A stretch of DNA of 32,000 nt, taken from positions 45,225-77,224 of the forward strand of contig CAUQEW010000011.1 of assembly GCA_963517115.1 (NCBI GenBank). Reading direction: 5' to 3'. This stretch comes from an uncultured Lachnospiraceae bacterium. GTDB taxonomy: Bacteria > Bacillota > Clostridia > Lachnospirales > Lachnospiraceae. The translations under genes were made by a program, and so were the position numbers. Positions 1-32,000 of the stretch are shown here, piece after piece (positions within the stretch are counted from its first letter, which is position 1; each line of letters opens with the position of its first letter). Below the pieces are notes generated by a model. The model was not told the origin of the DNA and made no database searches. It saw nothing but the letters and a program-made list of their open reading frames with translations.

Positions 1-238
1 CATTTTTAGCAGAATCGATCCCTTTTCTACTAAATACAGATGCGTTATAGCCTGCATTAACAACAGCCTTAATAATATAATTATAATCTGTTACATCTGT
101 ATCATATTCAACCATCATACTATTTGAAAGGAGGTTTACAGAAACGGACTGAACACCTTCCACCTTATTCACGCTCTTTTCTACAGTAGCGGAGCAAGAG
201 GAACAAGTCATTCCAATAACATTAAATTTTTGATTCAT
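1..238 (-). CDS. copA: Heavy-metal (copper-type) P-type ATPase, N-terminal HMA domain only; the gene runs off the window start
   Basis: My translation from the ATG at 238-236 on the minus strand gives MNQKFNVIGMTCSSCSATVEKSVNKVEGVQSVSVNLLSNSMMVEYD..., which carries the GMTCxxC metal-binding motif. The frame stays open to position 1 (more than 79 aa, so longer than a CopZ chaperone). An AGAGGTGAG RBS lies just upstream. The ORF is missing from the supplied track because it is truncated. Confidence 0.75.
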   Translation of the reverse strand, partial: MNQKFNVIGMTCSSCSATVEKSVNKVEGVQSVSVNLLSNSMMVEYDTDVTDYNYIIKAVVNAGYNASVFSRKGIDSAKN

Positions 239-258
239 CTATCAACTCACCTCTTTAC

Positions 259-276
259 TATACCCCCGTGGGGTGT
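259..276 (-). promoter_or_regulatory. CsoR-type operator candidate for the ATPase gene
   Basis: The plus-strand sequence TATACCCCCGTGGGGTGT is a GC-rich pseudo-palindrome (TACCCC..GGGGTG) of the kind bound by CsoR copper repressors. It sits between the -10 and the RBS of the ATPase gene. Confidence 0.55.
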
Positions 277-293
277 CTCTGTTACAAAAATAG

Positions 294-320
294 ATTATAC
301 CAATTTATTTGTTTTGTCAA
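294..320 (-). promoter_or_regulatory. Sigma-A type promoter of the ATPase gene
   Basis: On the minus strand, TTGACA (320-315) is followed by a 15-nt spacer that ends in TGG, then TATAAT (299-294). This makes an extended -10, TGgTATAAT. Confidence 0.55.
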
Positions 321-336
321 GTGATTTTTTTTACAT

Positions 337-363
337 AAAAAATAGCGCAATGCGCTGTTTTTT
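337..363 (-). terminator. Rho-independent terminator closing the ECF sigma operon (structurally bidirectional)
   Basis: An AGCGC-AAT-GCGCT stem-loop (344-356) is flanked by an A-run (337-342) and a T-run (358-363). On the minus strand the hairpin is followed by ATTTTTTAT. Confidence 0.6.
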
Positions 364-432
364 ATTAATCTCTAGTCGGACATAAAAGCCTTGTCAGCCG
401 ATCTCAGTCGAACTAGTTCGACACCAAAACGA
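364..432 (-). repeat. Half copy (B3) of the family B long-foldback element, inverted relative to B2
   Basis: The reverse complement, GTGTCGAACTAGTTCGACTGAGATCGGCTGACAAGGCTTTTATGTCCGACTAGAGATTAAT, aligns with B2 at about 14323-14388 (GTCGTCGAACTAGTTCGAATGAGATCGGCTGACAAGGCTGCTTATGTCTGACTATGAGACTAAT). No partner arm is present. Confidence 0.8.
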
Positions 433-445
433 ATATTTATACTTC

Positions 446-742
446 TTAATAATAAAAGCGTTCTCCATGTTCAAATATAAATTGTGCACATGCCATACTC
501 ATCGCAAAAAAAGTTAATACAATAATTAAAAATATAGCTGCCTTATCATATACCATTTTACCTTCTTTATCCAGGAAATGACTCACTAATATTTCACACC
601 CTAGAATAATAAGTAAAATAGGCCAAAGGCCAAAAACTAATTCATAACTAATTGCTTCTGTTAAAACTCTAGCAATAAATAATGTGCCAAAGACAATTAA
701 TCCGGTTCCGAGTGTAACTGTTCCTACCTTATGCGTTCTCAT
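446..742 (-). CDS. Small integral membrane protein (about 3 TM), last gene of the ECF sigma operon
   Basis: This is a 98-aa hydrophobic ORF that overlaps the upstream gene by 14 nt, which suggests translational coupling. Its glycine-rich N-terminal TM segment is reminiscent of LiaF/LiaI-like TM regions, but that is a weak call. Confidence 0.6.
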   Translation of the reverse strand: MRTHKVGTVTLGTGLIVFGTLFIARVLTEAISYELVFGLWPILLIILGCEILVSHFLDKEGKMVYDKAAIFLIIVLTFFAMSMACAQFIFEHGERFYY

Positions 743-1349
743 CTGATTCCTTCTCCTTTATCATAATCTGATTACTGGAATATTGGGATAAACTGGATGC
801 AGACTTGCTTTCTATTTTAGAATTATCAGAATCCAACTCTGTCTTCTTCCCAATTATCATTTTCACACCGATTACTATAATAACTACTGCAAACAAGATT
901 CTTGATGCATTCCAACGTAGAGAATTGACAAATGCAAATAATTGCGGATAATTTGATATTTGACTACTCAAATAATCCAAAACATTTTCACCTAATACCG
1001 ATACACCAATAAGTATTAATAACATTGCTATTATAGTTTCATATTTTGAGTATAACTTTTTAATTAATATATGGTCCGAATTTGGTAGAAATAGAAATTG
1101 ATCTTCTAACTCTTGAAATTTTTCATCCGAAAGTGACATTTTATTGATAGAATCAAAAAAGCTATAAAACCACAAAACCGGAAGTGCGAACATAACTGGT
1201 CCAATATTTAACCAACTACCTGTAAAGAAAATAACTGCCGTTGCTGCCATAATAGAAACTCCCTGTTTCATAAAGCCCATATACATTTGTCCTGCACCAA
1301 ACATCATTGAAAATATAAGTGTAAAAAATTTATTTTTTTTCTTCGTCAT
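729..1349 (-). CDS. Integral membrane protein, function unknown
   Basis: The ORF is 729-1370. The likely start is MTKKKNKFFTL at 1349, which overlaps the anti-sigma gene end. It has several TM helices and a FGAGQMYMG motif resembling TM2-type domains. Confidence 0.65.
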   Translation of the reverse strand: MTKKKNKFFTLIFSMMFGAGQMYMGFMKQGVSIMAATAVIFFTGSWLNIGPVMFALPVLWFYSFFDSINKMSLSDEKFQELEDQFLFLPNSDHILIKKLYSKYETIIAMLLILIGVSVLGENVLDYLSSQISNYPQLFAFVNSLRWNASRILFAVVIIVIGVKMIIGKKTELDSDNSKIESKSASSLSQYSSNQIMIKEKESDENA

Positions 1350-1869
1350 TCCAATTATCCTCCATGTCATACCTATTAGTTGATACTAATGTATCCGCAT
1401 ATTGCACCATACTGTTTGAAAATTCTCTTAAACCATAATTCATGTTATTAACAAATGATTCCACCGAATATTCCGCTTCCAATTGTCCCGTGTCAACCTT
1501 GCCGGTCGATATACCCAAAGTAGGGAAATTACCAAAAGAGGATACAAAGATCATAGCCAACGCTCCACACATTGCTAATCCTACCTTCAAGCTGTAACGA
1601 AACAACTGAAGCCGATTGGAAGGCTGCTGCTTTTGTTTGATTTCGCTTAGCTTTTGATTCTCAGCTAGTTCCTTTGACTTCATAAGAATATTATATTTCA
1701 TATAATGAGGCGCTTTTATCATAGAGCTTTTCTCTATCATTTCCACATAGGAAGCTGCACATTTGTTGCAGGAAGCGATATGCTCAAGTGTCTGTACATT
1801 GTCCTGTATTTTCTTATCGTCGATGTGATTGCTTCCTAAAGGGATTAATTGTTTCTCTTCTGTTGCCAT
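1330..1869 (-). CDS. Anti-sigma factor (zf-HC2 type) with one TM helix
   Basis: It has the HxxxCxxC motif (HIASCNKC) near the N-terminus and a central TM segment (LKVGLAMCGALAMIFVSSF). It lies 4 nt downstream of the ECF sigma gene. Confidence 0.7.
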   Translation of the reverse strand: MATEEKQLIPLGSNHIDDKKIQDNVQTLEHIASCNKCAASYVEMIEKSSMIKAPHYMKYNILMKSKELAENQKLSEIKQKQQPSNRLQLFRYSLKVGLAMCGALAMIFVSSFGNFPTLGISTGKVDTGQLEAEYSVESFVNNMNYGLREFSNSMVQYADTLVSTNRYDMEDNWNDEEKK

Positions 1870-1873
1870 ATCC

Positions 1874-2437
1874 TCACTCCCTTCTCCATGACTTTCTTAA
1901 CATTGTCTTGGCACGGTAAACTTGCGTTTGTAGTGTTTTTAACTTCTTACCACTTTGTTCCACTATCTCTGAGATATCTTTCTCGTAATAAAAGTACTCA
2001 ATAGCAACATTTTGATAAGGAGGTTTCAATTGATTGCACATATCAAATAACTGCTGCTTCACATCTTTTTCCAGTATTTGTTCCTCAAGCGTTGGTGTAT
2101 TACATTTCACTTCATGAAAATATGTATCTTCCATGGGTATTACATTTCTACCTGCACGTTTTAAGAAATCCAAACATTTATTTGTTGCAATCCGACAAAT
2201 CCATGCTTTTTCATTGTTTCCATCAAAACCCGAAAGATTTCGATATGCGGATAAGAAGGTATCCTGAGAAAGATCTTCTGCATCAAAATAGCTTTTCACA
2301 ATTTTAAAACATATGGAGAAAACCAAATCTCCATATTGATCAATTAAATATTCTAAATAGTCATCTTGATTGATTTCTCCCACCTCCTCTTTTACTATTC
2401 CCTTTGTAATTGGATTCTTAAAACTCGAACCACTCAT
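1874..2437 (-). CDS. ECF-family RNA polymerase sigma-70 factor
   Basis: Region 2 (DLSQDTFLSAYRNLSGF ... AWICRIATNKCLDFLKR) and a region 4 helix-turn-helix (ISEIVEQSGKKLKTLQTQVYRAKTMLRK) are both recognisable. Confidence 0.85.
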   Translation of the reverse strand: MSGSSFKNPITKGIVKEEVGEINQDDYLEYLIDQYGDLVFSICFKIVKSYFDAEDLSQDTFLSAYRNLSGFDGNNEKAWICRIATNKCLDFLKRAGRNVIPMEDTYFHEVKCNTPTLEEQILEKDVKQQLFDMCNQLKPPYQNVAIEYFYYEKDISEIVEQSGKKLKTLQTQVYRAKTMLRKSWRRE

Positions 2438-2521
2438 TAAAGCAATTATATACCCTTCTATGATATATAACGAGATAGCAGATAAAATTACTTCAATTTT
2501 TTAAAAATAAATTTTTTGGTA

Positions 2522-2559
2522 TAAAAAAAAGACAACCCTCATATTTATTAGGATTGTCC
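2522..2559 (-). terminator. Rho-independent terminator after the ADP-ribosylglycohydrolase gene
   Basis: The minus strand reads GACAATCCT-N10-AGGGTTGTC followed by TTTTTTTT (the plus-strand A-run at 2523-2530). The single mismatch is G:T on the minus strand. Confidence 0.75.
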
Positions 2560-2575
2560 TTTTCTCTATCTGTAA

Positions 2576-3592
2576 TCATTTTTCCACGAATGGTGACAGA
2601 GGGTATAACTCATTGCTTAGTTCATCGAAGTTTAAATTATTCATTCTCTCTAAATCCTTAATTAGCGAATCGTTAAAGTTCGGATTCATTCCTCCACATA
2701 TGCCTGTAGCTATTGCTCCGATGGTATCCGTATCCCCACCAATGGATGCACAAAGATTAGCGGATATTATGGGATCGCCTCCAGATAATTCTATGATTGC
2801 AAGAACGGATGGAATGGTTTCTATAGTCTCAACTCCTGTGCCTATCACTTCATATAGGTTTTTCAACGCCTCTGGCATTGTACAATTTCTAATCATTTTT
2901 TTTGCCAGTTTCATTCTCTGAACGATAGATGCTGATGGAATCTGAAAGCCATGGTTCAATGCTCGTCCGGCAATTTCTTCTGCCAGGTTCCAAATCTTTT
3001 CTATATCATTTCCACCTGAGACAACATAACTGACAATTCCGGCAACAATACTGGCTCCCTGTATGGCAATTGAAGTATTATGCGAGGGTTTGCATATCAT
3101 ATTCACATTATTGATCAAAGAGTCCGTGTCACGATAGTCTGATATAATTCCAATTGGGCTTATTTTCATTGCAGCTCCGTTTGTTGTACCGAATTTTCCG
3201 GTCTCCTCTACGGATACCCCTCTCTCAATTGCTTCCAGTGCCTTTAGTGTACTTGGTCCACATACAAGCGCCGCTACTTTCGACTCGTTTTTCCACTTAA
3301 TCAACTGATTGATATAGCTTTCTGTATTGATAATGCCATGATTTTCAATAATCATTTTTGCTATCATCATTGTATTAATAGTATCATCCGTAATTTCACC
3401 AGCTGACATGGTTCTGCCAAAAAAATCATCCGCTTGCGATGGAAGAAGTTCTTCTATTCCCTTGGGAAATCTTACGTTAATATGCTCCTGCGTCCAGAAC
3501 TCTGTGGGCATACCCATGGCATCTCCATAGGCTCCGCCAATCAAAACGCCTCTAATTCTTAAATACAGTTCCTTATCTATTTCACTTTTCAT
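2576..3592 (-). CDS. ADP-ribosylglycohydrolase (ARH/DraG) family protein
   Basis: It has the N-terminal GGAYGDAMGMPTE motif and the C-terminal GGDTDTIGAIATGICGG motif typical of the ARH fold. Its start codon abuts the PTS stop codon (3592/3593). Confidence 0.85.
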   Translation of the reverse strand: MKSEIDKELYLRIRGVLIGGAYGDAMGMPTEFWTQEHINVRFPKGIEELLPSQADDFFGRTMSAGEITDDTINTMMIAKMIIENHGIINTESYINQLIKWKNESKVAALVCGPSTLKALEAIERGVSVEETGKFGTTNGAAMKISPIGIISDYRDTDSLINNVNMICKPSHNTSIAIQGASIVAGIVSYVVSGGNDIEKIWNLAEEIAGRALNHGFQIPSASIVQRMKLAKKMIRNCTMPEALKNLYEVIGTGVETIETIPSVLAIIELSGGDPIISANLCASIGGDTDTIGAIATGICGGMNPNFNDSLIKDLERMNNLNFDELSNELYPLSPFVEK

Positions 3593-6401
<2,809 letters not shown>

Positions 6402-6422
6402 CTTTTTTCCCCCACAAACACA

Positions 6423-6490
6423 CAAAAAACCTATCATCGCACCTTAAATGGATGATAGGTTTAGCTCGCTTCACAATCGCAACAATTACT
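6423..6490 (-). promoter_or_regulatory. RAT antiterminator target overlapping an intrinsic terminator in the licT leader
   Basis: The minus strand reads GTAATTGTTGCGATTGTGAAGCGAGCTAAACCTATC (RAT-like). It overlaps the 5' arm of the AACCTATCATC-N12-GATGATAGGTT hairpin, which is followed by TTTTTTG. Confidence 0.7.
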
Positions 6491-6503
6491 ACCCTTTAAT
6501 TTC

Positions 6504-6531
6504 ATTATATCCGAATAATGAGAATTGTCAA
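6504..6531 (-). promoter_or_regulatory. Sigma-A promoter of the licT-PTS operon
   Basis: On the minus strand, TTGACA (6531-6526) is followed by 16 nt and then TATAAT (6509-6504). Confidence 0.7.
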
Positions 6532-6534
6532 TAA

Positions 6535-6580
6535 CTTAAATTAAAAAATTAGACGGTCTTAAATTAAAAAATTAGACGGT
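6535..6580. repeat. Perfect 23-bp tandem duplication
   Basis: CTTAAATTAAAAAATTAGACGGT occurs twice back to back (6535-6557 and 6558-6580). It lies just upstream of the licT -35 and downstream of the comEC stop. Confidence 0.95.
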
Positions 6581-6601
6581 CAAACTATAAAAATGGTTCC
6601 T

Positions 6602-9061
6602 TTAATCTTCTTGATCTAAATACTTTTTTATTTTCATTTGTTTTCCATCTGTTTCAATCATAATTGCTCCACATTCCTTTGTAATTAAAACATCACTTTC
6701 TATTTCTTCTAACCGATCTAATAATTCCACATGAGGATGTCCATAACTATTCCCTTTTCCACAAGAGATTACTGATAATTCAGGTTTCACAAGTTCTAAA
6801 AAAGTATTAGACGTTGAATATTTGGATCCATGATGCGCTACCTTTAATATATCATAGTCTACTGCTATTTTCATTAAATTATCTGATTTATCTAGACTTT
6901 TTCGTTCTAATTCATTCATTACCAATTCTTCACCATCTGCTTCTAAATCACCTGTAAGTAAAAGATCAAATTGATCATAACTAACACTTAGAACTGTTGA
7001 ATAAGCATTTCTTGAAGTCGTATTATAGTTATGATTAGGGTGTATACAGGTAATAGTTACTTCACCGTCCTGTATGATATCTCCTTTTTCCATAAATAAA
7101 ACCTCAATTCCTTTCGATTGAGCTAATGTGACTAATTCCATATAAGAGTCATCTTTTAGAGAACAATTAGGAAGGATTAAATGTTGGATTACAACAATAC
7201 CACTATATACTTTACTAATAAGACTATTATCTTCCATTCCTTCAATCAATTCCTTTAATCCTGAGATATGATCGGCATCCGTATGAGTCACAATCGCATA
7301 ATCCAGTTCCCATATTCCGCTAGCTTTTAAAAAAGGTAAAATCCTATATAACCCTACTTTTTTTACATCAGAACTTCCTCCATCTATCAAGTAGTTAGTC
7401 CCATTTGGTGTTTCCATAAATATTCCATCGCCTTGACCTACATCTAAAAATGTTACTTTGTAATTGTCATTTTTTGATCTTGCTAAAACAATAATTAAGA
7501 ATGATAGTAGTAATATACTTGCCTTTCGTTTTATACCGTTGTTTATAACAACAAAAAGTAAAACAATAAAATAGTATGTGAAAATAATGAGTAAACTAGG
7601 TTTTCCTGTCAGTAAAGTTTTTCCCGGCAATCCAGATGTTATGCGACAAATAAATTCATAGAAATTAAGGATATAATGAACACACCCTATAGTAAAAATA
7701 CTAAAAGGCAAAAAAATACAACCTAATATACCTGCAATAATAGCCATTAAAACGATGAGGGATGACAAAGGCAAAATTATCATATTTATAATTAAAGAAT
7801 AAACCGGGAATTCATAAAAAAAGTATAAAATGATTGGAAAGGTCATAATTTGTATACTAATGCTTAAACACAGTCCTTCTAATATCTTATTCTTTATTGG
7901 AATCATATAGACTATTACTGGATTGATAAGCGCAATACCAAGCATTGCACCAAAAGATAGTAAAAATCCAGCATTATAAATTTGCATCGGGGATTGAATT
8001 AAAATGATTAAAGCACTTAAGGAAGTTGCCGAAAGTAAATCATAGGTCCTTCCTATCACTCCGGCAATCATAAGAAGAATAAGCATGACAACTGCTCGAT
8101 TGGTCGAAACGCTAAAATTAGTTAAAACACCATAAGAAAATATTAGACAGATGGATATTACAGTAGCCAGTAAAATTGGAATTCTAACTTTACGTAATAA
8201 TAAATATAACGTCATTCCTAAAAGCGATACGTTGAGTCCCGATATAGAAAGTATATGGGATATCCCGCTTTCCTGATACAATTTTTTCATTTCATCATCT
8301 AGAAGTGACATTTCGCCTAATATCATCGCTGACATAATACCAGCTTCCTTCATTGGCAGAATCTCATGATAAATACCAACAAATTTTTTCTTGATAGAAT
8401 AAAGCAACTGATGAAATCTTGAGTAATTTGCATTCACAATAGTAATTTGTTCCGCATTTATCTTATAATCAATCTTACGCATTTTATTGTATTGATATTC
8501 GTTGAATTGCCCTGAATTAGTGGCCATTTGAAATTTTAAGATTTGTCCTGAGATAGACAAGATATTACCGATTTTAAATGATTCTTCCGAAGTACTATAG
8601 ACTGTTATCTTATCACTCGAAAAACTTAGTGATTCATATTCGTTTTCTTCTTGCGTCGATTGCAATATTAATTCCTGATTATTTGACTTACCAGCTAATG
8701 TTATCTTATTATTCTTTAAAGTAAGTAATGTATATAGTTCCTTTTCCTCTATCATTTCCAACTGACCTATAACGGTTCCACTGATTTTATCATCAAAAAC
8801 AGTATCCATACTTGCTGGTTCCATTTGTTGATTCATAAAAAAATATCCTAACATCCATAAAAAAGGTAAACCCAACAGAAAACCAAAATGTATTAACTTA
8901 ATCTTCCCCCTACTCCAAAGAACCCAGATCCATATAACAATCCCTGTCATCATTACGCAAGCTATAATAACCACAAACCAAACTCTCCCCTTATAAACCC
9001 CCATCCCAGCCACATAAGCCGCCAGTAACCACACAAGTGGTCTCCTAATCCCCAAAAGCAC
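6602..9061 (-). CDS. comEC: DNA internalization competence protein ComEC/Rec2
   Basis: The 819-aa protein has an N-terminal TM/OB region, a polytopic competence domain, and a C-terminal metallo-beta-lactamase domain (VTHTDADHISG ... KVAHHGS). The annotated start is a GTG at 9061; a TTG at 9055 is an alternative. Confidence 0.9.
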   Translation of the reverse strand: MLLGIRRPLVWLLAAYVAGMGVYKGRVWFVVIIACVMMTGIVIWIWVLWSRGKIKLIHFGFLLGLPFLWMLGYFFMNQQMEPASMDTVFDDKISGTVIGQLEMIEEKELYTLLTLKNNKITLAGKSNNQELILQSTQEENEYESLSFSSDKITVYSTSEESFKIGNILSISGQILKFQMATNSGQFNEYQYNKMRKIDYKINAEQITIVNANYSRFHQLLYSIKKKFVGIYHEILPMKEAGIMSAMILGEMSLLDDEMKKLYQESGISHILSISGLNVSLLGMTLYLLLRKVRIPILLATVISICLIFSYGVLTNFSVSTNRAVVMLILLMIAGVIGRTYDLLSATSLSALIILIQSPMQIYNAGFLLSFGAMLGIALINPVIVYMIPIKNKILEGLCLSISIQIMTFPIILYFFYEFPVYSLIINMIILPLSSLIVLMAIIAGILGCIFLPFSIFTIGCVHYILNFYEFICRITSGLPGKTLLTGKPSLLIIFTYYFIVLLFVVINNGIKRKASILLLSFLIIVLARSKNDNYKVTFLDVGQGDGIFMETPNGTNYLIDGGSSDVKKVGLYRILPFLKASGIWELDYAIVTHTDADHISGLKELIEGMEDNSLISKVYSGIVVIQHLILPNCSLKDDSYMELVTLAQSKGIEVLFMEKGDIIQDGEVTITCIHPNHNYNTTSRNAYSTVLSVSYDQFDLLLTGDLEADGEELVMNELERKSLDKSDNLMKIAVDYDILKVAHHGSKYSTSNTFLELVKPELSVISCGKGNSYGHPHVELLDRLEEIESDVLITKECGAIMIETDGKQMKIKKYLDQED

Positions 9062-9100
9062 GTCCCCCTTCTAATTAAAGTTTCTATACTACTCGACTCC

Positions 9101-9196
9101 CTTTATCTAATCAATGACCTTTATCTAATCAATGACCTTTATCTAATCAATGACCTTTGTCTAATCAACGACCTTTATCTAATTAACGACCTTTAG
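9101..9196. repeat. 18-bp tandem repeat, 5 units plus a partial sixth
   Basis: Units start at 9101, 9119, 9137, 9155, 9173 and 9191. The consensus is CTTTATCTAATCAATGAC, and the distal units carry point changes (CTTTGTCTAATCAACGAC, CTTTATCTAATTAACGAC). Confidence 0.95.
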
Positions 9197-9256
9197 AAAT
9201 GATAAAAAATAATAACTAATATTTTTATTTTTTTATATTTATTAATCAAAAAACGA

Positions 9257-9522
9257 GACCACCGAAAAAGTCTATCTAAAACTTCATTGATTTGCCCGAT
9301 CGGTGACAGCATACCAATATGTTTTTTGCGTAAACCGGCCGATGGAGACTTCTATGTTTTGTTAAGACTCTATTTGAAAATGTAAGCCGCCGCTTACATT
9401 TTCAAATATCTCAGAGGCTTATAAAAAACATGTCTCCTGAGGGTAAGGTAGCAAAAAATATATTGGTATACTGCCACCAATCGGGCAAATCCCAAAAATT
9501 AACTAAGACTTTTCCAGTGGTC
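9257..9522. repeat. Family B long-foldback element, copy B1 (266 bp)
   Basis: Four stem pairings define the fold:
- GACCACCGAAAAAGTCTATCTAA (9257-) pairs with TTAACTAAGACTTTTCCAGTGGTC (-9522).
- GATTTGCCCGATCGGTGACAGCATACCAATATGTTTTTTGC (9289-9329) pairs with 9451-9491.
- GGAGAC..TATGTTTT pairs with AAAACATGTCTCC.
- TATTTGAAAATGTAAGC pairs with GCTTACATTTTCAAATA around the apex at about 9389. Confidence 0.9.
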
Positions 9523-9536
9523 GTATTCTTTCATTA

Positions 9537-10493
9537 TCACTTGCTTCCTTCAACCAATTCCAGATTTCTTTCAAAAAATCCATCAAAAGTAATACCATCT
9601 CTGTAATTCTTTCTAGTAGCACCATCAATTGTAAATTGAACCTTATTAATAGTAGAAAGCTCCACTAAAGAATTAACAACGGAATAAATAATTACTTCGT
9701 CTTTTATATCAGTCATTTGATCAAGTAATTTTTCATTGAAATCAACATAGCAAATTCCATCTTTCGTTGAGACTTTAATCAATTCCGTTCCCTCTGGTAA
9801 TGTTTTAATCATATTTTCCTCAATAGGGCCTGAAATTAATCGTTCAATTATCAATTGTTCTATGGAAAAATTACCGTCATAAGTAATTTTTAAATTAGAA
9901 CCCACCAACGCTGTTCCTTTTTTATTGGAATAATATACTGTAACAAAGACATCTTCTGCATTAGTATTATCTATAAAATCTTCCGAAACCATTAACCCAA
10001 CCGGTTTTTCATTAAAACCCTTTAGTGGCTGTTCACTTACATAAAACTCAATTGAATCCACACCCTCAATTTGACATAGCGTTTTCACTATAGTTGCTCT
10101 GCATAAAACTTCAGAGATTCCAGATAAATTATTATAATCAGAATTAAAATAAATACTTAATCTCCCAGCTTCATTAAAATCATATTTTTCAACAACTAGA
10201 CTGTCTGGTTTTGCCTTCTTTAGAGAAATATCACTTGGATCTTCACTCAATGCCTTTAAATATTCTTCCACTAATTCTTCTGGTGTAGTACCTACCGGAT
10301 TATAATCTTCACCTACAATTTTAGTTTCATTCGTATCAACATAATATACCTGAGTGATAGATTTATCTGTTTCAACCTGTTTGGAATCCTTGTGATCTAT
10401 GCTGCAACCAGTAAATAAAATTGTCGTTAAAAGAACGATGCCCATAGAAAACACCTTGATTCTACTTGTTTTATAACTATCAAATCTTTTCAT
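9537..10493 (-). CDS. Lipoprotein with GerMN-like (GerM family) domains
   Basis: It has a signal peptide with a lipobox (LFTGCS). Two repeats of the GerM-like pattern are present, for example LISGPIEENMIKTLPEGTELIKVSTKDGICYVDFNEKL. Confidence 0.7.
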   Translation of the reverse strand: MKRFDSYKTSRIKVFSMGIVLLTTILFTGCSIDHKDSKQVETDKSITQVYYVDTNETKIVGEDYNPVGTTPEELVEEYLKALSEDPSDISLKKAKPDSLVVEKYDFNEAGRLSIYFNSDYNNLSGISEVLCRATIVKTLCQIEGVDSIEFYVSEQPLKGFNEKPVGLMVSEDFIDNTNAEDVFVTVYYSNKKGTALVGSNLKITYDGNFSIEQLIIERLISGPIEENMIKTLPEGTELIKVSTKDGICYVDFNEKLLDQMTDIKDEVIIYSVVNSLVELSTINKVQFTIDGATRKNYRDGITFDGFFERNLELVEGSK

Positions 10494-10533
10494 AGGAACC
10501 TCCTTTCTATCCAGCGAGAAGTAATTTGGGTTA

Positions 10534-11976
10534 TTAAGCTATATAATTAATAGGTATCCGAACTGTAAATGTGGTTCCTTCGTTTTCCTTACTATAAACT
10601 TTTATTGCACCCTTATGCATATGAATAGCATTTTTTGTAATTGATAACCCAAGTCCTGTACCACCTGTACTTCTCGAACGTGCTTTATCAACACGATAAA
10701 AGCGGTCAAAAATAAAGTCTTGTGCTTCTTCAGGAATGCCTATTCCAGAATCTGACACTTTTACGTAGAAATACTTATGATCTGCATTGAGTGATACTCG
10801 AACCCAGCCGTCTTCTATGTTATATTTAATAGCATTTTCAATTAAATTAGAGATTGCTAATGAAAGTTTAACCTCGTCTATCTCCGCTACAACTGGTCGA
10901 AAACTTTCAAAAACTAATTCAATATTTCGTTTCTTTGCTATTGGTCTTAATCGTTTCAGTACCTGTTCCAATAAATCATTGATTTTAATGGCAGAAATAT
11001 TCATATCACTTGCTGTCTTATCTAACTTCACTAAGGATAAAAGATCATTAATAATTTTATTTTCACGCTCAATTTCATCAGCAATATCCACTAAGAATTC
11101 CCGATACAATTCAGGTGCTACATTCTCCTGCATTAATAAAGAATCTGCTAATACTTTTACCGAAGTTAAGGGCGTTTTTAACTCGTGAGAGACATTAGAA
11201 ACGAATTCCTGTCTTGATCTTTCCAGATTCTTCATTCGAAGAAGCATTTGATTTAAAGAATTTGAGATTTGCTTAATCTCATAAAATCCATCAATGGTAA
11301 CCTCTTCATCCATATAGCCTTCAGTCAGGTGACCGACTGCATTCTTCAGGTTTATTAAAGGTTTTGTTAATATTCCAGAAAAGAAAAATGAAATTACTAA
11401 AATTATGATAGCAGTAGTCATAAATAAAACAGATGCTTTCTGGGATAATATTTCAGATATAGTAACGATATTCTTAGTAGAAAAGTTCATAACAATAACA
11501 CCCATAATTTCTTTAGTGGTATTATGTGTGATTGGTATAGACATCTCTATATAATTGTGCGGTTTATTCTGAAAAATACTATTCGTTCCACGAAGACAAT
11601 TAATGACCTTTTCAGATATTAAAGTTTTGCCATCTTCAATCCCATAGGTATCATTGAGAATATTTAGATGGTTGTCTACAACAAGTATTCTTCCATCAAA
11701 AATACTAGCAATCCGAGTGAGCTCCGTATCAACTTCAGTAACGGTCGGATCTGTTACGTACCCTGAAGATAGCATAAGGTTTACTAACGAATTGCCTTGA
11801 CTTTGTAATTCACTCTTTATCTGTTCATTCGCCTTACTATTATACGTATTAATCATTACCCCTGTAAATATTAGTACAGGAATGATGCCAATTAAGAAGA
11901 GTACTATTACTTCATACACTCTTATACTTTTTAAAAACCAGAATTTAGATTTAATCTTGGAAAAAATAGCCAACAC
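10534..11976 (-). CDS. Sensor histidine kinase (2 TM, HAMP, HisKA, HATPase_c)
   Basis: It has the H-box SHELKTPLTS, the N-box NLIENAIKYN, and the G-boxes DSGIGIP and GGTGLGLSI. The start is uncertain. The track ATG at 12051 overlaps the regulator gene by 100 nt, so I prefer the GTG at 11976 or the TTG at 11973, which overlap the regulator stop by about 25 nt. Confidence 0.8.
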   Translation of the reverse strand: MLAIFSKIKSKFWFLKSIRVYEVIVLFLIGIIPVLIFTGVMINTYNSKANEQIKSELQSQGNSLVNLMLSSGYVTDPTVTEVDTELTRIASIFDGRILVVDNHLNILNDTYGIEDGKTLISEKVINCLRGTNSIFQNKPHNYIEMSIPITHNTTKEIMGVIVMNFSTKNIVTISEILSQKASVLFMTTAIIILVISFFFSGILTKPLINLKNAVGHLTEGYMDEEVTIDGFYEIKQISNSLNQMLLRMKNLERSRQEFVSNVSHELKTPLTSVKVLADSLLMQENVAPELYREFLVDIADEIERENKIINDLLSLVKLDKTASDMNISAIKINDLLEQVLKRLRPIAKKRNIELVFESFRPVVAEIDEVKLSLAISNLIENAIKYNIEDGWVRVSLNADHKYFYVKVSDSGIGIPEEAQDFIFDRFYRVDKARSRSTGGTGLGLSITKNAIHMHKGAIKVYSKENEGTTFTVRIPINYIA

Positions 11977-12643
11977 CCCATTTTGTATGTATATATTTCG
12001 GTTCACTAGGATTTTCTTCAATCTTTTCACGCAATCTACGAATATGAACATCCACAGTTCTTACATCACCAGGATAATCATATCCCCATACAATATTGAG
12101 TAAATTCTCACGACTATATACTTTATTAGGATTGAAAATTAGTAACTCCAGTAAATCAAATTCCTTAGCAGTTAAATTAACCTCTTTATTACTTACATAA
12201 ACACGTCTGCTTTCACAGTCAATCTTTAGATCCTCAAATTTAATAACTTTAGCTTGATTCTCAGTATTTTTCTTTGTACTGCGCCGCATAATTGCTTTGA
12301 TACGAGCTTTCACTTCTAATATATTAAAAGGCTTAGTTATATAATCATCTGCTCCATATTCTAAACCAAGAATTTTGTCCATATCATCACCTTTTGCAGT
12401 CAACATAATGATTGGCATGTTAGAGAATTCTCGTATCTGTTGACAAACTTCAAAACCTGTTATCTTTGGTAGCATGACATCAAGTAGCACAATATCATAT
12501 TCCTTCTTCTTTGCAGCTTCTAATGCTTCTTCACCATCATAGGCACAATCTACTTCCATACCATCTTGTTCCAGGCTAAAGCGAATACCTTTTACTATTA
12601 ATTTTTCATCATCAACAACGAGTACTTTCTTTCCCACTTTCAT
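11951..12643 (-). CDS. OmpR/PhoB-family response regulator
   Basis: The receiver domain (VLVVDDE ... DIVLLDVMLP ... MLTAKG) is followed by a winged-helix output domain (LTAKEFDLLELL ... VDVHIRRLREKIE). The exact start (12646, 12643 or 12637) is ambiguous. Confidence 0.9.
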   Translation of the reverse strand: MKVGKKVLVVDDEKLIVKGIRFSLEQDGMEVDCAYDGEEALEAAKKKEYDIVLLDVMLPKITGFEVCQQIREFSNMPIIMLTAKGDDMDKILGLEYGADDYITKPFNILEVKARIKAIMRRSTKKNTENQAKVIKFEDLKIDCESRRVYVSNKEVNLTAKEFDLLELLIFNPNKVYSRENLLNIVWGYDYPGDVRTVDVHIRRLREKIEENPSEPKYIHTKWGVGYFFQD

Positions 12644-12701
12644 CACCTCATAATATTCTATACTAAGTAGTTTTCGTTATTTAAAAACCACTTATGAAAA
12701 C

Positions 12702-13409
12702 TTAGTTAACTGTTAACATATCGCAAATCTTATTAAAAACAGAATCTTTTATTCCGTCAATATTTTTAATCTCTTCTATCGTCTTAAAACCATCATTATC
12801 TTGTCTGTATGTTATAATACTTTTTGCTTTCGATTCACCAATACCAGTTAAGGTCATTAACTCTTCCATATTTGCTGCATTAATATTTACTTTTACAGGT
12901 TTCTCAATATCACTATCCTTCACAGAAAAATCAGAGGGAGTCATGTCTTCTACCTCTTCCTTGGTAGGAATATAGATTTGTTGACCATCCTCCACCAAAG
13001 CAGCTTGGTTTACAAAATCACCCGCCGCATCATCTGTTAAGCCACCCGCTAATTTAATTATATCAAACAAACGAGAATCCTTTTCGACTTCATAAACATT
13101 CGGTTCTTTGACAGCTCCACAAATATGAATATAAATTAACTCAACACGAATAACCTCAGTATCCTCTTGCGGTACTATTTCATTCTCTTGTATAACTTTT
13201 GTATCATCTTGTATTGCTTTTGTATCATCTTGTATTACTTTTGTATTTTCATCTTTTTCTTGTACATTCGTTTGTGCAAAGTTGGTATCTTGATTTTGTA
13301 AAACTACCTGTGCCTCTTGTATACCAGCACTTCTACAGCTATATAAGATTCCGGCAAGCACGATAAACATTATTGTTAATCCTGTTGTTATCCATTTTTT
13401 ATTCTTCAT
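12702..13409 (-). CDS. comEA: ComEA-family DNA receptor (TM anchor, SLBB-like domain, helix-hairpin-helix)
   Basis: The C-terminus carries INAANMEELMTLTGIGESKAKSIITYR...IKNIDGIKDSVFNKI (tandem HhH). The start is at MKNKKW (13409), which has an AAAGGA RBS. An internal heptad repeat TKVIQDD is present. Confidence 0.85.
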   Translation of the reverse strand: MKNKKWITTGLTIMFIVLAGILYSCRSAGIQEAQVVLQNQDTNFAQTNVQEKDENTKVIQDDTKAIQDDTKVIQENEIVPQEDTEVIRVELIYIHICGAVKEPNVYEVEKDSRLFDIIKLAGGLTDDAAGDFVNQAALVEDGQQIYIPTKEEVEDMTPSDFSVKDSDIEKPVKVNINAANMEELMTLTGIGESKAKSIITYRQDNDGFKTIEEIKNIDGIKDSVFNKICDMLTVN

Positions 13410-13581
13410 GAATATCATCCTTTACAAATAAAGTAATGAAACAAATTACTTTATGAAAAAGGTCTCACCAATATCGTATCCTCAATACTAAATAGCATAA
13501 TATTATTCTACCTAATAAAATGTATGATTACAATAGGTAATTCGAAAGAATTTTATTTGTAAGGAAAATGTAATGAAGTGG

Positions 13582-14016
13582 CTATTCCCACTTAAATGTT
13601 ATAATACCTCCAATGATGAAAGCTAATCCAATTAACTTCCTCCATTCAAATTTTACTCGTTCAACTCCAAAAATACCGACTAATTCAATTCCATATGCCA
13701 CAATTAATTGGGAAACTACAATTAACATAATAGCACGGGCTGGTCCAAGTGTATCCATACTTTTAATTACAGTGTAGGTTATAAATGCTCCCATAGCTCC
13801 GCCTAATAACATATACTTATTATCAATTTTAAGTAATGCACCAAAATTACTTTCTCGTCCCGTAAGAAACCATGCAGCTATGCAAACAAGAAAAGCTGAA
13901 AATTGTACAAAACTAGATGAAACCCATATGCTTGTTTCCTTTGTTACTCCTGTGTTGAGTACCCCTTGAATACTCATTAATGCACCCGAAATTATTGCAA
14001 TTATCATTCCTATCAT
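13582..14016 (-). CDS. DMT-superfamily small membrane transporter (DUF606/YdcZ-like)
   Basis: The 144-aa protein has about 5 TM. Its N-terminus (IISGALMSIQGVLN) is typical of the YdcZ family. Confidence 0.6.
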   Translation of the reverse strand: MIGMIIAIISGALMSIQGVLNTGVTKETSIWVSSSFVQFSAFLVCIAAWFLTGRESNFGALLKIDNKYMLLGGAMGAFITYTVIKSMDTLGPARAIMLIVVSQLIVAYGIELVGIFGVERVKFEWRKLIGLAFIIGGIITFKWE

Positions 14017-14158
14017 AGGTTCACCTTTCCATTATATAAAATTGCAGCTACAAACTTTCATAACAGCTTCTATATTTTTGCCAATTTCAAGGTGAGATAT
14101 TCAATACCGTGTCCTTATAATTCACATTTATCATGTATTACTTTCACATTTTGTATTC

Positions 14159-14218
14159 CTAAAAAATAATCTATAACATTAGGAGTACACATTAAGTACT
14201 CCTAACGTTATAGATTAT
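14159..14218 (-). terminator. Strong rho-independent terminator of the arg operon transcript
   Basis: A 23-bp stem forms between ATAATCTATAACATTAGGAGTAC (14166-14188) and GTACTCCTAACGTTATAGATTAT (14196-14218). Its one mismatch is T:G on the minus strand, and a minus-strand T-run follows it (the plus-strand A-run at 14160-14166). Confidence 0.8.
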
Positions 14219-14260
14219 CCCAGTGAAAAGCCTTATTACAAAATAATATAATTTATTATT

Positions 14261-14490
14261 GGGTGGATGTCAAAAGCCCTTCATAACAGGAATTATGAAT
14301 AGCGGTGTATATATAATCATTTTGTCGTCGAACTAGTTCGAATGAGATCGGCTGACAAGGCTGCTTATGTCTGACTATGAGACTAATCTTTGAGGCTCTA
14401 CAAAAGACATGCCGCAGGAAGGAAAGGTAGACAAAATGATTATATATACACCGCTATTCATTCCACAGTCAAAATTGAGCTTTGACACCC
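14261..14490. repeat. Family B long-foldback element, copy B2 (230 bp)
   Basis: There is a perfect 30-bp stem between GAATAGCGGTGTATATATAATCATTTTGTC (14297-14326) and 14430-14459. The outer pairing is GGGTG..TGTCAAA (14261-) with TTTGACACCC (-14490). The interior is homologous to B1, sharing CGGCYGA, TATGTYT, GAGGCT, AAAGACATG and AAGGTAG. Confidence 0.9.
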
Positions 14491-14509
14491 TAGCCATTTA
14501 TAATTTATT

Positions 14510-15691
14510 TTATAAACAACTTTCTAAAATGGTAATCATTTCATCCACATTTTCTTTCGTAATAATTAGAGGTGGCACGAATCGAATAATATTTGTACCT
14601 GCTGCAATAATAATTAATCCTTTACTCATTGCTTTTAGGATGTAATCTTTCACAGGTCCATTAAATTCTAAGCCTTGCATAAGACCTTTACCTCTTCTTT
14701 CTAGGATAAAGTCATATTTTACAACAAGTTCATCTAATTTTGCTTCCAGATAAGTTGATACCTCATTAACATGTTCAAGTAAATTCTCGCTCTTAAACAT
14801 ATCAAATACCTTGCTTACTGCTGCGGTAGCAAATGGATTACCACCATAAGTAGTACCATGGTCTCCAGGTTCAAAAGCACTTGCAGCTTTCTCGGTTGCC
14901 GCAAATGCACCAACAGGAACTCCACAGCCTAAAGCTTTTGCACAAGTAATTATATCTGGTTTAACTCCATAACCTTGATGTGCAAACATAGTGCCTGTTC
15001 TTCCCATTCCGCATTGAATCTCATCAAATATAAGAAGGATGTCCTTCTCATCACATAATGTTCTTAACCCCTCTAAGAATTGTTGATCTGCCGGAAATAG
15101 TCCACCCTCTCCTTGTACTGGTTCCACAATAATAGCACAGGTTTTTTCATTTACTTTTTCTTTCACACTATTTAAATTATTAAATTCTGCGAATACTGCC
15201 CCGCCGATTAAAGGTTCAAACGCCTCACGATATTTTGGCTGTCCGGTGATGGATAAGGCTCCCATACTTCTTCCGTGAAAAGAATTGTTCATTGAAATTA
15301 TTTCACTGCCTGCATGTTTATTCTTATTATAATAATATTTTCGGGCAAGTTTAATAGCACCTTCAATTGCTTCTGTACCACTATTCGTAAAAAATACTCG
15401 ATCCATACCGGAAGCTTTCGCTAGTTTAGTTGCTGCCTCAGTAGTAGGAATATTATAATAATAGTTAGAGGTATGTAGAAGCTTATCAATCTGATTCTTT
15501 AATGCATCATTGTATTCTTTGTTCGCATATCCTAATGCAAATACTGCAATTCCTGCTGCAAAATCCAGATATTTTTTGCCATCTGTATCAAAAAGATATA
15601 CTCCCTCTCCCTTGTCTAATACAATTTGATATCTGTTGTAGGTATGCATTAAAACTTGCTCCGCTTTATCAATATACTCTTGCATTTCCAT
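14510..15691 (-). CDS. argD: Acetylornithine aminotransferase
   Basis: This is a class-III aminotransferase, with DEIQCGMGRTG and the PLP lysine in TCAKALG. It is the last gene of the argCJBD cluster. Confidence 0.9.
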   Translation of the reverse strand: MEMQEYIDKAEQVLMHTYNRYQIVLDKGEGVYLFDTDGKKYLDFAAGIAVFALGYANKEYNDALKNQIDKLLHTSNYYYNIPTTEAATKLAKASGMDRVFFTNSGTEAIEGAIKLARKYYYNKNKHAGSEIISMNNSFHGRSMGALSITGQPKYREAFEPLIGGAVFAEFNNLNSVKEKVNEKTCAIIVEPVQGEGGLFPADQQFLEGLRTLCDEKDILLIFDEIQCGMGRTGTMFAHQGYGVKPDIITCAKALGCGVPVGAFAATEKAASAFEPGDHGTTYGGNPFATAAVSKVFDMFKSENLLEHVNEVSTYLEAKLDELVVKYDFILERRGKGLMQGLEFNGPVKDYILKAMSKGLIIIAAGTNIIRFVPPLIITKENVDEMITILESCL

Positions 15692-15706
15692 AGAAACTCC
15701 TCCTTA

Positions 15707-16615
15707 TTATTCTGAATGATCTACTTCGTGTTCAAACAATATTCCTTCATTATTAATTATTGCAGTACCAATACCTCGATTGGTAAAGAATTCGAGTAGT
15801 AAACAATGTTCCATTCTTCCGTCTAGAATATGCACTCTTGATACACCATTTCTAACGGCGTCAATACAGTTCTTCAATTTTGGAAGCATACCACCACCAA
15901 TAAATCCACTGTTAATTAAATCATCCGCTTTATCTAAAGTGAGCACTGATATTAATGAACTCTTGTCATTTGGATCTTTATATACACCTTCAATGTCAGT
16001 TAAGAATGCCAATTTTTCTGCTCCAATTGCTGTAGCCACTGCACATGCAGCATCATCTGCGTTAATATTGTAAGCATGATAATTCTCATCCAGCCCGATT
16101 GGTGCTATGATAGGTACAAAATTATTATCAATTAAGGTATTGATCAGATCCACATTAACCTCTGTTATATTGCCAACAAACCCAATGTCCTGTCCATTCA
16201 CTAATCTCTTTTCAACTTTTAGTGTTGAACCATCTTTACCACTGATTCCTACAGCCTTAACTCCTAGCTGCTCCACCATCTGAACCAATCCTTTATTAAC
16301 TTTGCCGAGTACCATTTCTGCTACTTCCATGGTTTCTTCATCTGTTACTCTTAAGCCTTCAACAAATTTTGATTCATGTCCAAGTAAATTAACCCATTTA
16401 CTAATTTCCTTGCCACCACCATGAACAATAATTGGCTGCATACCAACTAATTTTAATAGCGCAACATCTTTAATAACATTTAACTGAAGATTTTCATCTA
16501 ACATGGCACTCCCGCCATACTTAACAACTACCTTCTTATTATTGAACTTCTGAATATATGGTAAGGCTTCGATTAATGTTTGTGCCTTAATTAATATCTG
16601 ATCCATGTGTTCCAT
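15707..16615 (-). CDS. argB: Acetylglutamate kinase
   Basis: The VVKYGGSAM and IVHGGG motifs are present in a protein of about 300 aa. Confidence 0.9.
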
Positions 16616-16738
16616 TGTATTATTTCCTCCTGGAAATTTTCCAATACCTTAATTGGAAATCTTTTTTAATTTGACTTGACAGTATATAGTAATATTATCT
16701 AATTTAAGAAATATAAATTCGTTATTCCCTCTAATCGA

Positions 16739-17959
16739 TTAGGAACGATAATCCGCATTTATCTTAATATAATCATAAGTTAAATCACAACCCCAAGCAG
16801 TGGCAGTAGCAGCACCCATCTTAACATCAGCAATTGCTCTTACTTCTTTTGCTGATAAAATCTTAGTGGCCATTTCTTCACTATAGTCCGTTGCCATTCC
16901 ATTTTCAACTAATTTTAGCTTGCCTTCTATACTTTCAATATATAAATCTACTTGCTCAGGGTCAAAATTCACACCGGAATAACCCATAGCACAAAGGATT
17001 CTGCCCCAATTTGCATCATTACCATATACAGCTGTTTTAACAAGGCTAGAGGTAATAATAGATTTGCTTAACGTAATAGCCTGATCTTTATCAGCAGCAC
17101 CAATAACAACTGTTTCGAATAATTTAGTAGCACCTTCACCGTCAGCAGCCATTTTTTTTGCTAAATCTGTTGTAACAATATTCAATGCTTTACAAAACTG
17201 ATCATAAACTTCATTTTTTTCTGTAATTTCAATATTTCCAGCCATCCCATTTGCTAATATGATTAATGAATCATTGGTAGAAGTATCTCTATCTACAGAA
17301 ATCATATTAAAGGTATCTTTTACATTCGCACTAATAGCATCTTGTAATAAACTTTTACTAATTGCCAAATCGGTTGTAACAACACCTAGCATCGTTGCCA
17401 TATTAGGATGAATCATACCTGAGCCTTTTGCCATACCACCGATTGTAACTTCTTTTTCCCCAATCATAAAGGTAACTGCACATTCCTTGGAATAGGTATC
17501 TGTTGTCATTATAGCTTCTGCTGCCATAAGACCTGCTTCAATCGTTTCCTCTAATGCTGCCGCTAATAATTTGGCTCCTTCTGTAATTGCATCCATTGGT
17601 AACTGTTTACCGATAACTCCTGTAGATGCAGTGAGCACTGCAGATGAAGAAAGATGTAAACTAGCAGCTACTGTCTCTGCCATCTTTAAGTTATTCTCAT
17701 CACCTTCTAAACCGGTACAGGCATTAGCGACACCGCTATTAAGAACAACTGCCTGAGCTGTTTCGTTTTCTTTGATAATCTTCATATCCCATTTTACAGG
17801 GGCAGCCTTTACCACGTTGGTTGTAAATGTTCCAGCTACCTTAGCCGGTATGTCACTATATATCAAAGCCATATCTTTTCTTTTCTTTTTAATTCCAGCA
17901 TATAGTCCGATTGCTTTAAATCCTTTTGCTGCAGTTACACCGCCTTGAATAATCTCCAT
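16739..17959 (-). CDS. argJ: Bifunctional ornithine acetyltransferase / N-acetylglutamate synthase
   Basis: The autoproteolysis site context HPNMATMLGVVTTD is present in a 406-aa protein. Confidence 0.9.
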   Translation of the reverse strand: MEIIQGGVTAAKGFKAIGLYAGIKKKRKDMALIYSDIPAKVAGTFTTNVVKAAPVKWDMKIIKENETAQAVVLNSGVANACTGLEGDENNLKMAETVAASLHLSSSAVLTASTGVIGKQLPMDAITEGAKLLAAALEETIEAGLMAAEAIMTTDTYSKECAVTFMIGEKEVTIGGMAKGSGMIHPNMATMLGVVTTDLAISKSLLQDAISANVKDTFNMISVDRDTSTNDSLIILANGMAGNIEITEKNEVYDQFCKALNIVTTDLAKKMAADGEGATKLFETVVIGAADKDQAITLSKSIITSSLVKTAVYGNDANWGRILCAMGYSGVNFDPEQVDLYIESIEGKLKLVENGMATDYSEEMATKILSAKEVRAIADVKMGAATATAWGCDLTYDYIKINADYRS

Positions 17960-17999
17960 AGTTAATCCTCCTAAATATCGTAATTGATTTATATTCTGA

Positions 18000-19040
18000 T
18001 TACGGAAACATAGGTACTAATTGTAATCCGGTAGTTTCCTCTAAACCAAACATTAAATTCATATTCTGCACTGCTTGACCTGCAGCCCCTTTTACTAAAT
18101 TATCCATAGCCCCCATCATAATAATGCGCTTGGTTCTCGGATCAATCACAAAGTTCACATCCACAAAGTTACTTCCCTCTACCCATCTGGTTTCTGGACA
18201 AATTCCCTTATCTAAAACACGAACAAAGTATTCCTTTTTATAATATTTATCATAGATAACCTTAATCTCATCGTAAGATACCTCTTTTTTTAGATTAGCA
18301 TAAGAAGTGGTAAGTATACCTCGATTCATCGGTACTAAATGAGGTGTGAAATTAATATTTAAAGCCTCATCTGCCACATAAGACAATTGTTCTTCAATCT
18401 CAGGTGTATGTCTGTGGCTTGCAACTCCATAAGCCTTAATGCTTTCATTAACCTCACAATACAGATTTCCCACCTTTGCTGCTCTACCTGCTCCCGATGT
18501 CCCTGATTTTGCATCCACTATAATTGAATGAGGATCAATCAAACCTTCCATCAACATTGGGTATATCGATAAGGTAGTGCAGGTTGGATAGCAGCCTGGA
18601 TTGGCAACTAATCTTGCTTTTTTGACTTGTTCTCTGTTAATTTCACATAGTCCATAAACAGCTTCCTCAATAAATTGAGGACTTTTGTGCTCGATTCCAT
18701 ACCATTCTTCATATATACTCACATCTTTTATTCTAAAATCTGCACTGAGATCTATAATTTTAACCTTTGATAGAATTTCTTCATTTAATAAGGAAGCACA
18801 TAATCCTTGAGGAGTAGCTGTAAATATTACATCCACCTGTCTTGCAAGTTCTTCCATATTATCATCCATACAAGTAGCGTCTACTAATTCGAACATATTT
18901 TGAAAAACTTCATAGTATTTTTTATCAATATAGCTCTTTGAACCATACCATACAATTTTTGCATCTTTATGCTGTAAAAGTATTCTAACTAATTCCTGTC
19001 CGGCATAACCGGTTGAACCTATAATACCTACCTTTATCAT
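18000..19040 (-). CDS. argC: N-acetyl-gamma-glutamyl-phosphate reductase
   Basis: It has an N-terminal GSTGYAG Rossmann motif and the catalytic-site context NPGCYPT. Confidence 0.9.
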   Translation of the reverse strand: MIKVGIIGSTGYAGQELVRILLQHKDAKIVWYGSKSYIDKKYYEVFQNMFELVDATCMDDNMEELARQVDVIFTATPQGLCASLLNEEILSKVKIIDLSADFRIKDVSIYEEWYGIEHKSPQFIEEAVYGLCEINREQVKKARLVANPGCYPTCTTLSIYPMLMEGLIDPHSIIVDAKSGTSGAGRAAKVGNLYCEVNESIKAYGVASHRHTPEIEEQLSYVADEALNINFTPHLVPMNRGILTTSYANLKKEVSYDEIKVIYDKYYKKEYFVRVLDKGICPETRWVEGSNFVDVNFVIDPRTKRIIMMGAMDNLVKGAAGQAVQNMNLMFGLEETTGLQLVPMFP

Positions 19041-19150
19041 TTTCTTACCTCCATTTGTTTCCTTCTATTAAAATGTTCACTATATCTTAGAAATACATAT
19101 CCCACGTCTATTTCCCATTCGTTGATATCCTTTTCGAATATTTTCTCATA

Positions 19151-19180
19151 ATTATACATCTTTATTGATTATTATGCAAT
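19151..19180 (-). promoter_or_regulatory. argC promoter with an overlapping ARG-box-like operator
   Basis: On the minus strand, TTGCAT (19179-19174) is followed by 17 nt and TATAAT (19156-19151). The 18-mer ATTGCATAATAATCAATA (19180-19163) matches the argG box at 15 of 18 positions by my hand alignment. Confidence 0.55.
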
Positions 19181-19308
19181 AGCTGTTTCATGAAAATATT
19201 AATATTTTTCTATGTTTTTTGTATATTCTTTCACAAATGGATTGTTGCTAAATTAATTTCTATACAATTGCTGGCCAAAAGTCGCCTATAATAATTGGAA
19301 TTTTAGAC

Positions 19309-19902
19309 TCATGGATTAAGAATATCAATGCCCTCATTCGTTAACACTATATTAAGCTTGGAAATAGGAAAACCTACTATATTATAATAGTCACCTTCAA
19401 TTTTACCTATATTAATTGCATATTTTCCCTGAATACCATATGCGCCTGCTTTATCATAAGGTTCACCTGTAGATATATAGGCAGCAATTTGCTCATCCGT
19501 CATCGTGTTCACCCAAACATTAGAAACTTCAACAAAATTAATAATTTTATTTCGCTTTTCATCCGACTTCTTAATTACCACAGATACTCCGGTGAATACT
19601 TGATGTTTGTTCCCTTGCAAAAGACGAAGCATTTTCTTCGCATCTTCTTCATCCTTAGGTTTACCCATAATCTGTCCATCTATTGCTACCATAGTATCAG
19701 CACCAATAATAATTACATTTCCTTCTATCTGTTTTGCCACATCCTCGGCTTTCATAGCCGCAAGTTCTATAACAATTTCTTTTGGTATGGTCTTTGTAAT
19801 AACTTCTTCCATATCACTTGCACAAACAGAAAAATTCACGCCAACCTGTTCAAATATTTCTTTTCTTCTGGGTGACCCAGACGCTAAAACTATCTTGTAC
19901 AT
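19309..19902 (-). CDS. maf: Maf-family nucleoside triphosphate pyrophosphatase
   Basis: The N-terminal LASGSPRRKEI motif is present in a 197-aa protein. Confidence 0.9.
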   Translation of the reverse strand: MYKIVLASGSPRRKEIFEQVGVNFSVCASDMEEVITKTIPKEIVIELAAMKAEDVAKQIEGNVIIIGADTMVAIDGQIMGKPKDEEDAKKMLRLLQGNKHQVFTGVSVVIKKSDEKRNKIINFVEVSNVWVNTMTDEQIAAYISTGEPYDKAGAYGIQGKYAINIGKIEGDYYNIVGFPISKLNIVLTNEGIDILNP

Positions 19903-20246
19903 ATTTTACACGCTCCTAAGATTACTAAATTATTTTCATTGAAGCTCCCATTGCATGCCACATCTGCTTGCAGATGTGGCACTGCCTAGCTTAAGACTTC
20001 GTTTTTAGAATGTCGTTGCTTAATCAGGGTGTGAAAATGGTTTTTGATTTTCACTTTATGCATAACAAAAGTGGTTCTTTATCTATATTATTTTAACTCT
20101 TTACTGCATAAATCAGTATTACCAAATAAATGGTATACCATAGTAGTCTAGCATAATCAAATTAATATATCAAGGATAGTCATTGGTATTTCCAATGGAT
20201 GATGTTTATATACTAAAAATATTTATCAAAATTTTTTAATTTTACT

Positions 20247-20282
20247 ATTGCATAAAATATCAAATTGATGTATATTTATAAT
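20247..20282 (+). promoter_or_regulatory. argG promoter with an overlapping ARG-box-like operator
   Basis: TTGCAT (20248-20253) is followed by 17 nt and TATATT (20271-20276). The box ATTGCATAAAATATCAAA (20247-20264) matches TNTGAATWWWWATTCANW at about 14 of 18 positions. A weaker second box follows at 20265-20282. Confidence 0.5.
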
Positions 20283-20312
20283 AATCATTAAAGATTGAAG
20301 GAGGCACTTATT

Positions 20313-21533
20313 ATGAAAGAAAAAGTTATTCTCGCCTATTCCGGCGGACTAGACACAACAATGATTATTCCTTGGTTGAAGGAAAACTATGATTACGATG
20401 TGGTTTGTGTATGCATCGATGTAGGACAGGGCAACGAACTTGATGGATTAGAGGAAAGAGCTAAATTATCCGGAGCAACTAAATTATATATTGAAAATGT
20501 AGTTGATGAATTTGTCAACGATTATGTTATGCCTTGTGTAAAAGCAGGTGCTGTATATGAAAATAAATATTTATTAGGAACTTCAATGGCTCGTCCGGTT
20601 ATTGCTAAAAGATTAGTAGAAATCGCTCGAATCGAAGGTGCTACTGCTATCTGTCACGGTGCTACCGGCAAAGGTAATGATCAAGTACGTTTCGAATTAG
20701 GTATCAAGGCTCTTGCTCCCGATCTAAGAATTATTGCACCTTGGAGAATCTGGGATATCACCTCTAGAGAAGAGGAAATCGAATACTGTAAAAATCATGG
20801 TATTGACCTACCTTTCTCAGCTGATAATAGCTATAGCCGTGATAGAAATTTATGGCACATCAGTCATGAAGGTCTGGAGTTAGAAGATCCTGCTAATGCA
20901 CCTGACTATAACCATTTGTTAGTTCTTGGTGTATCTCCTGAAAAAGCTCCTAATGAATCTGATACGCTTACATTGACTTTTGAAAAAGGTATTCCTACTA
21001 GTTTAAATGGAAAATCCATGAAGGTGGCTGATATTATAACTGAGTTAAACAAGCTTGGTGGTAAGCATGGTGTTGGTATCGTTGATATCGTTGAAAACCG
21101 TGTTGTTGGAATGAAATCTCGTGGTGTATATGAAACACCGGGCGGAACCATTTTAATGGAAGCTCATGCTCAGTTAGAAGAATTAATCCTCGACCGTGCA
21201 ACTCTTACCTGTAAAAAAGAAATCGGCAACAAATTTGCTGATGTTGTATATGAAGGAAAATGGTTTACACCTCTTCGCGAAGCATTACAAGCATTTGTTG
21301 ATGTTACACAAGAATATGTAACTGGTGAAGTTAAATTAAAACTTTACAAAGGTAATATTATCAAACAAGGTACAACCTCTCCTTATTCCTTATATAATGA
21401 AAGCATCGCTTCCTTTACAACCGGTGAATTATATAACCACCATGATGCAGAAGGTTTCATCAATCTATTTGGACTTTCACTGAAGGTTCGTGCTATGAAC
21501 ATGGCGGCTGTTGAGGCAGAGAAGAATAAATAA
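20313..21533 (+). CDS. argG: Argininosuccinate synthase
   Basis: AYSGGLDTT and the following conserved blocks are present. The true start is the ATG at 20313, preceded by GAAGGAGG; the track ORF begins at an upstream TTG. Confidence 0.95.
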
Positions 21534-21546
21534 TTTAGTTTAGTAA

Positions 21547-21835
21547 AGATTTGGTGGTTGCCTGGCGCTCTGGTACTTTAAATTCTAATTAAGTCTTTGA
21601 TAACCGGTGGGGCTGCAGGAATATAATAAAAGAGTTTTTCCATTGCTACGACACTTTCTCCTAATAATCCGCGTGGATAGTACAGCAAATTCGGCTGTTC
21701 TCTCCACGCGGATTATTAGGAGGAAGAGTCTCTGCAAAGGAAAAACTTTTTTTTATTATATTCCTGCGGCTCCACCGGTTACTATAGGTTATTGAAGAAT
21801 TTAAAGTACCAGAGCACCAGGCGACCACCAAATCT
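21547..21835. repeat. Family A long-foldback element, copy A1 (289 bp), inverted polarity relative to A2 and A3
   Basis: A 39-bp basal stem (21547-21585 with 21797-21835) has one T:G and one C:A. Further stems pair 21602-21641 with 21739-21780 and 21650-21677 with 21703-21730, and an apical hairpin forms at ACAGC/GCTGT (21682-21698). The reverse complement aligns far better to A3 than the forward sequence does, for example AGAAAGTGTCGTAGCAATGGAAAAACTCT. Confidence 0.9.
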
Positions 21836-22252
21836 AATCGGGTTTAACTTAAATTCAAAAGATTATATATGATAATTAAACTAATATTATATTCTTATGT
21901 AATCATATCACGAACATGATTTATTCAATGTGTAGTTAATACCAGTTGATGTAAAAGATTAAATAGTATCACATTCAAATGACTTAATTTCTAATTTTTA
22001 ATTTCTTAATTGATAAAAGCAAATGAAATTGCAAACAAATGTTTGTATATAATTAAAATTTATGTTATAATATGGAAATAAAATAAATAACATATGGAAG
22101 GAGTAATACAAACGATAACTACCTATTGTTTTTAGTAATTTAGATGGAACAGTTGATCGATGAAGAGAGCTCTTACAGGTGGTCTATCGTAGAATAAAGT
22201 TGCAGTTGTATATTATTGTACTTATTTCAAATAATAAAAAGGAGGGATTAAA

Positions 22253-22744
22253 ATGATTTCGCAAGAAAAATTAATGAAAGCTCTAATAAAAGGAAAATAT
22301 GAATCCTATATTAAACAAAGCTCTACATACAATCCATATTCAAAATCGGTATTATATGATTGGGAATTCAAACTACCTATAGATGATTTATTATACATCG
22401 ATTATTTTAGGGGTTTTAATCCTTATAGTGGCGCCGAATATGTATATGAAAAAGATAATAATATACCTATTTGGTCCTGCGACTATGTGGGTTATGTAAA
22501 ACAAGATATGGATGTATCTGCAGAAAATATTTATAATTTTCTAAAGGAATCAAGGGGAAATCATTTATTACATTGTAATAATAAACTATTTTCTAATTAT
22601 AAATATGAAAACAACATTTTTCAGTATGAAACATATTTTCAAGGAGATATAACATCATTATTACAAATAGAAAATTTCTATTATAATAACTTACTAATAG
22701 CACAGCAAATATCATCAGGAAGGTTAAAACAATCCACTGATTAA
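22253..22744 (+). CDS. Hypothetical protein, possibly DUF5680-like
   Basis: The 163-aa ORF has a strong RBS (AAAGGAGGG). The pattern YxDxFxGxNPYSGxE.V.......PIWxxxYxGYV......IYNFLK recalls DUF5680 proteins from memory, but this is not verified. Confidence 0.6.
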   Translation: MISQEKLMKALIKGKYESYIKQSSTYNPYSKSVLYDWEFKLPIDDLLYIDYFRGFNPYSGAEYVYEKDNNIPIWSCDYVGYVKQDMDVSAENIYNFLKESRGNHLLHCNNKLFSNYKYENNIFQYETYFQGDITSLLQIENFYYNNLLIAQQISSGRLKQSTD

Positions 22745-22804
22745 TATTTTATTATTAAAAGAAACCATCCGATCTTTTTCTTTTAATAAGTCCCCACCCA
22801 CAAA

Positions 22805-23092
22805 GATTTGGCGGAGCTTGGATCGTCGGACGCTATAAATTCCATCGAATACCTATGTCAACAGGAGAATTTGCAGGTATATATTAATAACGAATTTTTC
22901 GTTTGCGGAGACACTTTCTACTAATAGTACACTTGGAGCGGACAGTCGTTTTTACTGTCCTCTCCAAGCGTACTATTAGTAGAAAGTGTCATAGCAACAG
23001 AAAAATCCGATTAATATATACCTGCAAAGCCTCCTGTTGTCGAATGTCTACCTGGAATTTATAGCGGACGACGATCCAAGCTCCGCCAAATC
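22805..23092. repeat. Family A long-foldback element, copy A2 (288 bp)
   Basis: The 39-bp basal stem GATTTGGCGGAGCTTGGATCGTCGGACGCTATAAATTCC (22805-22843) pairs with 23054-23092, with a tandem G:A/A:G. A perfect 19-bp stem pairs 22870-22888 with 23010-23028. A 37-bp distal stem pairs 22910-22946 with 22954-22990 and has two mismatches. Confidence 0.9.
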
Positions 23093-23209
23093 CCTACCCA
23101 CACTAGATTAGAATTTGATTAAGCATTTATTTATCTATTTATTAATTTTAGAATCTATAATATAATAGGGTTAGCATTTCATTATATTATTCTTGAAAGG
23201 AGAAATAAC

Positions 23210-23530
23210 ATGATTATTACTACTACCCCTACTATTGAGGGAAAAACTATTACAGAATACAAAGGTATTGTATTTGGAGAAGTAATCTCCGGTATAAATT
23301 TTATTAAGGACTTTGCTGCTGGCTTATCTAACTTCTTTGGAGGACGCTCTGGAACCTACGAGGAAGAAATGATACAAGCAAGAGAAAATGCCATGAAGGA
23401 AATGGAGAATCGAGCTCTTCAAATGGGAGCAGATGCAGTTGTTGGTGTGGACATTGACTACGAAGTTCTTGGTGCTGATAATGGTATGATTATGGTAACT
23501 GCTTCGGGTACTGCTGTAAGATATATGTAA
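23210..23530 (+). CDS. YbjQ/UPF0145-family protein
   Basis: The 106-aa protein reads [28 protein letters not shown]...[14 protein letters not shown], which is typical of the family. Confidence 0.85.
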
Positions 23531-23545
23531 GTAATTAAATCTTAA

Positions 23546-23596
23546 AATAAGCCATAGAAACCAATTAAACATTGGATTCTATGGCTTATTTTGTAT
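23546..23596 (+). terminator. Rho-independent terminator after the ybjQ-family gene
   Basis: AATAAGCCATAGAA (23546-23559) pairs with TTCTATGGCTTATT (23577-23590), followed by TTGTATT. Confidence 0.8.
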
Positions 23597-23706
23597 TGCG
23601 ATCTGCATTTTACATTTTATGGCATAATATCTTCTCTTTTCATTTTGTCTGTATTATAATGAATTATATACTTTACTCTATCTAACTGAAAGAAGGAGGT
23701 TATTTC

Positions 23707-24405
23707 ATGGAATATTATTTATTTCCCATATTAGGATTCATAATACTTTTTATAATAATTATTCCGCTATACTTTCGGTTAAAGAAGACAAAACATCAAT
23801 TAATTGCTTTAATGATAAAAGGTTCTGCTACAATGGTTCCTGTTCTCTTCTCCTTAGCTTCCATCATACAGTTGGGAAGAAAGCCCTATCAGAACATTGG
23901 TTCAGCTCATTTACCAGGAGCTTCTTGTTGGCTGCTTATAGGACTACTTCTGTGTTTGATTGGTGACATTATAATAGGCATACATTTTCTTGGTGGAATA
24001 GTAGCTTTTCTGCTTGGCCATATCTGCTATATTACAGCATTTAGCAATCTTGCCTCCTTACAGCTATGGAGTATTGTTATATTTATAGTACTCTTTTTAC
24101 TTACTTTAGTAGTCTTCTATCCATTAATTCCTAAGATGTCTAAAAATAAAATTCCATTTTTATTCTATGGTACTGTAATTTTAACTATGCTTTCCCTAGC
24201 ACTTTTACTACCATATACTATCGGATACCTTGGAATATTACCTGCAATAGGAGCCTTTCTTTTTGTGCTATCTGATTTTCTTCTTGCTAGAATTATGCTG
24301 GTGAAATTTACGCCCTTAAGTGATGTGGTTAGTCTATATATTTACTATTTAGGCCAATTTGCCTTAGCTATGAGTGTTTATTTATATTCATCAATTACGT
24401 ACTAA
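23707..24405 (+). CDS. YhhN-family membrane protein (lysoplasmalogenase-like)
   Basis: The 232-aa protein has about 8 TM and paired GD and SD motifs in TM segments (LCLIGDIIIG and FVLSDFLLA). Confidence 0.65.
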   Translation: MEYYLFPILGFIILFIIIIPLYFRLKKTKHQLIALMIKGSATMVPVLFSLASIIQLGRKPYQNIGSAHLPGASCWLLIGLLLCLIGDIIIGIHFLGGIVAFLLGHICYITAFSNLASLQLWSIVIFIVLFLLTLVVFYPLIPKMSKNKIPFLFYGTVILTMLSLALLLPYTIGYLGILPAIGAFLFVLSDFLLARIMLVKFTPLSDVVSLYIYYLGQFALAMSVYLYSSITY

Positions 24406-24452
24406 TTAAATTTATTTACCGTGTAAAATAATAGATCCAGATTTAAAATTAA

Positions 24453-25391
24453 TTAAAAGAAATATTGATCTAGAAAATCATTCAGTACTTTCTCATATTC
24501 AACTCGATTTTTTTGACAGGATTGAGCATGCATTGCATTTGGTGCAAGATATAGCTCTTTCTTGTCCAGCTTAGCATCATACATATCCTTAGACATAGAA
24601 CAAGGTACATAATCATCTTCTAATCCATGGATAAATAAGATTGGGGCGTTGCTTTGAACTGCTCCATCTAATGGAACTACATCATCAATCCAGAAGCCTG
24701 CCCTTAATTTTATGAGTATGCTCGCAATTGCCAAAAACGGGAATTGGGGCAAATGATGGTATTTCTTAAGCTGGTGCAATAATAACTTTTTTAAATTAGA
24801 ATAAGAACAATCTGCTATCGTACATCGTACCCTTCCATCAATAGCAAGATGAGACAAGACCGTAGCTGCTCCCATAGATTCCCCATGAGTTACTATTGCT
24901 AGATTTGTTCCAAATTCTTCATAACACCAATCTATTATAGTTTGTAAATCAAATTTCTCATAATATCCCATTGAGGTAAATGCTTTCCCACTTAACCCGT
25001 GGTTTCTATGATCATATGTGAGCACTGTTATTCCTCTCTTAAGGAACAGATCAGCATACATCATACTGCTATATTTTCCACACGTATAACCATGACAGAT
25101 AATTGCTATCTTCATTTTACCGCTTGGATTCCCTACTTGTTTTTTACTTGTATCATTATTTATTAATTGGCAAGATAAATTATATCCATATCTGGATCTT
25201 ATGATAAAATCTTCCTTATCCCAACCTTGATATATCTTATCAGTAAGTCTTCCTTCTTCCAACTCTCTTTGATAGAGTTCCTCATAGTCTATTACTTTTG
25301 GTTTGAGTACTATATTCGACAATACCCAAGAAACAGTAACAACTATAATAAGAAGAATAACTAGAACACCCAGAATAATAAAACCAGTCAT
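24453..25391 (-). CDS. Membrane-anchored alpha/beta hydrolase
   Basis: It has an N-terminal TM helix, an HG oxyanion motif (ICHGYT), a nucleophile elbow GESMG, and C-terminal D/H candidates. Confidence 0.8.
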   Translation of the reverse strand: MTGFIILGVLVILLIIVVTVSWVLSNIVLKPKVIDYEELYQRELEEGRLTDKIYQGWDKEDFIIRSRYGYNLSCQLINNDTSKKQVGNPSGKMKIAIICHGYTCGKYSSMMYADLFLKRGITVLTYDHRNHGLSGKAFTSMGYYEKFDLQTIIDWCYEEFGTNLAIVTHGESMGAATVLSHLAIDGRVRCTIADCSYSNLKKLLLHQLKKYHHLPQFPFLAIASILIKLRAGFWIDDVVPLDGAVQSNAPILFIHGLEDDYVPCSMSKDMYDAKLDKKELYLAPNAMHAQSCQKNRVEYEKVLNDFLDQYFF

Positions 25392-25424
25392 GTATTTCTA
25401 CCTCCTCTTAACTAAATGTTAGGA

Positions 25425-26201
25425 TTAATCCTTATTAAGTTGATATGTCGCATATTCTTTATCAAAATGATAACCTAACTTTTCTGCAACTTTTACCGAA
25501 TTTAGGTTAGCTGCATCCCAGTTTGGATACTTATTAAGCTTGATACATTCTAGTAAAAGTCTTGCTCCACATATTGTCGCAAGCCCCTGTCTTCGGTATT
25601 CCTCCCTTGTTCCAATTTCTATCTCAATACCACCTTGGTAAGCAGTATAGGAGGAGGCTCCACAGATTATTCTGCCATTATGTAAAATAACATAACCTAA
25701 GCCTACCTTTTTGTAATATTCTGCCGATTTAAAATTGGAACAGAAATCTTTTGACCAATTCTCTGATAAAGCTAAATCATATAACTCATCATTTATCTGT
25801 CGTAATTCATACTCTTTAGGTAATTGATTCATATATTCATGCAGTTTTTCCACCGAAAAGGCAAATCCTTCTTTTCGTATGGCATAACGTGTGATTCTTT
25901 TATATTTTTTAGAATGATTCAGCTTAACTTCCCAATCTCTTGTATGCGGAATAAATAATAAATCCTTTTCATCTATCTCATTTGGGTATTCATTTAAAAT
26001 ATTATCTGCTTCTACTGAATCCACATTTCCAACCGGAAAGCAGAAGTCACCTTGTACAATGCGTGCAACTGTTGGATTTGGAAATTGGTCAACCCAGGCT
26101 CTACCCATATATCCTTCTAAACAAGACCATACAGTACTATCGGTACAATTCTTATAAAAGTCATTCAAACATTTCATTTGATCTTTTGTTAATTCAATCA
26201 T
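25425..26201 (-). CDS. GNAT-family N-acetyltransferase
   Basis: The C-terminal acetyl-CoA binding motif is present: EIGTREEYRRQGLATICGARLLLECI. Confidence 0.75.
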   Translation of the reverse strand: MIELTKDQMKCLNDFYKNCTDSTVWSCLEGYMGRAWVDQFPNPTVARIVQGDFCFPVGNVDSVEADNILNEYPNEIDEKDLLFIPHTRDWEVKLNHSKKYKRITRYAIRKEGFAFSVEKLHEYMNQLPKEYELRQINDELYDLALSENWSKDFCSNFKSAEYYKKVGLGYVILHNGRIICGASSYTAYQGGIEIEIGTREEYRRQGLATICGARLLLECIKLNKYPNWDAANLNSVKVAEKLGYHFDKEYATYQLNKD

Positions 26202-26430
26202 TTTAACTCCTCTACATTCGCTATTGCAAAATTTCTCATATTTATTTTAACATAATTAATTCTTAAATAATATTTATTTTTCATTAAGATTTTTAAAGTT
26301 TCGTATTTATTAGAATATCATTAGGTTTTACTAATATCATTTACTAAATACCAACCTAATGCTATAATATGAAAAGTAATGGGTGCTATAACCCATATAA
26401 TCTAAATCACTTTAAGAAAGGTGGAAATAT

Positions 26431-27426
26431 ATGAACATTTACGAAGAATTTAAGGAAAAGAGGAAAATGCCAAAGTTAAAACACGTTGGAGTAATCCTTT
26501 TTGTAATACTTGCAATAATTCTATTATCCAGTTCACCCTATACCGTTAATGAACAGGAGCAAGCTGTATTAACTACTTTTGGTGTAGCAAAATCAGTAAC
26601 CGACTCTGGATTACATTTTAGAATTCCTTTCGTTCAAAAGATACAAAAAGTTAATACTACAATCAATGGTTTTGCAATTGGATATGACCATGAGACCAAT
26701 CAAACTATCGAAGAAGAAGCTGTCATGATTACCTCAGATTATAATTTTGTCGATGTCGATTTCTTTGTAGAATATAAGGTATCTGATCCGGTAAAAGCGG
26801 TCTATTCCTCAAAAGAACCGGTTCTTATACTAAAAAATATCTCACAAAGCTGCATCCGCTCCATAATTGGAAGTTATGATGTTGACAGCGTATTAACAGC
26901 TGGAAAAAATGAAATTCAAGCTGCAATTAAAGAAATGGTTTTACAGAAATTAGAATTACAAGATATCGGAATCCAATTAATAAACATTACTATTCAAGAT
27001 TCTGAGCCACCAACGCAAGAAGTTATGGAAGCCTTTAAAGCCGTCGAGACAGCAAAACAAGGAAAAGAGACAGCTATAAATAATGCAAACAAGTATCGTA
27101 ATGAGAAGCTACCTGCAGCATTAGCTGATGTGGATAAGATTATTAAAGAAGCTGAAGCACAGAAAGAAGAACGCATCAATGAAGCAACCGGCCAAGTTGC
27201 CAGATTCAATGCTATATATGCTGAATTTGTTAAGAATCCTGTTGTTACCAAAGAGAGAATGTTTTATGAAACAATGGAAAATATACTTCCTTCTCTTGAA
27301 GTTATTATAGATGGTACGGATGGTGTTCAAAAAGTTCTGCCACTAGATTCCTTTGTATCTATAAATGAAGCAGATACTACTGCTTCTAGTGAAACAACAA
27401 CTAACACAGAAAAGGAGGCAGAATAA
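26431..27426 (+). CDS. hflK: SPFH/band-7 protein, HflK-like FtsH modulator
   Basis: An N-terminal TM segment is followed by an SPFH domain and a coiled-coil tail. It is paired with a downstream HflC-like gene 2 nt away. Confidence 0.75.
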   Translation: MNIYEEFKEKRKMPKLKHVGVILFVILAIILLSSSPYTVNEQEQAVLTTFGVAKSVTDSGLHFRIPFVQKIQKVNTTINGFAIGYDHETNQTIEEEAVMITSDYNFVDVDFFVEYKVSDPVKAVYSSKEPVLILKNISQSCIRSIIGSYDVDSVLTAGKNEIQAAIKEMVLQKLELQDIGIQLINITIQDSEPPTQEVMEAFKAVETAKQGKETAINNANKYRNEKLPAALADVDKIIKEAEAQKEERINEATGQVARFNAIYAEFVKNPVVTKERMFYETMENILPSLEVIIDGTDGVQKVLPLDSFVSINEADTTASSETTTNTEKEAE

Positions 27427-27428
27427 TT

Positions 27429-28292
27429 ATGAGTAAAAAAATATTATTAAGTTTTGCCGGGATACTTGTTATAATCCTTTTAGTATTTTCTGTCGTAATT
27501 ACAAGTGAAAATGAATTTAAATTAGTAAGGCAATTTGGTAAGGTAAATAAAGTTATAGACAAACCAGGGATTAGTTTAATGATTCCCTTTTTACAAACTG
27601 CCGATACTCTTCCAAATGAAATATTATTATATGACCTAGCTTCTTCTGATGTTATTACCATGGATAAGAAAACCATGATTAGTGACAGTTACGTATTATG
27701 GAAAATTACTGACCCATTAAAATTTGCTCAATCTTTGAATTCTTCAATTATTAGTGCAGAAAGCAGAATAGACACTGTTGTCTATAATGCAATAAAAAAT
27801 GTGATTGGTAGTCTTTCCCAAAATGAAGTCATTAGTGGCAGAGATGGTACATTGTCTACTTCTATTATGAACAGTATAGGTACCTCAATGGAACAATATG
27901 GAATTACCTTATTAACCGTAGAGACGAAACGTCTAGATCTTCCATCTGATAATAAAACAGCGGTATATGAAAGAATGATTTCTGAGCGCGATAAAATTGC
28001 AGCTACCTACATAGCTGAGGGCAATTCGGAAGCGCAAGTGATTCAGAATACAACAGATAAAGAAATATCTATCAGCCTTTCAACTGCTAAAGCCAAAGCG
28101 GAACGAATCATTGCAGAAGGAGAAGGAGAATATATGAGAATATTATCAGAAGCCTATGCAGATAAATCCCGTACTGAGTTCTACTCCTTTGTTCGATCAC
28201 TTGATGCTGCTAAGGAATCCTTGTCAGGTGATAACAAAACTATAATCTTACCTTCTAATTCTCCAATCTCTCAAATATTTATTGGAAAGTAA
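27429..28292 (+). CDS. hflC: SPFH/band-7 protein, HflC-like FtsH modulator
   Basis: An N-terminal TM segment is followed by an SPFH domain, with motifs such as RLDLPSDNKTAVYERMISER and AEGEGEY. Confidence 0.75.
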   Translation: MSKKILLSFAGILVIILLVFSVVITSENEFKLVRQFGKVNKVIDKPGISLMIPFLQTADTLPNEILLYDLASSDVITMDKKTMISDSYVLWKITDPLKFAQSLNSSIISAESRIDTVVYNAIKNVIGSLSQNEVISGRDGTLSTSIMNSIGTSMEQYGITLLTVETKRLDLPSDNKTAVYERMISERDKIAATYIAEGNSEAQVIQNTTDKEISISLSTAKAKAERIIAEGEGEYMRILSEAYADKSRTEFYSFVRSLDAAKESLSGDNKTIILPSNSPISQIFIGK

Positions 28293-28301
28293 TTTATGTT
28301 A

Positions 28302-28340
28302 TTGAAAAGGCTGGTACCAATTAGGTATCAGCCTTTTCAA
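28302..28340 (+). terminator. Rho-independent terminator after hflC
   Basis: TTGAAAAGGCTG (28302-28313) pairs with CAGCCTTTTCAA (28329-28340), followed by a T-rich tract. Confidence 0.75.
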
Positions 28341-28510
28341 TTATATATTTAGTCAATATATTGTTATAATATGTTGAATTTTACGAAGAAATACAGTATT
28401 ATAAAGCATAGTAAACATGCTTTAAATATTGCAAGTACTATAGATTTAAATTGCAAGGAGAAAATTGTTGTACTTTAATTTAACCCACTTGAAAATAAAG
28501 GAGATAAAAT

Positions 28511-29317
28511 ATGTCTTTTGAAATACTTGTTTTAGATATAGATGGAACCTTAACCAATTCAGAAAAGGATGTTTCTCCACTCACCTTAGATGCTATATTT
28601 AAGGCTCAAGAACGCGGACACAAAGTGGTGCTCGCTTCCGGACGCCCAACCCGAGGAATACTAGATTTAGCAAACCGTTTAAAACTGTCAGAATACAATG
28701 GCTATATTTTATCATTTAATGGAGCTAAGATAATAAGTTGTAGAACAAATGAAATAATATATCAAACAGTCCTACCACGTGAAATCATTCCACAGCTTTA
28801 CACCGCTGCCATTGAGAACTCTGTAGGTATACTATCTTACGAGGAAAATACAATTATTGCTGGTACAGACATAGATGAATATATGGAAAAAGAATCTAAA
28901 ATTAATAACATTCCAATCAAGCGTGTCGATAATTTTCCAAACTATATCAACTTTGATGTTAACAAATGTCTGATGACAGGCTCAGGTACTCATCTTGAAA
29001 AAGTAGAAAAAATTATGAAAAACAAATTTGGAGGTATCTTAAATATATATCGTTCTGAACCATATTTCATAGAAATAATGCCTCAAAACATAGATAAAGC
29101 TTATTCTCTAAGCAAATTATTAGATTATCTGGGATTGTCAAAAGATCAAATGATTAGCTGCGGAGATGGATTTAACGATTTATCTATGATCCAATATGCC
29201 GGCATGGGTGTCGCTATGGCAAATGCCCAGGAAATCGTAAAACAAGCCGCCGATTACATCACGCTATCCAACGATGAAGACGGTGTAGCTCACGTTATTC
29301 ATGAATTTATGCTCTAG
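28511..29317 (+). CDS. Cof-type HAD-IIB family phosphatase
   Basis: It has the LDIDGTL motif I, a cap region, and the GDGFNDLSM motif IV. Confidence 0.85.
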   Translation: MSFEILVLDIDGTLTNSEKDVSPLTLDAIFKAQERGHKVVLASGRPTRGILDLANRLKLSEYNGYILSFNGAKIISCRTNEIIYQTVLPREIIPQLYTAAIENSVGILSYEENTIIAGTDIDEYMEKESKINNIPIKRVDNFPNYINFDVNKCLMTGSGTHLEKVEKIMKNKFGGILNIYRSEPYFIEIMPQNIDKAYSLSKLLDYLGLSKDQMISCGDGFNDLSMIQYAGMGVAMANAQEIVKQAADYITLSNDEDGVAHVIHEFML

Positions 29318-29390
29318 ATTATTGTGTTTTCAGGAAAATTATAATATAATAATTAGATACTATACAAATATTAGAAATTAAGAATTCAAT

Positions 29391-29702
29391 ATGTTGAATT
29401 CCATAATTATGATTTTAATTAGAAAGGTATATATAACTATGTTTAAAATAATTATAAAAAAATTATATTTAATAGGCTATATTATAATTATATATGGCAT
29501 CTTTCAATTAGGATACTTGTGTTTTTACTTTATAAACACTTTTTTAACTAATAAAGAACGTACAGTTATTGAACCAAATGGAATATCAACTATTAGCAAA
29601 ATACATTTTAACTATATTAATATAATTTTTGTAGTTTGTTTTTTCATATTTCTCATATTACTAGGATTTTTTATAATAAAAAAAGGTAATAAGAAAGGGT
29701 AA
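29391..29702 (+). CDS. Hypothetical small membrane protein (weak call)
   Basis: This is a very AT-rich 103-aa ORF with two hydrophobic segments. A more plausible start is MFKIIIK at about 29439. I see no recognisable homology. Confidence 0.35.
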   Translation: MLNSIIMILIRKVYITMFKIIIKKLYLIGYIIIIYGIFQLGYLCFYFINTFLTNKERTVIEPNGISTISKIHFNYINIIFVVCFFIFLILLGFFIIKKGNKKG

Positions 29703-29770
29703 ACAACATCATTTAAGAATTGAATTATTTTATGATTGAGCCACCCTTTTTTATTGGTACGAATAACTTT

Positions 29771-29816
29771 AATACAAAGGACATGGTGTAATTTAAATCA
29801 CCATGCCCTTTGTATT
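29771..29816. repeat. Isolated 18-bp-stem palindrome
   Basis: AATACAAAGGACATGGTG (29771-29788) pairs with CACCATGCCCTTTGTATT (29799-29816) with one A:C mismatch. Neither strand has a clear U-tract. Confidence 0.7.
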
Positions 29817-29889
29817 ATCTGAGATTTAGTATAAGATTTTGTAAGAATATACTATTCCTTTTCTTTATAATATAGTTTAAACCCACAAA

Positions 29890-30170
29890 GATTTGGCGGA
29901 GCCTGGGGTCGTACACTATAAATTCTATCGATAACTCACTTCTACAGGAGGCTTCGCAGGTACATATTAATAAAGAGTTTTTCCCTTGCGGCGACACTTT
30001 CTTTTGATTGTACGATTAGAGAGGACAGTCTTTATGTCCTATCAAAGCGCACAATCAAAAGAAAGTGTCAGAGCAATGGAAAAACTCTATTAATATATAC
30101 CTGCGAAACCTCCTGTTGTAGAAAACCTAAATTAGAATTTATAGTGTACGACACCAGGCTCCGCCAAATC
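29890..30170. repeat. Family A long-foldback element, copy A3 (281-bp hairpin; conserved flanks span about 29876-30181)
   Basis: A 37-bp basal stem (29890-29926 with 30134-30170) has one mismatch. Further stems pair 29952-29972 with 30088-30108 and 29993-30026 with 30036-30069. The apex is GGACAGTCTTTATGTCC. Confidence 0.9.
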
Positions 30171-30181
30171 TCTACATTAAA

Positions 30182-30952
30182 TCAAGAATTCAATGATACA
30201 ACTTTACCATAACGTTCAAAGATTTCTTTTACTTGCTGCAGTAACTCTTTGCTAGGTTCTTTGGTATTGGAAAGTTGATAATCCAAACCAAGTTCTTTCC
30301 ATTTAAATTCACCCATCTTATGAAATCCCAGGAGTTCAATCTTCGATACATTCGGATAATGGTCTAAATGTTCGGATAATTGTATGACGCTTTCTAAATT
30401 ATCCGTAAGTTGTGGTACTAGCACATACCGTATCCAGGTGTTCATATTGATTTCTTTTAAATAATCAAGAAAATCAAGTGTTGGAGCAAGTGAAACACGT
30501 GTTACTGTTTTATATACCAGTGGGTTATAATTTTTAATATCAAGCAATACTATATCCGTATATTCCAATACTTCTTTCACAACATTATTCCATACAAAAC
30601 CTGAGGTATCGATTGCAACTGATATCTCCTGTTCCCTGCAAAGTTTACATACTTCTAAGATGAACTCGGATTGCAGTAGTGGCTCACCTCCTGTAAAGGT
30701 TACACCACCACCTGTAAATTTCATATATGATTTGTATCTTAGAATCTCATCCATCAACTGTTGCGGAGTATATTCTGTTCCCTTTGTTGTATCCCAAGTA
30801 TCCGGATTGTGACAAAATTGACATCTTAATACACATCCTTGCATAAAAACTACGAACCGAATGCCAGGTCCATCTACCGTTCCACAGCTTTCTATTGAAT
30901 GTATTCTTCCAATGATATTCATATTTTCAGTATTCTTAATTTTATTGCTCAT
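30182..30952 (-). CDS. pflA: Pyruvate formate-lyase activating enzyme (radical SAM)
   Basis: IGRIHSIESCGTVDGPGIRF and the CxxxCxxC cluster motif (CVLRCQFCHNPDTW) are present. I place the start at the ATG at 30952 (MSNKIK); the track ORF starts at an upstream TTG. Confidence 0.9.
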   Translation of the reverse strand: MSNKIKNTENMNIIGRIHSIESCGTVDGPGIRFVVFMQGCVLRCQFCHNPDTWDTTKGTEYTPQQLMDEILRYKSYMKFTGGGVTFTGGEPLLQSEFILEVCKLCREQEISVAIDTSGFVWNNVVKEVLEYTDIVLLDIKNYNPLVYKTVTRVSLAPTLDFLDYLKEINMNTWIRYVLVPQLTDNLESVIQLSEHLDHYPNVSKIELLGFHKMGEFKWKELGLDYQLSNTKEPSKELLQQVKEIFERYGKVVSLNS

Positions 30953-31014
30953 AAATTTCACCCAACCTTTCAAAGATCAAGTTCATTTTTTTATTATTAT
31001 TTGTTAAGAAGTTA

Positions 31015-32000
31015 TTATCTTTCATGGAAAGTACGATGAATAACATCAAGTTGTTGTTCCCGATTCAGCTTTACAAAGTTTACTGCGTAACCGGATACAC
31101 GTATCGTAAGTTGTGGATATTTTTCCGGATGGTCCATAGCATCCATTAATGTTTCACGATCAAATACGTTTACATTGATATGATGCCCTTTATCATGGAA
31201 ATATCCGTCCAGTAATCCAGCTAAATTACTGACTCTCTCTTCAATATCCTTACCTAAAGCCTTTGGTACAATTGAGAAGGTGTAAGAAATACCATCTTGC
31301 GCATGTTTGTATGGTAACTTAGCAACTGACGCCATCGAAGCAATAGCACCCTTCTTATCTCTTCCATGCATTGGATTCGCACCCGGTGCAAAAGGTTCTC
31401 CTGCCTTACGACCATCCGGAGTACTTCCGGTCTTCTTACCATACACTACATTAGAGGTAATCGTCAATACGGATAGAGTTTGCTTTGCACTACGATAGGT
31501 TTTAACTTTGCGAAGTTTATTCATAAAACGTTCTACTAGCTCAACCGCGATTTGATCTACTCTATCATCGTTATTACCAAAAGCTGGGTAATCTCCTTCT
31601 ATTTCATAATCAACCGCTAAACCTGCTTCATTACGGATTACTTTAACTTTTGCAAACTTAATAGCTGATAAAGAATCTGCTACTACAGACAATCCGGCTA
31701 TTCCGCAAGCTTCAGTACGCAATACGGATATATCATGTAATGCCATCTGTAATCGCTCGTAATTATATTTATCGTGCATAAAATGAATAATATTTAAAGT
31801 GTTGATATATAACTCTGAAAGCCAATCTAGTGTTTGATCAAACTTGGCAATTACTTCATCGTATTCTAAATATTCTCCGGTAATTGGTGCGAATAGAGGT
31901 CCTACTTGTTCTCCAGACTTCTCATCTTTACCTCCATTGATAGAATATAATAGTGCTTTTGCAAGATTAGCCCTAGCGCCAAAGAATTGCATCTGTTTAC
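31015..32000 (-). CDS. pflB: Pyruvate formate-lyase (glycyl radical enzyme), C-terminal part; the gene continues past the window end
   Basis: The glycyl-radical motif [11 protein letters not shown] lies near the C-terminus. The frame is still open at 32000. Confidence 0.9.

Follow-up and report, generated by a model that had tools for sequence, protein, structure and literature searches.

The window analyzed in this study, a stretch of 32,000 nt, carries ordinary housekeeping genes and originates from the chromosome of an Anaerocolumna-like bacterium of the family Lachnospiraceae. The GerM protein encoded in it has its best outside matches, with 60–70% identity, in Anaerocolumna species and MAGs. 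A conserved gene cluster of the order argJ-argB-argD-ydcZ-comEA-RR-HK-gerM-comEC is present. A 266-nt foldback, termed B1, was found downstream of gerM, and a second full copy of the same family, B2, occupies the argD/ydcZ spacer (Table 1). As stated in the initial annotation, B1 lies 14 nt from the gerM stop codon and 195 nt from the longest comEC ORF. Two further short repeats were observed in the window, a perfect 23-nt tandem repeat just downstream of comEC (6535-6593) and a 21-nt repeat with 2.9 copies inside the comEA-like ORF (13186-13246).

Table 1. Features of the B1 locus and related elements. Positions refer to the window, except for the last row; 5′ and 3′ are given in RNA sense.
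Feature	Position	Strand	Remarks
B1, whole foldback	9257-9522	minus	266 nt; minus strand is sense; from RNA folds and inverted repeats
gerM-like ORF	9537-10493	minus	upstream neighbor of B1
comEC, longest ORF	6602-9061	minus	downstream neighbor of B1
Outer helix of B1, 5′ strand	9506-9522	minus	from MFE structures
Outer helix of B1, 3′ strand	9257-9273	minus	from MFE structures; pairs with 9506-9522
Inner stem of B1, 5′ arm	9451-9491	minus	contains GGGAUUUGCCCG, a word common to family A
Inner stem of B1, 3′ arm	9289-9329	minus	pairs with 9451-9491; outer part unique to B1
Conserved core of B1	9312-9469	minus	central 158 nt; nhmmer with profile of non-window copies, E = 2.7e-17
5′ internal loop	9439-9452	minus	RNA sense GCUACCUUACCCUC; family consensus CUACCUUNCCNUC
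3′ internal loop	9335-9343	minus	RNA sense AUCGGCCGG; family consensus UCNGCCGNU
Apical 16-bp hairpin	9372-9407	minus	variable position within family B
U6 tract	9248-9253	minus	3 nt past the foldback base; B1 only among family members
B2, second full family B copy	14255-14490	minus	between argD stop codon and terminator at 14166-14218
B3 fragment	338-442	plus	3′ half of a copy resembling B2; antisense to neighboring genes
A1, family A	21547-21835	plus
A2, family A	22804-23093	minus
A3, family A	29889-30171	minus
Family A copies in L003	4275-4556, 6040-6320		two copies

The anatomy and the coordinates given for B1 before hold, and B1 is a real hairpin. Folded as RNA, its minus strand reaches a minimum free energy of -137 kcal/mol (z = -16.3) and its plus strand one of -119.1 kcal/mol (z = -14.0), and in both cases none of 200 shuffled sequences folded as well. 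The inverted-repeat search returned two 41-nt arms with 90% complementarity for the inner stem. The two unpaired segments that had been noted as conserved, CCGGCCGAT at 9335-9343 and GAGGGTAAGGTAGC at 9439-9452, are similar in B2 and recur in other genomes. About 55 nt outermost on each side of B1, including the word GATTTG, do not align to any other copy.

B1 and B2 belong to one family, as had been proposed, which is referred to as family B. Using a pattern derived from the 5′ internal loop, true copies were identified in the cultured strain [Clostridium] fimetarium DSM 9179 (L126), in a Clostridiales MAG (L127) and in four metagenome contigs (L130, L131, L135, and L136). Two copies were found at syntenic loci of relatives. 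The first one, in L137 (9660-9905), is located between a histidine kinase gene and gerM, and the second one, in L146 (19104-19369), belongs to an organism also carrying elements of a different family, family A, which is described below. Overall, the sources of the external copies are [Clostridium] fimetarium, MAGs of Lachnospiraceae, and metagenomes. Matches of the 5′-loop pattern in L128, L129, and L132–L134 are due to chance. Scans of viral contigs with two motifs gave chance matches only, the loci L005–L124 originating from a too loose 16-base pattern and L125 being coding sequence.

A profile built from the non-window copies only found three sites in the window, namely the B1 core, B2 (E = 2.1e-32 over 14269-14484) and the B3 fragment (E = 6e-4), which is 89% complementary to 14307-14362. 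The family B covariance model R1 scored 119.6 bits on B1 (9314-9466) and 75.7 bits on B2. B1 and B2 have the core alone in common. Furthermore, B1 carries the loops of the family, with CUACCUUACCCUC and AUCGGCCGG at the fixed places of CUACCUUNCCNUC and UCNGCCGNU in the rod. The outer helix of B1 resembles that of L127 when compared by eye. An apical hairpin with other sequences is present in L126, L127, L130, and L135 and is absent from B2 and L131.

Searches of the whole window against Rfam 15 at gathering thresholds gave zero matches. With relaxed E-values, B1, B2, two family A elements (A1 and A2) and three outside loci yielded generic miRNA-hairpin matches only, which lie far below threshold. 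Nothing was matched in BLAST searches against plasmids and phages, and the literature searched contained no description of elements of family A or family B. Family B, which is not catalogued, is small and consists of folded elements with a rod shape. It occurs in gut and soil bacteria similar to Anaerocolumna and in Lachnospiraceae similar to [Clostridium] fimetarium.

Members of family B have a size of approximately 160–290 nt, of which about 150 nt form the conserved core. According to the covariance-model alignment, the rod is composed of a closing stem, the 5′ loop CUACCUUNCCNUC, a helix in which GCAUGUUUUU is paired to AAAACAUA..GC, the segment GCCUCA.AGAU, the optional apical hairpin, the segment UGAGUCU, and the 3′ loop UCNGCCGNU. 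The 5′ loop is near-invariant in all seven aligned copies, with the variant UGCCUUACCCUC in L137, and it was read directly in L146. In other genomes, conservation within family B is highest in the unpaired segments, which supports the earlier suggestion that they may be recognition loops. The covariance model scored 66–167 bits in sense and only about 25 bits in antisense orientation. The element is therefore asymmetric, and the minus strand of B1, to which the initial annotation had pointed, is the sense orientation of the family.

The stems of the rod covary. Of the 49 modelled pairs, 29 have changed on both sides, and 86.6% of the alignment cells are paired, compared with 39–49% (about 42%) when the partners are slid. 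The observed values were reached by 0 of 500 shuffles; this count is not to be read as a probability, since the sample consists of only eight sequences, several of them closely related, and the model itself was used to fit the alignment.

The copies in L126 and L135 are orthologues, as both are located downstream of the same ptsH-like gene. Their cores are 96% identical and the word GGAAUAUG is identical throughout (100%), while the 20-bp variable stem shows 75% identity per arm with compensated changes. For comparison, the two genes upstream are 70–77% identical at third codon positions, and the downstream spacer is 73–81% identical. As the core is far more similar than the third codon positions, purifying selection on the intact element can be deduced for this locus, which indicates that the family B core is maintained and that the stems are kept paired. 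In [Clostridium] fimetarium the 3′ half of the element is tandemly duplicated (L126, 2617-2740). The orthologous duplicate in L135 (approximately 11280-11440) is heavily decayed, being 73% identical with many gaps, and the intact element beside it is conserved. A further variant was observed between two assemblies of one Lachnospiraceae locus, where L138 (at 9858) lacks 53 nt that are present in L137 (9806-9858), so that the 3′ loop and the 3′ stem arm are lost.

Some other explanations for the conserved sequence were considered and discarded. Coding by a small ORF does not fit, since frame and sequence differ between the copies on either strand (judged by eye). For GAUGAUGA...CUGA, a motif of the L126-type copies, a K-turn or C/D box was considered as well, but its register clashes with the Watson-Crick helix, and neither B1 nor B2 contains it. 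Likewise, insertion of the core into the loop of a pre-existing terminator was rejected, because the parts GAAUAUG, AUGAAUA, and GUCAAAAGCC of the enclosing stem recur between copies at different sites.

The copies of family B begin 0–50 nt past a stop codon, and the site differs between genomes. A separate terminator with a long stem follows B2, L126, L131, and L135; such terminators of 20–30 bp are in use in these genomes. Given this location ahead of a separate terminator, a transcript of the upstream gene would include the element. Five of the eight independent sites are co-oriented with this gene (B1, B2, the L126 group, L131, and L137). The remaining three are L127 and the B3 fragment, which are antisense, and L146, which has no co-oriented gene upstream. 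Between one and three copies were seen per genome sample, and the strict motif matched once across the whole genome of [Clostridium] fimetarium. No transposase gene was present at any of the loci examined. Inspection by eye of the flanks of B1, L137 (against the empty site in L143), and the family A copies revealed no direct repeat that would represent a target-site duplication; the element itself is wholly palindromic. Downstream of argD, the terminator at 14166-14218 has 23-nt arms with 96% complementarity, and the scan, which counts a maximum of 20 pairs, gives 20 pairs at 14169-14215. A promoter-like sequence TTGACA-17-TATATT with 11 of 12 matches (14273-14245, minus strand) overlaps the outer helix of B2. 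Together with the terminator it could delimit a very short transcript.

Within the gene cluster the position of the elements varies. In L137 the family B copy follows the histidine kinase gene, and in L003 a family A element follows argD. No family B copy was found in the same gene cluster of L001, L004, L139, L141, and L143. The argD-ydcZ spacer of L141 (5720-5957) contains an unrelated array of approximately 36-nt repeats (ATGTCATTCTGAGCCGCAGGCGAAGAATCTC...) with one inverted copy. This spacer therefore collects different repeats depending on the lineage, that is B2 in the window, a family A element in L003, and the array in L141.

The spacer between gerM and comEC has a length of 475 nt in the window and of 23–189 nt in six relatives, none of which carries a family B copy there. 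Besides B1, the extra DNA comprises an AT-rich stretch and an 18-nt tandem repeat with 5.3 copies, so B1 lies within lineage-specific extra DNA. In relatives gerM and comEC are adjacent, and in the window B1 separates them. The tandem repeat (CCTTTATCTAATCAATGA; 9100-9195, 94% matches) is located between B1 and the comEC start, in spacer DNA missing from the relatives, and could represent binding sites for a regulator. An effect of B1 on comEC expression had been suggested before. This is not supported, as unrelated genes precede the family B copies (a ptsH-like gene, argD, the gene of a histidine kinase, and others) and relatives have no such element between gerM and comEC. A dedicated role of B1 in comEC expression is unlikely, and B1 is not regarded as a dedicated comEC regulator. 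For genome annotation this means that such rods should not be read as gene-specific regulators and that B1 is not specific to comEC.

The mismatches in the stems were analyzed for a strand bias, with the orientation set by the asymmetric motifs. The inner stem of B1 has four mismatches, of which three are G:U on the minus strand (C9301·A9479, A9306·C9474, and C9310·A9470, in plus-strand letters) and one is G:U on the plus strand (G9321·T9459). A ratio of about 6:1 in favor of the minus strand had been counted by hand. It is close to the 9 minus-strand versus 2 plus-strand G:U mismatches obtained arm to arm for the whole element, although two of the positions named (9308 and 9312) are off by 2 each. 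In the five window copies, G:U and A:C mismatches occur in a ratio of 34:10. The seven outside copies show 39:39, and in L127, which is antisense to its neighbors, the ratio is reversed (6:10). The bias is thus confined to this genome, and it cannot serve as the evidence for an RNA that it had been taken for, since it is no property of the family. Family-wide, the excess of G:U over A:C is weak (38:25, p = 0.13; 18:11 for the model pairs alone). The bias may reflect mutation linked to transcription (C-to-T) as easily as selection on the RNA.

Family A resembles family B in forming a nearly complete rod with covarying pairs, in being placed after stop codons, and in co-occurring with family B in two genomes. 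It is an almost fully paired rod of approximately 285–290 nt, in which 57 of 127 pairs show compensatory changes and 91% of the cells are paired, against about 43% when slid. Its conserved motifs, UUUUUCC-UUGCUAC-GACAC and an asymmetric 3′ tail with CCAAAUCU..GGGUU, are different from those of family B. A common origin of the two families had been suggested from shared terminal words. The words GATTTG...CAAATC are indeed literally common to family A and B1, but the similarity does not exceed chance. GATTTG falls outside the homologous part of B1, and the other family B copies lack it and do not start with it. When the alignment that the initial annotation had called for was run with nhmmer in both directions over 313 kb, the family A profile found no family B copy and the family B profile no family A copy. 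Local Smith-Waterman alignments between the families were no better than those of dinucleotide shuffles (p = 0.15–1.0), and the covariance model R1 gave no match on family A. Without any signal from profiles, covariance model or alignments, the common ancestry of families A and B is not supported, which was also the outcome named beforehand as speaking against it.

In the window, A1 (plus strand) and A2 (minus strand) form an inverted pair around a DUF5680 gene (22253-22744). The distance between argG and ybjQ is 1676 nt here, and the two genes are adjacent with spacers of 185–312 nt in L146 and L147. Because of this adjacency in two relatives, the A1-DUF5680-A2 segment looks like an inserted, composite-like segment. 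A Logan contig with about 95% identity to the window (L145, 597-765) contains DUF5680-A2-ybjQ without the central 137 nt of A2 (window 22878-23014); this gap may be a real deletion of the palindrome center or an assembly artefact. The remaining A2 stem of L145 shows two fully compensated pair changes.

REP elements have a role in stabilizing mRNA. REPINs are characterized by REP units of 20–40 nt in inverted pairs, a high copy number, and an associated RAYT gene. Their ends are conserved, the hairpin spacer varies with compensating changes, and folding is predicted for single-stranded DNA or mRNA (PMC3116915). Like family B, the REPIN/REP-BIME elements of Proteobacteria are intergenic, often located just downstream of genes, and found in either orientation (PMC3116915), and they form a hairpin in which conserved segments flank a varying but compensated stem, with folding predicted at the level of single-stranded DNA or mRNA. 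However, they have a length of 35–110 nt compared with 160–290 nt for family B and are present in hundreds of copies, whereas family B seems to be of low copy number. Moreover, the conserved REP arms are palindromic, whereas the conserved parts of family B are asymmetric internal loops, and family B is found in Lachnospiraceae with no RAYT gene known near it.

The transcribed hairpin repeats and MITEs of the ERIC, Correia, BOX, and bcr1 type have a length of 100–200 nt, form long RNA hairpins in transcripts, some of them with compensatory changes, and affect mRNA stability or processing depending on their orientation. Family B is similar in its predicted long RNA hairpins and compensatory changes. 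It differs in that terminal inverted repeats together with a target-site duplication were not found, and in a much lower copy number, a longer rod, and strong purifying selection on the orthologous internal loops. These repeats have been reviewed (PMC3184786). MITEs in general are recognized by a large number of near-identical copies per genome and by an autonomous IS to which they are related. In family B, the similarity between B1 and B2 is confined to the core, a single strict match of the motif was obtained in [Clostridium] fimetarium, and the loci contain no transposase gene. Large structured ncRNA motifs of bacteria such as raiA, ROOL, GOLLD, and OLE were found by comparative genomics. 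Family B shares with them conserved loop or junction sequences, covarying helices, and a narrow phylogenetic range, but it forms a simple rod without multi-helix junctions and occurs in several copies at variable sites. Finally, an integron attC site was considered, as attC sites also follow stop codons. These are imperfect palindromes of 57–141 nt with R″/R′ core sites in a cassette array beside an integrase gene. The length of B1, its housekeeping neighbors, and the lack of an integrase in the window argue against this assignment.

The explanation which we favor, with slightly less than even confidence, is that B1 is a copy of a dispersed family of structured, selected elements that most likely act as RNA in 3′ UTRs or intercistronic transcripts. 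Each copy is a rod, in which a long stem of freely drifting but paired sequence surrounds the core of about 150 nt with its two asymmetric conserved loops. Copies have spread to different intergenic sites, typically 0–50 nt past a stop codon and before the terminator, where purifying selection maintains them. Transcription of the upstream gene, which is gerM in the case of B1, would include the element as 3′ UTR or intercistronic sequence. In such a transcript, the rod with its high stability could act in a similar way as REP/BIME and ERIC elements, that is as a barrier to 3′-to-5′ decay, as a partial stop, or as a processing site. The structure, the family membership, the covariation, the selection on the core, and the differing sites are established, and transcription, action as RNA, and any effect on gerM or comEC are inferred. 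The conserved loops would dock a putative partner, either a protein or an RNA. Three observations favor an action as RNA, namely that the element is located behind a stop codon and ahead of a terminator, that its conserved loops are asymmetric, and that purifying selection acts at a locus of a genome in which the strict motif occurs once. The orientation counts against it, as only five of the eight independent sites are co-oriented with the upstream gene. The weak family-wide excess of G:U over A:C and the absence from other copies of the U tract that gives B1 the look of a terminator count against it as well. The compensated stems could also stem from arm-to-arm correction of a DNA palindrome, and the deletion variants L138 and L131 show that the DNA is unstable.

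A serious rival is a mobile DNA element of the REPIN or MITE kind, which we consider rather unlikely. The hairpin would then form in single-stranded DNA, the loops and subterminal words would be sites for a transposase or recombinase (e.g., a Y1/HUH enzyme encoded elsewhere), and effects on the RNA would be incidental. This would account for the different insertion sites within one syntenic cluster, for the occurrence of both orientations, for partial and duplicated copies (the B3 fragment, the half-copy duplication in L126, and the deletion in L138), and for the apparent insertion of the A1-DUF5680-A2 segment between argG and ybjQ, and REPINs too combine conserved ends and a freely varying, compensated spacer with predicted folding in single-stranded DNA or mRNA (PMC3116915). 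On the other hand, neither a target-site duplication nor a transposase gene was detected at the loci, the copy number looks low, with a single strict match in the [Clostridium] fimetarium genome, and purifying selection on orthologous copies at their locus would be unexpected for a purely selfish insert. A free-standing gene for a trans-acting RNA is improbable. Here the rod would be released, e.g., by RNase III, and its pyrimidine-rich loop CUACCUUUCCUUC would either bind a protein or base-pair with targets that are rich in purines and resemble a Shine-Dalgarno sequence. The strong conservation of the loops against the drifting stems, the low copy number, and the resemblance of the loop to an anti-Shine-Dalgarno sequence, as read from its letters, would agree with this, as would the intact copies in L127 and L146, which are not co-oriented with their neighbors and would therefore need a promoter of their own. 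However, B1, L126, and L137 start 0–14 nt past the stop codon and leave no room for a promoter, the promoter scan found none upstream of B1, no conserved promoter was seen, and apart from the elements themselves no target complementary to the pyrimidine loop was found in the window.

That B1 is an oversized but ordinary intrinsic terminator of gerM, or a chance palindrome, is hardly credible. The U6 tract 3 nt past the base of its stem and the use of terminators with long stems of 20–30 bp in these genomes would speak for a terminator. In an intrinsic terminator, though, a G+C-rich stem is directly followed by the U tract, and the terminator scan found nothing at B1; the homologous cores elsewhere lack the U tract and, where this can be seen, are followed by a separate terminator. 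The model of the initial annotation, in which B1 is a family A relative that has diverged and that regulates comEC in cis, is very improbable as well. The 8-mer GGGATTTG shared by B1 and A2, the co-occurrence of both families in two genomes, and the location of B1 upstream of comEC agree with it. Against it stand the absence of any signal between the families, the position of the shared word outside the homologous core, the unrelated genes preceding the other family B copies, and the relatives without an element in front of comEC.

Structured elements with covariation are seldom found outside the families of Rfam. Family B is in addition accessible to experiments, since it is present in the cultured strain [Clostridium] fimetarium DSM 9179 and the purifying selection on its loops is measurable (96% identity compared with about 73% at neutral sites). 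Going further than the favored action as RNA, it is possible, if doubtful, that families B and A are new classes of rod RNAs of approximately 250–290 nt in Lachnospiraceae, which are selected by the host, dock a dedicated partner with their loops, and are able to relocate. If so, they would be functional RNAs forming a class that spreads in a way of its own, and more than a selfish repeat. If family B acts as RNA, it would add a class of 3′-UTR and intercistronic elements to the Lachnospiraceae, a group in which RNA biology has received little attention. An action as DNA would make it a REPIN-like system outside the Proteobacteria.

Follow-up and report, generated by a model that had tools for sequence, protein, structure and literature searches.

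Three foldback elements in the window, the whole 32,000-nucleotide stretch of DNA analysed here, belong to a true repeat family, family A, as supported by a conserved, polar, rod-like fold and by arms that co-vary. Family A, mobile and intergenic, has not been described before; it occurs in Anaerocolumna-like gut and soil Clostridia, its hosts being Anaerocolumna-like Lachnospiraceae together with some other Bacillota. We give about an even chance to the reading that its members are dispersed mobile hairpin repeats of a non-autonomous type, for which the nearest comparison is a GTAG-tagged REP/REPIN of giant size or a foldback MITE.

Family A elements are rod-like foldbacks with a conserved apical core

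An earlier note on this DNA had described the three copies, each of about 290 bp, and they are real and lie where it placed them:

21547..21835, element strand minus: copy A1, rod-like foldback (repeat and inverted-repeat detection, profile and covariance-model scores)
22805..23092, plus: copy A2, rod-like foldback (inverted repeats, folds, profile and covariance-model scores)
29889..30171, plus: copy A3, rod-like foldback (inverted repeats, folds with DNA parameters, profile and covariance-model scores)
21630..21747, minus: conserved apical core of A1 (covariance model R1, 118.4 bits versus 94.2 on the other strand)
22893..23010, plus: conserved apical core of A2 (R1, 114.7 bits versus 93.7 on the other strand)
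29976..30089, plus: conserved apical core of A3 (R1, 117.4 bits versus 96.2 on the other strand)

The element strand ("el") reads 5' ACCC..AGATTTGG ... CCAAATCYYTAC 3' and, for A1, is the minus strand of the window. Each copy forms a near-continuous rod of about 140 bp with z about -21 to -25. The fold of A2 reached -186 kcal/mol on the plus strand and -193.5 on the minus strand (z = -21 and -24), with an equally good fold in 0 of 100 shuffled sequences, and A3 folded with DNA parameters gave -110/-111 (z about -24). These folds agree with the layout proposed earlier, namely a basal stem that starts with GATTTGG, an internal loop with 13-17 nt on each side, a GCAGGTATAT stem, then a TTGC/GCAA 3x3 loop, a GAC stem and an apical hairpin. 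The inverted ends of full-length copies are of the perfect type and measure 37-39 bp. In all copies the big internal loop carries a TCGAWAACCTA motif on both sides in direct orientation, and the flanks differ between the two feet of the rod.

Beyond the window, other genomes and metagenomes yielded nine more copies, bringing the family to 12 independent copies and one orthologue (window, L011, L015-L020, L024 and L025), so that the counts given here rest on a small sample from these sequences. Throughout the family the apical core is the best-conserved part, while the termini are least conserved and often missing: the basal stem and GTAG are absent from at least 5 of the 12 copies, in which the core is still well conserved and covarying. 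For a simple terminal-repeat MITE one would expect the reverse, with termini better conserved than the core, so this pattern counts against the mobile-repeat reading. The parts of the core are, in A1, TTTTTC..TTGC-GGN-GAC, a covarying helix, GTACGATTRGAGAGGAC..GTCCTTTCAAAGCGTAC and GTC-RNA-GCAA..GAAAAA; the non-palindromic features, among them the GGN / RNA 3x3 loop and purine-purine mismatches at fixed apical positions, are kept in all copies. The rod matches no Rfam family, in keeping with the earlier statement that no named RNA family was recognised.

The core could also be read as the product, an apical hairpin of about 118 nt, of a free-standing structured small-RNA gene family with a promoter-like AACA-N16-TATATT within the rod. 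We regard this as very unlikely. The high conservation of the core, its retained asymmetric internal loops and its strongly covarying helix would suit such a gene, as would a TCAACA-16-TATATT match in A2 with similar sequence in most copies, but promoter-like matches numbered 7 against 12 expected from shuffled sequence, and, the region being palindromic, either strand carries the same promoter-like sequence. Moreover, no terminator follows the core, no relative exists in Rfam, and the copies are insertion-polymorphic, truncated and deleted, as selfish repeats are.

The arms co-vary and the elements are polar, without a family-wide G:T bias

The compensated arm changes noted between the three window copies were borne out and extended to 12 copies. 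Across these, 91.3% of cells were paired, compared with 77% after shuffling and about 41% after sliding, and both-sided change occurred in 67 of 118 pairs, a level reached by none of 500 shuffles. At a single locus, A2 and its orthologue in L025 differ by two compensated pair changes, which hints at in-situ selection or gene conversion and counts against the mobile-repeat reading. If family A is a mobile hairpin repeat, the compensated differences would reflect selection on the element's own capacity for being copied.

Alignment identity (83% vs 79%), nhmmer (312 vs 197 bits) and the covariance model (118 vs 94 bits) all place A1 in the opposite orientation to A2 and A3, as had been proposed, and matches to the polar markers were found as described. 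Polarity is general, with one strand scoring 20-35 bits above the other in every copy under the covariance model.

A strand bias of G:T mismatches, counted at 11:1 in the earlier note, was essentially reproduced within the window. Counting isolated transition mismatches with at least two Watson-Crick pairs flanking each side, we obtained 5:1 for A1, 2:0 for A2 and 3:0 for A3, or 10:1 on the same element strand. The bias is not a property of the family, since it is reversed in the other 10 copies (11:21), giving a family total of 21:22. All arm-aligned positions taken together gave 17:7 in the window copies and 57:57 in the family, and the strand favoured by the note gives the better fold of the apical domain in 3 of 3 window copies, whereas in 9 of 9 others the better fold is on the opposite strand. 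The argument that an excess of G:T over A:C proves selection on one strand is therefore not supported, the asymmetry having disappeared in the family, an outcome that the note itself had listed as refuting, and reversed outside the window. A symmetric spectrum of this kind is as expected for neutral post-insertion transitions, and the isolated mismatches may represent neutral decay following insertion. A single-strand-specific function of family A is plausible because non-palindromic features are conserved in all copies.

In most copies one end of the rod adjoins a stop codon

The two feet of the rod are distinct:

21543..21546, plus: unpaired foot tag of A1, GTAA (GTAG in most full-length copies)
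23094..23097, minus: foot tag of A2, GTAG (CTAC on the plus strand)
30172..30175, minus: foot tag of A3, GTAG (CTAC on the plus strand)
22796..22799, plus: other foot of A2, conserved ACCC
29881-29884, plus: ACCC foot of A3
21840-21843: ACCC foot of A1 (GGGT on the plus strand)

Six of seven full-length copies have an unpaired GTAG or GTAA at one foot. We also observed that TTTAR recurs immediately 5' of the GTAG foot. The GTAG-side end lies at, or no more than about 80 nt from, the stop of the gene reading into the rod in 10 of 12 copies, and in the six intact rods this foot is 2-35 nt past the stop codon. After the argG stop codon (21531-21533), the GTAA foot of A1 follows 9 nt downstream and the rod itself begins at a distance of 13 nt; at the other locus, 6 nt separate the GTAG foot of A3 from the stop codon of the native pflA gene (30182-30184, minus strand). 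At both the argG and pflA sites, the two window sites that could be checked, the rod position is occupied in relatives by a canonical intrinsic terminator, and in the window no other terminator-like site follows argG.

This placement raises the possibility, to which we attach a modest probability, that family A is a host-selected cis-acting 3'-UTR RNA element, with the rod transcribed as part of the upstream gene and acting as a terminator, a 3' exonuclease barrier or an RNase III site, with its spread being secondary; such a role is compatible with a mobile origin. With the fixed end beside stop codons, the element-strand complement is therefore co-sense with the upstream gene, and its end is U-richer (CUUUGUGGGUUU) than that of the element strand, but a proper U-tract is lacking. 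The canonical terminators that relatives have at these places, lacking after argG in the window, the core kept in copies without a basal stem and the compensated changes between A2 and its L025 orthologue all favour a role in RNA. Against it, the G:U versus A:C counts favour no transcribed strand (21:22), the better-folding strand varies by lineage despite the same orientation rule, and it is the other strand, not the one co-sense with the upstream gene, that carries the conserved purine-rich loops. Furthermore, the L025 orthologue has lost the whole apical core, and close relatives are without a rod at all sites examined.

Copies are insertion-polymorphic and can bracket accessory genes

The positions of family A differ between close relatives, which the earlier note had overlooked along with the fixed stop-codon placement and orientation, the GTAG foot and the bracketing of an inserted gene by A1 and A2. 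In A. cellulosilytica (L021) and in L022 the syntenic regions of 21 kb contain no copies, and there is none at argG/ybjQ in L024, which instead has a pair at ydcZ/argD, nor at pflA in L031 and L032. Decay is also evident, with a truncated copy in L015, several copies without the basal stem, and an A2 orthologue (L025, 597-770) in which an internal deletion has removed the apical core. Possible target-site duplications (TTTA, TTTAA, TAGG and TTA) in 4 of about 6 readable cases are ambiguous in this AT-rich DNA. The genes concerned are as follows:

22253..22744, plus: DUF5680 gene, bracketed by A1 (-) and A2 (+)
29391..29702, plus: 103-aa ORF, predicted small membrane protein with no family match, on the ACCC side of A3
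L024, 566-887 / 1285-2166 / 2332-2637: copy (-), DUF553 gene, copy (+)

A block of about 1.55 kb (21543 to 23097) is missing between argG and ybjQ in three relatives, and in relatives the interval from the HAD hydrolase gene to pflA lacks the 103-aa ORF. Both inverted pairs are arranged as (-) gene (+) with GTAG feet outward, each around a single accessory gene that relatives lack; the bracketed genes, a DUF5680 gene and a transglutaminase-like gene, are not transposases. Counting against the mobile-repeat reading, no transposase or recombinase gene was present in the window or adjoining any copy, and the sole Y1 gene seen (L032) has ends unrelated to family A and no family A copy nearby.

Two further explanations bear on these pairs. 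A classical MITE with terminal inverted repeats, mobilised by a DDE transposase, with the A1/A2 and L024 pairs as ordinary composite transposons and the long palindrome incidental, seems unlikely to us. Insertion polymorphism, the long inverted ends (GATTTGGCGGAGC-type), the possible AT-rich direct repeats at the flanks and the identical end type at the outer ends of each pair, as a composite requires, are all in its favour. It is difficult to reconcile with internal arms that remain complementary through many double changes, termini that are least conserved, asymmetric feet (GTAG vs ACCC-N4) and a non-random orientation relative to the neighbouring gene, and our search found no related transposase-bearing element. 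Extremely unlikely, in our view, is a recombination site that a site-specific recombinase would use in its folded, single-stranded form, comparable to integron attC or the CTX-phage attP hairpin, with gene plus hairpin as a cassette. The paired sites are inverted rather than direct, which integration of circular cassettes cannot yield, no integrase is nearby, most copies are solo beside housekeeping genes, and DUF5680 homologues occur elsewhere without the element. This holds even though genes absent from relatives adjoin the ACCC side of A1, A2, A3 and both L024 copies, and the motif shared by both sides of the internal loop gives the folded form a two-fold symmetry that a dimer-binding site would have.

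Relation to known repeats and implications

ERIC/IRU in enterobacteria, Correia/NEMIS in Neisseria and bcr1 in the Bacillus cereus group are foldback MITE-type repeats co-transcribed with neighbouring genes, and RNA hairpins of this type can alter the stability or termination of the neighbouring mRNA. Family A resembles them as an imperfect palindrome (100-300 bp) in transcribed intergenic DNA that forms size variants via internal deletion and is insertion-polymorphic between strains. In contrast to these repeats, it is unrelated in sequence, longer and far more completely paired, its conserved core is apical rather than terminal, and its end is strictly oriented to the stop codon. Integron mobilisation units are MITE-flanked composite units bounded by two 288-bp MITEs; family A likewise has two non-autonomous copies bracketing a passenger gene lacking in close relatives, although in its pairs each copy could have inserted independently, one to either side of a new gene. 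A strand-polar, hairpin-dependent, transposase-less element like the IS200/IS605-derived PATEs is another plausible reading, and a relative (L032) has an IS200/IS605 TnpA gene; the TTTAR next to the GTAG foot is a further point in common. However, PATEs have two different small subterminal hairpins, whereas family A is one rod spanning the element, and the ends of the L032 insertion sequence are unrelated to it.

Family A shares much with GTAG-tagged REPs and REPINs, palindromic extragenic repeats with an unpaired GTAG at one end, covarying stems containing G:T pairs, and positions <20 bp from the 3' ends of ORFs (PMC3733652), all of which have counterparts in its foot, its complementary stem changes and its closeness to stop codons. 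REPs or long inverted repeats lie on either side of RAYT genes, and inverted family A copies can similarly enclose a gene, an arrangement known from REPtrons and TIRtrons (PMC3733652); the flanked genes are not transposases and no RAYT was seen. TnpA-REP acts on a folded single-stranded REP preceded by the conserved motif (PMC8266576), and a folded single strand would likewise be the active form of family A. Unlike REPs, with stems of 6-13 bp, the rod pairs at about 140 positions. Having a single GTAG foot, it also differs from a symmetric REP doublet, and its short variants have no GTAG. In addition, the host is a Firmicute, a group from which the survey reports no GTAG REPs (PMC3733652), and this counts against the GTAG-REP reading.

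If family A is a mobile hairpin repeat, its new copies would arise through an enzyme acting in trans and recognising the folded single strand. This could be a Y1/HUH transposase, either RAYT-like or IS200/IS605-like, or else a transposase using the 37-39-bp inverted ends; IS200/IS605 TnpA genes are common in Clostridia, whereas RAYTs are not reported as common there, which counts against RAYT-type mobilisation (PMC6006769). After insertion, transcription of the upstream gene would run into the complement of the element strand, which would form the 3' end of the mRNA in place of the terminator hairpin, and two copies may carry the gene between them as a composite unit. Finally, a conserved, covarying core persists in copies without basal stem and GTAG, which suggests that the core has a function of its own.

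A recurrent family of polar foldbacks

The best-supported reading, to which we give about an even chance, is that family A is a non-autonomous mobile hairpin repeat, resembling either a foldback MITE or a very large REP tagged with GTAG. The window carries three copies, the first inverted relative to the other two, a polarity noticed in the earlier note and borne out by alignment, nhmmer and a covariance model.

Family-A copies in the window
A1, 21547-21835, element strand on the minus strand (inverted relative to A2 and A3), foldback
A2, 22805-23092, plus strand, foldback
A3, 29889-30171, plus strand, foldback

The element strand, 5' ACCC-N4-AGATTTGG ... CCAAATCYYTAC 3', is referred to as el and its complement as op. 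Each element forms a single, nearly continuous rod of ~288 nt with ~120 Watson-Crick pairs, and the computed folds agree with the layout of stems, loops and apical hairpin that had been read from the sequence. A2 folds at -186 kcal/mol on the plus strand and -193.5 on the minus strand (z = -21 and -24), while A3, calculated with DNA parameters, gave -110 and -111 (z ~ -24). The terminal arms of A2 and A3, 39-40 nt long, are 95-97% complementary. Several non-palindromic features are fixed. They are a 3x3 internal loop, TTGC-GGN-GAC opposite GTC-RNA-GCAA; purine-purine mismatches at every third pair beside the apex (CGATTRGAGAGGAC opposite GTCCTTTCAAAGCG); and a big internal loop that has nearly the same TCGAWAACCTA on both sides in direct orientation, making it two-fold symmetric when folded.

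The host belongs to the Lachnospiraceae and is Anaerocolumna-like, its ArgG sharing 93% identity with the A. cellulosilytica protein. Outside the window, scans for the motif and look-ups by synteny revealed nine independent copies and one orthologue.

Family-A copies outside the window
L011, Bacillota MAG, family-A copy
L015-L020, one metagenome, family-A copies
L024, relative with 95% ArgG identity, two family-A copies (L024L and L024R)
L025, strain with a 91% identical DUF5680 protein, reads SRR30863580, orthologue of A2

Five of these ten copies are full length (among them L018, both L024 copies and, apart from an apical deletion, L025); four retain the apical part and middle stem and are missing the 37-39-bp basal stem, and the L016 copy is interrupted by a contig end. 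A polar-motif scan of the genome collection returned 14 loci with only L011 a true relative, the pattern being too strict. The covariance model, built on the 118-nt apical core, found no additional copy within 199 kb of collected sequence and scored the el strand better by 20-35 bits in every copy. Family A reaches three copies in 32 kb in the window, two in 21 kb in L024 and at least six contigs in one metagenome; REP/REPIN-RAYT systems comprise tens to hundreds of copies per genome. The plasmids, phages and viral contigs searched yielded no family-A match, two viral matches being GC-rich chance similarities. At the gathering threshold Rfam gave no matches in the window or on any copy (nine loci), and a permissive scan returned generic miRNA-hairpin models alone, which scored 40 bits where 90 is the threshold. 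Family A is absent from Rfam, and it was not found in the literature searched.

Three features lie on the metagenomic contigs.

L015, 1768-2025, T-box leader (116 bits); the family-A copy is located between the stop codon of the upstream gene and this leader
L019, 138-397, T-box leader (112 bits)
L017, 3880-3995 in minus-strand view, ~23-nt tandem repeats (CCTTAACGAAAACCTGCCCTTGA) that abut the family-A copy, which is truncated, and extend into the outer region of its 3' arm

Compensated arm changes hold across the family and the G:T bias does not

The compensated arm changes first seen between the window copies were confirmed over 12 copies. Standard pairs occupy 91.3% of pair cells, compared to 77% after shuffling and ~41% when the partner is slid, and 67 of 118 pairs show double-sided changes; none of 500 shuffles reached any of these measures. 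The presence of fixed mismatches argues against both simple arm-to-arm copying and blanket mismatch correction as the origin of the compensation.

The earlier note had also counted an 11:1 excess of G:T mismatches on one element strand and had taken it as selection on a single-stranded fold. Counting only isolated transition mismatches within helices, we reproduced the bias in the window copies (10 on op versus 1 on el), but it is reversed in the other ten copies (11 op versus 21 el) and disappears in the family totals (21:22, or 57:57 over all arm-aligned positions). The apical core likewise folds better on op in all three window copies and on el in all nine others. Since the bias reverses outside the window while gene-relative orientation is the same in both groups, it cannot be taken as selection on the transcribed strand. 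A symmetric spectrum is the expectation for neutral single transitions after insertion.

It is the apical core, rather than the termini, that is best conserved, and it is kept in copies that have lost the GTAG stem, which leaves room for a core function as an RNA or a protein-binding site. Family A might be primarily a host-selected 3'-UTR element; we regard this as unlikely, though it retains appreciable weight and is compatible with the mobile-hairpin reading. The persistence of the core speaks for such a function, and the reversal of the G:T bias speaks against selection on the transcript.

Family A adjoins stop codons in a fixed orientation

All copies are intergenic, and in 10 of 12 the el 3' end adjoins the stop codon of the gene reading into it, at or within ~80 nt. 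For the six intact rods the distance is 2-35 nt.

Distance from the el 3' end to the stop codon of the adjoining gene
A1, argG, 13 nt
A3, pflA, 8 nt
L018, MatE gene, 4 nt
L019, carB, 2 nt
L011, AraC-type gene, 22 nt
L024R, argD, 35 nt

Remnants at a stop codon are present in L015, L016, L017 and L020. Only A2 and L024L depart from this rule. Each is the second member of one of the two gene-bracketing pairs, and in both such pairs the el 3' ends face outward. Orientation tracks the neighbouring gene and not the chromosome strand, as illustrated by A1 and A3, which lie 8 kb apart in opposite orientations; in convergent intergenic regions the GTAG-side end is nearer a stop than the ACCC end in four of four cases.

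The foot on the stop-codon side carries an unpaired tag. On the op strand, GTAG stands immediately 5' of AGATTTGG in A3, L018 and L025 (the foot motif is also written GTAG-AGATTTGGCGGAGC). Variants occur in A2 (GTAG-G-GATTTGG), in L024L (GTAG 6 nt before a degenerate foot) and in A1 (GTAA), whereas L024R and the copies without a basal stem have no tag. In ~5 of 7 copies TTTAR or TTA stands 5' of the GTAG foot, which is at most suggestive of a fixed target. The opposite foot ends CYGGGTT.

In relatives, canonical intrinsic terminators occupy exactly the positions of A1 and A3, and the window shows no further terminator-like site after argG. The op strand would be co-transcribed with the upstream gene and form the 3' end of its mRNA, with the element replacing the terminator. 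An independent small-RNA gene is given smaller weight: promoter-like matches in the element are below shuffled expectation, and family A has no terminator-like site of its own.

Near these junctions we noted a further hairpin and the start codons of the adjoining genes.

29776-29815, hairpin with a 13-bp stem (AAAGGACATGGTG..CACCATGCCCTTT) and no clear T-run, between a 103-aa ORF and A3; this convergent junction may have had it as its bidirectional terminator, since displaced
20295-21533, argG, mechanical TTG start 6 codons upstream of the homologues' starts
30182-30973, pflA, mechanical TTG start 17 codons upstream of the homologues' starts

The true starts of both genes are probably internal ATGs. 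We rejected the idea that A3 lengthens PflA at its C-terminus, as the extra residues are N-terminal and come from the choice of start codon, and the gene keeps its native stop.

Presence/absence polymorphism and bracketed genes

In A. cellulosilytica (L021) and the relatives L022 and L024, ybjQ is the next gene after argG, at a distance of 312-392 nt, and there is no family-A copy at the junction. The same junction in the window holds A1 (minus), a DUF5680 gene (22253-22744) and A2 (plus), amounting to ~1.55 kb of extra DNA. Similarly, a HAD hydrolase gene leads directly to pflA in L021, L022, L024, L031 and L032, and this junction in the window contains the 103-aa ORF and A3. These syntenic sites without family A in five genomes establish presence/absence polymorphism.

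A second gene-bracketing pair lies between ydcZ and argD in L024, at a junction that is occupied in the window by a different foldback.

L024, 566-887, minus strand, family-A copy
L024, 1285-2166, transglutaminase-like gene
L024, 2332-2637, plus strand, family-A copy

Such pairs may move as composite units. We rejected DUF5680 as a constant partner or mobilising enzyme, since 76-80% identical homologues occur without an element nearby; its protein has no NCBIfam match and no significant solved-structure match, and together these results mark the gene as cargo. A shared ~400-nt module running from the minus copy to the next gene was also rejected, as the four regions fail to align and one is a T-box leader. 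In integron attC cassettes the sites are directly oriented, and an integrase and attI lie next to them. The paired copies of family A are, in contrast, inverted, and no integrase is found among the genes neighbouring family-A copies; an attC-like recombination site accordingly receives smaller weight.

The orthologue of A2 in L025, as assembled, has lost 137 nt of its apical part. Arm identity to A2 is 86-92%, with two compensated pair changes, and the ybjQ-side flank is ~97% identical. Candidate target duplications in AT-rich flanks are TTTA (A1), TTTAA (A3), TAGG (L025) and TTA (L018), and none is clear at A2 or L024R, leaving target-site duplication ambiguous. A plain DDE-type MITE is again given smaller weight. 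Family A resembles TIR-type MITEs in its terminal inverted repeats and presence/absence polymorphism, the former being a trivial criterion because any palindrome has them. TIR-type MITEs have a fixed-length target-site duplication and an autonomous IS with the same ends; the plasmids, phages and viral contigs searched gave no hit to such an IS, and we found no transposase for family A.

L022, which lacks family A, carries another, small foldback family.

L022, 11288-11370 and 16080-16165, ~85-nt foldbacks (CGAGTGTCAWWAGCC ... GGCTTTTGAC)

These occupy both window family-A junctions, the one behind argG and the one that separates the HAD hydrolase gene from pflA. Hairpin repeats therefore seem to land at these junctions recurrently.

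Other foldbacks and repeats in the window

Two further foldbacks and several repeats were recorded in the window.

9289-9491, different ~200-nt rod-like foldback (GATTTGCCCGATCGG ... CCGATTGGGCAAATC), -103.6 kcal/mol, z = -13
14295-14461, third foldback, z = -8.6, branched inside and closed by an outer stem of 32 perfect bp; the argD stop is 49 nt away
9100-9195, 18-bp unit (CCTTTATCTAATCAATGA) in 5.3 tandem copies with 94% matches, intergenic, upstream of a comEC-like gene and just before the 9289 foldback
13159-13247, 21-bp and 42-bp tandem repeats within a 238-aa ORF (12702-13418)

The right end of 9289-9491 is 45 nt from the stop of a Germane-domain gene (9537), which fits the family-A placement rule. 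By eye, both foldbacks share TTTTTGC..GGAGAC / GTAGCAAAA and GATTTG ends with family A (for 9289-9491, also TTTTTGC..GGAGAC / GTAGCAAAAA). Neither was detected by the family-A covariance model at E <= 1, and a superfamily tie is unproven. An interior part of 14295-14461 (AGCCTTGTCAGCCGATCTCA..GTCGAACTAGTTCGA) is repeated inverted at 387-442 with 89% complementarity. Judging by synteny with L021, ORF 12702-13418 is probably a ComEA-like gene.

Relation to known mobile hairpins

REPs are defined as palindromes of 20-40 bp with a stem of 6-13 bp, or doublets of two (PMC3733652), and family A differs in being one ~288-nt rod. The hallmark of the GTAG super-family of REPs is an unpaired GTAG at one palindrome end; its members lie <20 bp from ORF 3' ends, sometimes providing the stop codon, and show complementary stem variants and G:T pairs (PMC3733652). 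Family A is alike in carrying an unpaired GTAG or variant at one end and in being extragenic, mostly just 3' of ORFs. RAYT Y1 transposases are thought to move REPs as folded single strands (PMC3733652; PMC8266576), and RAYT genes have REPs on their flanks, or else long inverted repeats that are in some cases self-complementary (PMC3733652). A trans-acting enzyme would similarly recognise the folded single strand of family A. The window contains no Y1 gene, and the genes inside the pairs are the DUF5680 and transglutaminase-like genes.

The GTAG REP survey reported none in Firmicutes (PMC3733652), and RAYT-type classes are sparse outside a few phyla, with IS200/IS605 TnpA common in Clostridia (PMC6006769). 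The single rod of family A differs from IS200/IS605 PATEs. PATEs have a pair of small, differing hairpins near their ends and insert beside a fixed target of 4-5 nt, which is not duplicated. One IS200/IS605-type unit was found in a relative.

L032, 5469-7374, 133-aa Y1 transposase and 494-aa ORF without Pfam match, between ABC transporter genes and pflB

Its ends were examined as relatives of family A and show no similarity.

As a kind, mobile and co-transcribed palindromic repeats with a structured fold are well known from intergenic DNA. What is unusual in family A is how long and complete the rod is, the conserved core at the apex and the Firmicute host, together with strict end-to-stop orientation with terminator replacement and gene-bracketing pairs. 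We advance only as a doubtful, more speculative proposal that family A is the first of a distinct class of ~290-nt GTAG-tagged Lachnospiraceae rods with no described Firmicutes counterpart, in which the apical core would be the putative binding site of a single-strand-specific enzyme, insertion would occur in fixed orientation a few nt after stops, replacing the intrinsic terminator, and inverted pairs would shuttle single accessory genes between chromosomal sites.

Palindromes of 140 bp break short-read assemblies, making family A relevant to MAG quality. Many contigs carrying it are short, and L025 begins 57 nt upstream of the DUF5680 gene, so that the region equivalent to A1 is unassembled.

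If the mobile-hairpin reading is true, it would extend REP/REPIN-like biology, that is, persisting single-strand hairpin repeats that shape mRNA 3' ends, to Clostridia, where it is undescribed, and to elements ten times the length of a REP. Landing at stop codons with terminator replacement offers a testable tie between a selfish repeat and mRNA 3'-end control. In addition, the two pairs that bracket genes suggest that small accessory genes may have a simple way into conserved operon junctions of Lachnospiraceae from gut and soil.
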